From Oikopleura dioica (taxonomy: Eukaryota; Animalia; Chordata): a stretch of 64,000 nt of DNA. The stretch spans positions 11,160,001 to 11,224,000 of the forward strand of contig OU015569.1 in the NCBI GenBank assembly GCA_907165135.1. The letters are read 5' to 3'. Positions 1 to 64,000 of this stretch are shown piece by piece. Each line of letters starts with the position of its first letter. Position 1 is the first letter of the stretch. Both the position numbers and the translations under genes were made by a program. The notes beneath the pieces were generated by a model. The model worked only from the letters and a program-made list of their open reading frames with translations, was not told the origin of the DNA and did no database searches.

Positions 1-451
1 CATTAATGCTGCGTTCAGAGCCGTCGGCCAATCAGCGCGCTCTTTCCCATGCCCGCCTCACCGCGCGATGGAGGAGAGCGCCCAGCGCAGCAAACCAGAG
101 CGCTGTCTGGCGCTTCAGCTTACTCAAGTAAGCCTCACAGAAATGGCTCTAAAACCATAAATATTGAGAATCTATTAAAACCGAGGCCCTAGGAATGTAG
201 ACGAAGGTCTAAATTATTAATTTATCAAAAAAATTCGACCGATTTAATGGAAAATTCTTGAGAAAAAGTGATCGTAAGATATAAAAATGCTCTAGGGAGA
301 AATTTTTTCGTTAAAAATTTAAAAATAACACTAGAATCGGATTTCTTAGACAATTTTAGGTAGGGTTCCTTTTGAAATCAAAGAATTTTATCGTCCCATT
401 TCAGCGCTACGAAAGTGCCTTGAGAACGGCTATATGATATAGCCTATATCC
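1..451. mobile_element. Right portion of a TTAA-TSD non-autonomous DNA transposon (Kolobok-like MITE); same family as 19013-19766
   Basis: 1-451 aligns with ~19335-19766 and ends ...GAGAACGGCTATAT[ins]CC followed by TTAA (452-455). The left half lies outside the window. Confidence 0.8.
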
Positions 452-737
452 TTAAGAAAATTAGTTTATAACACGATTTTTCTTGGCGTCTCTCGGTGGC
501 GGCTTGGTTTGGTGGTCCAAGTCGAGGGCAAAACCCGAGCTATTCGCGATAAATCTTCACGTGTTGTTCGAATCGCAGTAGAGGCAGCCTCCATGCGATT
601 AAAAACTGTTGATGGAGATTCACCAACTCCGGAGGTTCTTTCGAGTTCACCACGGTAGAGTACGGCCGACTCTAACCTTGCCCTGCTCGAAAGTTTTTAT
701 CGAATTTATAACTTTTCTTGTCAAACACTTTTACTAG

Positions 738-1650
738 AGTTTTTTGGCAGTGATTATTTCTTGGCCCTGTCTTCTCTCATTGTTGACGATGTGCATCACT
801 CAACTCCGAATCGTCATGTTCATCGGACAACTTGCTCTTTTCCTTAGGTTTCTTTCAAAAATATGGCCACTTTAAAAATTTTCAGATCGTCTCCTGACTT
901 TACGGACGAAACTCCAGTCGTCGACCGAGAAGACAAAGTGACGTTTTACGTTACGATTTTTGGCTGGATGCAGCTTTTCTGTCTCCTCGTTGCTCCTGTC
1001 ATCGGAAACGTCCTCGACAAGAATCTGGAAATCTGCCGGGACGATCCAATCGCCGGCGTCAGAAGCAGAGATTCCAACTCGACCCAAGCGTTCAGAAGAG
1101 TCCAGGCGTTGCGCAACACCAGGAACGCCTATCTCATCACAGAGGTGATTTTTCAATGTCTTCCTTGACTTTTATCCTCTGAAGGCGTGCCTCCTCGCGA
1201 TTGGAATTCTGATGGTTCTTCCCATTCCAATCTGGGCGCAGTACATTACATTTTTACTCGTCACTTGGATTCGTACTTTTCTTCACTCTACTGCAGGTAT
1301 GAAGCGACTACTGTAAAAACCACAGTTAACTGTTTCCTTAGGTGGTCTTTATGTGAATGTGTTTCATTACGCTCATTTGGGAAAATTAACTGGCCTGGGC
1401 TCGATAGTTTCTGCGATCTTTTGCCTGCTCAATGATCCGCTCTTCAAAATTGTTAATAATATTCTCGACCAGGATCCTTTCTGGGTAAGTTGAAAAAAGT
1501 ACTTGTATGGCAAATCGCTCTTAGTTGAATATTCTGGTGCTGGTCCTGTCTTTGTTGGGCCTGCTGCTTCCTTTATATCTGACTCGATTTGCGAAGAAGG
1601 TTGAGAAGACGTTGAATGAAATTGATAAGAGCAATAAACTGTCGAAATAA
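738..1650 (+). CDS. SLC43 family (LAT3/LAT4-like) amino acid transporter, 3' exons
   Basis: Spliced peptides LLTMCITQLRIVMFIG, FYVTIFGWMQLFCLLVAPVIGNVLD and DQDPFW|LNILVLVLSLLGLLLPLYL match SLC43A1/2 C-terminal helices. Short GT-AG introns; stop TAA 1648-1650. Upstream exons are probably 5' of this span or outside the window. Confidence 0.8.
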
Positions 1651-1966
1651 ATAGAATTTCAAATTGACGAAATCTCGTCCGGGGAAATTTGGGGCGTTCT
1701 TCCCTCTTCAGCGGGATATCGTGCAAATACCGGCGGTTTTTGGATGGTTCGATATCTAAAAACCGCCACAGAAGTGGTTCTTTTCGTAAAACTTCGAATC
1801 AGAATGGTTTGATTAATGGAAATTCTATTTTCAGCTCCGAATTAGGCCTACTTATTAGAGCATAAAGCGCGCGCCCTCCCAACTTGCAGCGGAAGCAAAA
1901 TTTTTATTGGCTTATTGAAGATAAATATTGACAAATTTGAAATTTTTGAATAAAATTTGAGAGAAA

Positions 1967-2885
1967 ATGGTCCGACATCTCGACGACTACATAACTTCTT
2001 ATGGGAGATTTGGAAAGTGCAGTGACTGTGGATTGTAAGTTCAAAACTTTTTTCTCTTGTTAACTCTTTGGATTTTAGCCATTCCGAAGCAACTGCGTTG
2101 ATCAGAAAAAAACGATTCTGCGAAGACTGCAAAGAAGAAAAGTATCCAGACGAAAAGCCCGAATTTCAAGAGACAGATGCAAGATTCAAGTGCCGTGCTG
2201 GTAAATGCGGGGCGAAAAATCTCTCCTTCCGAGAGATCTTAATTGGGTCTTGCTGCAAGGATGCGGCGAAAGCAATTTCCGACAATGTTTGGGGTAATGA
2301 TTTAAAAATAAAGAACTTATCAATTTAATTATATCGATAGAGTCCAAGTACGAGCGCGATGTGATGAACAAGATTTATATGAAAATAAAAACGGCGCGCT
2401 GCTCTTTCAATTCCAAAATAGACGAAGCTGAAGGTGAGCTGTATTCTGCGAAAAATGCAGTGCGAGCAGCAAAAGAAGCACTGAAAAAGGCTGAAGAGAG
2501 AGTTCTAGCGGCAGAAGTGAATCTTGGATACGCGAGAATAAAACATCGAGATTTGACAAAATTGGAAAAGAAAAGCGAGAAACGAGTTCTTGTCATTACA
2601 AAAGCTGCGTTTGAAGAACATGGTAAGATGATCTAGTCGAAAATTGTTGATTTTTACTGATTATTTTTAGACGAGCCACCAGCAAAGAAGCCGAGGAAAG
2701 AGGAAGTGAATGAGAAGCTCGAATGCAGACTCTGCCTCGAGTCCTACACTGAAGACCGCCCATCTGCGATCATCATTCCATGCGCGCACATGTTCTGCTA
2801 TAATTGCATCTCGTCCCTTCCACAGAAAAATTGCCCCAACTGCCGCGCCGAGTTTACTGACAACAATGTCTACAAGACTCACTAA
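1967..2885 (+). CDS. Cys-rich N-terminus + coiled coil + C-terminal C3HC4 RING (putative E3 ligase)
   Basis: Last exon reads ECRLCLESYTEDRPSAIIIPCAHMFCYNCISSLPQKNCPNCR. N-terminal CSDC..H..CEDC; coiled coil in the 2361-2636 ORF; NLS-like PPAKKPRK; four exons with short introns. Confidence 0.8.
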
Positions 2886-3169
2886 GCATCTGCTCCTCTT
2901 TAGTTCACTGTTAAATTCTATTTCTTAAAGTAGCTTCGAACCTTTCTGATCCAGAAAAAAAGAAATGAAAAATCAACCAAATGTCTGGGCATTAATTCTT
3001 TTATTAATGATTGTAGTAAAGAGAATATCAGGATCTCAATAAAAATTCCACTTATTTGATCAATGATCAACGACATTATATCTTGGATATCCTAACCGGA
3101 GTACAGTGAAGGGAGAAAAAAATAATTAACGAAATAAAGAGAAATTATCAGATTTAATACATGTAACAA

Positions 3170-4820
3170 TTAAAGAGTTTGGTAAAAGAAGTTTCGGACT
3201 CTGTAGGCAGAGGCGGGGCCTACTTGGTAATTGTCAGCGACGTGTGCTGTCAGATCGCCGGTGGATTTCGATCCCCCCGCGGCGTAGCTTCCCGACATAA
3301 CGGTGCTCCCGTCGACACTTGCGACGTAGTTGACATTTCCGTTACCAGCATCCGTGACTTCGACTGTGTAGGTGCTCCATTGACCGTCAGTGCAGACGAT
3401 ATCCGTATATATTTGATGAGCCCAAGACGGAGAATTGGTTGGATGATTGACTACAAAGTGAATTCTGTTGCCATTTGGCTCTCGCATGAGAAGAAAAGTT
3501 CGGTCGCCGGGTGCACCGTAATCCGGGCCTGCACCAAGCCGAAGAACGGTCGTGTATTCCGAGTTTATCGGTGCGCTATGGTCGCAGAAGACCTCAGCTG
3601 AGGCCTTGTAGCCCAAAGCAGCTGGCACGGTTGCGAGAAGATTATTTTGAGTTGGGGCAATGTCGCAGCCGTTGACAATATTGAAACAGTTTTCAAGTCC
3701 ATCGCATGGTTCAGAGCAGAGAGGAGTATCGGCAAAGGTCTGGTAGTAGAAGTTGCGGACGGAAAACGCTGATCCAGCGTCGTACCAGTCGTCGGAGACG
3801 AAAACTTGAAGATCGCCACTTGTCAATGATCCTTGGTAGCCGTAAGTTCCTTCATCAATTTGGGTTCCATCAATACTGACAACGTATCGCAAGGTATTGG
3901 GGGAGCCATCGACTTGTTTCACTTCAACGGCGTAGGTGTTCCACTCACCGTCGGTGCAGACGTAATCGTTGTACTTGGAGTGATCATCACCGGCTGGATC
4001 GTTGACCGTGAAGTAGAGCATGTCAGCAGAGCTGGGATATCGCCACAGCGCGAAGGTTCGATCACCTGCAGCGCCAAAGTTGTCTCCCGCGCTCACGTGG
4101 AAGATGTTCTGGAAGAAGCCCTCGAGCGTATTGCTATGGTCGCAACGAACATCAGCGGAGAATTTGTAGTTGAGAGCAGCGGACACGGTGGCAACCTGAT
4201 TGTTTCGAGAAGGTGCGACGCTGCAGCCATTGACCAGAACCTGGCAGTTGTCAAGGCCGTCGCATGGGTCGCTTGCGCAAGGAGGAGGTGTTGGTGCGAT
4301 CGGAAGGTCGCACTGGAGCTGTTTGTATTTTCTCTTGAAAAGCATGTTTCGCTGTCGTTGGATGGTTCTGGTCATCTTGTGGGAAGCCCATCCGTTGTTG
4401 TCGGTGAGGTTGACATCGTCCATGCAGACGAAGGCGTCGTGGTAGCTCTTGATGGACGCAATGAAGTTGTTGATCGAGTGGCAGATGTCCTCACTGTCGT
4501 AGTAGGGAGGGACAAAAGCGTCGGGGTCACCGGAGCCGGCAAATTCGACGCAGGAATCCGAGACGCGGCCGGGGAAGTTTTCGACTTTGTTGTAGAAGTC
4601 GCGAAGTCGATTGGCCTTCTTCCTAGCATTGTGATCACGGAAATTTCTATCAACGTATGCGGCGTAGACAGCGTCGTAGAGATCGCCGTAAGCAGCGGCA
4701 ACTTGGGTCCAGGCATCGTTCGCAACCTCGACCGCAGAGGCAGCGGAGACAACAGCAGCAAGAACCTAGAAATTTCAGATTTTGAAAAAATTTAACACAC
4801 AGATTTTCTCTTACCTTCAT
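3170..4820 (-). CDS. Secreted protein with a helical Cys-containing N-domain and two ~130 aa lectin/LamG-like repeats (possible house/oikosin-type protein)
   Basis: ATG AAG at 4820, 49-nt GT-AG intron 4814-4766, then signal peptide MKVLAAVVSAASA continuing in frame into the 417 aa ORF. Two internal repeats CDGL[DE]NC..VNGC..AP..NN..ATV.AAL.YK..A.V.CDHS..GDRTF. TATA-like TATAAAA upstream at ~4890 (minus). Confidence 0.75.
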
Positions 4821-5836
4821 TCTCTGATCAGTTTCGAAAAGATTTTCTTTTCAATGATGATTTTGAGGGATTCGAAGTACGATTTTATATCGCCAAAGTG
4901 CTGATAAGAGCGCCGCGCCCGCTTGATGTACTCGAGAGCACCAATTTCCACGTTCTTGCACCGGCGTAACTTTTGCTCTATTTCGAAATGTCTAGTTTTT
5001 TCCTTCCACCTAGAACCCTGGTTACCTGCAATTAAGCTTCTGAAAAATGACTAGGAAGCTATTTTTTGAAAGAAACCTTCACAATATCAAATAAACCCGA
5101 TGAAATAAACTATTAATAATAATGTATATGATATACAGTATATCACATGATAATACCAACGAATTAGGGTAAGGGAGTCCCTAACTTAGGGACTGGGTTA
5201 GGCAAATAGTCTATTGGCCATTTTATAAAAAATTATTTAGCTGAGCTTATCATCTTGTCAAGATTTCTGAGCTAGTCAGAGCCGCTCAGCTCAGGTTATC
5301 AGAAGAGCTATTATTGCGATTTTTTAATTTATTTTCAAAATTTTTAAAATTATGTTCTCAAAAATGATGTCAAAAAGATGGCTTACTCTGAAAAAAATTA
5401 CCCTGAAAATAACTCTGAAATCCGCGTAGAGCCTATGCCGCATAGAACATATTTTAACGCATACTTTCTACCGTAATTGGCCACAAGGCCAAGCGTTTAG
5501 ATATGCTGCTAAGCACCTTCCAAGTAAGTGTCGTATGTGGAGCAACAACATGTTCTCGGAACCATTTTCGTGCTTGGTAACCAACAGAATTAGAGTCTAA
5601 GCCGTCTCCAGCGCTGTTTTCCCCAAAATACAAGGTGCAGAGTACTCCAATTCGTTTATCTTGAATATTTTCTTGCAGAATGGCAAAAAGGAAAACTTCT
5701 AACTCAACAGTCAGCGTTTTTTTCGGCGTAAAAAGAGTAAATTAAAAAAATAAAATCATAAAAAATCAATCTTCTTTGGAATACTTTATTCATTTATTTC
5801 AGCAATATAAACAATCTTGCTATAAAAATTCATGCT

Positions 5837-6140
5837 TCAAAAGCGCTGCGTGCGAGCTTTGGCAGGACTGGTCGCTGGAACGCTGCATCTTCAACAAAGG
5901 GCGAAAGTAAAAGGCATCAATTGAATTGCTCCATCGAGTGCATAGAACTGACAGAGGCTGCATTTTTACCTTGGAACTGGGAGTGATTGACGCGGTGGAG
6001 AAACTCCTTGAAAGCTTTTGACAGAATCTGCCACAGATCGAAACGAGCCTTTTTTAGTAAAATAAAAGGGATGAAAAAAGGGCTTGCTGATTTTTACCTT
6101 GATAGGAAATACGACACTCGGAGCACTTTTTAGGCATCAT
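5837..6140 (-). CDS. Possible small three-exon gene (~57 aa), unknown
   Basis: Two GTAAAA...AG introns join MMPKKCSECRISYQG-SFRSVADSV..PVPR-CSVPATSP..* in frame; no recognisable homology. Confidence 0.3.
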
Positions 6141-9100
6141 TTTGAGATATTTTCTTAATTTTCAAAATTAAGATTATTTTAATTTTTTTATAGGAAATCC
6201 CCCAAAATGGTTAAAAAAAGCAACGATGCCCTTTCCTTTGAATTATCAGCGCTTGAATTCATGCGCGAAAGGTGGCGACTCTGAAATAATTCGCATTGAT
6301 TTCGGATTTTCTCCTTCTCAATTCTATAGCTGTTAATTTTTGCTAAACACCGAGCTCGCTACATATCTATTGCCCAAATGCTTGGGGTGACATTAAAACG
6401 ATAGTTATCCCCTTCATTAAGAATTGCCCGAGAATAAAATATTAATTTGTGCTCAAATTTATCGCAGGTAATTTCTCTCTTTTGAACACAAAACCATTAA
6501 CCTACTCTCGAGTGCGGGGTAAATCTTCGTTCGCGGCTTTTGTCGCTGGAATCTGTGTCTGTCTCACCATACACCAGATAGGCACTAGAATTTATATGCT
6601 TGTTTTGTCAAGACTGGCAAATTGAGTAAAGAAAAATGTCGAAAAACTGGCAATTCTGTTCGTTTTTGAATAAAAATTCGGCAATTTTGATTGGCTTTTG
6701 CAAGTCCTGATTGTATTTAAAGAACTGATTGAATAAACTGTTGATCGAATTTTACCAGCAACAAGAAAGAAGAATAAACAAAGCTGCAGAAGAGATCACA
6801 ATCGAAATGGACTGCCAAAAGGTGCTGAAAAAGGAAGAAAGTCACCTTCTTAGAGCGAAAGAAAAGGAAAAACTTACAATTCCAGCTTCATGTTTTTTCA
6901 TTTTTTCGAACCATCGGGCGCTCTCAATCATTCTCTAGCTGTCATTTTTGGCAATTGCTGTGGCGAATGCTCGAAATGGCAGGCCCTTTTTCGATATGGC
7001 TGGTTCAATATAATCCTCTCTCGAGGATCAGTGAACTCAAGCGAAGGTGTTGCTGCTACCCTCTCCTGCAACAACTGCTATCCCCCTTTCCACCCATTCC
7101 TGGGCGATCAATTATTCACTCAAAAAAGTATAAAATATATACCCGTAACGGTAACACATGTCATTTTCAGATATTCTCTCTCATCTTTTTTTTTGCTTTC
7201 CCAAGCTTCTTTTTATCATTTTTTAAAAAGAAAGGTCAAAGAGAATTTTCAAAAAAGACGAATTTAAAAGACAAATGTAAGAAAAAAAGTCTAGTTTATT
7301 GTTTTTGGCAGGTAGTTTTGTTGACGATTTCGCATTTCTTATTTTATACAAGCAAGCATCAGCAGCGATTGAGCTCATTTTGTCTCCCCACAAAATAATT
7401 CTAAAAAATCCTCGTTGATTTCAATTCACTGAAAATGGAAACTTACCAATCGATCTGATTCCATCGCGCTGGGTCTTTGTAACGACGTTCCCTAAATCAT
7501 CTTCAGATGAAAATTTTAACCTACTGTCTGTGTAAATGAAGGCTTCGTGTCCCTAGAAAGTTGGTTAGAAAAATAGGAAAAGCGCGCTAGAAGTGTGACT
7601 TGCCTCGTTTCTGCAGCCAATGTGAATCTTTGGCGCAGGCAGAAATTCCAGTCTGCTGAATTTTGAAATGGCCCCAATGTAACCTTCTGTGTGGCGACAC
7701 GTGACCGTCCAAATCGGCTCCGCTCGTTTGGTCTTTGACGAAAAGACGAACTCAACGGGTGAAATGTCGAAAATGTTCGAATCGTACTCGTTGTTGATTT
7801 TTCGGAAGCATTTCGATGCCTCGCAGTTTCCTTTTAGTGTTATTCAGAGTTAAAATCAAAATCTTAGATGATCACTTTAAGTTTTTCAATTCTTATTCAA
7901 TGAGTTCCACTCGTTCTTCTAGATAAAAAAACAATATTGACAGGGTTTTTAATAACTTTATGGTCTCTAAAAAAACGAACTTTTCTAGAGAAAATCTGCG
8001 AGATTTTGATAGAAAATAGTCTGAACAGTTATTTATATTGAAAATTTCCTATAGTTTCATATTGAGAATGGTTTTGTCTTGATTTCAACTTTCAGATTCA
8101 GGTGAAAAGAGTAAGCTTTGGAATATAGGATTACTTGTCCAAATGGATCCTGAGCCTAACCCTAACCCTAAATAAAGTTTGGTCAATTTGAAGCTGATTA
8201 AAATTCAAATTCTTTTACTTTTTTACAAGAATTGCTCTTTGCTCTGGTCACACTTTCCTGTACACTCCAACATGCAACTCTAAAACGCAATTTCCTCACC
8301 AATCTTATCTCTTAAAATTCTCAAACCTGAATGGGCACATCAGTCCGCACTTGCGTGCAATATTCTGTGCATTCTCTTTTCTTGCAAAAAGCGTGCACAG
8401 AACTCGAGTACAGTACTGTCATGCAGGCGGGAGCGAAAAGTCTCATTTCGATAAAAAAAAAGTTTTCTTTTTTTTATGTTTCAAAAAAAAATTCTCTTTT
8501 TGATATTTTTCAACCAAACGTGAGTATCTGAGCTTCTTCTCAGAGGCTTTTATTCGCAACTTGGTGAAACTGTTCACGGCGGGGGCTTATCGGTGTCGGT
8601 TACAAAGCTCGGCTTATCTTGTGTAAACGATTAAAGCCATTTCACTAGTAAATGAGCTGCCCAGATGCTTTTCAAAGCGACCGAGCCAGAACAGCTAGAA
8701 ACTCGACAAAAAACATTCAAGCCACGAGATTCGGCGAATTTAGCGCGCCGCAAATTGAGCAACAGTCGACTGCGAAGGCGATTTTGAATTAATTCGACTA
8801 AAGCAAATTCATCTTAAAAACCTCACCATCACGTTCTAGGGCTCATTTTTCGTCTGTTTCAAATTTAACTCAAACTACTGCATTGACCAAAAATCTGGTC
8901 AAAAGAAAAATTTAGCAAGTTTTTGCTTTAACTTGCTTTTATAAAAAATATCAAAAAAAAAAGAGCCTAAAAATTTATTTAATCGAAATTTTATGGAAAG
9001 AAAGAGAGTCCCAAAGACTGGAAAAAGAAAGTTCGAATGGAGTAGATCTAATGAGTTACGGTGGCAAGAGGCTTTAGGCTTGGTGTTGAGTGTTGCACAA

Positions 9101-10075
9101 GTTCCAATTCTGAAGGCTTAGAGGGATGAAGCTAACATGAAACCTATATCCTCGTCTAAGACAGCGATTTAGCGAATCCGTTCCAGCCGAAAAGGGTGAG
9201 TTTGACTACGCCTTTCAAGGCAAGATCAAAAGAGCACGAAAAAGAAAAGATTTGAACAAAGAGTTCGTCACAATTGAGTTACTTTTGAAGTGGCAATAAA
9301 ATCTTGGAATAAAATTGATGGCCCGTTGTAGCGATAGCTCTCCTTCTGCGGTCAGTCTTTTAAAAATATCTTTTCCATCGTAATTTTTCAAAAATTGAAA
9401 ATGAATTTATTTGCTCAAGACGCCATTCGTGGTTACGTTGTCACAACGTAAAGAGAAAAAAAAATAATGACTGTGCTTTAAAATCTGAGAAAATGAATAA
9501 ACAGTTGAAAATTGCCAAAAAATGATAAATTTCAAATAAAGAAATGTTATAATATTATTAAATGAGCGCAAATGTAAAGTGAGATTGTCCATTCGAAAAA
9601 ATACAGCATATAAATTATATGATATATTATAAAAAAAATTCATCGGCCATTTCATCTGCTCAAAATTGAAAGAATAAAAAAATTAAAAATGTCTGTCTTT
9701 CGATTCAAGTACAAAATGAATTCTCCAGAAACATTAGAGCAGTCAACAACATGGTTAGAATATCAAGAGAAAAAGAAGAAGAAAAATAATAACGAATAAA
9801 ATGACTCTCTAAGCCCAAGGCCTACGAATTAGCCACGAACAAATCGGTTTTGCAAGTTGGTGAAAAAACGTGGTCTCGACAAATCATTGCGATATTTCTC
9901 ATCCTCTTAGTTCAATCCCCGGTAACTCTATTTCAACGTCGGCTTATTCGCGCTGGATTATGATTCTATATTCATTCGCAAAAAATCAATCCTAAGAAAA
10001 AACTCGACTCACGCAGGCAATTTCTTTGAGACGGGATTTTTATTTTTAATTGTGACAGTAGCTATTTTTTAAAAT

Positions 10076-12677
10076 TCAGTTTCCGTAAGAGCTCATGATT
10101 GCGATGTCGTTGTCAAAAGAGCTTCCTTCGGCGAGGCGCACGCATTTGTCCATTGTTTCCGAGTTTCGAGTGATTGGATCTAAAATGACCATCTTTCCGC
10201 TATCAAAAATGAACTGTACCTGTCATCCAGTAATCAGCAGCAACGGAAGCTCGTCTGGTCGATTTGAGCACAACATCATTTCGAATTTGCTCCCGCGAGT
10301 CGCCCAGCTTCAAATCGGCGTATTTGGAGCCAACATCGTAGAATGAATTCGGCTCGAAGAAGCCGATTCGGACGAGGTTCGGCGCGATCTGGTACATTCT
10401 GTTTCGTACAGATTGAATTGTCTCGTACGGAAGCGTAGTGTGCAGTTCTTCGGAAAGCATTTGGACGATTTTCCAGTCTTCGATTGCGCCGCCTGAAATG
10501 AACAAGATTAATGTTAATGAAAAAGTGAATATCATTGAGTAACTACAATGAAAAAAGGCGATCTTTTTCTAGCGATTTTCCAAGATCATATAGATTCTTT
10601 AAAGAATTTAGTTAAAACTAAACACACTTGTAAAGTTGTAAAGACAGTGTAAGTATTGACATCGACTATTGTCAGTTTTTATTCAACCTGATTCCGTTCT
10701 ATTCGGTTTTTACCCGCGAAAACGCGTCCAGGCGGTCAATTTTGAGTTTGTCAAAGTAATCGTCATCTGTGTAATTATCAGAATATTATGATTTACTTGT
10801 TTATATCAACCTAAACAGCTAGTTAAAAATTGAAGTATTCTTCATTTTTATCCAATCTTATGGTTTTTCTTTTCTAGAAATTCCGAAAATGATTTTCTCA
10901 AATTATGCTGCCTTCTTTTTTAGTTGTCTTTTTTGTCCCTCCTCCCCGAAGTAGGCCATTTCTAGTAACAATATCAAATAAAACTTATATTTTAAATATT
11001 TTTGGCATTTTGATAATTTTTAGGAAACATACTTGGTGGAGTAACAACTTGGCGCGTTCGCTGTGGCCTTCCTTCGAGATTGACGAAAGTAGACGATTTC
11101 TCCGTGTAGGCGACCGAGGGGAGAATGATATCGGCGAGCTCGGCGCCAGCGTCCATGTGTGTTCCGATGTAGATGACGGTCGTGTGGTCGGAGAAACCCT
11201 CGATTTGGTACTCGTTGCACAAATCCGCTCTGGAGACTTTACGCCCGTCCGCGCCCAGGAGCAGGAGAACGTCGGGCTTGGTTCGTCTGATTCCGAGAGG
11301 ACCCGATTTCCAACCGAGATCCAATGCTGCCTGGAGCGACGCGTGAAGATGGACAGTGTTGAAGATTCCTGAACTCGCTTTCTAGCGAATTTCGGAGGAA
11401 AGAAAAAAGAGTACCGTTGATGAAGAATTCGCCCATCATGTCCGTCTCATTAACTTTATTCGCAATAAGATTGCCCTTGATCGCATTGGTAAGTCGCTGA
11501 ATTTCGTGATTGAACGCCACCGCATCAGGTCTAGCATGAATGCCGCTGCCGCAGAGGATCATCGGCCGTCTCGAATTAAACAGAGTCTAAAGCGCAATTA
11601 AACCTCTCAAGTTCGACGAAGAAATTCACCTCGCAAAAGCTGTGGGTTCCATCAGCAAGCTCAGAGATCGTGTCTGGCGAGGCGCCCAAGTGTTTGGTGC
11701 TGTAGCCCAGATTCATTTTCAATCCAACGATGCCGACTTTGCATTTGTTCTCGTGGTATGTTTTCTGAAAGAAATGGTTTTAGGAGAACAAAGGTTTTTT
11801 CTTACCTGGATTCGTGTATTCACTAGTGGCGCTTCCAGACGAGGATTGAAGCCGACTAATATGATGCAGTCCGCATACTCGATTCCAGTAAGAGGCATGT
11901 TCATCAGATAATGACTCCTGAAGCAAAAATGTCAAATACTTTGTCCCATCTTCTTTTTTACTCAAAATCAGAATATAAACTCCTGAGCCTACCTAAAATC
12001 CGTGTTGACGGCGCAGTATTCTTCAGTAAAGTAACTCTCTGAGCCCAAAATGTTGAGCAAATCGCGCGTCACTGTCAAAGTCTCTGCATCAGTAAACGGC
12101 CCGGCAAGAGCGGCTACTCGCTCTCCCCGTCAATCAGCACATCTCCGCAAACTAAAGGAATATTAAAATAAATAATCAAAGAAAAGATGCTACTTTGAAG
12201 GATCTCATCCCAGCCGTGGGTCGACAAGGCGCCGGAAGGATTCCTAATCATTGGTTCGGTGATTCTAGCCTTGCTCAATCCGTCGTAGCTGAAACGCGCC
12301 TTGTCGGTTGCGAAGTCTTTGTTGACATCTTGATTCGGACAGGCGCGAATGTCGATGATGTTGTTGAAACGAGCGCCGATGCGGATGTTTGTTCCAACAG
12401 CGTCTGAAAAGTTTATGAAAAAAAAAAAGATTATTTTCATCAATTTTTGCTTACCAAGAACATCAATGCTGTCGACATATTTCGTCTCCCATCTCGGAAA
12501 GAGAAAGGGAGTCTTTTCGCTGTCGTTATTTTTGCCGCCCTTGCTCGGCTTGCTCCTCTTGCGACCGGGCACCATCGGCCCCGTGTCGATCGAGTAGTCA
12601 GGCTTCATTTCCCCGCCTCTCTGATATCCCAGCAGACGAGCTGAAGCTCGCGAAAGAACATGCGCTTGACGGAACAT
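10076..12677 (-). CDS. NDUFS1: Complex I 75 kDa subunit-like protein, C-terminal (molybdopterin-fold) part only, with mitochondrial presequence
   Basis: Exons read RWETKYVDSIDVLDAVGTNI, DKARFSYDGL, ADCIILVGFNPRLEAP, VIYIGTHMDAGAELADIILPSVAYTEKSSTFVNLEGRPQ, EDWKIV..LPYETIQSVRNRM, DYWMTDPITRNSETMDKCV. These are colinear with NDUFS1 from about residue 240 to the C-terminus. Confidence 0.9.
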
Positions 12678-12887
12678 TGCCTTTTTTTATCGCTTTTTCA
12701 CTCTTGCAAAAATATTTTCTCGCTAAAGTGAAGAGAAAGATTCGCAATCGCCGCAGCTCGATTTCAAAATGCAGGTGTTTCGTTTTTTGTTGTTGAAGAT
12801 GGCTTGATGGCGCGCACGCAATTTTTCCGCCGTTGAATTTCGCGATTTCAAAGATTGAGAGCAAAATTGAGAGTCAAAGAGAGAGAA
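12678..12887. promoter_or_regulatory. Head-to-head (bidirectional) promoter between the NDUFS1-like gene and RING-SIM gene copy 1
   Basis: Only ~210 bp separate the divergent ATGs (12677 minus, 12888 plus). Contains GATGGCGC and TTTTCCGCC motifs shared with the upstream regions of the other copies. Confidence 0.55.
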
Positions 12888-13725
12888 ATGAATTCCAACG
12901 CCAGAATTCCCGACAACTGCGTTCTCTGCGATAAAGTCGTCATAGAGAGCTATTGGTTCCCGATTGAAAGTTTGAGATGCTGTCATCAACAGTACTGTGC
13001 CGAGTGTCTCGGTTTAGTGGCTTGGTGTCCAAAGTGCCATCAATTTCTTGTAAATGGCCGAAAAATTATCTTCACTCATAAATTTTAAGGGACCAAAAAG
13101 GAAAAATGGCGCCAGCAGAGAAAGCTTTGCGAAACCCATCCCCTCCCTCCCTGTTGTGGAAGTTCTTAAGAAATCTACGCCTAATGCTGAAGTCAACAAT
13201 TTTCATGAAGACTTCCATGACGACGAGGATTGTGTTATCATCGAGGATGAGTCGGAAGGCAATTCAAACAAGTCCCCGAAGAAAAGAAAGATGGAAGTCA
13301 ACAATAACGACGATTGCATCCTCATCGAAGATGATCTGGATGGTAATTGAGAATCCTTTTTTTTTTCATAAAAATAAGCTTCTTTCAGAAGTTATTCCTC
13401 CAGTGCCGCAACCACGAAAATCAATCCTCAAGAACAGCAAGTGCGCCACTTCTCTTCAACAATCAAGTCACAAGAAAAGAAGGATCGATGTCGACAATAA
13501 CAACGATATTATAATCATCGACGATGAACCAGATGGTAATTCAAAAATCATTAATTGATAAAATAATACTATTTGCTTTTAGAACGCATCCCTCCAGTGA
13601 CGAAACCTCAAAAAAGATCGATCCTCAAGAAAAGCAGGCGCGTTTATTTCTCATCAAATTCTTCTGTCTACGTGTTTCTAAAAGAAACAGACAAACCTAT
13701 GCGTCCATTGCCAACCGACCGCTAA
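12888..13725 (+). CDS. Tandem family copy 1: RBBP6-type RING-like finger + 3 SIM-like motifs + NLS + SILK/RVxF PP1-docking tail
   Basis: CVLC-x16-CCHQQYCAEC-x6-CPKC; 40-nt intron 13050-13089; DCVIIEDE, DCILIEDD, DIIIIDDE; last exon SILKKSRRVYF; stop 13723-13725. Confidence 0.75.
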
Positions 13726-13944
13726 GGAATCAAAGTAGCCGATTATACCTCGCTCTTTCTTATTATGACCATAAAGTTTGATTGTAGATTCATGAAAATA
13801 CTATTTGAACATAACTTTTATCCACCTGTACAATTGTTATCTACACTGTAAAAATTTGTAAAAATATAGCATCAATGTCAATGATTTATCGACAAAAAAC
13901 AAAACTATCCTACAGTAGTTCATATTGAGAACCAGGAAAAGATT

Positions 13945-14150
13945 TTATTTCTTGAGAAGAGGGATCAGTTTTCTCTGAGTTTCTCGTGAATTTGCTGTTT
14001 CTTCTGATAAGTGAAATTCTCTGTCGCAGAAAAAGTTTGGATTCCGAAATTTCGGACACGAGTTCTTCCAGCTTTGGTTTTGCTCTTTACCAGCCACGGA
14101 AGATCTCGGATTTTGTTGCTTTTCCTTTTCGAATTTGAGAAATTTTGTCA
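13945..14150 (-). repeat. Dispersed duplicate of 27420-27660 in inverted orientation
   Basis: Minus strand here and plus strand at 27462-27650 both encode DLPWLVK.K.KA.RTRVRNFGI.T.SATENFT.QKKQQIH.KLR; roughly 85% identity by eye. Confidence 0.75.
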
Positions 14151-14269
14151 ATGATTCGCCAAACAACAAAACCAGCGGAGTTAACATTCAGGAAGCAAAG
14201 CAATTACTGCAGCCTTTTTCTAAAATCCTTTTGAATTGTTCGATTTGAAAATGCAGATGTTCAGTTGCT

Positions 14270-14318
14270 GATGGCGCTGGCGCACTTTTTCCCGCCTTTT
14301 TTGTTTCAAAAATTTGAA
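14270..14318 (+). promoter_or_regulatory. Conserved proximal promoter block of the tandem family (GATGGCGC, E2F-like TTTCCCGCC, CHR-like TTTGAA)
   Basis: GATGGCG at 14270, TTTCCCGCC 14288-14296, TTTGAA 14313-14318. Same arrangement at 17099-17145; variants upstream of copies 1, 3 and 5. Confidence 0.45.
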
Positions 14319-14343
14319 ATCGACAAAGAGGAAAATAAGAGGA

Positions 14344-15197
14344 ATGACCTTCAGTGTGTCAGTTTTTGACAATTGCGATGTCTGCCGCAAAGTCTTCAGG
14401 TTCAATTTGAAAGATTTTGGATGCTGCGGTCAGAAAGTCTGCCCCAGCTGTTTCTATGTGACGATTTGGTGTCGAAAGTGCGAACTTTTTCATCATGTAA
14501 ATTGTCGACTTATATTTTTACTTAATTTTATTAAAGGAGTTCAAAAAGAAAAATGCAAAAGGCTGCATTAAACCCATTGTGAGACGAAGAGGTGTACCAG
14601 AAGAATATTTCGACTCGCCGGTTATTGAAAATGATCTCAACGAAGCTTTTCACGAGGCTTTCCATGAGAGGCATTGCAAAATCATCGAGGATGAGTTGGA
14701 CGGTAATTCAAAATCAAATTTTAGCAAAATAATTTTTTGTGTTAGAAGTCATCCATCCAGCGCCGAAACAAAAAGAATCAGTCTTCAACGAAGAAAAGGA
14801 TGCTTCTTCTCCTCCACAATCAAGACACGGCTCCCTTTACAACCGCATTTACGCTTTCATCGACAAGAACAATCCTTTTTCTGGAGAAAGCCTTACAACT
14901 GAAAAGCCATCCCCGAAGAAAAGAAAGATTGACATCAACAATAACGACGATTGCATAATCATCGAGGATGATAAATCCGATGGTAATTCAAAATATTTTT
15001 GTTTTTTTTTTAAATAAGCTTTTTTGTTAGAACGCATCGCTCCTGTGCCTAAACCAAAAACATCGATCCTCAAGAAAAGCAAGCGCGTCACTTTCTCATC
15101 TGATTCTCTTTCTGTTTGCTCGTTTCTCAAAGAAACTGACGAACCTATGCGTCCATATCCAAAAAGAAATCGCAGAAAAGTCAGCGCTGATATTTGA
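14344..15197 (+). CDS. Tandem family copy 2: RING-like + SIM-like + SILK/RVTF
   Basis: CDVC..CCGQKVCPSC..CRKC; CKIIEDE, DCIIIEDD; TSILKKSKRVTFSSDSLSVCSF; same intron positions as copy 1. Confidence 0.75.
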
Positions 15198-15546
15198 AGC
15201 GTCTCCTTTTATTTAATTTTTTCTGGCTCTTTTTCTTATTATGTACATAGAGTTTCATTGTAGATTCCTCTAGACACTATTCGAAGATATTTATTATCCA
15301 CCTGTATACTAGCCCATTTCACTGTAAAATTTAAAAATTTGTTAAATATAACTTCATTGTCAATGATCCGACAAACAACGAAACAAACGGAGTTTCTTCA
15401 AGAAAAGCAATTACTGCAGCCTTTTTCTAAAATCTTTTTGAAATTTTTGATTTGAAAATGCAGATTTAGTTGCTGATGGCGCTGGCGCACTTTTTTTCCA
15501 CCGTTGATCATTTTTTTTCAAATTTTCAAAGAGCAAAATAAGAGAA

Positions 15547-16704
15547 ATGACCTTCATCGTCAACAAAAAATGTAGTGTCTGCCGCAAAGTCGTCAGCTTC
15601 AATCTCGAAGAATTGAGATGTTGTCTTCGAAAAACCTGTCCCGACTGTGTTCTTGACAAAATCCGGTGTCCAAAGTGCATAGTTTTTCTTCATGTAACTT
15701 GTCTAAAAACTATTCTTTTTTTGATTTTATTTAGGACCGTAAAAAGAAGAAAAGAAGGGGCTCCATGAACCTAACCTTGACTAGACAGAACGCGTTTCGA
15801 GGAAATATTGGGGGAAAATATTTCAGCTCTTCGGTTGTTCTGCCTCAGACGCCTGACTGCATAATCATCGAGGATGAATCAGGTAGTATTTCAAACATTT
15901 TTTTATATAAGTATTTCTGTTAGAAGTCATCCCTCCAGTGCCAAAACCAAGAAAATCACTCCTCAAGAAAAACAGCCGCAACACTCCTCTTCAATCAGCA
16001 AAAGTGATCTTGAATCTAGATGTTGAAGAAGGCGGGAAAGTAAGATCATATGCTGAATTCATTAGCTCATTTCGCGCTTAGGCTGATGGACTTGAAAAGA
16101 CTCCCAAACCAGATCAGAAATGCGAGCGATCATGGATCGACTTAGGCATGGCCAGCCAGAGCTTTCTTTACGAGCAGTTCTTGTACCTTGTTTACGCTTT
16201 CATCAACAGGAAGAAATCTTCTTCTGGCGAGAGTTCTCAAAAGCTCGTTGTTCCTGCTCCAAAACCGGAAAAGCGAGTTTGCTCGCTTTCGTCTGAAAAG
16301 CAGTCCCCGAAGAAAGGAAAGATTGATATCAACAATAACGACGATTGCATAATCCTCGCGGATAAAGGGAATGGTAATTCAAATTCAATTTTTATTCAAA
16401 ATAAGCTCTCGTTTTAGAAAAAGTCCCTCAAATCCCAAAACCAAGAACATCAAAGCTTAAGAAAAACAGCCGTATTTCTTCTCCTCAGGAATCAGCAAAA
16501 ATGACCTTGAATCTGGACCATGGAAAAGGAAAGAAAAAGACCGCCGAGCGAGCTCAGAAATCTGAGCTTCAAAAAAGCATGGACGGAGACATCTTCCTTT
16601 ACGAGCAACTCTTGGAACTGGTTCACGTCTTGATCAGATGCAAGGAGAGCTCTGAAAATCTCGCCGTTCCCTCTTCAAAGCCGGAAGAGCAAGTTTCATT
16701 ATGA
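15547..16704 (+). CDS. Tandem family copy 3: RING-like + SIM-like modules, no RVxF tail
   Basis: CSVC..CCLRKTCPDC..CPKC; DCIIIEDE, DCIILAD; five exons joined by short GT-AG introns; ends EEQVSL*. Confidence 0.7.
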
Positions 16705-17168
16705 CGATAATGAATCACAATTTGTGATTTTTGAAGTGTCGCTTTTAATTTAATCATTTCTCGCTCTTTGTTTATATGTACATGAAGTTTCATTGTAGAT
16801 TCATCAAATCATTATTTGAACATAACTATTATTCACCTGTATACTTATCTTCGAAACTGTAAAAACTGTAAAAACATGTAAAATACACAATCGTCGATGA
16901 TTCGACAAACATCTAAACCCATGGTCCATGGAGTTTATGGTTATTCAGGATTTAAAACCATTAGTACAGGCTTTTTAAATTAGCGCAGCATAAATTCATT
17001 TAAAATAATATTTTAAATTTCCACATGCGTTTTTTTTTAAATTCGCCGCGCTCGTTCAGCACCACGATCAGTCTTTCAACAGTCTCAACAGATGGTTCGA
17101 TGGCGCTGGCGCACTTTTTCCCGCCTTTTTTTGCAAAAATTTGAAAGTCAAAGAGGAGAAAAAGAGGA

Positions 17169-17972
17169 ATGACCTTCAGTGCATCAGTTTTCGACAATTG
17201 CGATGTCTGCCGCAAAGTCTTCAGGATGAATCTTACAGATTTAGGATACTGTGGTCAGAAAGACTGCCACAACTGTTTCTTTGTGCCGATTTGGTGTCGA
17301 AAGTGCAAAGTTTTTCATCATGTAAATTTCCGACTTATATTTGTTTTACTCAATCTAATTAAAGGACCTAAAAAAGAAAAATGAAAAAGGCTGCATTAAA
17401 CCCCTTGCGAGACGAAGAGGTGTACGAAAAGAATATTTCGACTCTCCGGATCTCAACGAAGCCTTCCACGAGGCCTTCCATGAGGAGCATTGCAAAATCA
17501 TCGAGGATGAGTTGGACGGTAATTCAAAATCATATTTTTGCAAAATAACTTTTTGTGTTCGAAGTCATCCCTCCAGTGCCAAAACAAAGAGAATCAATCC
17601 CCAACGAAAATAAGGATGCTCCTTCTCCTCAACAGTCAAGACACGGCTCCCTTTACAACCGCATTTACGCTTTCATCGACAAGAACAATCCTCTTTCTGG
17701 AGAAAGCTCTACAACTGAAAAACCGATGCCGATGAAAAGAAAGATTGATATCAACAATAACGAAGATTGCATAATCATTGAGGATCAATCCGATGGTAAT
17801 TCAAAATCATTTATATTAAAAATTAGATATTCTTTCAGTTGTCATCCTTCCAGTGTCGAAACCAAGAAAATCGAAGAAAAATCAGCTCTTTACTTCTGTC
17901 CAAGAGTCAGAAAGCACGATCTCAAATTCTCTAGACTCAGAAGAGCAAATTGGCAGTCAAAAACACAAATAA
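17169..17972 (+). CDS. Tandem family copy 4 (closest to copy 2); RING has CC>YC, no RVxF tail
   Basis: CDVC..YCGQKDCHNC..CRKC; exons 2-3 nearly identical to copy 2; last exon ends IGSQKHK* at 17970-17972. Confidence 0.7.
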
Positions 17973-18482
17973 AACTTGCTATTGCTGGTCTTGCTATGTG
18001 TGCTCTATGTGCTCTTTCGAGTCAAAGCCACTCGAACCCGTCCGTCATGACGAGTATGAAATTTGAATTGTGTTTTAAATAATCATTTATCGTTCTTTCT
18101 TTATATGTTTATAAGGTTTCATTGTAGATTCATCAAATCATTATTTGAACATAACTATTATTCACGGCTGCCGGGGGTTTTGCCTGAGCGGGGGTTTGAC
18201 CTGGCGTCGGATTTGCCTGAACGGGGGTTTGACCTGCCAGGTAAATCCGACGCTCAGGTCAAACCCCCGTCAGGCTAATCTGACGCTAGGTCAAATCCCC
18301 GTTTGGTCAAAGTTTCATTTACGGAAAAGGACGGAACAAACTCACACAAGGGGGGATAGGCTAGGCTTCAGTAACCCTAAGACGTGCTTTTTTAAGGTTA
18401 ATGGAGTTGTCCAGCTCAATTCCGCCTTATAGACCCCCATACGCGATACCTTTTTAGAAACTTTTACGAACTTTGAAGGTAT

Positions 18483-18841
18483 AAAATTCTAGAAAACTCC
18501 ACTTCCGGTCGATTCTATAGCCGGATGTTGAAGAAAGTTAGGAGTTATGGTAAAGTGTGACCTATCAAATTGATGCCCAGAAAATTTTGAGCCATCCTAT
18601 AATCAATATGTCAGAAGAAACAGTCCCAAACGTGGTCAAACCGACCGGTAAAATTATGTAAAAAAGGCATAAATTGATATTTTTTCTGTTTTATCCGTTT
18701 GGTTTGATCCCCGGTAAAGTTGATTCTTTTCTCAAATGAAAGGAAATCGTCTGTGCATCAATTTGATATCTCACACTTCACCCTCCAACCTTGATTTCGT
18801 CAACTTCCGTCGTCAACCGGAAGTGGAATTTTCTAGAGTTT
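18483..18841. repeat. ~29 bp inverted repeat pair inside the MULE-like element (probable nested MITE relic)
   Basis: AAATTCTAGAAAACTCCACTTCCGGTCGA versus the reverse complement of TCAACCGGAAGTGGAATTTTCTAGAGTTT; 3 mismatches. Confidence 0.55.
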
Positions 18842-19012
18842 AAAAATTTCTCCTTGCTTGCAAATTCTTGAACTACTACTAGAAGAAAATTGTTCTAGTT
18901 CGCAAAAATACGAGCTAGGAGAAAATTCTCCTAGTGACGGCGTACAACTGATACACAGTGGCAAAAAGGTTAAACATTCTCGCATGATAAGATTAAAGTA
19001 AATTTTGATTAA

Positions 19013-19766
19013 GGATATAGCCGTTCTCAAGGCACTTTCGTAGCGCCGAAATGGAGCGATAAATTTTTTTCATTTCAAGACAGGTCCTACCTAAAATTAT
19101 GTCTGGAATTCGATTCTGATTTTTTTTTTAATTTTTTTCAAAGAAAATTTCTCTCTGGAGCGATTTGAAATCTTACGATCACTTTTTCTCGAATTTTTTC
19201 AATTAAATCGCTAAAACTAAACCGTGTTTTATTATAAATAACTGCTAATCTATCAACCTAGGGCCTCAAAATTTCAAAACCCGAGCAAATTTCCATTCTA
19301 GCGTCTTCTTCTTTTTGGCTTTTCTTTTTCATAAATGCTGCGTTCAGGGCGCTGGGCCAATCAGCGCGCTCTTTCACATGCGCGCCTCACCGCGCGATGG
19401 AGGAGGGCGCCCAGCGCAGCAAACCAGAGCGCTGTCTGACGCTTCGGCTTACTCAAGTAAGCCTCATAAAAATGGCTCTAGAACCATAAATAATTTGAAT
19501 CTATTAAACTTTAAGCCCTAGAAATGTAGAGAAAGGTCCAAATTTTTAATTTATCAAAAAAACTCGACCGATTTAATGGAAAATTCTCGAGAAAAAGTGA
19601 TCGTAAGATTTAAAATTGCTCTAGAGAGAAATTTTTCCATTAAAAAATTAAAAAAAACACTAGAATCGGGTTTCTTAGGCAATTTTAGGTAGGGTTCCTT
19701 TTGAAATGAAAAAATTTTATCGTCCCCTTTTGGCGCTACGAAAGTGCCTTGAGAACGGCTATATCC
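19013..19766. mobile_element. 754 bp Kolobok-like MITE nested in the MULE-like element
   Basis: TTAA|GGATATAGCCGTTCTCAAGGCACTTTCGTAGCGCC ... GGCGCTACGAAAGTGCCTTGAGAACGGCTATATCC|TTAA. Long imperfect TIRs; GC-rich core with CCAATCAG. Confidence 0.85.
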
Positions 19767-20279
19767 TTAATAATAAATGAATAATTTTCAATTTAGAAAG
19801 TCACATTTTTCCATCCAAAAAACGGCGCTTTTGCCTGAATGGGGGTTTGACCAGAGCGTCGGATTTACCTGGCAGGTCAAACCCCCGTTCAGGCAAATCC
19901 GCCGCCAGGTCAAACCCCCGCGCAGGCAAATCCGCCGGCAGCCATTATTCACCTGTATACTTATCTTCAAAACTGTAAAATCATGGAAAATATACAATCG
20001 TCGATGATTCGACAAACATCAAAACACATGGAGTTTATGGTTATTCAAGATTTAAAACCATAAGTACAGGCTTTTTAAATTAGCGCAGAATAAATTTATT
20101 TAAAATATTATTTTATATTTCCGCATTCGTTTTTTTTTAATTCGCCGCGCTCGTTCAGCACCACGATCAGTCTTTTTGATCAACAGATGGTTCGATGGCG
20201 CCGGCGCACTTTTTCTCGCCGTTGAGTTCTCTGATTTCGAAAATTTGAGCGAGAAAAGAGCGTGAAAAAAGATAGAGAA

Positions 20280-21259
20280 ATGGAAGTTGATTCTCAAAGT
20301 CGGATTTCTACCCGCAATGCCAAAGCGAGATTACGGGCGAAGACTATGAACGAGGCGATGGAAGAACTTAACGAAATGAGTCGAAAACATCTCGTTAAAA
20401 GGAAGCGTTGTCCTGGAAAGAAGCGTCATGTAAGAAATCAACTATGAGCTCGTTTTATGGAAATTATTTCAGACAAAACTGTGCACTCTTCGCAACACAA
20501 AAGACGTGATCTTAATAATGGAGGAGGAGCTTGCTGAGTACGAAACTGGGCTTGAAAACCTGTGTAGAATGCCTGAATTAGGGGTTAAAAAATCTTTAAT
20601 GAAAAGCAACGGGGCCTTTCCGAAAAGATTGGAAAGGAAATAGCGCGGCTTTCAACCCTGAGTCAGGTATTCTACACAGGTTTCCGAGCCCAGGTACGAA
20701 AGGCACAATAAACTGCTAGAAAAGTATGTTTCGGATAACGATGGATTCTTGCGGACACAGCAAGAAAGATCGGAAAATAAGCGAAAAGAAGATGAGAAAA
20801 AACAAGCTCTTCTTGTGGCTCAGTACGAAAAGGACATTTCCAACTACGAAAGCGAGCTGGAAAAGATCAGGCTGGAGCTCGCAAAATGCAAAGAAGAACT
20901 GAAATCGAAAGGAGAATCGCGCCGCGATTCAGTTGAAAAGCAGTCGACGAAGAAAATAAAGATTGAAATCAATAATAACGACAATTCGACAAACAAATTC
21001 ATCAAGCTTGAGCCGCAAGGTAATTCATATCCATTTCTATATCAAATAAAATATCCCGTTAGATTTCATCCCTCCATCGCCGAAATCAAGAGGATCGAAG
21101 CTGAAATCGAAAAAGCGCGTTTCTTTCTCCCCGGAGAATCAGATCCGCGTGTTCAAAAGAGAAGCTGGCAGAACAATGCGTCCACTACCGGTTCCATACC
21201 GGCGTATACAAACTCGCAGAACTGGCAAAGCTGTTCGAAAAACAACCCGTCCGTCATGA
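20280..21259 (+). CDS. Tandem family copy 5: divergent bHLH-like head + coiled coil + NLS + RVSF/phi-phi PP1-docking tail
   Basis: Exon 1 RNAKARLRAKTMNEAMEEL; 43-nt intron 20430-20472; TKLCTLRNTKDVILIM; 156-nt MITE-derived intron 20538-20693; coiled coil; last exon KSKKRVSFSPENQIRVF; shares promoter and 3' UTR with copies 1-4. Confidence 0.7.
20546..20693. mobile_element. 148 bp MITE (CTGGGC...GCCCAG family, 8-bp TSD) forming a GT-AG intron together with its TSD
   Basis: TSD GTACGAAA at 20538-20545 and 20694-20701; ~38 bp imperfect TIRs. Confidence 0.85.
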
Positions 21260-21705
21260 CGATTATGAAATTTAAAAATGCCTCTTTTTATCATTATTTT
21301 TTAAAACCATTTCTTGCTCTTTCTTTCTTTGCACATAATAATTTTTTGTAAATTCATCGAATCATTTTTGAACATAACCATTTTTCACCTGTATATTTGC
21401 CTTCCTGTAAAAACTTTAAAACTGATAAATATAACGTCATTGTCAATAATTCGACAAACAAAAAACGACGGAGTTTTTATTCATTCAGGAAACAAAAATA
21501 ACTACTGCAGGCTTTTTCGAAAATCTTCCTCGAGCTCTAAAAGCAAAATTTACAGTTATCAGATTTCTTTTCTTTTACCGCTTTCAATCAGTTTGAGCGC
21601 TTCCTCCACTGCTTTTGAGCTATTTTCGCTGTCGTAAACGTCTGAGAATAGATTTCAAGCTCGCTGTTTCTCAATTCTCATTCTTCAAAAAGAAGAAACA
21701 TTCGC

Positions 21706-23890
21706 TTAAAATCCGTTTCCTAGAGCATCAATAGTTTCCATGTTGTTTTCCCATTTCATGTTTTTGATGAAGTTGTCGATGAAGTCCAGTCTGCTCAATT
21801 GGTCATGCGCCGAGAGCTCGAAAAAGTAACTCGCGTATCTGGCGCCGCAAGAATGTCGCCAGACTCAATCATTTCGTCGACGTGTCTTTCCATCGCGTCG
21901 GTAAACCGCTCCTTCACCCAATCCAGCACTTCTGCGAGCGTTGGCCGTCCTTTGTTCTCGAACTCGGGGTGGTGCTCGGAGAAGTTCACTCCTGCGTTCA
22001 GCTTTTTCTGCAGCAAGTCGCACTTGTTCAGCACCACGATTGGCCTGATTCATCAATTGACAGGTGGTTAATGGGGAACAGTACCTGAAAGACCTGCGAA
22101 TCCTGCCGCCAAATTTGGGCAAGCCAAAGATCCGAATCGTCTGGTAAAACAACGACGCAGCGTAAAAGAGCTTATTCAACCCGTCGCGGCGTTTTTCGTC
22201 AAACTCATCAACTTGAAGCCACAAGTTTTGTCAAAGCCGCTTTCAACAAAATTACCTGCGATGACAAACATGATCTGACCCGTGTTTTTCAAATACTGCA
22301 GCCAGCGTGCTCGCTCGCATAAGCTCCCATTTAAGGGACCTTGGCGAGCTAGCTGAGGCGCGACTTCATGAGCGCCTCATTCATTTTTGACTTCCGATAT
22401 TTTGAAAATTCTCTCTGCAAACATAATCTACAGACACTCCTCTTTCTATTCTTGTTTTTAGTTTTTGTCTATCATTTGTAATTCAGGCGCTATGGTCGAA
22501 AAGAGAAGTTCATCTTCAAAAGATTCAGCACTTTCATTTTTCAAGATATGAAATTATAATTACATTCACCGGAAAGCCCAGAAAATTCTGTACAAAAGTT
22601 ACCTAATGGGGTTTTATGAAAATCATTGATGTAGTGGTAAGAATCTGTAATCCATAGTAATTAGCGCGCGCTTCGCGGAAATCAAGCGCAAACAAGCCAA
22701 AATAATGCCTCGCGGAGCGCGAACGCCCGCTGTGGAACCGATCCACTCCGGAAAAACTCACCTTGCACTCGGCAGGTTATTGTTATCATAACCCCATTAG
22801 GTAACTTTTGTACAGAATTTGGGCTTTCCGGTGAATGTCATTATAATTTTATATCTTGAAAAATGAAAGTGCTGAATCCTTTTGAAGATGAACTTCTCTT
22901 TTCGACCATAGCGCCTGAATTACAAATGATAGAAAAACTAAAAGCAAGAATAGAAAGAGGAGTGTCTGTAGATTTTGTTTGCAAAAAGAATTTTGAAAAT
23001 AGCTCATGTCAAAAATCAATGAAGCGCTCCTGAAGTCGCGCTTCAGCCAGCTCGCCAAGGTCCCTTAACCGAGTCCGAAATCGATTCCTTTTCAATTTTT
23101 CCCATGAAAATAAAAAATAGGTCCCATTATGGGAACTAAGAAAAAGTGACCATATCTCTCAATTCATGGAAATTTACGATGGGAAAAATTCCCATATTTT
23201 TCTTCTTAGAAAAATTTCAGGAATGAGATAAAATATCTTTTGGACTCTGCCTCCAACATCTGTAATCAAAGTAGCAGCAGTATCTTCAAGATTGATTTTG
23301 AAGGTCTCTCCACCGACTGTTGGGGAATAGATCTTCAGCAAATCTTTCTAGGGCTAAAAGAAAATAACAAGAACATTCAATTTCAATGTTGAAGTAGCCC
23401 GTTTCTTCAGTCGTCGGATAAAAACTGTCGGAAATGATCCGTTGATACTGCGCTAGAAAAACTTTTCAAAGTATTTGTGCTCTTCGTCCATTTCTTGAAT
23501 GGTGAACCACAGCGATTGGGAAGTCATGAAGGGTAAACTCTTCTCCAAGACGGTTTCGATGTTGTCTCGATTTCTCGGCTGGGTCAAGTTCTTGGCGGCG
23601 CTGATGACAAACTGGGCTGAAAACGAGTCGCTGGAATTGATTCGGTTCACTTCGAGGTTTTTCTTTGCTATATTTTCTTTCGCAAGCTTTTTACTGTCGC
23701 TATAAATGATCATTACTCGCTTGGCAGCTTGTTCCTATGAGTCCAAAAGATATTTTCGAATTTCATTTGTGCCTCTTCTGGCTTCGTTTTTGTCCGGCCA
23801 GTCGGAGTCAAAATTGCTCTTGATTATTTTCATTACAGTAGATTTGCCAGCGAATTCCGTTCCAAGAAGAATTGTGGAAGAGCTTTCCAG
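21706..23890 (-). CDS. Divergent heterotrimeric G-protein alpha-like gene (possibly disrupted)
   Basis: LLGTEFAGKSTVMK (G1), FYPTT..DLLKIYSPTVG (G2), ITDVGG (G3), CERARWLQYLKNTGQIMFVIAVDEFD, IVVLNKCDLL (G4), FFELSAHD (G5-like). The G5 segment needs a +1 T in a T-run at ~21820. The start codon and the splice after DVGG are unresolved. Confidence 0.7.
22335..23064. mobile_element. 730 bp foldback MITE with ~285 bp TIRs and TTAA TSD (Kolobok-like)
   Basis: TTAA|GGGACCTTGGCGAGC...GCTCGCCAAGGTCCC|TTAA. Arms ~22335-22618 and ~22782-23064 are reverse complements around a GC-rich spacer. Confidence 0.9.
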
Positions 23891-24307
23891 ACAAAAAACA
23901 TTTTTTAATAAAATTTAAGAATTAGGCTCAAATTAATCGAAATATCGGTTTTTAATTGTCACAGTCGGATTCAGCATGTCCGATTACCCAAGAAACCGAG
24001 TTTTGACCAAGAAAATCGATGAAAAAAATTTTGAGGAAAAAGACCATAAGAGCAAAATCTGCTCTTCGAGTTGGGTCTCAATTAATGGCTCGGGAGGTCA
24101 GGAGCAAGGTGTTGCTCTAGCCAATGCATGAGCTGCAAATGTAGACGTTGCTGCAGGTAGTCATCAAGTCTGGGCAGATGTTCTGCCTGCAGCGGCAGTG
24201 GTAACACAGCCTTCGAAATGATTATCGAATTTTTGCCGCTCTCGAACGGAGAGCTATTTTCACTAAACCTCTTCTTGTCTACTAGACAGGCTCTGTTGTG
24301 GCTGGAG

Positions 24308-24729
24308 CTAGGGTCGGCACCAACCACTATTTTCCCAGGTCGGGTTGGTCGGTCTCCCAGAAATTGGGCGAAATCCGTGGTCGCTTTGGTGCGTCGGGTC
24401 GCCTTACTTTTTGGTCGGTCGGTGGTCGGTTTTTGGTCGGGTCGGGTTGTCTTTAAGACAATAAAAAATCATTTTTTTTTCAATTTGGGAGCGCTCGAGG
24501 CATTTTATTGAGGCAGTTGAACGTAGGTTTCCGACCAAAAACCGACCAATCAGACCAAAAAACACTCACCGACCGACCAAAACTGACCTAAAACCGACCA
24601 TCGTCCGACCAAATCCGACCAGCGACCAAATTAAGAAGAAAAATCTTAGGCTGGGTTGGTCGGAACTCTAATCAACCCGACCGAACCCGACCAGGTCGGG
24701 TTTTGGTCGGTGGTCGGTGCCGACCCTAG
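24308..24729. mobile_element. 422 bp MITE with (ACCGA/GGTCG)n subterminal repeats and 8-bp TSD
   Basis: CTAGGGTCGGCACC...GGTGCCGACCCTAG; flanks GGCTGGAG / GTCTGGAG (7/8 match). The TIR start resembles CTGGGCTCGGCAACC of the other family. Confidence 0.8.
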
Positions 24730-25469
24730 GTCTGGAGACAGCCTCAGTTCAGGCGATCCCAAGTGCTAGTAGAATAAGAAACAAGCTTTGTATTTTTCCT
24801 CATTCTATCAATTTCAAGCCCGAATAACCGATTGGAGATTGTTTTTGTCTGGAAGCTCTCATTATATGATTTATCGTCGGCAGTTCCGTTTCTGTCTTGA
24901 TAAATTCTCGCAAAGCGGATCGAACAGCTTCTCTTCAAAGAACAGCTCAATCATTCACGGCCTTATTTTTGGCTACCTGTTCATAAACTGAGAAGTGTTC
25001 GGAAAACAGGGGCAGAACGTCGATCGCAAAGTTCTCTCGGTTTCTTAGCGCTAGTTTTCAATTTTTTCATCATTTTTAGAGAAATTTTTTGTTAAATTAT
25101 TTTGTTAAAAACTGTTTCTTCCTCGAACTCGATCATTCTGACTGAGCACGGGCAGCGTTTTTGACGGGTTTAAAAGCATGTTTGAAGGAGAATAAAAAAA
25201 CGACTTAAAGTTTTTTTGAAAGGAAGAATAAAGGATCATCGATCAGAAAATGCACATTTTAATTGACTCCGAATCAAAAATGCAAATTAACGAATTTTTC
25301 GCTGCTTTTGTTTTTGACTTTATTGATACTTTGAGGACTCAATTGTATTTCGTTGCAAACAAAAAACAACATCGAAGTTTATTTCTTAAAATGTTTATTC
25401 CGATTGGAAACTACTGGTAATTAAAGGCAGTTTATTGATAAAATTGGCACTAATCAAGTTAGGTTCTCA

Positions 25470-27330
25470 ATGTTGCGGATGGCGATTAGGGTATTCGACT
25501 TCGCCAGTGATCGGATTGTAACGCCCGGATCCTCCTTGCAAGTATTTGAATGGTCTCTTATGAAATGGAGGAAGGTAAACTTTCGGAATTGCCCTAGTTC
25601 GTCCGGTTTTACTGAAGAATACATTTTGAATTTTAAGATTCAACATCGTTGCTACCTTATGCTTTCACTAATGGCCAAAGAAGACTGAGCCCATCTCGTT
25701 GAACAAAAAGAAGTACTTCCCGAATGAATCTTATATGTTTAGTGACTGTGGCTGGGTTGGGGTTAGGGTTACCGTTTCATTGTCGCTATTGTTAACTTCT
25801 CGGCGAGGATTTGTAAAAAATGGCAAAACTTCTGCTTCCCAGGCTGAATTCCCATACTGGAAAGCTTCATCTGGCTCAATGACCTCTGTTTCTCTTTTCA
25901 GAAGATCTTGGTCATCTTCTATTGATTGGTTCTGGCAGACTGCTTCTTCAAAATTATCGAGTTCAAGCTGAATATATTTGCAAGTAGAGCTAGTCAATAT
26001 GAAAATAACTTACCTTTGGAGCAATCGAATTGGTAGAAGAAAGATTTTCCTTCCTAATGTCTTTTACCTCCATTTCTAGCCTTCTGAAGTCCTTCTCCAT
26101 TTCATTTTTCAATACTTCCTCTTGTGAAACGGCACCACTTACTTTCTTCTGTTTAATCGGCGTTTCTTCTTTTTTCTTTTTTGTCTTTTTCTTTTCCACT
26201 GTGACCCACTCAGCATCATCATCAGAATAATCGAGCTCAAGCTAAAATACCAAGTATTTACGGAGATGAATAAATTGAAAAGAGTACCTGAGAAGCAGGA
26301 GCATCGGAATATGAAGAATCCTTCTCTCGATTCTTCTTTTGTAACTGACTCTTTTCAATAATCGGTTTTTCTTGTTTCTTGTTTTTCTGGTCGACTTTTT
26401 TCGCGGGCTGCTTCTTCTGTGTTTTCTTTGATTTTTGAATTGCGAGTTCTAACTTTGTTTTTGCTTTTCGATCTTCGTCTTCGACCCATTCCGGGATTTT
26501 GTATTCTTTATTACGATAATATAAAACTGGGAAAAGAAATCTTGGGTCTTGGGCTGCCTCGAGATCATTAACAGCATCGAATTTAATTGCTGGCACTAAA
26601 TTTGGGGAATTTCTAAAAAAGAGGCGGCAGAAAAATTTTACCATTTTTATTTTTTGAAATCAACAAGGTGCAGTTCTCGTATGGCTTTTTTGGAAGGAGA
26701 AGATAACTGTCTCTGTTAAACATTAAGGCGTCGTCTCCAGGATCGTCGCATATTTTCGCAAACAATTCCACTAATTTCTTCAATTTTGTTCGTTTTGTCA
26801 AAAGAATTGCTTCGTAGCCGTCCAAGTCCAAAAGTGGGTAGTCGACCAATTGTTCCAGAAAAGACCCGATTTGGGGTTGAGAATCATCCATTCCCGGTAT
26901 TTGAATTCCGAAGTTATATCTGCCCTCGCTCACTTTTCCAAGATCCCTTTGCGACGTTTCCATCATCGAAATGATGTCAACTTTTCGCAGCATTTCTTGC
27001 TCGATTCGATACCGCGGATTGTCTTCGTCTATTGGAGGTCTTCTGATTCTCTTGTTTTTCAAAAAAAATGATCGCCATGGAGGGCTCATTTCAGAGCTTC
27101 GTATGCAATTAAAAGTTGGAGCTCAGCTGGGCGAAATCTCAAAGATAGTAATTTTTTCTCGTGACTCAACGTATGAGTCATGCATACTGAGGGTCTTTGG
27201 CAGGAAAGCCAGCTTTTAATGCCCAAGAAGTTTTTGGCATTTTGGTCAATTTTCTTTCGATAGCAATTGAAAAGTCAGTAAAATTCGGATTTTCTTGGGA
27301 GTTATCAAAACCGGTACTATTCTTGAGCTC
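25470..27330 (-). CDS. Multi-exon Lys/Glu-rich protein of unknown function
   Basis: Chain of minus-strand ORFs (26613-27089, 26258-26644, 25990-26199, 25731-25997) with protein-like composition and separated by short GT-AG gaps. No family recognised; ends approximate. Confidence 0.45.
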
Positions 27331-29019
27331 CTTGTTCACAGTCTATCTCGCTAAAATCTGATTTTTCTCGAAGAAAAGGATCAGCAATATAAGCTCGAAA
27401 ATCTCAATTTCCAATTATTCTAAAATATCTCAAATTCGAAAAATTTTCGAAAAGCAAGAAAATGCAACTTTCCAAGATCCAAGATCTTCCTTGGCTGGTA
27501 AAGAGGAAAATCAAAGCTGCAAGAACTCGAGTCCGAAATTTCGGAATCCGAACTCTTTCTGCGACGGAGAATTTCACTAATCAGAAGAAACAGCAAATTC
27601 ACGACAAACTCAGAAAGATGACAAAACTGATCCCTCTTCTCAAGAAATAAAATCTCTTCCTGAATGGAATCTTTTCGAAATTGTCCCAGAAAATGAAGTT
27701 GCTTGGTGTTTTTGATGTTATTTTCGAGCTGGATGGGTGTCATTTTATTGATATGCAGGTTTAAGGTTTAATTTCATTGATTTAGCGATCGTCTTTTGAA
27801 TTATTAAAAGCTAATTCGCGGTGGCCGAGAAAAAAAACTAACTCTCTCAAGGCGCTACTCGCTCGTATCGTCAATAATTTCGTCACTACAAGCTGCTACT
27901 GAAGTATGATCTGTTCATGTTTTTCTCTGGCGCGGGATTCAACAATCACTCTGCTCGGAATTTACTTATGAATTGAATTCACCTTGTTGAATCCTCGAAG
28001 GACCCGAAAGAGAAAGCGCTTCCCACAATCAAAGTGAGTGGCCCTTTAAAAAATTTATTGGGACGGGGAGAGTTTCATTTTAGAGCAACGCATTCGCGAA
28101 TTTCTCCAGTCCTGACACGCAGACAGACAATAAGGACATAATGGACATGTCACTCATCAACTACGAGATGAAGAAGAGACCCCCGATCGAGAAAAATGTC
28201 GTTGTTTTTGAGTACGACAGAAGACGCTCGTTACAGAACAATCAACACAAATCAGTGTGCGGGGCTAATATTTTAGTTTAGGGGGCGCGCGCCGTCATAT
28301 CCGGGTTTTCATAGGTTTTCGTGTTGACACCCTTATTGAATAAAAAATATGCGTAGAGTTTTTCTAAAAAATAACATAGAGAAGCCCTTATTTTAAATCT
28401 TGAAGAGAAAAAAAACCCTAATCTTTACACGTTTATTTTTGAAGACCCTAAATTAAGTCTCATAAGTTTGACGATATTTGCTGACGAGCATTATAATTAG
28501 CCCCGACAATGTCCAAAGAACAGAAGAAGAAATCAACAAGGAAAAAGCAAATACACCAAGTTCGTCCTCCTCCGAAAGCATTTCTTCTTGCAAGGAAGTT
28601 CTGCAGTTGTCGCCAACTCCCGAGATGAAAAGAAGAAAAGACATATCCCCGACGCCCTCATTTGAGACGTCCTTTCACGAAGCTATTCCCCGTCAAGTGC
28701 CAGCAACAAGCTATATTTCCAAACGCTCGAGCATAATTTCCCAAACGACAGAAGGTCAAAATAAACCCTTTTCTCCACGTCAATTGACGGGTTCTTTAAG
28801 AAATCGTATCTGCGAGCAATGCACCGCTAGCTCGTTCGGATACTACTAATTCGTTGCAGTTCTCGTCGCTGCCGCCTTCTGACAGCTTCAGAAATGTCAA
28901 ATCAAAACGGGACTCACTCTTGTCACAAAACAGCGTCTCTTCATTATTAGCTGGTTGTTACAGGAGCGGAGGATAAAATCAAGGCTTCAACTAGAAATTT
29001 CGATAAGTAGATTATCAAG

Positions 29020-29140
29020 ATTGTCAGCCTGTGAAGAAAGCCTGAGTCAGGGTTTTAAAGAGTTTTATCAAAAAAATTGTAAAATAGCTCTTTCAAACCC
29101 TGACTCAGTTTTTCTACAAAATTTGCCGACCTCAGACTGA
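29020..29140. mobile_element. Degenerate copy of the CTGGGC/CCTGAGTCAGGG MITE family
   Basis: CCTGAGTCAGGG ... CCCTGACTCAG inverted pair with decayed outer TIRs; no clean TSD. Confidence 0.55.
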
Positions 29141-30951
29141 CGATAAGACAATAAATGCCCTGCTATCGCAAATGTCTAGTCGACAATCTTTAGAAACGCC
29201 ACTCGTGGTCCTTGAAATTATCTTCCTGAAGCATCAGCAACGAGCTGGAATACTTGGAAGAAGATGAAATCAGAAAACACAGACGGGCGTCGCGAAAGTC
29301 CACCGGCAAAGTCAAGCAAATTCTTGTTAAAGAAGTGGAAAGGAAAGTCGGGGATTAAAAATTAATTAATTGATTTCTTGATCAATTTAGCGAGTCGACT
29401 ACTGAAATAATCTCAGAAGAGCGAAACGAAGTAAAGCTTTGTAAGCTTCAAGAAAATGACTTTTGCGATGACTTGTAATACAGCAACGGATAATAAACGA
29501 TACAGTAATGACTCGCCTTGCAAGCGCCTTTCATTTCATCCCTAATTCGATTAAATTGCCACTCTCTTTCAATTAATAATTCTGGATGAAAGCCACGAAC
29601 CCAATCGATCACTTAAAAAAAACTAATAAAACTATCCAAGCTATGCATTTTCTCGTTGTTGTTTTCGAAATATTCGGTACACCTACTGAACTACAGTATT
29701 GCCTATTTTCTGAGATTGATGAGTTTTGTTTTTGAATATTTTGTTCTGATGTTTCTAGAACATGGGCTAAGATGAGGTTATTTTGAAAACTGAATTTAGT
29801 TCGGTCCTCATCATCCTCAAGGTAACTTGTATTTAATAAGTGTTGGACGTATTCGTATTTAAAATTATGTACATTAAAGTAAGCGATACCATCATGCCAA
29901 AGAAAATTATCCAGAGGTTCATTTGTGCTGGTGGTGAAAAAGATGATTATCCAGAAGAAAACTCGGTCGCACAAGAATCTGTCTACCCTAGGTATGAAAA
30001 GCGGTTAATAATACTCTTTAATTTAATCCTAGTGCTCGTACCCCTCGGAGAAGATTATTTCCCCGAATCTTCTCGGCACGCCGAGAAAAAGAAGAAAAAA
30101 AACTGAAATCACCTGAAATTAGTCCTCGAAGTTTCAGTTCAACGATGACAATGGAGTCTTTAACTTTGTACCACGAATACAAAAACGAAGAAGAAAGAAA
30201 AGCGATGCTATGCGCGACAATTTTGGACGAGATTCTGACCAACGTGATGATGAAGACAAATCAACAAGGTAAAATCAATTTGTCTTTGTACTTTAAAAAT
30301 AACAGTCAGGGCGGCTAAAAGACGAAACATAAATCGCACTCTATAGCGCATTGTTGACTTGCATTGCGGACTTGCAATTCGCAATATCTTTTTTGCTGAT
30401 TTTTCGAAAAAAATCAAAGAAATTGCAAGTCCTGACTGTATACTTCATTTTGTTTAAAAACAAATCTGTTCTAGAAAAATAAAAATAGATATTTATTTTA
30501 GAAGAAGAAGCCAAAAAGACGATCTTTAGGAGAATTATCGACCGTGTGAAAGCATATCCTCCTCTTGGACTGTCAAAACAAGTACCAGAAGAAGAAGAAT
30601 GAGCATGAGTGACTCTATTGACAGATCATTTATTTTCAAATAATATATATTTAATAAATCAAATATTTCATATTGTCTAAGCTCTTTCTTTCAATTAATT
30701 ACTCTAGAAACTCCGAAAAACGTTTGATCAAAATTCAAGTAAAATCATCCAAGTTTACTTTTTCCCTTTATTCTAATTGGCACACTCGTCGGTACTGGCA
30801 AATCCAGTAAGCGGGGCATAAGTAAGCATGACGCCAAAAATCTGCGGGAAAGAACGAGGAGTCTTGCCCGGGGCACTCTCGCGCGGCTCTAGAAGAATAC
30901 CTTCTACTACTATTTTTAGCTAAAAATGGTCAAAATGAGGCCTTAGCAGTG

Positions 30952-33128
30952 ATGATTTATAAAAGAACTTTTTCTCTGCGAGCGATTTGCTCGTGGAGAA
31001 CTTTTTTTGAGCTGCTTTTTGTTATTTTCATCGTCGGAAAATGGAAAGGGTTGAAATCAGAGAACGAATGCGAAGAGCATCATGAGCGTCTTTTGAGCAA
31101 CGATGGGTTGACCTACGACGACGTAAAAGACATTGAAGCGAAAACAAAGTTTCTCTATTTTCAAAGCCTGACGGAACCTGAAGACCTCTGGTTCATCGAC
31201 AACTACCCAAAGGAAATCAACGGGGAGCCAATTCCAAAACAACTTCTCAAAGATGCGGGATTGCTGGCGATTTTCAAGGCGAAATTCAAGCTCATGTTGG
31301 AAGCGAAAATGGATATTCGGCGGCTGCGAGTTGAAAATCCTGATTATCACTTTGATCCGTATTTCTCGGCGATTCTGGCGCAAGAAAAAGAAGTGCGCAG
31401 TAGTTTCGTGTTTTTGACGAAAATGACGATCAACAAGTATCGAGCGAATAAAAAAGAGCTTCCCAGGTGGTCGGTGTTGATGCTAGGCCCGACCAACGAG
31501 CTGTACTCTTCCAAACGGCTCCGATTGCTGGAGAAACTTGACGAAAACGAGAACTACATGATTTGTGAAACGAAAAAAACTATTATCGATTACGCCAGAG
31601 TGAATAAAACTATCGTAGACATGTTAGGTATAAACGTCAGATTTTCCAAAGATAATTGACCTTCATTTTTAGAAAACGGAATCCCCGGTTGGTACATCAA
31701 AAACGATCGTTTACGTTCTTTAATGAATTCTCCTGTGGAAATTTGCGAGGGAGGATTCATCATTTCCACGTCTTTTTTGATCAGATTGGAGTCTTTGGGA
31801 CTGATGATAGCCCCCTTGGCGCACATTCTCGACAGAAAACTGGCAATGACTGGCTGGTGGTTTGAATCGAACGGGCTTTTCGATCCTCTCGCTTTCTGGA
31901 TCTTTAATTTGGCTAATTACGCCAGCATAAGTAACTTTGACGGCTACAGTTTGAAGATGGTCTCGTTCGAGGAATTGGAAGACGCCGAGAAATCCGACAA
32001 TTCCGTTCTTCCCGAGCACTTTGTTGAGCACGAGCATCTCAAAGATAATTTCATTCGTATGAAACCACTCGTCAAAGGTACACAATTCTTCAAAAACCTT
32101 TCTTTTAACAAAAAAGCAAGAACCGACATTCGCGTCCATTGTCGAGCTGCCCGAACACTTCATCAAAAACTCGCCCCAAAAGCCGCTCGATTTCCTGATA
32201 ACCCCGCCGAATGCTTGCTCTGAAAAAATACCGCTCTTGGCTTTGATAAAAACTTCCAACCCAGCTTCTCTCAATCGACATTGGGTTCGTGAAATGTTCA
32301 AAAGTCTGCTCCCGGAAAACCAGTATTACCTTTACTTTCTGATCGGATACGAGATTGAAGAAGTGGAAGTCTTTGAAGGTGGAAAGCCTTTTGGGTGGTC
32401 AGGGACGATGCTCCGAAGATATCATCCCAAATAGAGGTCAGTCTTAAATTTCCAATGATCAAAAAGCATCTCAAATTTAGCACGAGGCAAAAGAACACGG
32501 AGACATTATCCTGGCCGACTTCGCAGACACATACGACAACTTGCCGATCAAGACTCTTTCCGGCTACCAGTTTCTCAAAGACTACTGCAGCAAGAAATAC
32601 GATATCGTTTCTTTTACCGACGATGATACATTCCTCGACTTGCCGAACATCATCAAGTACGCGAAACAGAGCCTTTCGCCGAACGAAGCGCAATTTCGAT
32701 GCTTGAAGGGGAGCAAGATTGAAGCTTCTTCTGCTCCTTACTCGGGCAAGTACTTTGTCTTTCCAGACATTTGGCCGCCTTCGCACATTCCTCCCGCTTA
32801 CTGCAACGGTCAATGCAGCTTACTGACACGAGGAGCTGCTGAGAAAATCATAGAAACAGCGGAAAACACGGCCAGGCATGAATTTAGGCTTGAAGACTTT
32901 TACTTTGCTGGAATTTTGAGGCAAAAAGCGAAAATAACGGACATAAAAGGTGAAAAAAAAAGTGGAAAAAAGGACTTACGAGAAACCGATTCAGGAATAA
33001 CAGTGTATAAAGATGGAAAGGAACACGGCTTTTGCAAGCATCTGGGAGTCCCACTGACGAACGATACACTCACACCTCTTCTTCAACAATATCAAAATGG
33101 AACACTGCGAATACCCTCTGCCGCATAA
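30952..33128 (+). CDS. Type II membrane glycosyltransferase with C-terminal GT31 (beta-1,3-galactosyltransferase) domain and a long N-terminal lumenal region
   Basis: TM anchor FFELLFVIFIVG; HGDIILADFADTYDNLPIKT, FTDDDTF, PAYCNG, RLEDFYFAGILR are GT31 hallmarks. Exon joins are approximate. Confidence 0.75.
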
Positions 33129-33701
33129 TTCTGTAAAACACTAGAAATAAATATTCAAATAAATGATCTCCGGCGTTGATTGATCCTCAATTAATTAGCT
33201 CCATAGTTAATTTGAGTTAATTAAAAAGAAAATATGCGTGAAATCACGAGAAAAAACTAAAAGTTTAAGCTTATTAGTAATAATTAGTAATAACTCAAAT
33301 TCAAATTTTTGATCGAAAATTGCAGTACTCGTTGTTGTCTCCACAAAGCTTATCATACAGTATGATTCATACTTAGTAGTACTATCAACTTCCATCAGAG
33401 TATCCGACATCTGTCGAGAAAAGTTTGGACAAAACTGATGAGTAATGAAGCCTTGCAACCCAACTGACGAATCAGACCGATTTGTTCTTCATTTCGAGAT
33501 TTCCACTTTTTGTATTTCGAGAATTTACTTTTTCGCATCAGCAAATTTCAAAATTTTCTCCATTTGAAAAGACGCGTAGAAAATGACATCATTCTTTTTG
33601 TGAAATTCGGTTTTTATTTACTGTGAAATTGTGGTTTTCACTCTACTTTATTTTCCCCAGATCTTGTTTTTTTTTAATTTTAGAGAAAGAAATAGCCAAA
33701 A

Positions 33702-34421
33702 ATGCGTCTTCGCAGTAAAACGAGAGATTTGGCGAACGAAGTCGGCGAAAACCAAGAGATCCTGAAACGAGTCTTCGCCAAGTTGGAATTGACTGAACTA
33801 GTAAAGGTAACAAATGCAAATATGATTTTAGTCTTTTGTCTTAAACTGAATCGAACCGCTGTTACAATTATTTTTAGTGTTCATGGGTCTGCAAGACATG
33901 GAAGCGAGAGATCGAAGTGAACTTCAAACAAGTGGGCGAATACATTGCCAAGAGAGCGGAAATCGTCGGCTCATTTGGTGAGTTTGCCGCACTTAATGGA
34001 CTCGGTCATTACCGCGGTATCGACACCGGAGAAGTCCGAAATGTGCATCATCGAGCCGAACTGCTACGAGTACTTCGAGCAATGGAAGCTGGCTTCACGA
34101 AATTCAATTTGAAGGTATGGAAATTTTTCTCAAAAGTAATATTTATCGAAACCTTAGTTTTCCAACTTTGGTTACTTTGATATTCGGGAAAATGGATGGC
34201 GAATGCAATATCGTTTTTTCTGGCTTTTTGGTTCGTCAGTCATCTTGCGACTCACTTACAATGGAAATCCGGTTGAATTCGAAGCTGACGTGGACGCTCT
34301 TGCAGGCGAGGGGATTTGCAAGCGGGCGAAGAAGTTGCGACCGTATCGAAATGGAATAGTGCTCTTCGCTGTAAGCCCTAAGTCAATGTTTGTCCGTTGG
34401 AATATTACATTGAAAAAATAA
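33702..34421 (+). CDS. F-box protein
   Basis: EILKRVFAKLELTELVK|CSWVCKTWKR after removal of a GT-AG intron; third exon ends NITLKK*. Confidence 0.75.
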
Positions 34422-34772
34422 TCCTGCACATTTACTAAAAACTGAAATAAAAAAGCACTAAACTAGATCGCTTCTTTTGTTTTTTCTTTGCACGATAAAT
34501 TTATACCGGTACATTGAAAAGGCCAGAGCAAGTTAAGGATATATAATTTATATTAATTTATATTGTAAATTAGACGAGAATTAAATTGACGGTTGTAAGC
34601 GGTCATGTGGGTATTTATACCAACGTTCAGTGATTTCTCTGTCCGAATGCGGGTATAAATACCCATGTTCAATAAATGAAATTTTGTTTGAACGGTGGTA
34701 TATCAAACAACTTGCTCTAGAAACATAACGTATAACCTCAAAAAGACAAGTCCAGCATTAAGGGCGTAGGAC

Positions 34773-35244
34773 TGTTATAGTATGACTATAACGTATGACT
34801 GTTTTACTGCTTAGCATTTCTGCTACTGATCACTGTACGCGCCCAACGCGCGGCGACCTTTCCCTTTTCCCTTTTATGTCTATTGTTCACTACACCGCCA
34901 ATAATTTCGGCTGCTCCGCCGATATTCTCGCGCGGCGCTCCGATATTCTCGGAAAGGCCGAGAATATCCGCGGACGCTCTCCCAATATTCTTGGGCACTG
35001 CTCTGATATTCTCCAATAGGCCGAGAATATCCCCGTAGAAAAGTGATCACTATATAAGGAGAACACCCTCCATCAAATCAGTAACGTTCTCAGGGGTCAC
35101 TTTGAGCAAGACCTACGGCTTTATGCCTAGAGATTACTGTACTGAGACTGTGCTAGCGCTCGTCGCAGAATAAATCGGAAACGCTTATTAGCTTTTTACT
35201 ACAATTGTAGTGTGTCTTTATTTCACGCAAGCCATACTACAACA
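34773..35244 (+). repeat. 5' LTR (472 bp)
   Basis: TGTTATAG...CTACAACA; TATATAA 35051-35057; AATAAA 35169-35174; differs from the 3' LTR at 2 positions by eye. Confidence 0.97.
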
Positions 35245-35245
35245 T

Positions 35246-35258
35246 TGGTGTCAGAAGT
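35246..35258 (+). promoter_or_regulatory. Primer binding site, complementary to a tRNA-Leu(CAA)-type 3' end
   Basis: TGGTGTCAGAAGT one base after the LTR. Complementary to ...ACTTCTGACACCA, the 3' end of metazoan tRNA-Leu(CAA) as recalled. Confidence 0.8.
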
Positions 35259-36132
35259 ATAAAGAAACCCAGCCTCAGAGAAAAACACAAGAAGTATTCC
35301 GAAACCACACGCTTACCAGCTGCTACCTCCCTTGCGATCAAAGATGACACTTGTTAAGGTAAGGATAAATGGGTTATTAAGGGTATAGAGCCAGGGATTT
35401 TCACAGAAAGCGGAGCTTGCATCCTTAAGGGCAGCCACCGATAGGAAACCCTTTAGGCAACAATATGAAGTTTTTTTGAAAAGTATTCTTAAAAATAATC
35501 TTAAGGGTATACCTAGGCTTAACAAACTAGAATTGTTTTCCTGCGGTTTTCAGGTTGCAATAGAGAAAATTGTAGTTCGGATATTTTGTTCAGAATTTCA
35601 TGAGGATTTAAAGAAAAAATGTACCCAGATTTAATATTTGAGACTTGGCAAAAAGTGATGACTACACCCTTAAGATAAAATAGAAAGGGCAATTTTGAAT
35701 AATTTTTGATAAAGAGGGCATTGATAACTTATTTTTTTGAATCTAACCAATAATAAATATGGAATTTATAACATGAAAATTTCTATTTCAAAAACGATTA
35801 AAATCACTTAATAATCTTTTTCTCAATATTTTCTCTTTCAAGGAGCTGGAAAATACGCGAAAAATAGTGCGACTGATCACAAGAGAGACAAAATGCAGAA
35901 TGACGCCCAATTTCAAAAGCGAAAATTTAGGCGCTGAATGCATTAATATTAAAGGGCGAGCGCGTGCTCTGAATGGCTCCCATCACCTTTATTGACTTAG
36001 GCATCCAATCAGACGATAGAAGAAATAAATTATTCAGGAAGTGCACACCCTCTCAAAATCACCCTCTTTCAAAAAGGTAAGACTAACTTGTCTTCGAAAA
36101 TTGAAAATTTTCAATTTTTTGATATCGAGCAA

Positions 36133-37524
36133 ATGCCAATCAAATCAAAACAAATCCTTTACTATTTTGAAGATGGCACCGAAAAAGAAATGGTTTACCG
36201 CTATGTCCTTCCACGAGTCCTGTCAATATATCCACCAACCGAACATATACAGAAACCAGAGAAATGGCAAATAATTTTCGACATGATTGCGATTATTGAA
36301 GAAATCCGTAGAGACGCGACGGAATTCATAGCCACGCAAAACTTCTCCGTCGGACAATCAGAAGCTCTTTACAATCATTGGTTAATGTGCCAGTCAAGGA
36401 AAAAAAGAGACCAAAAGGAGCAATTAATTCTCTGGATCTGCAAAGCAACATTTGTGTGCGACGTTTGGAAATCAAAACATGGAAATATAACGGGAATCGG
36501 GACACAAGTGCGCGTTGCGTTTGATAAAATGTTCAATGGACAGCAAGAATTTTGGAGAAACTTCTTAAAGATCAAGACCAACTCCGAGATGAGAATTGCC
36601 AAAATAAAGATGGAAGAATTCGTGAGGAAAATTGAACATTCTTTCCATGAAGGAAGATCAACAACTTCTCAAGGATTTTCTGAGGGAAGGGATCCTAGAA
36701 ATTGGCAGGCTGAAACAGGCATGGTGTCGACGAGTCAAGATCCGGGACATTCTGTGAGAAACGAGAAAAGGGCACAACAAGTGATGGAGATAAATAAACC
36801 TCTAGTTCTCAATTTGCGATTTCAAGAGGTGTATTACGGATCGTTGAACAACAATGTCTCAGCTGTCGATGAAAGACACCTTCCGATTATTACCAAACAT
36901 CACAGTCAACAATCAAGCCTGCAGACAGAGAACCAACAACTGATGAATCAGACTGGAAACGGCGGAATTCAGCCAAGCCAACAAGCTTTCGACTCAACTG
37001 ATGCGACCGGCCCACCAGCTAAACGGCGAAAAATTGTCGGCGACAGTGACTCTTTCTTCATGGCAAATAATACTGGCGAGAAAATTAAAGCTGACGAATT
37101 GCCTGATAACGTTGACAAAATTTTGAATTCAGATGGTAGCCAGGAAAATTCTTCCGGAAATATGCATGAAGGGACACACACGCTGGAACCAAGCAATCAG
37201 CTACAGTCAGCAACTACTGACCAAGAAACTCATCGACAAACCAAAAGAGCGAGAACTCTTTCAGAGCAAGGATCAACAAATAATGACATGAACATTATTC
37301 TACCAAATCAAAGTGCCGAATCATGGAATAATAACAAGAGTATTCAACCAGATAAACGACCAACAAACGAAATTGGAGAGCCTTATCAAAACGATTCCAA
37401 CAATTTAGAACCTCCTTTGCCGTGCCTCGATGCAGACACCGACTTTGAATCTTTTTTTGCTCAACTTGAGGCGGACAATGTCAAGAAGTTCGATGAAACT
37501 TTCACCTACAACGGGAAGAATTAA
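36133..37524 (+). CDS. Accessory ORF upstream of gag (464 aa from first ATG), unknown; NLS and acidic C-terminus
   Basis: Uninterrupted ORF within the LTR element; PPAKRRK at 37012-37032; C-terminal DADTDFESFFAQLEAD; no signal peptide or TM segment. Confidence 0.85.
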   Translation: MPIKSKQILYYFEDGTEKEMVYRYVLPRVLSIYPPTEHIQKPEKWQIIFDMIAIIEEIRRDATEFIATQNFSVGQSEALYNHWLMCQSRKKRDQKEQLILWICKATFVCDVWKSKHGNITGIGTQVRVAFDKMFNGQQEFWRNFLKIKTNSEMRIAKIKMEEFVRKIEHSFHEGRSTTSQGFSEGRDPRNWQAETGMVSTSQDPGHSVRNEKRAQQVMEINKPLVLNLRFQEVYYGSLNNNVSAVDERHLPIITKHHSQQSSLQTENQQLMNQTGNGGIQPSQQAFDSTDATGPPAKRRKIVGDSDSFFMANNTGEKIKADELPDNVDKILNSDGSQENSSGNMHEGTHTLEPSNQLQSATTDQETHRQTKRARTLSEQGSTNNDMNIILPNQSAESWNNNKSIQPDKRPTNEIGEPYQNDSNNLEPPLPCLDADTDFESFFAQLEADNVKKFDETFTYNGKN

Positions 37525-37681
37525 ATCTCGCATTGCGAAAATTATTTCACTAATGACAGAATTTCTTTTACTGGAGTTCACCTCTCACTTCTCCTTAACT
37601 GTCTAGTCTGTTCGGGCATAAAAGACACTTAGCTTATCGAATTAAAATTTGTATGCTTTTAGACAAACGCAAATCTTTACA

Positions 37682-39157
37682 ATGAAACTTATCAAAATCA
37701 ACACAACACAAGCGAACGGAATTCCGAATAAAATCGCGATTCACGTGACCAAAGAAGATCTTGAAAGAGATCTTCAGCTGGCGGCGAAAGAAGCAGATTG
37801 TCCCGACACGTTCGTCTTGATAGCAGAAAGCTCAACAGGTATAGTTCAGAGACTTGGTGAGAACGAAGAGAAGCTACGCAAGTCAAGAACAAAAGCAGAA
37901 AGGATCTTGCGAGAAGACTTGGATGAAGCGATTTTCATCGAGGAGGATTATGCAACACGATCAAACATACTCATCGAAAACCAAGAGCAGACCAAGACAA
38001 ACAACATCTCAGAAGAAAAACGTGAAGGCGCAAGGCACGATAGACTCGAGAACCTTGAGAAAACCGTCAACGCGATCCAAAATGAGCTTCGAAATCTGCG
38101 AAAGCAAGGAGAGATGATTCTTACAGAGAGAGAGATGCAGATAAGCGCATTGAAAGTGATGGAAAAAGCCATGAACGATCTCAAAGAATACTTCGCAATG
38201 AAGAACTCGATGAGTGACAGCGAGGAAAACACTGAAGGAAATCAGAGGAATATCGCACACCTTCTAAATGAACAAGCAAAGGCGAGAGGAGAAGAAAGGA
38301 AAAGATTTGAGAAGGCGGAAGTCAAAAAATTTTTCGCGAATCCCGCAAAATTCAATATGGTATCCTGGACTGACGACGAAGACCTTACATTTGACGAGCA
38401 TTTAGCCAGAAACCGGATTGCTATACGAAACGCTCGAGAATCAGGACTTGCTGACAGCCAGTTAATCAATCTTTTTCTTCTTACGCTGAGACCAAGAGAC
38501 CACTACCTAGACGAGGTGGTTGGGGTGAAAGATCGTAAAGACTTCAAGACGTTCGTCAAAGCCCTTGGACGATATTTCAATGGATCCTCGTCAACCAGTA
38601 TGAACAAAGTTATAACGGCAAGAAGAAAACCGAATGAGAAACTTATCGAATTTTTCGTCCGATTACGATCCATGTATGAAATGACCGGAAGAGACCCTAG
38701 CAAAGGGGAGACACCAAACCTCTTTTACACGATCCTGCTGAACAATGCAACGATAGTTCAGAAGACCGAACTATTAAGGGACTTAGATGTTGAAAGAAGA
38801 AAAACAGCAATAACGTTAGAAGATCTTCAAAACGCAGTTTTGAAGGCCCAAACGGTGGATGATGAAAGCTTGGACGTAAACACCAATCATCGTGTGTACA
38901 ACATCGAGGATCAGCAAAGACAAAGAGGTTATGAAAAACGGAACGAAATGCCAAGATCAAGCTTCAGAAAGCCGATTGACAAATCAAACGCAGTCTGTTA
39001 CAACTGCGACTCTAAAGGGCACATGTGGCGTGACTGCCAAGAGCCCTTAAAGAAAAGATTTGTCCGAATAAAAGAAAGAACAAACCAACAACAAGGATAT
39101 CCGAGAGAGCCTAGAACCCCTCGAGGGACAGGCTATCGAGCGAACAAAAGCACCTAA
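37682..39157 (+). CDS. gag: Gag with CCHC zinc knuckle
   Basis: CYNCDSKGHMWRDC; capsid-like segment RRKPNEKLIEFFVRLR. Confidence 0.92.
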   Translation: MKLIKINTTQANGIPNKIAIHVTKEDLERDLQLAAKEADCPDTFVLIAESSTGIVQRLGENEEKLRKSRTKAERILREDLDEAIFIEEDYATRSNILIENQEQTKTNNISEEKREGARHDRLENLEKTVNAIQNELRNLRKQGEMILTEREMQISALKVMEKAMNDLKEYFAMKNSMSDSEENTEGNQRNIAHLLNEQAKARGEERKRFEKAEVKKFFANPAKFNMVSWTDDEDLTFDEHLARNRIAIRNARESGLADSQLINLFLLTLRPRDHYLDEVVGVKDRKDFKTFVKALGRYFNGSSSTSMNKVITARRKPNEKLIEFFVRLRSMYEMTGRDPSKGETPNLFYTILLNNATIVQKTELLRDLDVERRKTAITLEDLQNAVLKAQTVDDESLDVNTNHRVYNIEDQQRQRGYEKRNEMPRSSFRKPIDKSNAVCYNCDSKGHMWRDCQEPLKKRFVRIKERTNQQQGYPREPRTPRGTGYRANKST

Positions 39158-39182
39158 GCCAGCTGCGAATCGGCTTAGAAAT

Positions 39183-42100
39183 ATGGAAACGAAAACGGAA
39201 CCGGAACCGACTAAGAAAAAACCTTATCAAACACTTATTGTGTACGCCAATGTCAAGGCGAAAGCCCGCAATGGCGTCAAACAAGACGTATTGACTTTAC
39301 TCGATACAGGCGCAACCTACAGTTGCGCAAGCCTTGATTTCGCCGAAAGTCTTGAAAAGAACGGCTCCAAAATCATTAAAGAACGAACTCGTAGGGCTCA
39401 TCCAATCGCAGCTAAGGGAGGTAAAATGGAAATCGTCTATGACATTATACTGGATGTCACAATCAAAAGCTATCCTGATATTGTCTTCCCTTCAGTTCGC
39501 GTCAGTATTATACCTGGCCTTCGCGCGAAATTAATACTTGGATGTGACAGTCTCCAGAACCATACACTGCAGATAAATAGCAATTCTGCACTGATTGATG
39601 GTAGACCAGTGCAACTCGCGAGACAGAGGAACACAGTAACACTGAAAGTATTGGAGGCAAATGCTTCAAAGGGCTTCAATACCCTGAAACTTGCTGCCGA
39701 AGACCTTGCAGAAGAGAAGCAGCCCTCTAACCGAGTTTTACTCACCTTAGAATCCAGCTCATCGCCTGGTGTGCCGGACGTGTCTATGATCATGAAGTCA
39801 AGTGAGTTGAAAGCCGATTTCTTGATCACATACCCGGGCCCACCGACCACAGTACCGAAGATTTTCCTGGCCAGAATTGACTCGGTACCGGAAAACTCAG
39901 AAACCGAAACTCCTAGGGGATTGTCGGCTGATGATATCAATGATATTATATCAAAAACAGAGCTGAGCCCACAAGGCCAAGAGAAGCTGAAAGTCATTCT
40001 CGAGAAGCATTCCTGCTCATTCTCGAAGAAGAAGACCGACGTTGGAATATATAAAGGACCTAAAGTTAAACTGCAGTTACTTGACCCAAGACTCCCTGGA
40101 GCCTGGGTCCGACCGAAGAGAATACCCATCAGCCAGCAAGACTGGCTAAGAAAAGAACTTGACGCAATGCAGAAAGCTGGAATCATCGAAAAAGCTAAAG
40201 GAAGCCAATACAACGCAACACTTCAACTAGTCAAAACGACGACAGGAGAACATACCGTTTGTGTAGACATGCACTCGCTCAATCTCAGAATAGCTGGAAA
40301 TGACCGTCTTCAGGACGAACCGAAAGAGACCTTGGAAAAGCTGGAAGAAGCATCGTTCTTCAGCAAAATTGAGATTCAGCAGCCTTTTCTCCACATGAGC
40401 TTATGTGAGGAAAGCAGACCACTAACAGCATTCAGTGCACTTGACCAACAGTATCAATTCAAACGTATTCCACCAGGATTGAAGATTGCTCCCAATGTCT
40501 ACCAAATGGCATTAAATGAAACACTTGGAAACGTCATAAGTGATAGCTGTTTAGTTACTCTGAATGAGATCCTTGTGATCGACAAATCGGAAGAAGAGCA
40601 TCTTAGTGCTGTCGAGGAGGCGATTGATCGACTTACAAGCGCTGGATTCATTCTCGATCCGGAAAAATGCCTCTTCGCACGAAAGAGCATAAGCTTTCTT
40701 GGATACAGAATAACCCCTTCAGGATACTCCTCCGAGCATGACAACCTAGCTTCAATCAGAGATTATCCGGCTCCAACAAACAAGAGAGCTCTTCGTCGAT
40801 TCATCGGGATGTGCTCATACTACAGCTCGCTTATTCCAAGACTTAACTTTAAATTGGCGCCTTTATACAAAATGAGTGGAACAAAATCAGTTTATGACTG
40901 GGAAAATGAACATCAGAATGTGTTTGATGAGATAAAAGCAGCGATTCTACAACAGAATAAACTCGCCTTCCCATCACGTGATCCCGATTCGCAACTTATG
41001 GTAACAAGCGATGCGAGTCTCACGGGATACGGAGGAATGATAAGCCAGAAAATCGGCGACGAGCCTGAACGTCCACTTGGATACTGTAGTGGATTTTTCA
41101 AAGATTCACAACTGAAGTGGCCGATTCATGAGAAAGAAATGTATGCCTTCATCAAAACACTCGAAAATTTTCACCATCATTGCTACGGAAAATCATTTCT
41201 TTGGAGAACAGACAGTCGATGTCTTGCATTCATCTGCTCGGAAAATAAAACCGGACAGACAAAACGACCATCAGCAAAGAAAGCGCGGTGGCTCCAAAAA
41301 TTGAGCGAATACGATTTCGCGATCAAACATTTGGATGGAAAATCACGTGAAATGAGCGTTTGTGATAGCCTTAGCCGACTTGATCCACCTGAAGTTGTCA
41401 ACCATATCGATCATGCAACGGAAACCAAATTCAGAAGCCTTCATAAGGCGATACCAACATGGATCAAGCTCAAAGGAATCTCTAAAGCGGAGCTACGCGA
41501 ATGTCAAGACAAAGATGAGTCTCTTCTGAAATTCAAACACGACTGGAAACCATTGAAAGGAAAATATAAGCTCAAACTTGCTGAAGACGGAATCTTCATC
41601 TTGGTAGGGAAAGTTGATCGGATACCAATACCAATGGAGTTACAGAAGAGAATCATTTCAGCTTACCATCTTCCACAACACGCGCGAGTAACAAATATGA
41701 TCGAAGCAATGAGGAAATCTGGAATCTTGTTCCCTGGAATGTCACGTAAAACAAAAGACTACATCAAACAATGCCCAGCTTGTATTACGATGGCAGCGTT
41801 GGAGAAACCCAAAATTTTACCAGTAGCAGCTCCGAAAGAACAACATCCATACATGACCGTAACCATCGACCTTCTCGGACCCCTGCCATCGACTCCAACA
41901 CGCAAGAAATACATATTGGCGGCAATATGCAATCTGACTCGCTGGATAGAGCTCAGGCCCATCGTGGATAAATCAGCACCTCATGTTGCTAAAGCAATAA
42001 TCGATATATTTTTCCTAAGAGGACCACCACGGGCAGTTTCTTGCGACAATGGAAAAGAATTCTCCAACAGCATCCTAAAAGAACTACTTACGTCCTTTGG

Positions 42101-42698
42101 AACCTGCATCAACTATGGAACACCTTATAGGCCGCAAGGACAAGGCCTGATAGAACGAGCAAACCGTGAGATCGTCAAACATCTCAAAGCGTTAAACATA
42201 GAAGAGAACCGATGGGACACTTACATCCCATCAATCCAACTGTCAATGAACCTTAGCTACCACTCAGCCTTGGGCTCAAGCCCCTTTCAAGCCATTCATG
42301 GCTGGACTCTAGCCGAACCATTTTGTAACACTACCTACAATGGTGAAGAAATCCCCGAAGATGTCCGACTATGGGTTAAAGAGTCGGGAGCTCGAATGTG
42401 TGCTGCACTCTCGCAACTAGTTGCGAAGCAAGCAGTAGCATCGACGGAGATACCTGACGATACTGATTCTAATGGGATAGATACTGGAACAGAAGTTCTT
42501 TTAAAAACTATGATTCCACCAGGAGTAAGTGGAAAACTCTACACTCCTTGGAAAAGAGGATTTGTCGTTAGAAAAAGATGCGACAAATATACGTACATTG
42601 TTACCCCGATCGAAGCTCCTAGGCGGCGATTTCTTGTGCATCGCGATCGCATACGCATCCTGCACCGGAATCTTAAGAATTCGCCAAAGGTAAAATGA
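39183..42698 (+). CDS. pol: Pol polyprotein (protease, degenerate RT, RNase H, integrase)
   Basis: LLDTGAT; RT scaffold with TLNE in place of YLDD; TSDAS/HEKE/RTDS/CDSLSR RNase H; H..H..CPAC zinc site, DLLGP, DNG, GLIERAN integrase. Confidence 0.95.
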   Translation: METKTEPEPTKKKPYQTLIVYANVKAKARNGVKQDVLTLLDTGATYSCASLDFAESLEKNGSKIIKERTRRAHPIAAKGGKMEIVYDIILDVTIKSYPDIVFPSVRVSIIPGLRAKLILGCDSLQNHTLQINSNSALIDGRPVQLARQRNTVTLKVLEANASKGFNTLKLAAEDLAEEKQPSNRVLLTLESSSSPGVPDVSMIMKSSELKADFLITYPGPPTTVPKIFLARIDSVPENSETETPRGLSADDINDIISKTELSPQGQEKLKVILEKHSCSFSKKKTDVGIYKGPKVKLQLLDPRLPGAWVRPKRIPISQQDWLRKELDAMQKAGIIEKAKGSQYNATLQLVKTTTGEHTVCVDMHSLNLRIAGNDRLQDEPKETLEKLEEASFFSKIEIQQPFLHMSLCEESRPLTAFSALDQQYQFKRIPPGLKIAPNVYQMALNETLGNVISDSCLVTLNEILVIDKSEEEHLSAVEEAIDRLTSAGFILDPEKCLFARKSISFLGYRITPSGYSSEHDNLASIRDYPAPTNKRALRRFIGMCSYYSSLIPRLNFKLAPLYKMSGTKSVYDWENEHQNVFDEIKAAILQQNKLAFPSRDPDSQLMVTSDASLTGYGGMISQKIGDEPERPLGYCSGFFKDSQLKWPIHEKEMYAFIKTLENFHHHCYGKSFLWRTDSRCLAFICSENKTGQTKRPSAKKARWLQKLSEYDFAIKHLDGKSREMSVCDSLSRLDPPEVVNHIDHATETKFRSLHKAIPTWIKLKGISKAELRECQDKDESLLKFKHDWKPLKGKYKLKLAEDGIFILVGKVDRIPIPMELQKRIISAYHLPQHARVTNMIEAMRKSGILFPGMSRKTKDYIKQCPACITMAALEKPKILPVAAPKEQHPYMTVTIDLLGPLPSTPTRKKYILAAICNLTRWIELRPIVDKSAPHVAKAIIDIFFLRGPPRAVSCDNGKEFSNSILKELLTSFGTCINYGTPYRPQGQGLIERANREIVKHLKALNIEENRWDTYIPSIQLSMNLSYHSALGSSPFQAIHGWTLAEPFCNTTYNGEEIPEDVRLWVKESGARMCAALSQLVAKQAVASTEIPDDTDSNGIDTGTEVLLKTMIPPGVSGKLYTPWKRGFVVRKRCDKYTYIVTPIEAPRRRFLVHRDRIRILHRNLKNSPKVK

Positions 42699-43763
42699 CA
42701 TGTCAGAAAAAGTGTATGTTGATGGCTAAAAGGAAATACCTAGGAGCAGACGACACTTCAGGAGAAGAATAACGATACAGAAGGAATCGTTAAACCGCAT
42801 GAAGATTCGGTAGTTAATAGTCAGGCGCCACCAGTAGAAAATGAAGAGGAAATATCAACATCAGCGGTGCCTAGAAGAAAGACTAGAGGACAGAAAGTGT
42901 CGTATAGTAAGTTTTTCTGAGACATGAAGCAAAGGATAGAAGATCGTCCTCCAAGAAACTCCATGTCTACAACTCACGCAGAAGAGACAGAAAACGTCGA
43001 TTCGGGAAGAGACTTCACTGCGAAATCCAAATATGTTCACCTCGATAATTCTTTCTGCGAATAAGCCGAGTCAAAGACAAAAGCTAACTCTGACTTATTT
43101 AGATAACTCGAGGTCAACGAAATGCAAAAAAAAAAACCAAACAATAACGCACTTTATCATCACCAAACTATGCAATTTGATAAGGGAAGCACGGAAAGTT
43201 TACGGATCCATGACGGAGAAATAGAAGAAAAATCAAACAACTCGCCCAAAAAAAAAAAAAAGAAAAAAAAAGTCAGCTACAACGAATACTTAGAACTTGG
43301 AACACGTTCTAATCGAAGGGAGGAGAGAAGAGGAAAGAAGTGAATCTTCTTTAGTTATTCTGGACCGCTCACATAACAAAAAATTTTCTAATTCTTCTGA
43401 CAACTCGTACCTTCGTTGATCGAAGACTTCATAATTTCAGAAGCCTTACATGAAAAGCACCGTGATCGGATTAAGTCTGGAGAAAAAAGCGACATCTACA
43501 CGTCTCGAAAAAGACCTTAATCGACATCTTTCCCACTCAAACATTCACTTTCTTCTTTCGATTGTGGACAAAAGTCAACGTTTTCAGTGTTTCACGGAAA
43601 GGATGATTGAATTGTCGGAACTCTGGTCTTACAAGCGCGCAAAAACCCTGGCAAAATAAAATTGCTGCAACAGAAATTGACTGAACTACAGTACTTTATC
43701 AGTATCACCTGAAAAACAATCCGAAATCGATGAATTAACATTGATGCACAAGTGTTAATTAAT

Positions 43764-43777
43764 GAAGGAGGGAAGAG
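43764..43777 (+). promoter_or_regulatory. Polypurine tract
   Basis: GAAGGAGGGAAGAG abutting the 3' LTR. Confidence 0.9.
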
Positions 43778-44249
43778 TGTTATAGTATGACTATAACGTA
43801 TGACTGTTTTACTGCTTAGCATTTCTGCTACTGATCACTGTACGCGCCCAACGCGCGGCGACCTTTCCCTTTTCCCTTTTATGTCTATTGTTCACTACAC
43901 CGCCAATAATTTCGGCTGCTCCGCCGATATTCTCGCGCGGCGCTCCGATATTCTCGGAAAGGCCGAGAATATCCGCGGACGCCCCCCCAATATTCTTGGG
44001 CACTGCTCTGATATTCTCCAATAGGCCGAGAATATCCCCGTAGAAAAGTGATCACTATATAAGGAGAACACCCTCCATCAAATCAGTAACGTTCTCAGGG
44101 GTCACTTTGAGCAAGACCTACGGCTTTATGCCTAGAGATTACTGTACTGAGACTGTGCTAGCGCTCGTCGCAGAATAAATCGGAAACGCTTATTAGCTTT
44201 TTACTACAATTGTAGTGTGTCTTTATTTCACGCAAGCCATACTACAACA
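43778..44249 (+). repeat. 3' LTR (472 bp)
   Basis: Identical to the 5' LTR except CTCTCCC>CCCCCCC at ~43982-43988. Confidence 0.97.
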
Positions 44250-44670
44250 GGACAGCCCGGTCAGCAGCCGAAGCTGGTTCCCCAGTCGGAGACAGTATGC
44301 GCTCCGCGCCTGTCTTGAAGGATTCTCCAAAAATTTTCAAGTTAAAGCTATAAAATGAACCTTTTTGTACGTCCGAAAATCGGTGTGTTTCCCGTCTTCA
44401 TCGAAACAGATGAGGCTCTAGAACAGAACTGTTTTCAAAAAGCCTGGAAAATACCCCCGTTCGCCAGTAAGTGTGAACGTGGGTATCGAATACCCATGTT
44501 CGGAAGAAAGAGTGAACGTGGGTATAAATACCCACGTTCGGGGGGAACAGTGAACGCGGGTATAATACCCACATGACCGCATACCACCGTATTGACTAAA
44601 TTATGCGTAAAATGTTATTTGTAGTAGATATATTTGATGAAATCTATAATAAAATGAAATGACAGACTAT

Positions 44671-47600
44671 TTACGATTCTATGAGAAAATCATCTTTTGA
44701 TGAAATATTTTTCTCTTCTGTCGTCTCTTCTTTCTCTAGCCCCGAAATAATTGCCTTCGTCTCAGCTGAAATTCTTTCTGTGATGACGTCTTTCCATTTA
44801 TTCGACGCAGCGGTTGACAATTTGCTGTAAAATTCAGGGTCTTGAATGTTTTCCAAAAAGGACACTTCTCGGTTGTAGGCAGCGATGAAAGAACCTCCGT
44901 TAGATCTTTTTCGGGCATTTTTCAATTCGCACTTTTTGCTTCCGAACAGGTTTGAGAACGCTTTCCTGAGGTATTCCAAGATAAAGACGGTCGGAATTGC
45001 AATCATGGAGGAGGACGCGAGGCAAACTCCAAAAGCATCGGCCCAAGCTGGATACAAGTACGTTTTGTCATAAACCGTTCTTCCCATTTGAGTCAGTTTG
45101 ATGACAAAAACCAGCATGCAAACAATGGGAGTGATGAACTGCCAGAGATAGCCGAAGATGTACCAAGGGTAGCGGAAGACGTTGATTTCCTTAAAAATAA
45201 CGGTGTCTCAATATCGAATCTAGCAGTAAAATCCATTACCTTGCTATACATGAGGCTGAGTTTCTTGTAGTAATTATCCCGCCCGTGAATCCAAGCCACA
45301 ACCGACGTCTGGAAAAATGCCACCCACAAGAGGCACAGTCCGGACGCTCCATAAATGTCGAAAATTTGGAAGACGTAAATTCCACCCTAAAATAATCAAT
45401 AGTCGTAATTCTTATCGTCTATTTTTTTCTTACATCAGTCATCATTGGCAGTCCGACCAGGAAGCAGAGGAGACAAATACAACCGACGAGAATGGGACGT
45501 CCCGTCGAACTCGTCTTGAATTGTTTTGGGTAGAGATCGGCAATCATGGCGGCGAGACCGTCAACGCCGACGTAGCTAGGTTTGCATTTTTAGAAACTGG
45601 AAACTACAGAGGCTCTCTTTTACTTACTGGCTAGCGAGGCCGAGCATCAAAAGCATCGTGAAGAAAAGAATGGCCCAGAGATTGGGAAGGGGCATCAAAC
45701 TCACTGCTCGAGGATAAACGATAAAAGCAAGTCCGGGGCCACTTTCAGCGATGTCAGCAACGTCGATTCCTGTCAATGTGGACATGTAGCCGAGAATCGA
45801 AAAGATAGCGAAGCCGGAGAAGAAGGATGCGGATGCTAAGGAAAGAAATAAGTCAATTTATCTCTACAAGGGGTTACCATTAAATCCGCAAAGAAATAGG
45901 GACCATTTGAAGCTGTTGAAATGAAAGTCGTTGTAAGAACCAAGCGCGATTGCTGTTCCAATGCCGATCATGTAGCTGAAGAAGACTTGTGTTCCGGCGT
46001 CGATCCAGACATTGATCTCCAAAAGTTTTGGGAAATTCGGCTGAAACAACGGTTTATCTCAAGGCTTCAAAGAAATGCCACGAAGGCGAAACCTTTAAAT
46101 AAATTGCCCGAAATACCTTGAGATAAAAAGCGAGTCCTTTTGCTGCTCCTTTTAAGGTGACCCCTCGGACGATGAGAATCATCATCATGACAAGCGGAAA
46201 CGTCGAGGTGACATAAACGGACTTTCCAGTCGACTTCGTTCCTCGAAAAATGCAAAAGTAGCTGACCACCCACATGACAAAAACAGTCCCAACAATTTCC
46301 CACCGCAGAGCACCAATGTCATCGATTCCAGCTGAATTATGAACTTGAAGAGTGCGTCTTTTCCAAAACTCCAGCTCTGGATAACTCGTTGCGCTGTCTG
46401 CTGGACAGAGTTCCGGTCGTTCGAGAATGCTTCATCTTGTGCTATAGGCTATAGCATATGAAATATTCAACTGAAAAGGCTATATAATGATATAGTACTA
46501 GTAATTTAGTGTTAATCTAAAAAGGGTTGAAAAATTCTCCTTTTTGACCTTTATTGTTGTGCCTTCCATTTGATCGACAACTCTTGCAGAACACGGAAGA
46601 TCGAAATGTTTTTTTTCTAGAAATGATTGATTTATAAAAGACCATAAATGAGACTTCATTCTTCTTTTTAAAAGTTTAAAGCAATTGAAGTTGTTTGATA
46701 TATAGATCGTATCCATGCAATGAAGTGAAATTCCTTCATGATTATGTAATAATAGTGTGATAAATAAAATACGATTGACAAATGAAAACCTCTCTCCCTA
46801 CTTAGGGGACTATCACTAAATAGGGTTAACCCTATTCAGACTTTAATCTCTAAAAGCCCTTTTTAGTCAAAATAGTCGATCTCTGCGGTATTCTCTAGTC
46901 TACGAAAATAGCACTTTCCTAGAATTAGTAAGAGGATCTTTGACAATTGTGGTCGTGCAGCACTCCGAATTCCACTCGTTGTCACAAGTTGTCCACGGCA
47001 GCGGGGATCGAGCACTGTTCATCAAGTAGAAAAGCGCCCAGCCGAGAATGATGATATAGTAGCAATTTAGCCAGAAGATGATGATTGCCGAACACCATCC
47101 GATTCCCTTTTTTGTTGTTTTATTACTTTGTTCTTTTAAGTAATCGTTAGGGAATTTTAGGCTAAGTCTTCTTTTTTTCCAAATAGGAAGTCGTAAATTT
47201 GCCTTTCTTTTCAAAAAAAAAAAATTCGTAAAATCAATAAAAGTTATTGATTAGCCCATAAAGACTACAACTAGGGTCTCACGGGTTCAAGTACAAATTC
47301 CAAGGACTTTGATGATCACATAAATTTCTTTGTGAAAATATAAGAAAAAGAAGCTTTTTGCTGAATTTGAGTCCTAGATTCGTCAAGTCTATGAATATTT
47401 TAAATAAGAAAAATAACCGATCTTTCTATTTAAAACATTCCTTGAAAGCAGGCACTAAATTCCAAGCGGTGATTCCCGCCTGCTGCATAAACTGGCCGAG
47501 GGAAGTCTCAAGCAAAAAGATAGGAATTCCGCCAAGGAACAAGAACGTAAAGTAAGGAATAAGAAAGGCTCCACCTCCATTCTTGTAGCACAAGTACGGA

Positions 47601-48029
47601 AAGCGCCAGACATTTCCGAGGCCGATCGCGCCGCCAACAAGGGCGAATATGTACTCTCTCTGGTTCAGGGTTCGGTAATTTGAGCTCAAGCTAAAACTCA
47701 TTTTGGCTAGACGCTCAAATTTCCTCAAATTGAGAACTCAAAGTGACTTGAGAAATCATTTTGAGAAGATTTGAGAGTTTTGGGAGTTTTGAGTTTTTGG
47801 GAGATTTGAGAGTTTTGAGTTTTCAAAACTCAAATTAAGCGAGCGCTTCCCTGATTGGCTCATGGATCGCCAGAATTGATTTCTCACGTGAGCTCTCATC
47901 TCTGAGTTCTCAAAACTCAAATTAAAAAACGTGCGTCTCAAGCTTTGTTTCCTTGAGTTTTAGCGTGAGCTCAAATTACCGAACCCTGCTCTGGTTGCCC
48001 CACTTCTGGGCCTGGATCTCTTTCGCCAT
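44671..48029 (-). CDS. SLC6 neurotransmitter:sodium symporter (GABA/taurine/creatine-type)
   Basis: [68 protein letters not shown]. Start provisionally [13 protein letters not shown] at 48029; C-terminus ends at 44671. Confidence 0.92.
47666..47988. mobile_element. 323 bp hAT-like MITE inserted in SLC6 coding sequence
   Basis: TIR CAGGGTTCGGTAATTTGAGCTC at both ends; 8-bp TSD CTCTGGTT at 47658-47665 and 47989-47996; GAGTTTTGAG subterminal repeats. Confidence 0.9.
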
Positions 48030-48602
48030 TTTACCGGCACTTCCTCTCGTCCGATTCCGACGCTCTTCTCTTCAGGACTTCTTCTGAAAATAGACTGAAA
48101 TGCCCCGCGGGGTAGAGTTAATCCTTTATTTCTTAAGCTCTTATTTCTAATTTCGAAAAAAAATGAAAGTGACAAGTGGGGGCAAAACGAGAGTTGGGGT
48201 GTTCCTTAAAACGGTTTTTATCTTTCTTTTACGAGACTAGTAGTAGTAGCGCCCCACGCTACCAAATTTAGCTCTCGTTATTAAAATGAGAAATGAAAAG
48301 TGGGTATGGCGGTTTTTTTGACAAAAATAAACGAATAAACGAAAAAGCGAGAACAAGGAAGAGAAGCTCGATAATTTACCGCAGCTCGCCACATATTGGG
48401 TCTCACTTACTCCTTGATCTCATTATTCTTTTCTTATACTGCGGCGGAGTGTATAATGCTGACGAGGAATCATTTGCATTTTCGGCCGGCCGATTTGCTC
48501 CAGATGTACGCCAAGTATACGCGCACTTGACTCCACTCTTCTTGACACCAGTCGTATTTTGCGATGCGAACCTGAGGGGAAGCACACCAGGAACACCCAG
48601 AG

Positions 48603-49009
48603 CAGAGTTGCAAATTTTGAATAATTTTTCTGAGCTGAGCTGACCTGAGTAAAAATTTCTCTGAGCTGAGCCGGCCTATTTTGGAGATTTCTGAGCTGAG
48701 CTGAGCTGACCTTTTTCAGAGGTCATTGAGCTGAGCTGAGCTGAGCGGACCCTAATTAGAGCTGAGCTGTTTTTTACTGTTTTTTGGCAGTAAAATTGTA
48801 TTCAAATCATTGAGCTGAGCTGAGCTAAGTGATAATTGTCTGAGCTGAGCTGAGCAGAACAGATCATGTTCGAAAATAATTGAGCTGAGCTGAGCTGAGT
48901 GAAAATTGTCTGAGCTGAGCTGAGCAGATCAGATCAGATCATTTTCCAAAATCACTGAGCAGTCGCTCAGCTCAGTCAGCCAGCTCAGCTTAGCAAATTT
49001 GCAACTCTG
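48603..49009. mobile_element. 407 bp hAT-like MITE filled with (GAGCT)n pentamers
   Basis: TIR CAGAGTTGCAAATTT; TSD ACCCAGAG/GCCCAGAG (7/8 match). Confidence 0.85.
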
Positions 49010-51011
49010 GCCCAGAGGCTCTTATGAAAACGAAGCCGCGAAGCGGCTTCGCCAGTTTCTGCAAATTGAATGAAAATTTTCATTTGTAATTTTGTAAGTG
49101 CAACTGTGTTGACAACAGTCGTCAAAGAAATTCGGAAACACCTGAACTTATTTTGGTCAGATCATCTTCTCTTACTCAGGAGAATTTATATAAAAAATTC
49201 ACGGAAAGCACAATTATGGTCTTCGAAAAAGTGATAATTTCTAGAAATTAACAAAATATGGATAGGAATTTTTGAAATTATCTTGCTCTTGTGGAATAGA
49301 TGGATCAATGGAATAGTAGCTGGCTAAATTCATCAATGAAATTGGACTTGAGCGTTGAAAGTTGCAACTTGCAGCTGACTTGACTAACGTGTCTGTGTTG
49401 ATCCAGACTGGCAACGCACCAATCCATTTTGAGAGGCTAAGTGCAATTTATGTTATTAGCCGCCCGGGCTGATCTATCCAAGCGCATAATTCGCTTAAGA
49501 ATCGCACCTATCACCCTTACTTACAAATTAAACAAGTTTAATTTCAATAAATCAGTTTTTAATTAGTCAATTTTGGTTAAAAAAAGTGGTTTAAAAAGTT
49601 ATGATTCATAATTTACGGAAACTTAAAATCAAAGTATATCGGTAATTAAACCAAGGATTAAAGTTTTCTCGGCACGAAAACCGGTGTATTAAACCTGAGT
49701 CAGGATTAGAAAGAGGTTTGGCACTAACCCTAACCCTAACTTTTACGCTAGGTTTCTTTCGAAAAAACACAATAAGGGCGTCATCAAGCTAAAACAGCGC
49801 GAAAGGTCTCCCTTCAAATTTTCCCTTACGGCGAGATCTTTCAAAAATCATTCTCCCGTAATAGTACCGTATTAATGTTTCTTGAAAATTATTGAAAGAT
49901 AGAAGGCAAATGTATAATTCAAGACGATATATCTTTTTTGTCCGTTAATTTAATATTGCAGACAGGATCAAAAAAAAGGTCGATCATTATTTTATTGCTC
50001 TCCAGAACTTCGGAGAAGAGCAAACAGAAGAGAATACAGTATCATTGAATAATTCAAGCATTAGGCATTAATCGTACTCTACTTTTTTCCGCCAGGAGAT
50101 CGATCTGTGCCCACAAATCGCGTTTAATAACGCCACCCGTCACCTCAGAAGCAAAAAAATCAGAATTATTCTTTCTTCAGAGTTTCTTCTTCTTTTGCCA
50201 TTTGTGCTCGTGTGACTTAGTAATACTAAAAAGCCGAACGAAAGAAGAAGTACACCCGCCGCAGCAATGGCTCAAGTCATTACCGAGATGGTGGCTGTTC
50301 TATCGATCACGTGATACAGTAATTGTTTATGACACAAGTGAGAGAGTGAGAGAGAGAGAGGGGGAGGGGAATGCTCTATGCTCCAGTTAGTTTAGCCAGC
50401 ATCATGAACGCGAAAAATCCAGCGAGAGAAAATTCCAGTTTCGAAAATTCAAAGTTCGGCGAATTTCAGAATCAACGAAATCAAGGAGGAGGAGCATCAG
50501 AATTGAGCTACACGAAGGAAGAGGCGAGACGAAATTTAAAATGCAAGAGATAAAATCCATACATTTCATGATCATGCGCAATGTGAATATTCGAATAGGC
50601 GTGAGGATCTGCAGCTAGCATAAATAATTCACGTACGGTGTAATACTTTTTCTGAAAAAATAATTTCTCCTCCTTTTCGGAAGACAAAATATGTCTTTTG
50701 AGAAAACGCGCTCCCATCGCCTCAAACAGCTAAAGCAAAGAATAGAGCCCACCAAGAAAAAACCTTTTCTAAAATACAGTAAGTCAAGTCGAACACGGTT
50801 TTTCTCAATTTTTAGGGTGAGTTTAAATTTTACATCTTCTCTAAATCTTCTTTTCCAAGGGGTTAATGTCGCACAACCCATTTTCTTGAATATTTTTCGG
50901 ACTTTCTTAACACATTGACACCCTTATTCTAACAGTGATCTCAAAATAATATCAAGGGAATAGAAAAAAGAGTAGAATAATATGGCGCTAGAAATCCCAC
51001 TTTGTGATGTC

Positions 51012-51215
51012 CCGGGCTCGGTAACCTGAAAAGAAAATCTGAGTCAGGGTATAAAAATCAAAAATGAAAAGCCGCGTAGCGGCTTTTTTTAAAACGAAGC
51101 CGCTAAGCGGCTTCGCAATATTATTCCTCAATCTTATTTTTAACTTCTACGCGGCTTTTCATTTGTAATCTTATGAACCCTGACTCAGGTTTTTTACTCA
51201 GGTTGCCGAGCCCAG
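51012..51215. mobile_element. 204 bp MITE, CTGGGC family
   Basis: TSD GTGATGTC at 51004-51011 and 51216-51223; internal AAGCCGC-N3-GCGGCTT palindromes. Confidence 0.85.
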
Positions 51216-52109
51216 GTGATGTCCACCCTCAAAAGGGCGTCAAAAACAATTCCACAAACGATTTCAACCCCGTTTTAGCTATGATAAAAAAACATTTTCA
51301 TAAATTTTTAACAATTACACCTTGTCTGGCAGAAAACATCGATAAAACGACACCAGTATCAATTAAATGATTTGACGTAGATTTAAAACCGGCTATCTGC
51401 AATACGGTTTCTGATAGATTTTTGTCCAAAAGCAAATGCAGTAAAAAGGAAGTGGAAATTAATTACGCGGGAGGCTTTGGACTGCGGCTTGGAAGAGAAA
51501 AATCACGTTTCTGTCAAATTAATTCCGACCTTTGGCGGTGTCATTTGATTAGCGCCTGTTCGACGACTGATTAAAAAGCTACAGTCACTTAGCAGCGCGA
51601 GTAGAAGAACTGATGAGCCGGGACAGAGAATAATGTAACGCGCTGGTAGTCAAAGCATAGACTCCAGAGGCGAGAAAAAGTTGATTGAAAATAATTTGGT
51701 CAGGCAGATGATCCGGCTTTGGCTTGGCCCGACTCAAGTGGCCACATAGTTCGTGCATCCTCTTTTTTTTCGCGCCATTCGAGTCTGGCCCTCCTTCGAC
51801 CTTTTTTCCCTCGAATTTTCGGACAAGGGAAAGGAAGATGAAGAGACTGAAGGAGGCCTTTTCGAGCTTCATCTACACCTTGTGCATCGAGGACCAGCGC
51901 GAGGAAGTGAGAGAGATAGAACGCCAAAGGACACGATCTATTGACCCAAGCCACGAAAAATTAGACGCTCAATTTAGACTGCTGAGCTTTGATTTATGCT
52001 CTGATCGTTCTGGCAAGAGTTATTTATCGCTAGCGCTCGATATTGCACCTTTCCTTCTTGGAAGAAAATTTGGGCTTCAAATAGCTTTCATAGCTTGGTC
52101 AGAGTTTTC

Positions 52110-52240
52110 TTAGAGTAGAGCGGCTTTTTTAAAAACAAAGCCACTATCGAAGCCGCTTTTATTTAAAAAGCCGCTCTGCGGCCTCTCTATAAAGCTTTTC
52201 CAGGCCCTGACTCAGGTTTTCTACACAGGTTGCCGGGCAA
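52110..52240. mobile_element. Partial (right-end) copy of the CTGGGC MITE family
   Basis: AAGCCGCTCTGCGG and CCCTGACTCAGGTTTTCTACACAGGTTGCCG; left TIR not found. A similar partial copy lies at ~58110-58190. Confidence 0.6.
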
Positions 52241-54323
52241 AGTTACCGTTGTACTTTTAATACTGTGATTTAGTGTATGTATCTGTAGATGTCTTGATAA
52301 TAGCCTGTCTGATATTGTCCGAAGATATCGATAAAACGACAGAAGTATCAATTTTTAGTAAGCCTAACTCCCAAGAGAAGCAAAAATGCGGAGTTTCTGT
52401 AAAGATGCTTTTTTGCAAAGTTCTAATGCTACTAAAGGAGGTTGCATAATTCGTGCTGATTCTATGCTTTTCGGATTGAGATGTATTTATTATTCGGTAG
52501 ATGTAGTGAGTGCCAGGCTGGGTCATTAGGGCCCATCGGCTCAAGCTCACATGCGATCTGAGTTTTAATCAAGCCAGCGAGAGTGACAATTGAAATCTGC
52601 CTAAGCCGCCCAGATCAGAGTAGAAGGCTTGTCCAGATCGTCTTCAAGACAGTTCATGCATGAGAGGGAGCTCATAGAAAATGGGCACGCCGGTTCAGAC
52701 TCGGAAACGCGCGATCAGCTGATTAGTGACATTCAAGAGAGCTGCTTGTACCGACATCTTCCCAGCAACAGTAAACTTGCCTTCAGTAGAAATAGAAACT
52801 AACGGTCTTGATCAAAAAATTTTAGAGAAAAAAAGAGGAAATTTTTACTAGAAAGCCTACTGATACAGTATTCAATTTCGCGCTTGAGTAATCAATAGCT
52901 GCATTTGAGAAGACAAGTCTGAAAAGGGCTGAACCACAAAAACAGGGCTGGTGATAGCGACGTCTAGTCAGAAAGAGTTGATAAAGAACTCTGCCGTTTC
53001 CGAAATGACCACGAGACAATCGATCAGCACTCTAAATAATCGACGTCATGGCTAATAACTTGTCTCCAAATTCTGGTCAAAGACCTTTTCAAATGGCATT
53101 TTCATTTTGGCATTTTTAAAAGATGCATTAGAGTGTCAAAAACAGCCTTTTTGAAATAACTCTTCTTTGAAATTATTTTTATTTCTAAATTGAATTAAAT
53201 TTTGTCATTTTTTCCGGCTGTGAAATCAACAACGAGAAAGAATGCATACTTACAGATAACCAGAAGCTAAAAGAATGAGAATGAGAATTGGTGTTAAAAT
53301 CTGATTCTGATCGATCGTGTCAGAATCAAGTGCTCCAAGGGCAACGGGCTGTCGCCGGCGCCAGCGACCCCAAAGTTGACCTCGTTGTCTTCAATTGCAC
53401 CGCGCTCAGAATAGCTCTCGCGAATAATTCGTTTTTTTTTTCTTCTACAAAATAAGAAGAGCTTTTTTGTTGTCTAACTGAAGTACTTTAGATAGTGATG
53501 TGAACAAGAGAGTTCAATGGACAGAATCTGCAAAAGTAAGTAAATCTATTAATCTTCTTTTTCTTCCATCTTGGCAGGGATTTTCAAGGCGGGGTTTGTC
53601 GTGAATGTTGATTTTCTAGCATCCATACATAGTAATACAATAAAGTAACTCAATCTTCTTTTGCTTCAATTATTTTTACACCTTTAATTTCAGTGAGTGA
53701 GGTCTTTTCTCAAATTTTGAAAGTAATTATCTCACTAAAGAGCCTTTACTTATGTCTATCATCAATTTTGAAGCAGATTCTTTCCATGACCGTAACCCTA
53801 AATCATATGTACTGACAGATTAAAAATCTTCTTTCCTAGTGATTTTAGATAGTAACCCTAACCCTAACCCTAACCTCGACCCCCTTACTTCAAAAATTTT
53901 ATAGTAATTTTTTTGAATGAACGACATAAACCCCCTTAAAAACCGCCACGATAGAATGAGTAGACTTCCAGCTAAAATTCTGTTCTCATTCTCGATTTAT
54001 GCAAGCTTACTGCGCTCTTACTGGGAAAATGTTCTCAAGATAGATCTGGCGCGCTTAGACCACTTCTACAGTACATGTTGAGCATGAATAATCCTCGAAG
54101 CTCAGTATAAGCACAGTGATTTGTCTCCTGAAAACGTCGCCTTGCGTTTTGCGTGATTTGACGAGCGGGAAAAAAAAGAGCCGAGCTAGATTTCGAATCG
54201 CACTGATAAATAAAAATGAGTTCCCGCCGCGATCAGGATTCTTACTGTACTTCTTTTTAGTAGTGAGTAGCTTCACAGTCCCGAAATCACTACATATTCC
54301 TTTTTTATTATTTTTTGTTTCAG

Positions 54324-57300
54324 TGGCATTCGTCGGCCAGCTTGTTGAAGCGCGAGCAGAAGGACCACAACTTGGGCAGAAAGAGGAACCAGAGCACGGC
54401 AGACATCGCAGATGTAAAGTACTCGCCCTCAGATATGCTCAGGCTCTTCCTGCGTAAAAAACAAGGTAAGCAGAATTTACAGTCAGGGCTGCCAGTTCAG
54501 CCCCCTTCGGCCAAACTCATGGCCTAACTAACGATGAATTCCAGAAGGAACAAATCGAATAGCATCTGGCTCGATGTCCGTCCCGACCTCCAAATTCAGC
54601 CTGCGCTGGTACGGCTCCCACAAGGCGCTAGAAAACGAGCGCTCGCGGCAAAAGTCGTACGGCGTCTTCATCATCCACCCGTACTCCAATTTCAGGTATT
54701 CGCTAAGCTAAACTAATCTTTATTGATCATTCTATCATTATTCCGAAAGCAAATCGGCAGAAGCAAAATGTGTAAGGAGTATACATACAGGACTTCATCA
54801 TTTATGCAGGCATATCTTATACAAACCTAGCGCGCTGTTCTTTTTTTTTTCTTGGAATGGCACAAATGGCCCCTCGCCCAAATCTAATCGACCCGAAACG
54901 CAAATTTTTGTAAAACAGAGAAACCCTTATTGAAACTTCGAAGAGCACTTCTTTGTAAGTAAAAATAGTAATAAGTAATTACTAAAAAAATAGAAGGGCT
55001 ACTTAAAATGTCGACAAATCGAGGTCCAGATTCCTAAAATGTTGATTCGTCAATTAATAAGTCAAACCCTAACCCTAACCCCAACCCTCAAATTTAATAA
55101 CTAAAAAAACCTTTAAAATCTCGACAAATCAACATTTTAGGAATCTGAGGCCCCGCTTTGTCGAACATTTTAGGGTAGCATTTCTATTTTCAAAAGAAGT
55201 ATGATAGCATAGTATTGCTCCTCCTCCTTTTTTTCTTGCTCCTGACTGGATCAAACTGCAACTCATAAGTATTTTAAATGAGTTTGGCGCGGAGTTTCGA
55301 GCGTTCTTTCTTTCCCCGTGTTTAGCGAAAATTGTAGATATAGCGATAGGCAGAGATTCGAAAACTTAATTCGGTAATGGGATCAAAGAAGGCGCTAGTC
55401 GCTACTTCAGAATCCTACGGGCTACGAGCTAAGCTGAATAATAGAGCGATGAGCAGCACTTGAAGGAAGGTCCCGAATCCCTACGGGACAACGCAGCGGC
55501 CCGATCCTACCAACAACTACAACTCAGACTAAGACCAACCAGATGGATATCAAAAGAGAAACAATATCAAAATTGAACAGAAGCAGATAGCCCCAGCGGC
55601 GACTCCTGACACCCGATGGAGAGCAACACTCCCTCCAAGAAAGCTCTTTCTGTCGAAGTCCAGTTTCATTTCATTACTTTTTTGTTGTTTTTTTTTAAAT
55701 CTTCAACTCTTCAAAACTGATCCAAAAGACGACCAAGAGCTGCTGCAGCGGCGGAAATTGTTCAAAAGAGAGAATTCAATCGCCGTAATAGGAAGAGTGA
55801 CACAATCAAATCTGACAATAATTAAGGATCTCCTCGTTGATTCTTCTTTTATTTTTGTTCAATATTTGAGTAGAAAAATGACAAATTTAATCTTTCAATC
55901 GACAGAAAATGCGATAATATTGAAGAAAATTTTGATTAAATTTTCGACCAATCAGCTGACCGCATTCAGCCGGTAGGCCAATAAGATTTCAGAAAAAAAA
56001 ACTGTCGAAAAAAATTGAGTTTTTATCGAATTTTCTGGCGACTCGAGCCACCACCCAATATTTTAGGCCGAATTTTTTTGATTATTTTTTTTTCTAGCAC
56101 TTTTGAAAGGCCGTGTCTACCAAGATACCGACCTAGAGTTGACTTCGGAAGAGAAAGAAGTGTTTCTCAAGCGCTGTACTTCAGGTTTTCAGGTTTTCCA
56201 ATAAGTATGTCAAGTTATTACAGTGAAAAATTAAGCTGCTAACATTCGACATTTTTGAGAAACCTGCTTGTCAGTACCGCGATCGGGTTCAAGTTCATTG
56301 CCGCTGTTCATTATTTTTTCATGTCGCCCCGGCCACTAGCTCATATTCTGGATAGGATACTCCCCGCATACTATATTCATGCCCAGCAGTATCAATTGTG
56401 TCAGACATGTTCTTCTGCGTCGTTTTCGCTCAATCACTTTCGCAACAGAAAAAACTTGAGCTTCATTTTTAATTCAAAAACGTAGAATTTCAAATTTGTT
56501 CAAAATTGATTTTCCTCGATCTATCTATAACATTCAGCTTGTTGTTTTCTATTCTGACAAGTTGAGCTCAGTTTTTATTGTCTTTTTAGCGCATTTTTTA
56601 GCGCGCAGCTACTTGAACAAGTGTTAAATTTTAAGACAGGGACAGCAATAAACATGCAATGTGCAGATCAGAGTCCAAAGAAAGAGAGAGAAAGAGAAAC
56701 GCTCGATGGCGATTTTCTCCGGCGAGGCACCATTTAAACCGCCCCAGAAAGCTTATGAACCCGGGAAAAAGCCTGGCGAGGGGCCCTTCCCAGCTACAAA
56801 CACTTTAAAAGCGACAGCGGGCGTTTGTGCCCGCAATTTCAGAGTGCCTGATTCAAAATTTGCACTGCGCGTCTTCGGATCCTACAAAGCCATAGGAACG
56901 TCTTCATTTTCTTAAAAAGGTCTAAAAAACAGTAACATTTTTAGTAATTAACTTTGTCTAAAAATTACTTTTGAAAGTTAATTCGTGTCATCTTCTCTAC
57001 TGTAACGAGGCAAAAGACCTGAAAATAGAGCAGGAACGAGAAAGGCAGAATGACATTAATGGAGTCATCATCCATCCCTACTCCAATTTTAGGTGCACCA
57101 GCAGTAACCATTTCAGACTAACATCGGCAACCTGAGAAGAAAACCTGAGTCAGGGTTCTCAAATAGTAAAATGAAAAGCCGCATAGCGGCTTTTTTTTTA
57201 ACGAAGCCGCAAAGCGGCTTCGCTAGTTAAAACAATTCATTGAGATGATTACTTTGGCGAAGCCGCTCTGCGGCTTCGTATTTAAAGAAAGCCGCTACGC

Positions 57301-60249
57301 GGCTTTTCATTTTACTCTTTGAGAACCCTGACTCAGGTTGCCGAGCCCAGATTTCAGAACCATTTTCGATCAAAAAATCGCTAACTGATTTTCCAAGATT
57401 TTATTGGGACCTGATATCGCTGGCGTTTCTAATCGTGACAATGATCGTCATCCCCGTCGGAATCACCTTCTTCAACGAGGACATGACCACCATTCCCGGA
57501 TGGATGCTGTTCAACTTGTCGCTTGACAGGGCCACGTCGATACAGATTTAAAAACGTGTTTATCCACAAATGAAAGTGTTTTTACATCTCTGAGAAGCTG
57601 GTTTCTCGTCGATATTGTGATCAATTTCCGAACTGGGATAGTGAAGGAATACGCCGACCCGGATGTTATTTTGGACCCGAAAGAAATCAGAAGAAGATAT
57701 ATTCTCTCTTGGTTCTTTATTGACATGATTAGGCACGTCTCACAAATTCTTGTGAAATCAAACAAGATTTTAATCCTCATCGATTGAGAATGAAAGAAAA
57801 AATTCCCCCCTCCCCAAAAAAAAAGGGATGGTGTCTGGAACCGACAAAAAATTTCGACAAATTTTGCGTGGAAATTTTCAACCAATCAGAAGCTTGGATT
57901 CGGCTTAGCGGCCAATCAGCAGCCGAGTAGCCGCCTACGCAAAATTTGTCGAAATTTTTTTGTCGGTTCCAGACACCATCCCAAAAAAATTTTCGAAAAA
58001 TCAAAAATCGCCTTTTCATATTTTTTTTGGATTTTTTGGCAAAATTATTGACGAGGGGGGGTCCTTAAGAACAATGAATCCAAAAAATCGAATAACTTGA
58101 TAGTATTGGCAAAGCCGCTCCGCGGCTTCGTTAAAAAAAAAGCCGCTACGCGGCTTTTCGTTAAAATTCTTTTAGGACCCTGACTCAGGTTTTATTTGTA
58201 GAAACTTTAGATTAAAGATCGATATAGACATTCACAGCTCTTGGGTGATAAATAAACAATTCGATATTGGAACTACGTATGTTTTACGTAGCGAGTTTAA
58301 AGTTTAATGAGGCCTAACAGCACAATCCCTTTGGATTATATTCTTCAGCTAGTCTATGGATTTAACGCTGGCGCAAATGCATCCCGCGCCGTCAAATTAG
58401 TACGATTTGCCAAAATTCTCCCATTGCTGCGTCTTCTCCGTCTCAGCCGACTAATCCGATATGTAAATCAATGGGAAGAAGTTCTATCTACAACTAGCAG
58501 TAATTCGTTTAAACAAAAAACTAGCTTATTAATCCATTAAAAAATAGTGGCGGCGATGCGGATCTTCAATCTGATCTGTTTGATGCTATTGATTGGCCAT
58601 TGGAATGGCTGCCTTCAGTTTCTAGTGCCGATGCTTCAGGACTATCCCGAGGACTCTTGGGTCTCTATTGACAATTTGACGGTGAGCTTGGTGATTTTCC
58701 CTGAAATATTCATTAATGTCATTCTTCTTTGGGAAGACGCCCCTTTCAAGGGGGAATAACTTGAGATAATTATTCAAGCGTCTTTTAATAGAGAATTCGA
58801 TTTCGTTACCAAAAGAAATTAAGGGGAAGACTTTATCGGACTTTTAATCCAAAAGGCGAAATTAATAAATTCGAGTCAATATTCTTCTGAATTTTTAATT
58901 CTTAGACTCGTTTTTTCCGAAAGAGCGAAATTAGGTCACTTCTTCCATGATTTCGATGAAAAGAAAAATTTATTCACCATTTCAAATTTTTACTCTAGAA
59001 CGCGGAATGGTACGAAAAGTACTCCTGGGCCCTGTTCAAAGCGATGAGCCACATGCTCTGCATTGGATACGGCCAGAAGGCGCCGCGCTCGCTCGACGAT
59101 TTATGGCTGACGATGATCTCGATGGTGTCGGGCGCTGTTTGCTTCGCGATGTTTATCGGACACGCGACCGCGCTTATCCAGTCGATGGACTCGTCCAAAA
59201 GGCAGTACAAAGAAAAGTATATGCAAGTGAAAGAGTACATGCAGTACAGGCGCCTTCCCAAGAGCCTCAGACTAAGAGTACACGACTACTACGAAAATAG
59301 ATACCAGGGCAAGATGTTCGACGAGAGTTCCATTCTCGACGAGCTCAGGTAATAAAAAATAGCATTTCTGAAGTGTCATTCTTTAGTTCTCATTTGCGAG
59401 AAGAAGTTGTAAATTTCAACTGCCGTCATTTGGTGGCGGCGGTGCCGTTTTTCCGCGACGCTGATGGGGACTTTGTCACAGAGATCATTTCCAACTTGGC
59501 ATTCGAAGTGTTCCAGCCGGGCGATGTAATTATTAAAGAAGGCTCGGTGGGCAAGAAGATGTATTTTATACAGCACGGCGTCGTCAAAGTGAATAGTTCG
59601 AAATCGGTAGAAGCGCGGCACTTGGCAGATGGCTCGTATTTCGGCGGTAAGATCGACTGTAACGGGCGGAATTCGACTGTTCCTTAGAAATTCGGCTACT
59701 GACGAAGAGTCGGCGGACGGCGACGATAACAGCAGTCACGTGTTGCTCCTTGTATTCGTTGAACGTTGATGATTTCAACGAATTACTAGAGGTGAAGCTA
59801 GAGCCACTTTTTAGACGATAAATATCAATTCAGGAATATCCGATCATGAGACGAGCAATGGAAAAGGTCGCTGCTTCCCGTCTTGCCAATCTTAGTAAGC
59901 TGATCTTTTGTAAATACTCTTAATACTGTCAAATAAAGGTGGCGAAGCAAAGTGCGATCTTGGCGTTGCTTCTTCAACCGTGATCGCCTCTGACCTAGAG
60001 ACAGAATCAAAGTCATCCGAGTGGGCAAAAAAGACGATCGATCACGACTCGGCTCCTCCAGCTTCTCAAGATCTCGACGTCATTGTTGAAGGCAAGAAAG
60101 ACCCAGTAGCCAAACAGAGGAGCTATTCGAGAATTTTAGAGGACCATCACTGTGGCAAGTTGCTGGGATCGCTGCACAAGAGCATACAAAAGAATGTTCT
60201 AGAGCCGAATCCGGATGCAATTCTGAATCAACGTTGTCGAAGACACTAG
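54324..60249 (+). CDS. HCN: Hyperpolarization-activated cyclic nucleotide-gated channel
   Basis: IIHPYSNFR|FYWDL, S4 [17 protein letters not shown], pore CIGYG, C-linker [32 protein letters not shown]. The start exon is not resolved. Confidence 0.95.
54988..55189. repeat. Palindromic element (~60 bp imperfect arms) with a telomere-like (CCCTAA)n core
   Basis: CAGATTCCTAAAATGTTGATT / AATCAACATTTTAGGAATCTG arms; AAACCCTAACCCTAACCCCAACCCT at 55064-55088. Confidence 0.7.
57118..57350. mobile_element. 233 bp MITE, CTGGGC family, inside an HCN intron
   Basis: TSD ATTTCAGA at 57110-57117 and 57351-57358; left TIR partly decayed. Confidence 0.85.
57825..57982. mobile_element. 158 bp MITE with ~45 bp TIRs in an HCN intron
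   Basis: GGGATGGTGTCTGGAACCGACAAAAAATTTCGACAAATTTTGCGT and its reverse complement; A-run flanks; two CCAATCAG boxes in the spacer. Confidence 0.85.
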
Positions 60250-60659
60250 GGACTGGCAAATTTGAATCGGTTTGCATTCAGCCAACGAGTCAGAATTTTT
60301 CCAAAAGCTTTCTTCCTTGATTTCTGATAGTATATAAGCCGAAAAAGCTCGGCTTGAGCAAGCGGATTCAAACTAAGCCAGTCCTGCCCGACTTTCCCGC
60401 CCATATGATCCGAGCACCGATGCAAACGACCCTTTTTCGACCAATCCTTAGCGCAACGAAAAAAAAAACAACAACATCTTCAAAGTTCCATTTTATCACT
60501 CTTCTACGTTCCTGCCAGTAGTTTTTTCCACTAAAACTTACTATAATTGTAATTTATCTATAATTCAATAATTTTAACGCACACTACTCTCGCTGTAAAT
60601 TTATAATAATATTGAATAAAGAAAGTATAAAGGAAAATTTCTGTTTATTTATAATTTAT

Positions 60660-62100
60660 TAGATCCAGAAGTAGTCTTCATCGTCATCGACGGAATATCC
60701 ACCTGAGATGTTTGAGCCTTCATCTCCAGAGTAGTAGGCATTTTCATCGTATTCGTGGTAGTCATCGAAGTAATATGAGCTTGAGTCTTGATGTGCTGGT
60801 TTTTAATGTTGACAATTTTTAGCTCACAAATAGTTCGAACCATGAAAAAGGTCGAGGTTGTTTGAAAGGTCGAAAAAAAGGATATTAGGAACCTCTCCAG
60901 GCCAACTGTAAGCGCGTTCCTAAACAGGGTGTCAGAAAAAATACAGAACAATAGACCGCATTTTCAAGCGGTTTACTGCTCCTTATTCTTTATACTTGTT
61001 TCATTTTATCAAGTGTAAAATTCATCCGAATCCGGTTTTCTTATATCCTCTTTCGCATCTGGACATAACCAGCTGGGCAGAGCACATCTTAATTACTCGC
61101 ATTTGGTCGGCTAGATCTTTTTGTTCTTATATTCCTTGATCTTGGAGAACAAAGATCCTAGTTCGATTGAATCTCGTAACATTTGACAACTTTTCCTGAG
61201 GAAGAAGAGCTGTAGAACTTCGACTGGTTGTCCACAATTCCAAAAGTTTCCTGGCAGTCGGTTTCGCAGAAAGCTGACTCGTCGAGTTGAAATACTGGCG
61301 CGTGGCACAGTCTTGGCGGAGCCATTCGATATCGAGTACGGAAGGGTTTTTCAGAAGAGCAGTGACATTCGCTCCACTCGCCCCAGGAACGGTTGCAGCT
61401 AGCGTGCTCCGAAACCTAAAGTAAGAACCATCAGTCTATGATCAAATGGAGACAAGTTACATTGCAAGCGGGTAGTTGATCGCGAATTCCGAACTCTTCT
61501 GCTTTTTCGCAGGCGTTGTTGAGATCCATCCGGCGGATTTCCCGCTCGAAATTGACGATCGCCTCGATTCTCTGGAGGTTGCCGTAACTTATCGGCTTCT
61601 TGGAAACGTCGAATCGCTTTTCTTCCGTCGTTTTTTTTCATTATTTTTCAAAAAAGCGCTAAGAAATTAGTGGAAAACTCGCCTATTTTATTCCATTGGA
61701 GGAAGTAAATTTCTGTCCTGTCGATTTTAGCGCTTGATTCGACATTCACAAGATCCGAGTACATTCCAAAGTATTTCTCCAGACTTCCTTTGTATTCATA
61801 CCAAATATCAGGCTTCAACATAAGGTCTAAGGAAAGGAAGGATGAAATTAGGGTTATTTGAAGCCCGAGCCAGATTTTTATCCAGGAGCATTTCGACCTT
61901 TCTGCGTGGGCACAAGTGGCGGTGAAAACCATCAATCAAAAGGGTTGGCTTCTTTGAATTTATCAAGAGCAAAGTATTTTATTTTCAACCCTTATCTGAG
62001 CTTCCCAAGCCATTCTCTCAACTGTCCGGGCATCATTTTTTCTAGCAAGGCCAAAAGCGAGAAGTAAAAGGAATATTCTGAGCGAAAGTTGCATTCAAGC
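60660..62100 (-). CDS. Possible multi-exon gene of unknown function
   Basis: Minus-strand coding-like segments (LDLMLKPDIWYEYKG.., Cys-containing CHCSS..LCH..FCETDC, acidic C-terminus DDDEDYFWI*) with short intron-like gaps; structure not resolved. Confidence 0.3.
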
Positions 62101-62879
62101 GTTTTTCTTTTCAGCGCGTTCGGGACAATGTTATTTGAAAAATGTGCCGCGGGAGGAATGTTACGAAGAGTTGCTTGAACTGGGTGATCGATCGGGGCTT
62201 ATCCAGCAACGACGACACTCCATCCATCCCACTTTATAAAATCTTCTATTCGCGACGAAAATGAGGACAATTAAGAATTACGCTTACAAAGTTGATCTGT
62301 CAAAGTTGGCAAAATGGAGAAAATCATCAAAAGCAACAACGATTTCGAGGTTTGTTGGAAGTTCCTTCAGTGTAGGAATTAATTTATTGCGCCGGTTCTT
62401 GAGAAGCGACAGCAGATCACCAAATGCGGTGGCTTTACTGCAAGCGGAGACAGAAAGAATACTGATAACTATCCTGAAAATGCCTTTAAAAAACGGATCG
62501 GAGGTGGTTTGAGGCAGTTTCGAACAAAGAAAGATGAAGCTTTCAAGCTTTTTTGTTCTAGCGAAAGTTGGCTTTTCGCAAGATTTGGCTGAGTTTGACT
62601 CGCGATGCCCTGACTTGGAACTTGGTTTGAGATATCGAGACACTCGTAAATAAATAATCAGTAAAATTCAGGCCAGCAGTGTGATACTGAATGCTCGGAG
62701 GTTTTCGTTGACTGCCGCAACAACTGTCCTGACCATCTTTGTGAAAATCAATGTCTGATCGAGTTCACAGAATGCGTCTCGGATTGTCCCTGTGGACAAA
62801 ATTGCCCAAACGGATGTCAGGACTGCGAAAACCCCCTCTGCACAACTTGTAATAATTTGGAAATGGACTTTGAATTTCA

Positions 62880-64000
62880 GGTTTGAGATTTATCAAAAGA
62901 TCAGACCTGTCCGATATTAGCAATGCAAAGTGATTGCGCTAGAAGAATTCGACCACTGCGCGATGAATTGTTTGAACAACTGGGGCTGCATCGACAATTG
63001 CTACAATCGAGAAATCTTGCAAGGCTTTTCGCAATGCAAATGCTTTGACGAGATTCCATCAGAGTCAACCGAATACCTCACCGTACTATCGCAAAACTGG
63101 TACTATGGATCACCTAATCTCGGCTATGTTACGAATGTCGACGGCGGTTTTCAGGAAAATTATCATATTTTTTGTATTTTTCACTTTGAAAAAAAATTTT
63201 GATTTTTCTAAAGCAAAACCGATACTACAGTTTTTATGAAAACAGCCTTCTATACGCAGTCAGTGCAGTCTACCAAGATAATGTCTACATCTTTGGAGGA
63301 TACGATAGTGACAATGATTTCTATAAAACAGATGTTTGTTTAAATTTCAAATATATTTCTAAAATTTAGATTCACCAAGTATTTGGATGCGAAATTCGCA
63401 AGCTTTCCGTCACACTGGAAAGACCCGTCGCATATTATACTGGAATAGTGGCAACATCCGATGGAGGTGCGAATCATTCAGCTTCCCTATTTATTTTTAT
63501 GCAACATATATTGAATAATTTTGAATAATTTGTTTTCAAGTTTACTCCGGGTTTGTTGGTAGTAATTATAAGTGGACACAGCTTTTTGATGGAACAAGAA
63601 CCATTCTTTCAAATTACAATACTGATGCGGACCATGAAGGGGGCTGCATGGCTCACTTGAATAATCAACCTGTTGCAATTGGAGGCGACGGTGGAAATAA
63701 TGTGGAATTGCTTAGATCAAACGGATGGACTTATCTCGACTCGCATCCAATGTATGATTTTCGACAATTGATCATCTAACTTGTTCTATTTAGGGATACT
63801 CATCATGCAGGATGTCTAGGATTCGGTCAAGATATGATCACGATCGGGGAAACGGAGGAACGAACAGGGTCTATAAATATAGTGGTCAATCTGGGACCTG
63901 GTCATTATTGGGATATTTGCAGCAGAATCATATGTTCAATACTGTTATTGAATTGAACGGTTACATCTACAGTACTGGTACAAACAACTGGAGACGAAAG
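62880..64000 (+). CDS. Kelch-like beta-propeller protein with Cys-rich N-region (partial, runs off the window)
   Basis: NVYIFGGY; GCMAHLNNQPVAIGGDGGNNVELLRSNGWTYLDSHP; multiple short introns. Confidence 0.55.

Follow-up and report, generated by a model that had tools for sequence, protein, structure and literature searches.

A stand-alone gene for the C-terminal portion of complex I subunit NDUFS1 in Oikopleura dioica and related larvacean lineages

NDUFS1, the 75-kDa subunit, is among the 14 core subunits of complex I. To our knowledge, all animals studied to date make it as one polypeptide, and its gene is nuclear in all animals. In the stretch of O. dioica DNA analysed here (64 kb, referred to as the window), an NDUFS1 homologue was predicted which begins only after the segments that carry the Fe-S clusters N1b, N5 and N4. 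The question raised by this locus is whether these segments are really missing from the gene and, if so, whether the gene is one half of a split subunit, a truncated paralogue, a decaying copy or an incompletely modelled one. Among the papers searched, none names both Oikopleura and NDUFS1.

Structure and identity of the gene

The gene was modelled on the minus strand with nine exons, from an ATG at 12677 to a stop codon at 10078-10076. The main features of the locus are listed below.

10076 to 12677, minus strand: NDUFS1 C-terminal-half gene, start to stop codon (gene model, splice sites, Pfam, PDB matches, tblastn)
12677-12455, 12403-12194 and 12151 (or 12122)-11993, minus strand: exons 1-3 (gene model)
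11917-11806, 11764-11630 and 11586-11415, minus strand: exons 4-6 (gene model)
11368-11033, 10492-10220 and 10179-10076, minus strand: exons 7-9 (gene model)
10493 to 11032, minus strand: the only long intron, 540 nt (gene model)
12687 to 12689, minus strand: in-frame TAA, three codons 5' of the start codon (sequence, upstream-stop check)
12855 to 13088, plus strand: beginning of the divergent neighbouring gene, which encodes a RING-like finger and is the first unit of a tandem array (ORF list)

All introns in the model are of the GT-AG type. Seven of them measure 40-75 nt, and the single 540-nt intron was searched for terminal inverted repeats, with none found. Scans of positions 9000-14000 for tRNAs and Rfam families returned no matches. 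When RNA reads from three bulk runs and one single-cell run were placed on positions 9900-13500, between 0 and 2 reads fell on the gene. The only RNA-covered spot in that interval was 9900-9941, where the reads run on into sequence absent from the window. The ATG of the neighbouring gene lies at about 12888 on the plus strand in the ORF list, approximately 211 bp from the ATG of the NDUFS1-like gene and in agreement with the 210 bp first reported; there is therefore no space for nearby upstream exons.

Among solved structures in PDB, the best matches of every exon were mitochondrial NDUFS1 proteins, with values of 1.5e-14 (exons 1-2) and 3.4e-24 (exon 7). Pfam searches on the exon pieces identified Fer4_NDSU1 (PF22151, 1.4e-09), Molybdopterin (PF00384) on four exons (best value 9.4e-20, with one more exon at 0.006, below the cut-off) and, weakly, NADH_dhqG_C (PF09326, 0.046) on a 33-aa piece. 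The Fer4_NDSU1, molybdopterin-oxidoreductase-like and C-terminal NuoG regions are all present and collinear with NDUFS1, with an identity to typical animal NDUFS1 of approximately 36% over approximately 510 residues. By tblastn, residues 245-642 of a full-length NDUFS1 (P0035) were covered by the gene. Homology runs from the opening positions of PF22151 to the C-terminal end of the family; the structure-match alignment begins at approximately residue 251 of the 727-residue mammalian precursor, and by eye and in MAFFT alignments the similarity extends back to KPYAF..RPWE. These results, together with the HMM and motif scans described below, confirmed the original prediction of an NDUFS1 homologue without Fe-S cluster segments: the product of the gene is limited to the C-terminal two-thirds of the 75-kDa subunit, which are cofactor-free and molybdopterin-oxidoreductase-like, and the start of the gene coincides with the junction of the Fe-S and molybdopterin-like domains.

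A phylogenetic tree placed the larvacean clade, which has a long stem, within the eukaryotic/animal NDUFS1 group with 98/99 support. The full-length but fast-evolving NDUFS1 P0081 grouped with the larvaceans in this tree. This grouping was set aside as probable long-branch attraction, because the P0081 contig (L094) carries an intronless eukaryotic gene and the overall identity of P0081 is below that of ordinary NDUFS1.

Fe-S segments and the N-terminal region

In the full-length protein P0035, used as a control, Pfam found Fer2_4, NADH-G_4Fe-4S_3 and Fer4_Nqo3 ahead of Fer4_NDSU1. In exon 1 of the window gene (74 aa), no Fe-S Pfam domain was detected even at E<=10. The N1b domain (2Fe-2S ferredoxin-like, Fer2_4, PF13510) had no match in exon 1, compared with 8e-21 in the control, and no tblastn or HMM match anywhere in the 64-kb window. 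The N5 motif H-x3-C-x2-C-x5-C (PF10588) was absent from all frames of the window in the motif scan, with Pfam and HMM also negative, and Pfam was negative for the N4 domain (4Fe-4S ferredoxin-like, Fer4_Nqo3, PF22117). Scanning of the whole window by tblastn with six NDUFS1/NuoG N-termini, by a profile HMM and for Cys motifs detected nothing of the Fe-S part, in line with the earlier statement that the minus-strand ORFs upstream in the window show no Fe-S Cys motifs. The upstream sequence available within the window amounts to 51 kb with several unrelated genes, and no Fe-S domain was found in it; the same was true of the sequence upstream of the gene in four orthologous contigs (10 kb in L005, 4 kb in L006, 5 kb in L009 and 3 kb in L013).

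Protein and metagenome collections were searched for the Fe-S part as well. With a profile of six N-terminal domains against 5.8 billion proteins, at least 8000 candidates were obtained; no stand-alone Fe-S half was among the matches listed, and the named ones among those listed were bacterial NuoG fragments and two fish partials. The N-terminal profile gave near-full-length matches, at 60-71% identity, to 80 loci of JGI metagenome contigs, none of them exon-like. A mixed profile of P0017 and the larvacean exons, which was dominated by P0017, returned only ordinary animal NDUFS1 and no annotated or transcript-derived full larvacean protein.

In place of the approximately 210 residues with N1b, N5 and N4, the gene has a new leader and a linker, which run in one open frame into the NDUFS1 homology.

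12591 to 12677, minus strand: presequence-like leader, residues 1-29, MFRQAHVLSRASARLLGYQRGGEMKPDYS (basic, few acidic residues)
12495 to 12590, minus strand: conserved linker, residues 30-61, IDTGPMVPGRKRSKPSKGGKNNDSEKTPFLFP (fragment alignment, pN)
12456 to 12494, minus strand: RWETKYVDSIDVL, where robust NDUFS1 homology and Pfam Fer4_NDSU1 begin (BLAST, Pfam, PDB, MAFFT)

The same first exon was present in at least six divergent larvacean-type lineages from marine metagenomes, with a variable basic leader and then the conserved D(I/V)GPMVPGRK(R/K)SKP…EEKSAFLFPRWETKYVDSIDVL. The comparison drew on eight independent ORF fragments of metagenomic origin, P0271-P0278, taken from ENA/Tara, JGI and Logan. 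Six of the eight read Met, basic leader, conserved linker and RWETKYVDSIDVL, followed by an intron; P0271 begins at an internal Met, and its contig (L012) keeps the full ATG. The linker block, running on to EEKSAF.FP, was found in P0271-P0277, and P0278 has only its C-terminal part. The arrangement of a presequence-like leader and a basic linker, first noted in the window, is seen in its relatives too. In each of the five lineages checked, the exon carries an ATG, and an in-frame stop lies 1-29 codons 5' of it. The closest lineage (L012) shares the ATG and the 5' UTR, and its sequence further upstream is unrelated; the neighbouring genes differ among contigs L005, L006, L009 and L013.

A dN/dS comparison across larvaceans had been suggested with the original prediction. 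Between lineages, pN was 0.14-0.16 and pS 0.85-0.89 (saturated) over approximately 540 codons, which showed, at the level of codon comparisons, strong purifying selection on the protein. Selection was uniform over the whole C-domain, and the linker (pN 0.155-0.165) was as constrained as the body. The saturated pS and the pN of approximately 0.15, linker included, indicate that the stand-alone form is old and under selection. On this conservation between lineages, the stand-alone gene is real and, as a family, not a decaying copy, as the original description had also judged from its appearance. The leader is the exception, with a pN of 0.45-0.49 compared with 0.15 for the rest of the protein and otherwise no conservation of sequence. 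Counted over their first 25 residues, the complete N-termini (P0271 and P0278, which are not true N-termini, were left out) contain 5-7 K+R and 0-2 D+E. This composition and the fast evolution fit a mitochondrial presequence, for which the leader is a candidate.

The end of the linker, K-x-x-F-x-F-P, aligns with KPYAF of NDUFS1. MAFFT also placed D-x-G-P of the linker on the D-x-C-P that contains the last N4 ligand; in 7/8 fragments and in the window, Gly takes the place of Cys. This placement has no statistical support: BLAST aligned the region otherwise and Pfam saw nothing in it, and the linker was not retained as a relic of the I-D-x-C-P-V-G-A-L motif.

Origin of the stand-alone gene

The gene is probably one product of a fission of nuclear NDUFS1, known here from the C-terminal gene alone. 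This is the best-supported reading; the Fe-S half was not located in the sequence searched. Under fission, the leader would serve as a mitochondrial presequence, removed once the protein has been imported, and the mature protein would dock onto the N-module of complex I and act there as the scaffold that the C-terminal domain of NDUFS1 normally provides. As in the split Nad11 of stramenopiles, a separate nuclear gene elsewhere would make the N-terminal module with N1b, N4 and N5, which would assemble beside the C-terminal protein.

Two alternatives concern the gene model itself. The original prediction had pointed to an AG just before RWETK (~12495) as a site onto which upstream Fe-S exons might be spliced. 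This AG (12494-12493) is part of an AGA Arg codon, which reads CGT, CGG or CGA in three other lineages. 5' of it lies conserved coding sequence that shares the frame of RWETK, with the linker pN and a saturated pS, and stops lie upstream of the ATG in five lineages. Together with the lack of an Fe-S domain in the 51 kb upstream and in the stretches scanned in the orthologous contigs, these observations exclude, for practical purposes, splicing of upstream Fe-S exons onto this AG. AG dinucleotides are present inside exon 1 and Oikopleura employs spliced-leader trans-splicing, so the true mRNA might in principle join far-upstream or trans-spliced Fe-S exons within exon 1, but such an annotation artefact is extremely improbable: between lineages, the ATG and the stops upstream of it are kept, as is coding constraint along the whole linker, the suspected AG is unconserved, several unrelated genes intervene in the upstream sequence that is free of Fe-S coding, and the neighbours vary between lineages. 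The other alternative arises at the start of exon 3.

12114 to 12152, minus strand: exon 3 start, with a frame problem (gene model, orthologue comparison, sequence)

A strong acceptor AG (12153-12152) is followed here by ICGDVLIDG, and the frame then breaks in a G run (12125-12128) which is one base short compared with the orthologues and leads to a TAG at 12114-12116. An alternative acceptor AG (12124-12123) is weak; it keeps the frame and skips 10 residues that the orthologues retain, with contigs L005 and L009 reading ICGDSLIDAGERVAALAGP at this site. The missing base may be either an assembly error or a real frameshift. The earlier description of the rest of the protein as intact and intron-split was accordingly upheld for the nine exons with their GT-AG introns, and for the integrity of the other exons, but not for the frame of exon 3. 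The break and stop that follow the strong acceptor, and the retention of the 10 residues by the orthologues, would fit a window copy that is a fresh pseudogene or null allele, created by a one-base deletion in an otherwise functional family. This is unlikely, as the remaining exons are all intact and the G run is the sort of homopolymer that long-read assemblies miscount. The absence from public assemblies of the exact 187-aa product ending at the TAG argues weakly in the same direction.

Two further alternatives accept the gene as it stands. A duplicate that lost the Fe-S domain and exists beside a full-length NDUFS1, with an assembly, regulatory or tissue-specific accessory role, would be consistent with the high divergence (approximately 36% identity over approximately 510 residues) and the long stem branch, both of which fit neofunctionalisation. 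However, no second larvacean-type NDUFS1 C-domain was apparent among the best 150 of 1088 matches in a search of 1.84 billion representatives, and the larvacean-like matches among these 150, which were 80-93% identical, all fit a single gene. The uniform selection over the whole C-domain and the repeated precedent for fission at exactly the same boundary also speak against a paralogue, which we consider unlikely. The stand-alone conserved gene behind the two readings originally offered, fission or a non-redox paralogue, has been substantiated, and fission is the better supported of the two. Loss of the Fe-S module, or its replacement by a non-homologous or highly diverged protein in a complex I remodelled beyond a simple split, has only a slim chance of being correct. 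N1b, N4 and N5 form the only known electron route from FMN/N3 to N6a in complex I, and where one half of the subunit is known to be dispensable or replaceable, that half is the C-terminal one rather than the one with the Fe-S clusters. In favour of such a loss or replacement, the mitochondrial system of O. dioica is extreme, with nad2, nad4L and nad6 undetected and nad3 nuclear, and the Euglenozoa provide an example of one NDUFS1 half being exchanged for another protein.

If the Fe-S half turns up as a gene of its own, fission of NDUFS1 in larvaceans would be the first such split in an animal. It would mean that the Fe-S and scaffold modules are genetically separable even in an already-nuclear gene, and therefore that a split needs no mitochondrion-to-nucleus transfer of the kind seen in stramenopiles; the module boundary seen repeatedly in protists would be a general fault line of NDUFS1. 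A wider interpretation, which in our judgement is as apt to prove wrong as right, is that larvaceans split a nuclear core electron-carrying complex I gene into two separately imported polypeptides, in the first animal fission of this kind, that this forms part of a re-architecture of the whole complex together with the nuclear nad3 and the undetected nad2, nad4L and nad6, and that the GPMVPGRKRSKP linker is a new docking element replacing the lost covalent link. The gene offers a natural experiment on the role of the cofactor-free C-terminal domain and a testable case for the pace at which mitonuclear complexes are rebuilt in fast-evolving animals. For annotation, orthology pipelines will call this gene a truncated or partial NDUFS1 and may overlook the other half.

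Comparison with known systems

Compared with canonical animal NDUFS1 (PDB 6g2j chain G, 5xtb chain M), the larvacean protein is collinear from approximately residue 240 to the end at the identity given above, and the leader and linker replace the N1b/N5/N4 residues. O. dioica still uses complex I: its mtDNA encodes nad1, nad4 and nad5, and its nad3, which is nuclear, has a targeting peptide, with nad2, nad4L and nad6 undetected (PMC11384887). The nuclear nad3 (Klirs et al. 2024, PMC11384887) is likewise a rearranged complex I core subunit with an acquired presequence, but it represents the move of a whole gene from mitochondrion to nucleus, whereas the NDUFS1 case would be the fission of a nuclear gene.

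The original prediction had mentioned a split 75-kDa subunit in euglenozoans, which is not quite accurate. What Euglenozoa retain of NDUFS1 is the N-terminal Fe-S part; the C-terminal part is lacking or has been substituted by a different protein (PMC12699882). True splits into two genes at this boundary have been documented for stramenopiles (PMC4824035). In trypanosomatids, Diplonema and Euglena (PMC12699882), the halves of NDUFS1 are likewise separable and tolerated as different polypeptides. They present the mirror image of the larvacean gene, with the Fe-S N-terminal third kept and the C-terminal part absent or an unrelated recruited protein, and unlike larvaceans they have no homologous C-terminal-half gene.

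The closest parallel is provided by stramenopiles, in which Nad11 was split at least four times independently at the same domain boundary (PMC4824035). Ectocarpus and other PX-clade algae have a nuclear Nad11 C-terminal half with a transit peptide, and eustigmatophytes and some diatoms also have a split Nad11 (PMC4824035). The larvacean gene resembles these in the position of the break, between the Fe-S N-terminal and the molybdopterin-like C-terminal regions, where it forms a separate gene with its own ATG and an upstream stop in five lineages. As in Ectocarpus, a nuclear gene of its own encodes the C-terminal half, here with a putative targeting extension at the N-terminus; the two polypeptides are presumed to come together in complex I in stramenopiles, and would do so in larvaceans. 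Unlike the stramenopile pairs, the larvacean partner half was not found in the window or the orthologous contigs, and the larvacean protein has a conserved novel linker (GPMVPGRKRSKP...). The ancestral stramenopile gene was mitochondrial, and its split was tied to nuclear transfer of one half; the ancestral animal gene was already nuclear, and both larvacean halves would therefore be nuclear.

Gene model and the frame of exon 3

The predicted NDUFS1 homologue was modelled as follows.

12677 (ATG) to 10076 (end of TGA), minus strand: NDUFS1 C-terminal-half gene, compact, with nine exons

All introns were GT-AG, seven of them of 40-75 nt and one of 540 nt. Such tiny introns and the dense packing of the gene are in keeping with Oikopleura dioica. 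The product has 564 residues in the frame-preserving model, or ~574 if the assembly lacks one base. Pfam searches on the exon pieces detected Fer4_NDSU1 (1.4e-09), Molybdopterin oxidoreductase (down to 9.4e-20) and, weakly, the NuoG C-terminal segment. Every top match among solved structures was the mitochondrial 75-kDa subunit NDUFS1, with exon 2 aligned to residues 251-328 and exon 7 to residues 513-613 of the mammalian precursor. The coordinates, start, stop and homology of the original prediction were all borne out.

That the rest of the protein is intact, as also predicted, held for the other exons but not for exon 3. Exon 2 ends in phase 1, and the obvious acceptor, ttttaatattcctttAG at 12153-12152, leads to ICGDVLIDG, a frame break and a TAG at 12114-12116 (minus strand). 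L005 and L009, two metagenome contigs with larvacean-type orthologues, read ICGDSLIDAGERVAALAGP across the exon 2/exon 3 junction; compared with these, the GGGG at 12125-12128 in the window is one base short of the five needed. The frame is kept only by an alternative acceptor AG at 12124-12123, which is weak, has no pyrimidine tract and costs 10 conserved residues. The 187-aa ORF ending at the TAG had no match in an exact look-up. The shortfall is most simply explained by a miscounted homopolymer in the assembly, but may be a real allele. Whether the window copy is broken is a question apart from those of fission, paralogy, loss or artefact.

RNA reads mapped on 3601 nt spanning the gene were essentially absent from the gene itself. 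At 9900-9941, 4-9 reads (runs X4 and X5; 95-99% alike) covered these 42 bases alone, with fixed differences at 9922 and 9930, and then continued into sequence absent from the window. This pattern could reflect a splice junction or a dispersed repeat.

Orthologues, leader and linker

Orthologous contigs were retrieved for four lineages. L005, which belongs to a 40.6-kb Tara scaffold, and L009 carry the whole gene, with protein identities to the window gene of ~77% and 69-83%, respectively. The neighbours differed from those in the window: a dual-specificity phosphatase gene lies upstream and one for a dynein heavy chain downstream. Intron positions varied wholesale between lineages: window introns 3-6 were missing from L005 (10618-11552) and L009 (6317-7255), where a single exon of ~240 codons covers window exons 3-7, and L005, L009 and the related contig L001 carried an intron after NEYQIEG, a site within window exon 7. 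The donor of L005 intron 1 (L005:10225-10335) was seemingly a non-canonical CG (GTGCTAG|CGTTTGG to AAATAG|AT), whereas the window and the orthologous contig L013 have GT at this junction.

When exon 1, extended by the first part of exon 2, was searched against a 5.8-billion-protein collection, eight ORF fragments (P0271-P0278) were obtained; they come from marine assemblies of Tara/ENA, JGI and Logan. Six of the eight opened with Met and a basic, acidic-poor, otherwise unconserved leader (examples: MLRNIVRNRNLGRSSRQ, MRNIIPHLRQKRKY, MRRSIFFQQRRLPFF, MRNLAKKFTIGLKSQRN, MRNCLSRFRIHQKRS). P0271 begins at an internal Met, the full ATG being present on its contig, L012, and P0278 runs through an apparent extra intron and retains only the end of the block that follows the leader. 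This shared block, D(I/V)GPMVPGRK(R/K)SKPxKxDxEEKSAFLFPRWETKYVDSIDVL, is followed by an intron at the same position as in the window gene. In five lineages an in-frame stop codon was found 1-29 codons 5' of the ATG; in the window it is a TAA three codons 5'. In the nearest lineage, L012, exon 1 was ~96% identical, and the same ATG and ~80 nt of 5' UTR were retained; beyond this, the upstream sequence was unrelated to the window.

Divergence between the window protein and its orthologues
Whole protein, window against L005, L009 and L001 (221-543 aligned codons): pN 0.14-0.16; pS 0.85-0.89, saturated
Leader, residues 1-30: pN 0.45-0.49
Linker, residues 31-74: pN 0.155-0.165
Rest of protein, L005 and L009: pN 0.13-0.15

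The low pN and saturated pS indicate deeply diverged lineages and strong purifying selection, in agreement, for the gene family as a whole, with the earlier view that this does not look like a decaying copy. The leader evolves fast, as is usual for presequences. The linker, being constrained as much as the rest of the protein, is translated in this frame. In a MAFFT alignment the linker motif D(I/V)GPMVPGRK(R/K)SKP (12495-12590; P0271-P0278) was placed on I-D-x-C-P-V-G-A-L-T-S-K-P, the motif whose Cys is the final ligand of cluster N4; the linker has Gly at that position. Pfam and BLAST did not support this alignment; the motif may be a relic of the end of the old N4 domain.

The Fe-S domains and the AG before RWETK

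The full-length control NDUFS1, P0035, gave Fer2_4 (N1b) at 18-94, NADH-G_4Fe-4S_3 (N5) at 101-140, Fer4_Nqo3 (N4) at 154-222 and Fer4_NDSU1 from 236. The first three were not detected in window exon 1 or in the first exons of five relatives (Pfam, E<=10). The lack of upstream Fe-S Cys motifs noted in the original prediction was confirmed across the 64 kb, including the 51 kb upstream of the gene, by a six-frame scan for N5, N4 and N1b cysteine patterns, by tblastn with six NDUFS1/NuoG N-termini for Fe-S coding sequence and by one profile HMM of that N-terminal domain against all stop-free segments. No Fe-S domain was found within 10, 5, 4 or 3 kb upstream on the orthologous contigs. The divergent neighbour, placed ~210 bp away, proved to be a RING-like gene starting ~211 bp from the window gene. 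It belongs to a tandem array of RING-like finger genes (12855-21259, plus strand) bearing acidic-hydrophobic (I/V)IIEDD…DGNSK repeats.

The original prediction would have been overturned by Fe-S exons spliced onto the pyrimidine-rich AG before RWETK (~12495). This AG (12494-12493) is part of an arginine codon, AGA also in L012; it is absent from L005, L009 and L013 because the codon there is CGT, CGG and CGA, respectively. As the AG is not conserved, the sequence upstream of it is under coding constraint, the start codons are conserved and no Fe-S exons were found, it is very unlikely that upstream Fe-S exons are joined into exon 1.

Profile searches for the Fe-S partner half in public protein and metagenome collections did not find it, being dominated by bacterial NuoG; a mixed-profile search for annotated or transcript-derived larvacean NDUFS1 proteins was dominated by the profile's first sequence. 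The matches listed included several proteins of 220-300 aa (e.g. P0152, P0249, P0255 and P0257) that have the NuoG N-terminal part but no molybdopterin domain and lie on long contigs (47 kb to 1.5 Mb). Other organisms may thus also have Fe-S halves that stand alone.

Origin of the gene and comparison with known splits

The C-terminal half shared ~36% identity with ordinary animal NDUFS1 across ~510 residues, PDB scores ranked mammal > fly > fungi > bacterium with plants lowest, and a maximum-likelihood tree placed the three larvacean sequences within the eukaryotic/animal group (98/99) on a long stem. On these three grounds, the gene fits vertical descent from animal NDUFS1 followed by fast evolution. 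An intronless, very fast-evolving, full-length eukaryotic NDUFS1 (P0279/P0081; L094:817-2961, Logan SRR18067345) had several derived residues in common with the larvacean proteins and paired with them in the tree (89/83), probably through long-branch attraction.

Because O. dioica keeps complex I genes, and N1b, N4 and N5 are the sole known electron path through NDUFS1, the Fe-S module must exist somewhere; that it was lost or replaced is accordingly improbable. The species retains nad1, nad4 and nad5 in its mtDNA and a nuclear nad3 with a targeting peptide (PMC11384887); that study, by Klirs et al., covered normally mitochondrial genes only.

In stramenopiles, two NDUFS1/Nad11 halves as separate polypeptides are well documented; Ectocarpus and related algae encode the C-terminal half in the nucleus, with a transit peptide (PMC4824035). 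The larvacean gene has just the appearance of such an Ectocarpus-type half, and for this reason gene fission is favoured as its probable origin; the Fe-S module would then come from elsewhere, separate from the C-terminal-half gene. A truncated paralogue beside a full-length NDUFS1 gene seems unlikely, and an annotation artefact is the most improbable of these readings.

The literature search found no paper naming both Oikopleura and NDUFS1. A split Nad11/NDUFS1 is as a kind already known; a split in an animal, arising in a gene that was nuclear beforehand and conserved among larvacean lineages, has apparently not been described, a provisional reading pending the Fe-S half. The euglenozoan split named in the original prediction is imprecise: NDUFS1 there is Fe-S-only, and the C-terminal part is absent or replaced (PMC12699882). 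This is the converse of the larvacean case.

Follow-up and report, generated by a model that had tools for sequence, protein, structure and literature searches.

An X-linked tandem array in Oikopleura dioica encoding a lineage-restricted family of putative PP1-targeting adaptors with interchangeable heads

The tandem array and the extent of the family

The window analyzed here is a 64,000-nucleotide stretch from the X-specific region (XSR) of the tunicate Oikopleura dioica (OKI2018_I69). Its positions 12888-21259 carry five tandem genes, g1 to g5, on the forward strand, with all introns GT..AG and with exon models identical to the public annotation g16624-g16628 (Table 1). Intron 1 is in phase 0 in 5/5 genes and is preceded by 49-54 codons. 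The acceptor of intron 2 of g4 is displaced by 3 nt, and the last exon of g3 is a repeat of its exon 3+4 module. The alignments also reveal a promoter box and 3'UTR blocks common to g1-g5, so that the shared promoter, first-intron position and 3'UTR reported in the preliminary description were all recovered.

Table 1. Positions of the genes and sequence features of the array within the window
Feature	Position	Strand	Remarks
g1 (g16624, P0003)	12888..13725	+	234 aa; exons 12888-13049, 13090-13342, 13389-13535, 13583-13725
g2 (g16625, P0002)	14344..15197	+	240 aa; exons 14344-14496, 14537-14702, 14746-14982, 15031-15197
g3 (g16626, P0008)	15547..16704	+	329 aa; 5 exons
g4 (g16627, P0001)	17169..17972	+	223 aa
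g5 (g16628, P0004)	20280..21259	+	245 aa; exons 20280-20429, 20473-20537, 20694-21019, 21063-21259
g1 promoter box	12806..12831	+	Family-box variant GATGGCGCGCACGC..TTTTTCCGCC; alignment of upstream regions, direct sequence reading
g2 promoter box	14270..14296	+	Contains TTTCCCGC; upstream alignment, genome count
g3 promoter box	15475..15500	+	Upstream alignment, genome count
g4 promoter box	17099..17125	+	Contains TTTCCCGC; upstream alignment, genome count
g5 promoter box	20194..20220	+	Upstream alignment, genome count
g1 finger exon	12888..13049	+	Sole copy with full C-x2-C..C-x-H-x3-C-x2-C-x6-C-x2-C spacing (C3HC4)
g2 finger exon	14344..14496	+	C-x-H replaced by CC-G
g5 E-protein-type HLH	20280..20537	+	Exon 1: helix 1 and loop; exon 2: helix 2
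g1 SIM-like motif 1	13228..13251	+	DCVIIEDE
g1 NLS/CDK-like site, then SIM-like motif 2	13273..13335	+	SPKKRKME, then DCILIEDD
g1 SIM-like motif 3	13505..13528	+	DIIIIDDE
g2 weaker SIM-like motif	14672-14695		HCKIIEDE
g2 SPKKRKID, then SIM-like motif	14910..14972	+	DCIIIEDD
g1 putative PP1-docking string	13618..13713	+	SILK, RRVYF, VYVF, MRPLP (invariant Arg)
g2 putative PP1-docking string	15063..15161	+	SILK, KRVTF, VCSF, MRPYP
g5 putative PP1-docking string	21095..21190	+	SKLK, KRVSF, IRVF, MRPLP

The 16-mer GATGGCGCNGGCGCAC occurs exactly four times in the 64-Mb genome, each time upstream of one of g2-g5, and a reversed-pattern control gave zero occurrences; a variant of the box is present at g1 and at a further copy of the gene on chr1. 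This sixth member, beyond the five noted before, came from six-frame searches of the genome; these, an exhaustive HMM search and word searches delimit the family to the five array genes and the chr1 gene, all with intact open frames. When 1.84 billion representatives were searched exhaustively with a profile, no relatives outside O. dioica DNA came up, the matches being O. dioica records and Oikopleura marine-metagenome fragments, and the family is lineage-restricted as had been supposed. No Pfam domain above threshold was found in the family proteins.

The dN/dS among paralogues is 0.4-0.7, in keeping with the fast evolution claimed earlier, and stays below 1 throughout except in the decayed tail of g4. 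The pN/pS against TARA alleles is ~0.1-0.4, from very few sites. These sequence comparisons indicate some constraint on the family, which must be weak given the high dN/dS and the loss of the C-terminal tail in half of the members (g3, g4 and chr1). The upstream regions of g4 and g5 are 81% identical and the 3' regions of g3 and g4 86%, with coding synonymous sites far more diverged, and a hybrid g5/g3 junction is found in two independent TARA assemblies. The X of O. dioica is enriched in maternal promoters, often E2F1-bound (PMC6389100); the E2F-like 8-mer TTTCCCGC is exact only in the promoters of g2 and g4 (2/6).

Body modules and C-terminal strings

The protein bodies consist of 1-3 repeated phase-1 exon modules, placed behind a finger or an HLH head alike, in the order PKPRKSILKK, SPKKRKID and DDCIIIEDD. 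The first element combines a SILK-like motif with a match to an Aurora-type site (R-x-S-hydrophobic), the second a classical NLS with a CDK-type SP-x-K, and the third is a hydrophobic-acidic core of the SIM type. Such cores, 2-3 per protein, end each module exon and exceed shuffle expectation (p<=0.013 per protein); the SIM-like motifs described earlier thus prove to be a recurrent feature of module-exon ends. SUMO binding is plausible from these motifs, and given the transcription-factor ancestry described below the cores could be activation motifs instead of SIMs. SILK-like elements also open modules that have no RVxF, and may therefore serve another purpose. Disorder is indicated by ESM Atlas pLDDT values of 0.45 for g1 and 0.61 for g5.

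Three of the six members (g1, g2 and g5) end in a SILK-like element, [KR]RV[YTS]F, PhiPhixF and an invariant Arg, which are established types of PP1 SLiMs (PMC11536154). The three tail peptides reported previously could be matched, in the frame predicted for the last exon, to exactly the positions given (13618, 15063 and 21104), and each of these tails contains an RVxF by the definition of PMC10731240. It should be mentioned that the earlier reading of three terminal RVxF motifs with a downstream V-x-F holds for g1 under the loose definition only, as its RVYF fails the strict regular expression. The strict RVxF consensus (Hendrickx-type definition) reportedly excludes Tyr, which g1 has at the x position. 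The tail of g4 is homologous to that of g5, with the RVxF decayed to KKNQLFT.

The g1, g2 and g5 tails are only about 40% identical. In motif statistics that are post hoc, 8/9 literature-defined motif positions are invariant among them, versus 8/37 other positions (Fisher p 3.6e-4), and the composite RVxF-x(4-8)-PhiPhixF-x(6-9)-R is found in 0.05-0.4% of residue shuffles of the individual proteins, RVxF on its own, in proteins as basic as these, turning up in 7-16% of shuffles. The finger of g3 contains a spurious KVVSF. The composite of SILK-like, RVxF, PhiPhixF and Arg elements, its published spacing and the selective conservation of motif positions strengthen the PP1-docking reading first proposed for these tails.

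HLH and finger heads

The head of g5 is an E-protein-type HLH, beyond the mere absence of a finger; the E-protein bHLH ancestry was missing from the preliminary description. The best PDB matches of g5 are E2A, E47 and TCF4 (E 0.001-0.0035), spanning the entire HLH, and the same holds for the chr1 protein (E 3e-4 to 3.5e-3 for the two together). The Pfam HLH score of g5 is below threshold (11.3 vs 20.7 bits). The genome has an E-protein gene that is clearly orthologous to E2A/TCF4 (E 4e-19), and in pairwise comparisons it is matched by g5 (E 2e-6), the chr1 protein and an ENA fragment, with E values of 1e-6 to 8e-5. A phase-0 intron between the loop and helix 2, separating Q/H from TKL, is common to g5 and this E-protein gene. 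The sequence evidence indicates that the HLH of g5 and of the chr1 member derives from the genome's E-protein gene, a descent newly recognized here, and the retention of the E-protein intron position suggests that the finger genes g1-g4 arose by a head swap. In g5, Ala takes the place of the E-box-contacting Glu, and the chr1 copy has lost the upstream basic residues; in both, a coiled coil follows the HLH.

The descent and the damaged basic region fit Id-like or decoy bHLH regulators, whose HLH members would titrate E-protein partners and whose finger genes would be young, weakly constrained offshoots, an explanation that we regard as possible but doubtful. The basic and hydrophobic-acidic elements would then be NLS and activation or degron motifs, and the RVxF-like tail a relic or a chance match. 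The high dN/dS, the three tail-less members, the frequency of chance RVxF and a tail-truncating structural variant that segregates in wild populations are all consistent with such regulators. However, PP1-motif positions are selectively conserved between otherwise diverged tails, shuffling rarely yields the composite string, reading frames are intact in 6/6 members and GT..AG introns in the X-linked genes, and the promoter box and 3'UTR blocks have been kept.

A Cys-rich finger opens four of the five array genes (g1-g4). The C-x-H ligand position is occupied by G, L and G in g2, g3 and g4, so that 3/4 fingers have an incomplete set of zinc ligands, lacking the fourth one of the second site. 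With YC instead of CC, g4 is also without the adjoining Cys, leaving only 7 invariant Cys; the earlier pattern of four CxxC..CC-x4-CxxC..CxxC fingers holds as to a Cys-rich finger in each gene, but not as to the CC of g4.

RING fingers are the nearest neighbors of this finger by every method, none of them significantly (E 0.05-5.8). The g1 finger is nearest to zf-C3HC4_3 in Pfam (E 0.15; 12 bits against a cut-off of 27), the RINGs of TRIM23 (E 0.05) and PCGF6 are PDB matches of the family finger, and the RBBP6 RING aligns in register with g1 (E 2.6). The ten best named ESM atlas clusters for g1 all belong to the RING clan (top score 0.90), and the Atlas model has a TM of 0.62-0.72 to RING-type models. 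A hydrophobic residue precedes Cys2 in g1 and the last Cys pair is CPxC. No confident finger fold was obtained from two AlphaFold runs (pLDDT 54, and 42 for the g1 finger exon). With every match below threshold, the RBBP6-like RING assignment could not be upheld; together with the incomplete zinc ligands, this leaves the ubiquitylation role once envisaged as speculation, and E3 activity of the family is weakly supported by these sequences.

It is unlikely that an active RING E3 finger, SIM cores and a PP1-docking tail combine into a SUMO-targeted ubiquitin ligase (STUbL) with a built-in phosphatase dock, even though the RING neighbors, the full C3HC4 spacing of g1 and the number of SIM-like cores are what such an enzyme would display. 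Besides the insignificant matches, poor fold predictions and missing ligands, the finger has a dN/dS of 0.5-0.9 and is exchangeable with an HLH, which fits a targeting or dimerizing head better than a catalytic one. In known STUbLs the RING lies at the C-terminus and its dimerization is required, whereas the present finger is N-terminal.

An X-linked ampliconic family driven by germline or meiotic-drive conflict, with turnover as an arms race and PP1, SUMO and RING-like elements directed to germline chromatin or chromosome segregation, appears very improbable: the tandem XSR array with no Y copy found in genome searches, the mosaic similarity and hybrid junction suggestive of unequal exchange or gene conversion, and the enrichment of the X in maternal, often E2F1-bound promoters would suit it, but dN/dS is below 1 outside the decayed g4 tail, the copies number only five and the E2F-like 8-mer is confined to two promoters.

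Proposed function and comparison with known systems

Considering what the sequences show about exon structure, the bounds of the family, its descent from an E protein, its motifs and the selective conservation of motif positions, we propose, with a probability of about one half, that the six genes are a family confined to Oikopleura whose small, mostly disordered nuclear proteins are adaptors that target PP1 and have interchangeable heads. Binding to PP1 and to SUMO, control by kinases, and expression that is nuclear or maternal are predictions from sequence. The founder would have been a duplicate of an E-protein (E2A/TCF4/daughterless) bHLH gene, whose HLH, with its basic region damaged, would have been retained in g5 and the chr1 copy and replaced in g1-g4 by a single RING-like Cys finger exon. 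The tail would recruit the PP1 catalytic subunit, and the head (HLH dimerization or finger) together with the SIM-type cores would decide which target in the nucleus is addressed. By analogy with other PP1 regulators, PP1 may be released when RV[S/T]F and the SILK Ser are phosphorylated; KNL1/Aurora B is an example of release via phosphorylation at the x position. The tail-less g3, g4 and chr1 proteins could act as competitors without PP1.

RNF4 and Slx5-Slx8 are likewise small proteins with several hydrophobic-acidic SIM-type cores and a RING-like finger. However, the family finger lies at the N-terminus, scores below threshold and is degenerate in 3/4 copies, and no homology to these ligases was detected; no PP1 dock is known in RNF4-type ligases. 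The RBBP6/IAP-type zf-C3HC4_3 RINGs share with the family finger CC-x4-C-x2-C, a short 6-residue loop ahead of the last Cys pair and CPxC, but E values of 0.15-5.8, with ligands incomplete in g2-g4, are no evidence of membership. E proteins have the same HLH type and intron position as g5 and the chr1 member, and in Id/Emc HLH proteins the DNA-contacting basic region is similarly impaired. Unlike E proteins, the family lacks their activation domains and has added a coiled coil, the NLS/SIM module and the PP1 tail; unlike both E proteins and Id, it has four paralogues from which the HLH is wholly absent.

The g1, g2 and g5 tails resemble the PNUTS/spinophilin type: in a disordered segment of these tails, [KR]-x0-1-[VI]-x-[FW] is followed by PhiPhixF 7-8 residues on and by Arg 8 further, motifs that agree with published descriptions (PMC10731240, PMC11536154). 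In contrast to PNUTS and spinophilin, with which they share no sequence homology, the family proteins are tiny (223-329 aa), belong to a single tunicate lineage and carry the string on a separate exon at the very C-terminus. Residues 27-43 of Inhibitor-3 (PPP1R11) lead from a SILK-type motif through a basic NLS linker to RVxF, and the family resembles Inhibitor-3 and the KNL1 N-terminus in having a SILK-type element N-terminal of RVxF with a basic NLS-like linker (PMC10066265). The family has neither the CCC inhibitory motif nor kinetochore domains, and its SILK-like elements also occur apart from RVxF. The SILK-RVxF linker is 3-4 residues in the family versus 8 in Inhibitor-3 (PMC10066265), so SILK and RVxF may not engage one PP1 molecule jointly. 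As in other PP1 regulators, where phosphorylation of Ser/Thr at the x position of RVxF leads to PP1 release (PMC10066265), the g2 and g5 tails carry Thr and Ser, respectively, at this position.

Gene models and organisation of the array

The five tandem paralogues g1 to g5, together with a sixth member on chr1 (g3439), are best read as one family confined to this lineage, whose members would be disordered nuclear adaptors that target PP1 and carry exchangeable heads; they would be regulated by mitotic kinases and could plausibly bind SUMO. We give this in silico reading a probability of about 0.5. The preliminary description, which had combined a RING-like finger, SIM-like motifs and PP1-docking motifs in one family, stands as a whole with small corrections.

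The window belongs to the X-specific region (XSR) of the Okinawan assembly, which measures 64.3 Mb in 19 contigs. The assembly derives from a single male and carries AUGUSTUS gene predictions guided by RNA-seq hints on introns and exons (PMC8008620). Based on the three forward frames and the splice signals, the introns of g1 to g5 are GT..AG throughout and 40-48 nt long, with the exception of one 156-nt intron in g5. The resulting exon models reproduce the public records letter for letter, namely Oidioi.mRNA.OKI2018_I69.XSR.g16624 to g16628 of Oikopleura dioica, which lie on a contig of 12.96 Mb, and the last-exon frames read earlier are the annotated ones. No transcript record exactly matching the g1 or g2 protein was found. 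Searches were run with individual exons, and with the database records as full-length sequences; exons were joined only for coordinates, motif counts and dN/dS.

Two splice sites deserve mention. The ancestral AG acceptor of g4 intron 2 has become CG; splicing relies on the following AG, located 3 nt further downstream, and one Glu codon is thereby deleted, as it is in the annotated protein. In g5 an inverted-repeat (MITE-like) element bounded by GT..AG lies in the coding region, and the public model excises it exactly (..AEYE/RHNK..). A splice around the inverted repeat through a GTTAAA donor was considered for g5 and replaced by this annotated intron.

Coordinates of the genes and associated features. 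Positions are those of the window unless a contig is named; the contig of the window is G000:C2.
Feature	Position	Strand	Description
g1	12888-13725	+	234 aa; OKI2018_I69 XSR g16624; record P0003
g2	14344-15197	+	240 aa; g16625; record P0002
g3	15547-16704	+	329 aa; g16626; record P0008
g4	17169-17972	+	223 aa; g16627; record P0001
g5	20280-21259	+	245 aa; g16628; record P0004
g4 intron 2	17519-17564		shifted acceptor
g5 156-nt intron	20538-20693		inverted-repeat (MITE-like) element
3'UTR blocks	13726-13990, 15198-15400, 16705-16900, 17973-18165 plus 19944-20010, 21260-21470
TIR element	18166-19943		1,778 bp, non-autonomous, within g4 3'UTR
g3439 (L001)	G000:C4:12620904-12621477	minus	autosomal sixth member; 177 aa; two coding exons only; record P0007
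E-protein gene (L006)	G000:C1:2050477-2051784	minus	single clear E-protein (E2A/TCF4) bHLH gene; ~250-nt intron between loop and helix 2
Hybrid segment, metagenome contig L005	1-623		g5-type last exon joined to g3
Hybrid segment, metagenome contig L007	1-563		same junction as L005

The three features said to unite the five genes were all recovered: a promoter box that precedes the ATG by about 60 nt, a first intron of phase 0 after 49-54 codons, and 3'UTR blocks such as TTTCATTGTAGATTCAT, TCACCTGTATAC, CTGTAAAA and TGTCAATGATTCGACAAACA. Genome-wide there are exactly four copies of the promoter 16-mer GATGGCGCNGGCGCAC, all in the array, with a variant in g1; as its occurrences are family-specific, it was rejected as a regulon motif. 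Six-frame searches of the whole genome located four copies of the finger exon and three of the RVxF exon, all at this locus. The chr1 member carries a variant of the promoter box, the module and the 3'UTR blocks. These blocks are kept in all paralogues as well as the chr1 copy and are in places conserved above synonymous sites (86% identity between g3 and g4), which may reflect gene conversion or a common post-transcriptional element.

Similarity between the units is mosaic. The upstream regions of g4 and g5 are 81% identical and the 3' regions of g3 and g4 are 86% identical, while synonymous sites in those pairs differ by 42-72%, indicating unequal exchange or gene conversion. The label "fast-evolving" is fair, with dN/dS between paralogues at 0.4-0.7 overall (0.5-0.9 for the finger) and above 1 only in the decayed tail of g4. 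Against TARA/ENA metagenome alleles, pN/pS is about 0.1-0.4, calculated from very few sites.

The 3'UTR of g4 is interrupted by an element with 103-nt terminal inverted repeats (95% complementary) and a 9-bp flanking duplication (ATTATTCAC), the length of which suggests that it is Mutator-like. At least six further copies exist, and since one of them, on C1, matches it without a mismatch (100% across 163 nt), the element transposed recently.

Predicted PP1-docking tails and exon cassettes

The tails of g1, g2 and g5 carry the terminal RVxF reported previously, within a longer string of PP1-docking motifs in canonical order and spacing. S[IK]LK is followed after 2-3 residues by [KR]RV[YTS]F, then after 7-8 residues by the "xF" of a PhiPhixF motif (VYVF, VCSF or IRVF), and 8 residues further on by an Arg within MRP-x-P. 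According to the definition [K/R]-x0-1-[V/I/L]-x-[F/W], with x not Pro (PMC10731240), the RVxF motifs are RRVYF in g1, KRVTF in g2 and KRVSF in g5; the strict consensus fits g2 and g5 but fails in g1, where x is Tyr. No RVxF motif was found in g3, g4 or the chr1 copy (tail ..KSKKKKTAKDVRK..). The g4 tail is homologous with its motif decayed, and the last exon of g3 is a different cassette.

An RVxF motif by itself says little: shuffled sequences contain one in 7-16% of cases but the composite string in only 0.05-0.4%, and a spurious KVVSF is present inside the g3 finger. The tail of g5 shares only about 40% identity with the g1 and g2 tails, yet 8 of 9 motif positions defined from the literature are invariant compared to 8 of 37 others (Fisher p 3.6e-4). 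The shuffle and conservation figures are all post hoc. This selective conservation of motif positions would be more telling for a PP1 role than the presence of RVxF. As regards intrinsic disorder, the tail region has no Pfam domain, and the ESM Atlas models of the proteins are of low confidence (0.45 for g1 and 0.61 for g5).

Behind the head, the body is a chain of symmetric phase-1 exons with one cassette per exon. The cassette begins with E-[VR]-IPPVPKP-[RK]-KSILKK, a SILK or SILK-like motif in which R-K-S-I fits the Aurora-type R-x-S-hydrophobic site. An optional middle part, LYxxIYAFI, is short and helix-like and can be aligned to the coiled coil present in g5 and in the chr1 copy. The end, SPKKRKID-INNNDD-CIIIEDD-x-D, unites a classical NLS with an SP-x-K site and a SIM-type hydrophobic-acidic core. 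There are three such cores in g1, two each in g2 and g4 (one of them the weaker HCKIIEDE), two in g3 (one degenerate, DCIILADK) and none in g5. The cores far exceed the number in residue shuffles (p 0.013 or lower), and SUMO binding by their carriers is plausible.

HLH and finger heads

Two kinds of head precede this body, and the HLH head of g5 and the chr1 copy points to the origin of the family. Exon 1 of g5 has a weak match elsewhere in the genome, the E-protein gene L006, which itself matches the human E2A and TCF4 structures with E 4e-19. Pairwise, the HLH segments match L006 with E values of 2e-6 (g5), 1e-6 (chr1 protein) and 8e-5 (ENA fragment P0005). The best PDB matches of g5 and the chr1 protein are E47, E2A and TCF4, covering helix 1, loop and helix 2 with E of 3e-4 to 3.5e-3; in Pfam HLH both score below the gathering threshold, and the ESM Atlas gave no usable feature match for g5. 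The E-protein gene has a phase-0 intron between ..KPQ and TKL.., and g5 has its first intron, the one common to all family members, at the identical point (..KRH/TKL..). The family was therefore founded by an E-protein duplicate, with L006 the likely parent of the two HLH heads. In g1 to g4 the finger exon took the place of the HLH exons; no donor for it turned up when the genome was searched by profile. The E-protein origin of the family is new in this analysis.

No intact basic region was found in these heads. In g5, NAKAR corresponds to NARER of E47, with Ala replacing the Glu that contacts the E-box. The chr1 copy retains ER-x-R and has lost the basic residues upstream; the HLH heads consequently look Id-like. 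A serious alternative is that the family has no PP1 role at all, the HLH members being Id-like decoys and the finger genes decaying offshoots. The altered basic regions and the loss of the docking motif from several copies would suit it, and the invariant motif positions in three otherwise diverged tails speak against it. We regard this alternative as unlikely.

The finger is the second kind of head, and seven of its Cys are invariant in g1 to g4. The g1 finger, C-x2-C-x16-C-x-H-x3-C-x2-C-x6-C-x2-C, is spaced as a full C3HC4 finger, the loop ahead of the last pair being 6 residues long; the His ligand position is G, L and G in g2, g3 and g4, respectively, and g4 is also without the first Cys of the CC pair. 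Searches by Pfam (zf-C3HC4_3, E 0.15, 12.3 bits compared to a cut-off of 27, g1 only), by finger profile against the PDB (TRIM23, E 0.05; PCGF6, E 0.59) and by g1 alone against the PDB (RBBP6, E 2.6, in register) gave no significant RING match, though all of them point toward RING. Pfam returned nothing at threshold, either for single exons or for the full records. As a lead only, the ten best named ESM Atlas clusters all belong to the RING clan (top score 0.90), and the Atlas's own model yields TM values of 0.62-0.72 against RING-type models. AlphaFold2 with the four-sequence alignment did not give a confident RING fold (mean pLDDT 54.5 when g2 led the alignment and 42.2 when g1 did), both models being of too low confidence for a search by fold.

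"RING-like" is a fair description of the finger, and the proposed likeness to the RBBP6/Mpe1 RING holds in register, but with E 2.6 and with full C3HC4 spacing in g1 only. The proposed ubiquitylation activity is not upheld, given the missing His ligand in g2 to g4 and the lack of both a significant match and a confident fold. STUbLs of the RNF4 type are defined by at least two SIMs (a core of 3-4 V/I/L with acidic flank) and an active RING. A triple-function model of this kind, with an active RING added to SUMO and PP1 binding, agrees with the repeated SIM-type cores; with the finger as it stands, it is a weak possibility and quite improbable. A long shot is the fullest version, in which a chordate lineage turned an E-protein duplicate into a "plug-and-play" PP1 adaptor whose targeting head alternated between a dimerising HLH and a functional RING finger, with maternal expression from the X and evolution under conflict; if true, the finger members would be the first ligases to join SUMO reading, ubiquitylation and dephosphorylation on a single scaffold of 230 residues.

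Distribution, significance and comparison with known PP1 regulators

A family profile searched against 1.84 billion representative proteins retrieved nothing beyond the six O. dioica genes and three short ORFs from ENA/TARA metagenomes, and the family thus appears Oikopleura-restricted as far as annotated proteins extend. Word-index searches (g4 exon 3, P0002, P0004) returned the window's own proteins only, and JGI metagenomes gave no match by DNA pattern or back-translated peptide pattern. Among the metagenome contigs, L004 holds a diverged g5-type gene with the DDCIIIEDD core intact and a last exon starting GSILRK. L005 and L007, independent assemblies from different TARA Oceans samples, are 98.9% identical and share a hybrid junction, at which a g5-type last exon (..KKKRVSFSPE) is cut after RVSFSPE and continues into the last part of g3 intron 3, followed by g3 exon 4. 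This structural variant does not occur in the present assembly; wild populations probably do carry it, as a recombinant paralogue or allele.

Maternal promoters of O. dioica are enriched on the X and often bound by E2F1 (PMC6389100). Combined with these published data, the X-linkage of the array and an E2F-type element in two promoters suggest maternal expression; this is only a lead, because the E2F 8-mer is exact just in g2 and g4.

The specificity of PP1 comes from hundreds of adaptors defined by short motifs only, and the birth of new adaptors is poorly documented. If the PP1-adaptor reading is correct, one genome would display the birth of such a family, from a transcription-factor duplicate as founder to symmetric phase-1 exons with one motif cassette each. 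The exchange of HLH and finger heads, the loss of the PP1 tail in some copies and structural variants still segregating at sea would be readable as well. Should PP1 binding be confirmed, the genes would be candidate lineage-specific PP1 regulators for Oikopleura research, perhaps maternal because of their X-linkage and the E2F-like element in two promoters, and a compact natural test case for combining SILK, RVxF, PhiPhixF and Arg motifs. Should it fail, the locus would be an ordinary young gene family.

Among the matches listed by a literature search, there was no Oikopleura paper on PP1 or RVxF. The order SILK, RVxF, PhiPhixF, Arg in the tails of g1, g2 and g5 is that of PNUTS-type regulators (PMC11536154). 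In Inhibitor-3, SILK and RVxF are separated by 8 residues and the linker is likewise a basic NLS (PMC10066265), whereas the gap in the Oikopleura tails is far shorter, at 3-4 residues.

Follow-up and report, generated by a model that had tools for sequence, protein, structure and literature searches.

A young Ty3/gypsy-type retrotransposon family of Oikopleura dioica with a very probably polymerase-dead reverse transcriptase, and its possible helper

The stretch of Oikopleura dioica DNA analyzed here (the window, 64,000 nt of contig OU015569.1) carries at positions 34773-44249 a 9.5-kb Ty3/gypsy-type LTR retrotransposon, the C2 copy, whose reverse transcriptase (RT) has very probably lost its polymerase function. 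In the reading that we favor, it belongs to a semi-autonomous, Tor-like family that obtains its polymerase in trans, with a sister family of 37-kb elements as the likeliest donor, and that is still transposing. We give this reading a probability of roughly one half. LTR retrotransposons that depend on a partner are familiar; as a rule they result from deletion or gene disruption, and mostly little coding capacity is left to them. In the present case only the polymerase chemistry of the RT is gone, by many substitutions, while the family goes on inserting. If the polymerase comes in trans, the window family would be a rare natural half-dependent retrotransposon.

The element is composed of 472-nt LTRs, ORF1, gag, and a pol gene of 1,171 codons (Table 1). 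Its assignment to the Ty3/gypsy (Metaviridae-type) elements follows from LTRs with TG..CA ends and a short target-site duplication (TSD), the order of domains in pol, a CCHC gag, a primer-binding site (PBS), and a polypurine tract (PPT). The Pfam domains of pol are arranged as protease (PR, a weak match), RVT_1, RT_RNaseH, H2C2, and rve, with zf-CCHC in ORF2, and the closest solved homologue of the RT is Ty3 RT (PDB 4OL8, E 3e-38). An earlier reading of the sequence, referred to below as the original prediction, had described the open pol frame, the LTRs with 2 mismatches in 472 positions, the TSD, the PBS, and the PPT, all of which were recovered here. In a look-up of the primer tRNA, the complement of the PBS was found in the genome at chance-level frequency. 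ORF1 encodes an NLS-like motif (PAKRRKI) and an acidic tail. We rejected the idea that it is a hidden polymerase, given that it belongs to no Pfam family, is fast-evolving, and resembles a nuclear acidic protein. A domesticated host gene was rejected as well, in view of the LTRs, the target duplications, and the presence of several diverged copies.

Table 1. Features of the C2 copy, in window coordinates.
Feature	Position	Strand	Basis or remark
Target-site duplication GGAC, 5' copy	34769-34772	+	Same letters as 44250-44253
5' LTR, 472 nt, ends TGTTAT...AACA	34773-35244	+	LTR-LTR alignment, 2 mismatches
Primer-binding site TGGTGTCAGAAGTATAAA	35246-35263	+	Adjoins 5' LTR, TGG-initiated
ORF1, 478 codons	36088-37524	+	No Pfam family; open in 3 of 3 copies
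gag, 502 codons, CCHC zinc knuckle	37649-39157	+	Pfam zf-CCHC
Overlap of open pol frame with gag end, 86 nt	39072-39157	+	pol in the +1 frame
pol ORF, 1,171 codons, PR-RT-RNase H-integrase	39183-42698	+	dN/dS 0.152 against C4 copy, p 3e-22
Aspartic protease, DTG intact	39282-39560	+	Pfam matches below cut-off; LLDTGA motif common to relatives
RT polymerase domain (fingers, palm, thumb)	40053-40862	+	Full length, no indels, active-site hallmarks gone
GAG (Glu) at the motif A catalytic Asp, Ty3 D151	40371-40373	+	Alignments to relatives and 4OL8
ACT CTG AAT GAG (TLNE) at the YLDD site, Ty3 Y211-D214	40557-40568	+	Alignments to relatives and 4OL8
RNase H, catalytic D, E, D, D intact	40899-41312	+	Pfam RT_RNaseH_2 and RT_RNaseH; dN/dS 0.13
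Integrase zinc finger (HHCC) and catalytic core (DDE)	41628-42134	+	Pfam Integrase_H2C2 and rve; dN/dS 0.075
Polypurine tract GAAGGAGGGAAGAG	43764-43777	+	Adjoins 3' LTR
3' LTR	43778-44249	+	LTR alignment
Target-site duplication GGAC, 3' copy	44250-44253	+	Same letters as 5' copy

The family shares its host, the LTR-gag-pol layout, and TSDs of 4-5 bp with the Tor elements (PMC4402516, PMC8008620), whose young copies likewise have near-identical LTRs and intact ORFs; the likeness is one of host and layout. Tor elements differ in being treated as autonomous, and some of them have env after pol, whereas in the window family gag is preceded by an additional ORF, env is absent, and the RT is devoid of catalytic residues.

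In alignments with the nearest relatives and with Ty3 RT (4OL8), the three catalytic Asp positions of the window RT, which correspond to Ty3 D151, D213, and D214, are occupied by E, N, and E. All close relatives and Ty3 RT itself have Asp at all three. The two replacements from which the original prediction started, KLD to KIE (40371-40373) and YLDD to TLNE (40557-40568), lie in the frame of the ORF 39183-42698 and are corroborated by these alignments. The same is true for the altered fingers and palm motifs: the relatives have GGYR, DMRALN, WPLP, and LPMG where the window element has GEHT, DMHSLN, no WPxP, and IPPG, and the hallmarks of the fingers Arg, WPxP, and motif B are gone as well. The Pfam model RVT_1 matches the window RT with 62.2 bits (cut-off 29.6) at profile positions 55-205 only, compared with 98-106 bits over profile positions 1-205 in the canonical relatives; the fingers part is without a Pfam match. 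The RNase H score of the window element (76-78 bits) equals that of the canonical relatives, and a motif comparison found the protease DTG, the RNase H D-E-D-D, and the integrase HHCC/DDE to be the same as theirs; that these motifs are intact had been predicted. In the window family, those parts of thumb and RNase H that bind nucleic acid are conserved.

Taking as invariant those sites that are constant across four canonical relatives, 34% of the otherwise invariant sites are altered in fingers-palm versus 8% in the integrase (p 4e-4). Among 140 fingers-palm sites, 41 changes fall on the window-family branch as compared to 6 on the sister branch. D...DD is kept in all 28 other best RT loci of the same genome, and replacement of all three Asp was found in none of 227 RT stretches (147 nearest cluster representatives).

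Ty3 RT has the same domain layout, and its engineered variants D151E, D213N, and D214E are the very substitutions that occur naturally here. D151E leaves Ty3 2% of its polymerase activity and D213N none, and single mutants of D151, D213, and D214 are all lethal for transposition in vivo (PMC5371799). Since D151E and D213N eliminate activity and transposition in Ty3, the polymerase of the window-family RT is very probably dead, a conclusion drawn by analogy from mutagenesis.

The loss is not confined to a single insertion. A second full copy is located on another chromosome (C4:6506658-6516439), has the TSD CCCT and LTRs identical at 474 of 474 positions, and is about 5% diverged from the C2 copy, whose LTR pair is identical at 470 of 472 positions and whose TSD is GGAC. 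Between the two copies, the LTRs differ at 24-26 of 472 positions. Both carry TLNE and KIE together with the other altered RT motifs. A third copy has an internal deletion and near-identical LTRs, and the family in the assembly consists of only the two full copies and this deletion derivative. Because two independent and very young insertions, about 5% apart, both carry the loss, it predates the last transpositions; judged from these copies, it is a family trait older than at least two reverse-transcription events. This is in agreement with the original prediction, which had placed the RT changes before the last round of reverse transcription. As the loss came before the insertions, the lineage would move without a polymerase of its own, a view to which the Ty3 precedent of D151E and D213N (PMC5371799) adds weight.

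The assembly contains no copy with an RT identity between 55% and 94%. A protein collection queried with pol residues 290-720 yielded canonical relatives only, with at most 61% identity, and no match when queried with a 200-residue fragment; the 50%-cluster library contained no family member, and among metagenome contigs there was likewise no member and nothing above 40% identity. Contigs of other individuals (X3 and X5, short-read-derived) run gap-free over the RT region with 97-99% identity, their differing letters being read at positions before 40371. Two oligo-dT RNA runs gave zero reads over 37600-43000; their species label spans deeply diverged lineages, the runs may not contain this organism, and the zero count says nothing about expression.

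Comparison of the C2 and C4 copies revealed a dN/dS of 0.15 for pol as a whole, 0.10 for RNase H-integrase, 0.41 for the RT domain (one-sided p 0.02, no indels), 0.32 for gag, and 0.63-0.84 for ORF1. All indels in the ORFs have lengths divisible by three, whereas many of those in the non-coding parts do not. By these substitution rates, pol outside the RT is under purifying selection, and neutrality of the RT domain is weakly rejected. Values of dS form a mosaic, with 0.04-0.05 in ORF1, PR, and RT, 0.11-0.16 in RNase H-integrase, and 0.32 in gag. This mosaic indicates that the two copies have recombined, and part of the constraint on gag, RNase H, and integrase may thus date from RT-competent ancestors.

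An RT-competent element with the same PBS and LTR ends does exist in this genome. It belongs to a sister family of 37-kb elements, located at C1:15279698-15317059 and C4:3697268-3734644, with LTR pairs identical at 307 of 307 and 306 of 307 positions, TSDs CCGT and AGAG, and a canonical RT (SCVD/YLDD). A 23-nt string composed of LTR end and PBS is identical in both families and is found nowhere else in the genome. They also have in common the LTR termini TGTTAT..AACA, a block around the TATA box and start site (86% identity over 51 nt between the LTRs), and a PPT core, the sister PPT AAGGAGGGTAAAG being similar to that of the window element. The sister pol lies in the +1 frame too, and the gag/pol arrangement is alike; the C-terminal halves of gag are 36% identical, and the sister element contains no ORF1 homologue. 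With LTR pairs 99.6-100% identical in the window family and 99.7-100% in the sister family, both are equally young.

Features of this kind have been used to match non-autonomous LTR elements to the partners that mobilize them (PMC9744471), and the two families have PBS, LTR termini, and promoter sequence in common and were both recently active. A lost function followed by later insertions is found as well, the loss being deduced from the Ty3 mutagenesis. From these sequence features we infer that the 37-kb sister family is the most likely polymerase donor in the assembled genome. Co-assembly of the two is uncertain because their gag products are only 36% identical over the C-terminal half.

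RNA of the window family would accordingly be copied by the polymerase of another element; for Gag, protease, RNase H, and integrase, the family would still rely on its own. Known partner-dependent LTR families resemble this case in that one function is lost with the other coding parts intact, and in that the partner is recognized by PBS, LTR termini, promoter similarity, and simultaneous activity. What they have lost is Gag, by disruption of the gene, or the whole RT-integrase region, by deletion. In the window family, by contrast, the RT is full length and in frame, only the polymerase chemistry is lost by substitutions, and the fused RNase H is conserved. LARD, TRIM, and ETn/MusD elements are trans-mobilized by a related autonomous family with common cis signals; most or all of their coding capacity is gone, whereas gag, protease, RNase H, and integrase of the window family are still under selection.

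How a dead RT might take part in reverse transcription is suggested by Ty3, where the polymerase works in subunit A and the RNase H in subunit B (PMC5371799). Given this division, a polymerase-dead subunit could in principle still contribute RNase H. In a speculative, Ty3-like mixed dimer, a helper RT would sit at the polymerase (A) position, with the dead RT as the source of RNase H at the B position. The RNase H of the dead subunit is intact, both in its D, E, D, D residues and in Pfam scores equal to those of relatives. Ty3 RT differs from the proposed dimer in being a homodimer of identical, active-capable subunits. That the window RT is a dedicated non-polymerizing subunit, pairing asymmetrically with the RT of the 37-kb sister and serving as its RNase H donor, is in our view unlikely. 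The original prediction had the pseudo-RT kept as a scaffold or RNase H donor, a role for which the constraint on the RT domain is weak, and ORF1 as a possible regulator of the partnership, although ORF1 evolves fast and has no counterpart in the candidate helper. We know of no case in nature in which a live and a dead RT, each from a different element, form a dimer. Telesnitsky and Goff reportedly found in 1993 that polymerase-defective and RNase H-defective RTs complement each other when co-packaged in murine leukaemia virus (MLV) particles. Polymerase and RNase H were there, as in our proposal, provided by different Pol molecules within one particle. That system was a laboratory construct of a single virus, whereas here a natural lineage is concerned, with a 57%-identical relative as the proposed helper.

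If the favored reading holds, the family would be a natural counterpart of the engineered separation of polymerase and RNase H in Ty3 and MLV. It would also provide two elements, in a chordate genome of 64 Mb, that lend themselves to the study of recognition between helper and dependant, and the same pair could reveal whether there are mixed RT dimers or particles and the restraint of helpers by dependants. A mixed dimer, if true, would amount to a natural two-element reverse transcriptase, and the two retrotransposon families would be tied together in a stable partnership or in parasitism. For annotation, the case is a warning that an intact pol ORF and young LTRs are no proof of autonomy.

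Among the alternatives, a helper from within the family deserves the most attention. The window family would then be an ordinary defective subfamily, supplied with polymerase by an RT-competent member that is missing from the assembly or was recently lost, with the sister uninvolved. Gag and cis signals of such a helper would match best, and the mosaic of dS values points to recombination among diverged lineages of the family. Haplotype merging cut the assembly of a single male from an initial 99.3 Mb to 64.3 Mb (PMC8008620), and most insertions of Tor elements are hemizygous and polymorphic (PMC4402516); a closer helper, including an RT-competent member of the same family, may therefore have escaped sampling. 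Against this stand the gap between 55% and 94% RT identity in the assembly, the lack of family members in the protein and metagenome collections, and the long private RT branch with its 41 changes, which implies that the dead segment is long-lived and that recombination has not exchanged it for a functional one. We regard a helper of this kind as possible, though somewhat unlikely.

An RT that is still an active polymerase, with a non-canonical metal site of Glu, Asn, and Glu, would make the family autonomous. Two carboxylates are left at the site, the domain is full length and without indels at a dN/dS of about 0.4, and Ty3 RT stays active with D214E and, in vitro, partly tolerates D213E (PMC5371799). 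However, the 2% activity of D151E, the inactivity of D213N, and the lethality of every single mutant in vivo argue otherwise, and so do the loss of the fingers Arg residues, WPxP, and motif B, the absence of a Pfam match to the fingers, and the absence of a triple replacement from all 227 related stretches. We consider an active enzyme improbable.

The dead RT could instead be kept mainly for interference, as a dominant-negative subunit or competitor that makes the family a parasite of, or a brake on, the sister family. Going by the A/B asymmetry of Ty3, a polymerase-dead subunit that still dimerizes or binds template would be expected to poison some helper complexes, and the conservation of the nucleic-acid-binding parts of thumb and RNase H fits this. 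Such interference would nevertheless be a side effect of dependence in trans; it leaves the copying of the window family itself unexplained and is compatible with polymerase supply by the sister family rather than exclusive of it. As the main reason for keeping the dead RT, we hold it to be highly improbable.

Assembly error, copy-specific damage, segmental duplication, or LTR gene conversion in copies that died after insertion was rejected as scarcely credible even for a Nanopore-based assembly (PMC8008620), since the C2 and C4 copies are independent, lie 5% apart on different chromosomes with different flanks and 4-bp duplications, and show the same RT states, clusters of missense changes would not be a typical Nanopore error, contigs built from short reads of other individuals span the region, and the third, internally deleted copy also has near-identical LTRs.

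On chromosome C2 of the assembly, whose pieces named here are C1 to C4, the window carries a complete LTR retrotransposon, hereafter the window element. Its two LTRs of 472 nt (2 mismatches, ends TGTTAT...AACA) lie within the 4-bp target-site duplication GGAC. Just inside the 5' LTR lies a primer-binding site (PBS) that begins with TGG, and just before the 3' LTR a purine tract (PPT). The pol ORF, in the +1 frame, is open 86 nt ahead of the gag stop. The window element shows every structural hallmark of a Ty3/gypsy LTR retrotransposon save the catalytic triad of the reverse transcriptase (RT), and is placed among the Ty3/gypsy 'Tor' elements of Oikopleura dioica, which are known for 4-5-bp duplications and near-identical LTRs (PMC4402516). 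The analysis deals with naturally occurring copies of this provirus-like animal element.

Locations of the elements and reading frames discussed in the text
Feature	Location	Strand	Length	Remarks
Window element	window 34773-44249			C2
ORF1	window 36088-37524	+		without Pfam family
gag	window 37649-39157	+		CCHC knuckle
pol	window 39183-42698	+	1,171 codons	protease, RT, RNase H, integrase, in Ty3/gypsy order
Antisense ORF	window 39470-40213	-	247 codons	opposite the protease-RT linker of pol; probably a chance ORF
C4 copy	C4:6506658-6516439			full-length; duplication CCCT
C1 copy	C1:13388576-13392961			internally deleted (locus L044)
Sister copy, C1	C1:15279698-15317059		37,362 nt	LTR pair 307/307 identical; duplication CCGT
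Sister copy, C4	C4:3697268-3734644		37,377 nt	LTR pair 306/307 identical; duplication AGAG

The window RT was aligned with that of the sister family, i.e., ~37-kb LTR elements of the same genome with canonical RT (55-57% identity), with two metagenomic proteins (59-61%) and with more distant relatives. It has Glu in motif A and TLNE in motif C, against Asp and Y(L/M)DD in all aligned relatives. GEHT stands at the relatives' GGYR, DMHSLN at DMRALN and IPPG at LPMG, and their WPLP motif is missing. A separate alignment to the solved Ty3 RT (4OL8, E 3e-38) places E, N and E at D151, D213 and D214. Pfam RVT_1 scores the window RT at 62 bits over profile positions 55-205 only, compared with 98-106 bits over the whole profile for canonical relatives; two Pfam RNase H models score the window element and these relatives equally. 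The protease DTG, the D-E-D-D of RNase H and the integrase HHCC and DDE remain intact and match those of the relatives. The original prediction, made from the sequence alone, is thereby upheld in its altered hallmarks and intact motifs; its codons for TLNE and for motif A (GAG) were found in place, and LTR alignment and sequence bear out the LTRs differing at 2 of 472 nt, with duplication, PBS and PPT.

Replacement of all three catalytic Asp is a rare state. D and DD are kept in 28 of the 28 other best-scoring RT loci of the genome. In a library of 1.8 billion proteins, the 147 nearest cluster representatives contain 227 RT stretches; 215 of these are canonical throughout, and in no stretch are all three replaced. 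In Ty3 RT, D151E leaves 2% of the activity, D213N leaves neither RNA- nor DNA-dependent synthesis and D214E keeps a reduced activity, each being lethal for transposition (PMC5371799). The window element combines the equivalents of D151E and D213N, two states inactivating in Ty3, and has also lost the fingers Arg and other hallmarks. By analogy with Ty3, we strongly infer that the polymerase of its family is inactive. This dead-RT family includes the window element and the C4 and C1 copies.

The loss is a family trait and older than transposition. The C4 copy, found by an LTR search of the genome, lies on another chromosome in flanks unrelated to those of the window copy; its LTRs are identical to each other (474/474) and differ from those of the window copy at 24-26 positions. 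Its pol frame is open over 1,206 codons with RT motifs altered identically. Two lineages diverged by about 5% thus share the altered RT and have young LTR pairs, so each was very recently reverse-transcribed from a template encoding it. That the changes predate the last reverse transcription, as had been proposed, is confirmed by these two full insertions with different duplications. In the C1 copy (LTRs with 4 mismatches) the ORF1 region is joined straight to the terminal 200 nt of pol; gag and nearly all of pol are absent, and ORF1 is open over 519 codons. At least two, and probably three, rounds of reverse transcription and integration have occurred in a lineage without RT catalytic residues. 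C3 carries a truncated family copy as well as a fragment of its LTR. Contigs of other individuals and of another study, compared by coverage and overall identity, span the RT region gap-free at 97-99% identity. At C3:2230977-2231533, on a piece rich in repeats, two PBS strings spaced 65 nt apart come after the family 5' LTR; with no RT downstream, the copy is either truncated or rearranged.

Among sites invariant in four canonical relatives, 34% are altered in both full copies in RT fingers-palm, 22% in RT palm-thumb, 12% in RNase H and 8% in integrase (fingers-palm versus integrase, Fisher p 4e-4). Unpolarised private changes in fingers-palm affect 41 of 140 sites on the dead-RT branch versus 6 on the sister branch; for integrase the numbers are 29 and 25 of 289. 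In the canonical pair P0001/P0002, RT is constrained like integrase (dN/dS about 0.04-0.05, with dS saturated). Between the window and C4 copies, dN/dS is 0.15 for whole pol (p 3e-22), 0.075 for integrase, 0.13 for RNase H, 0.21 for protease, 0.32 for gag and 0.41 for the RT domain (11 synonymous and 16 non-synonymous changes; one-sided p 0.02). Indels in the ORFs are all multiples of three, none of them in RT; many others occur in non-coding parts, and one of 284 nt lies at window 43256, after pol. Judged by these sequence comparisons, the polymerase part of RT is strongly relaxed, if perhaps not wholly free of constraint, and the remainder of pol is clearly maintained. Along window 35245-43777, compared with the C4 copy, ORF1, protease and RT have a dS of 0.04-0.05, RNase H-integrase one of 0.11-0.16 and gag one of 0.32. 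This mosaic points to recombination between lineages of the dead-RT family, given which the constraint outside RT may partly have accumulated in RT-competent ancestors. ORF1 encodes an NLS-like PAKRRKI and a C-terminus that is acidic; its frame is uninterrupted in each of the three copies, yet it evolves fast (dN/dS 0.63-0.84).

The insertions of a lineage without the triad support the original prediction of a non-autonomous family; the borrowed polymerase, its second part, would be provided in trans. Protease, RNase H and integrase of the family itself, being conserved, are presumably still used. Since polymerase acts in subunit A of Ty3 RT and RNase H in subunit B (PMC5371799), the dead RT could, speculatively, supply RNase H beside a helper polymerase in a mixed dimer. 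The family would work like the semi-autonomous elements of cereals, of which BARE2 has a disrupted gag and intact pol and Sabrina_SA encodes Gag-protease only (PMC9744471). However, a different function was lost by a different route, namely substitutions in a retained in-frame domain that is fused to a conserved RNase H. No description of a comparable case, polymerase lost by substitution and RNase H kept, was found in the literature searched, which does not prove that none exists.

Close relatives with a competent RT are limited, in the assembly, to the sister family with its two copies; it is an element of the anticipated kind, with shared PBS and LTR ends. A 23-nt string of LTR end and PBS is identical in both families and has no mismatch-free occurrence elsewhere in the genome. 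Both share the PPT core and LTR termini, and a 51-nt block common to their LTRs (86% identity) spans the TATA box and presumed start site. In wheat, dependent LTR elements were paired with partners by a common PBS, conserved termini, similar promoters and activity at the same time (PMC9744471). Besides gag, the sister C1 copy carries a pol frame of 1,343 codons; its motifs are canonical, and its +1 arrangement matches that of the window element. Against this family as helper count its gag, only 36% identical to the window gag, in the C-terminal half, and the absence of an ORF1 homologue. We put the probability that it is the helper at roughly 0.5. The main rival, an RT-competent member of the dead-RT family itself that is absent from the assembly, seems distinctly less likely; in its favour, the assembly is haplotype-merged from a single male (PMC8008620) and Tor insertions are mostly hemizygous (PMC4402516). 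That the altered RT is still active as a non-canonical polymerase is very improbable in view of the states inactivating in Ty3.

The sister family, our preferred helper, is itself a giant LTR retrotransposon of ~37.4 kb with no nested LTR pair inside (loci L047, L050, L045, L049, L048, L009 and L010). Downstream of pol it carries ~13 kb of same-strand ORFs, among them one with a connexin domain (PF00029, E 2.9e-18, L048:2879-3880), and upstream a second gag-like ORF. The LTR-end and PBS string also occurs with 2 mismatches (…AGTATTGA or …AGTATTTA) at C1:550407, C3:2113360, C3:2274783 and C3:2441220, which suggests a third family using the same primer.
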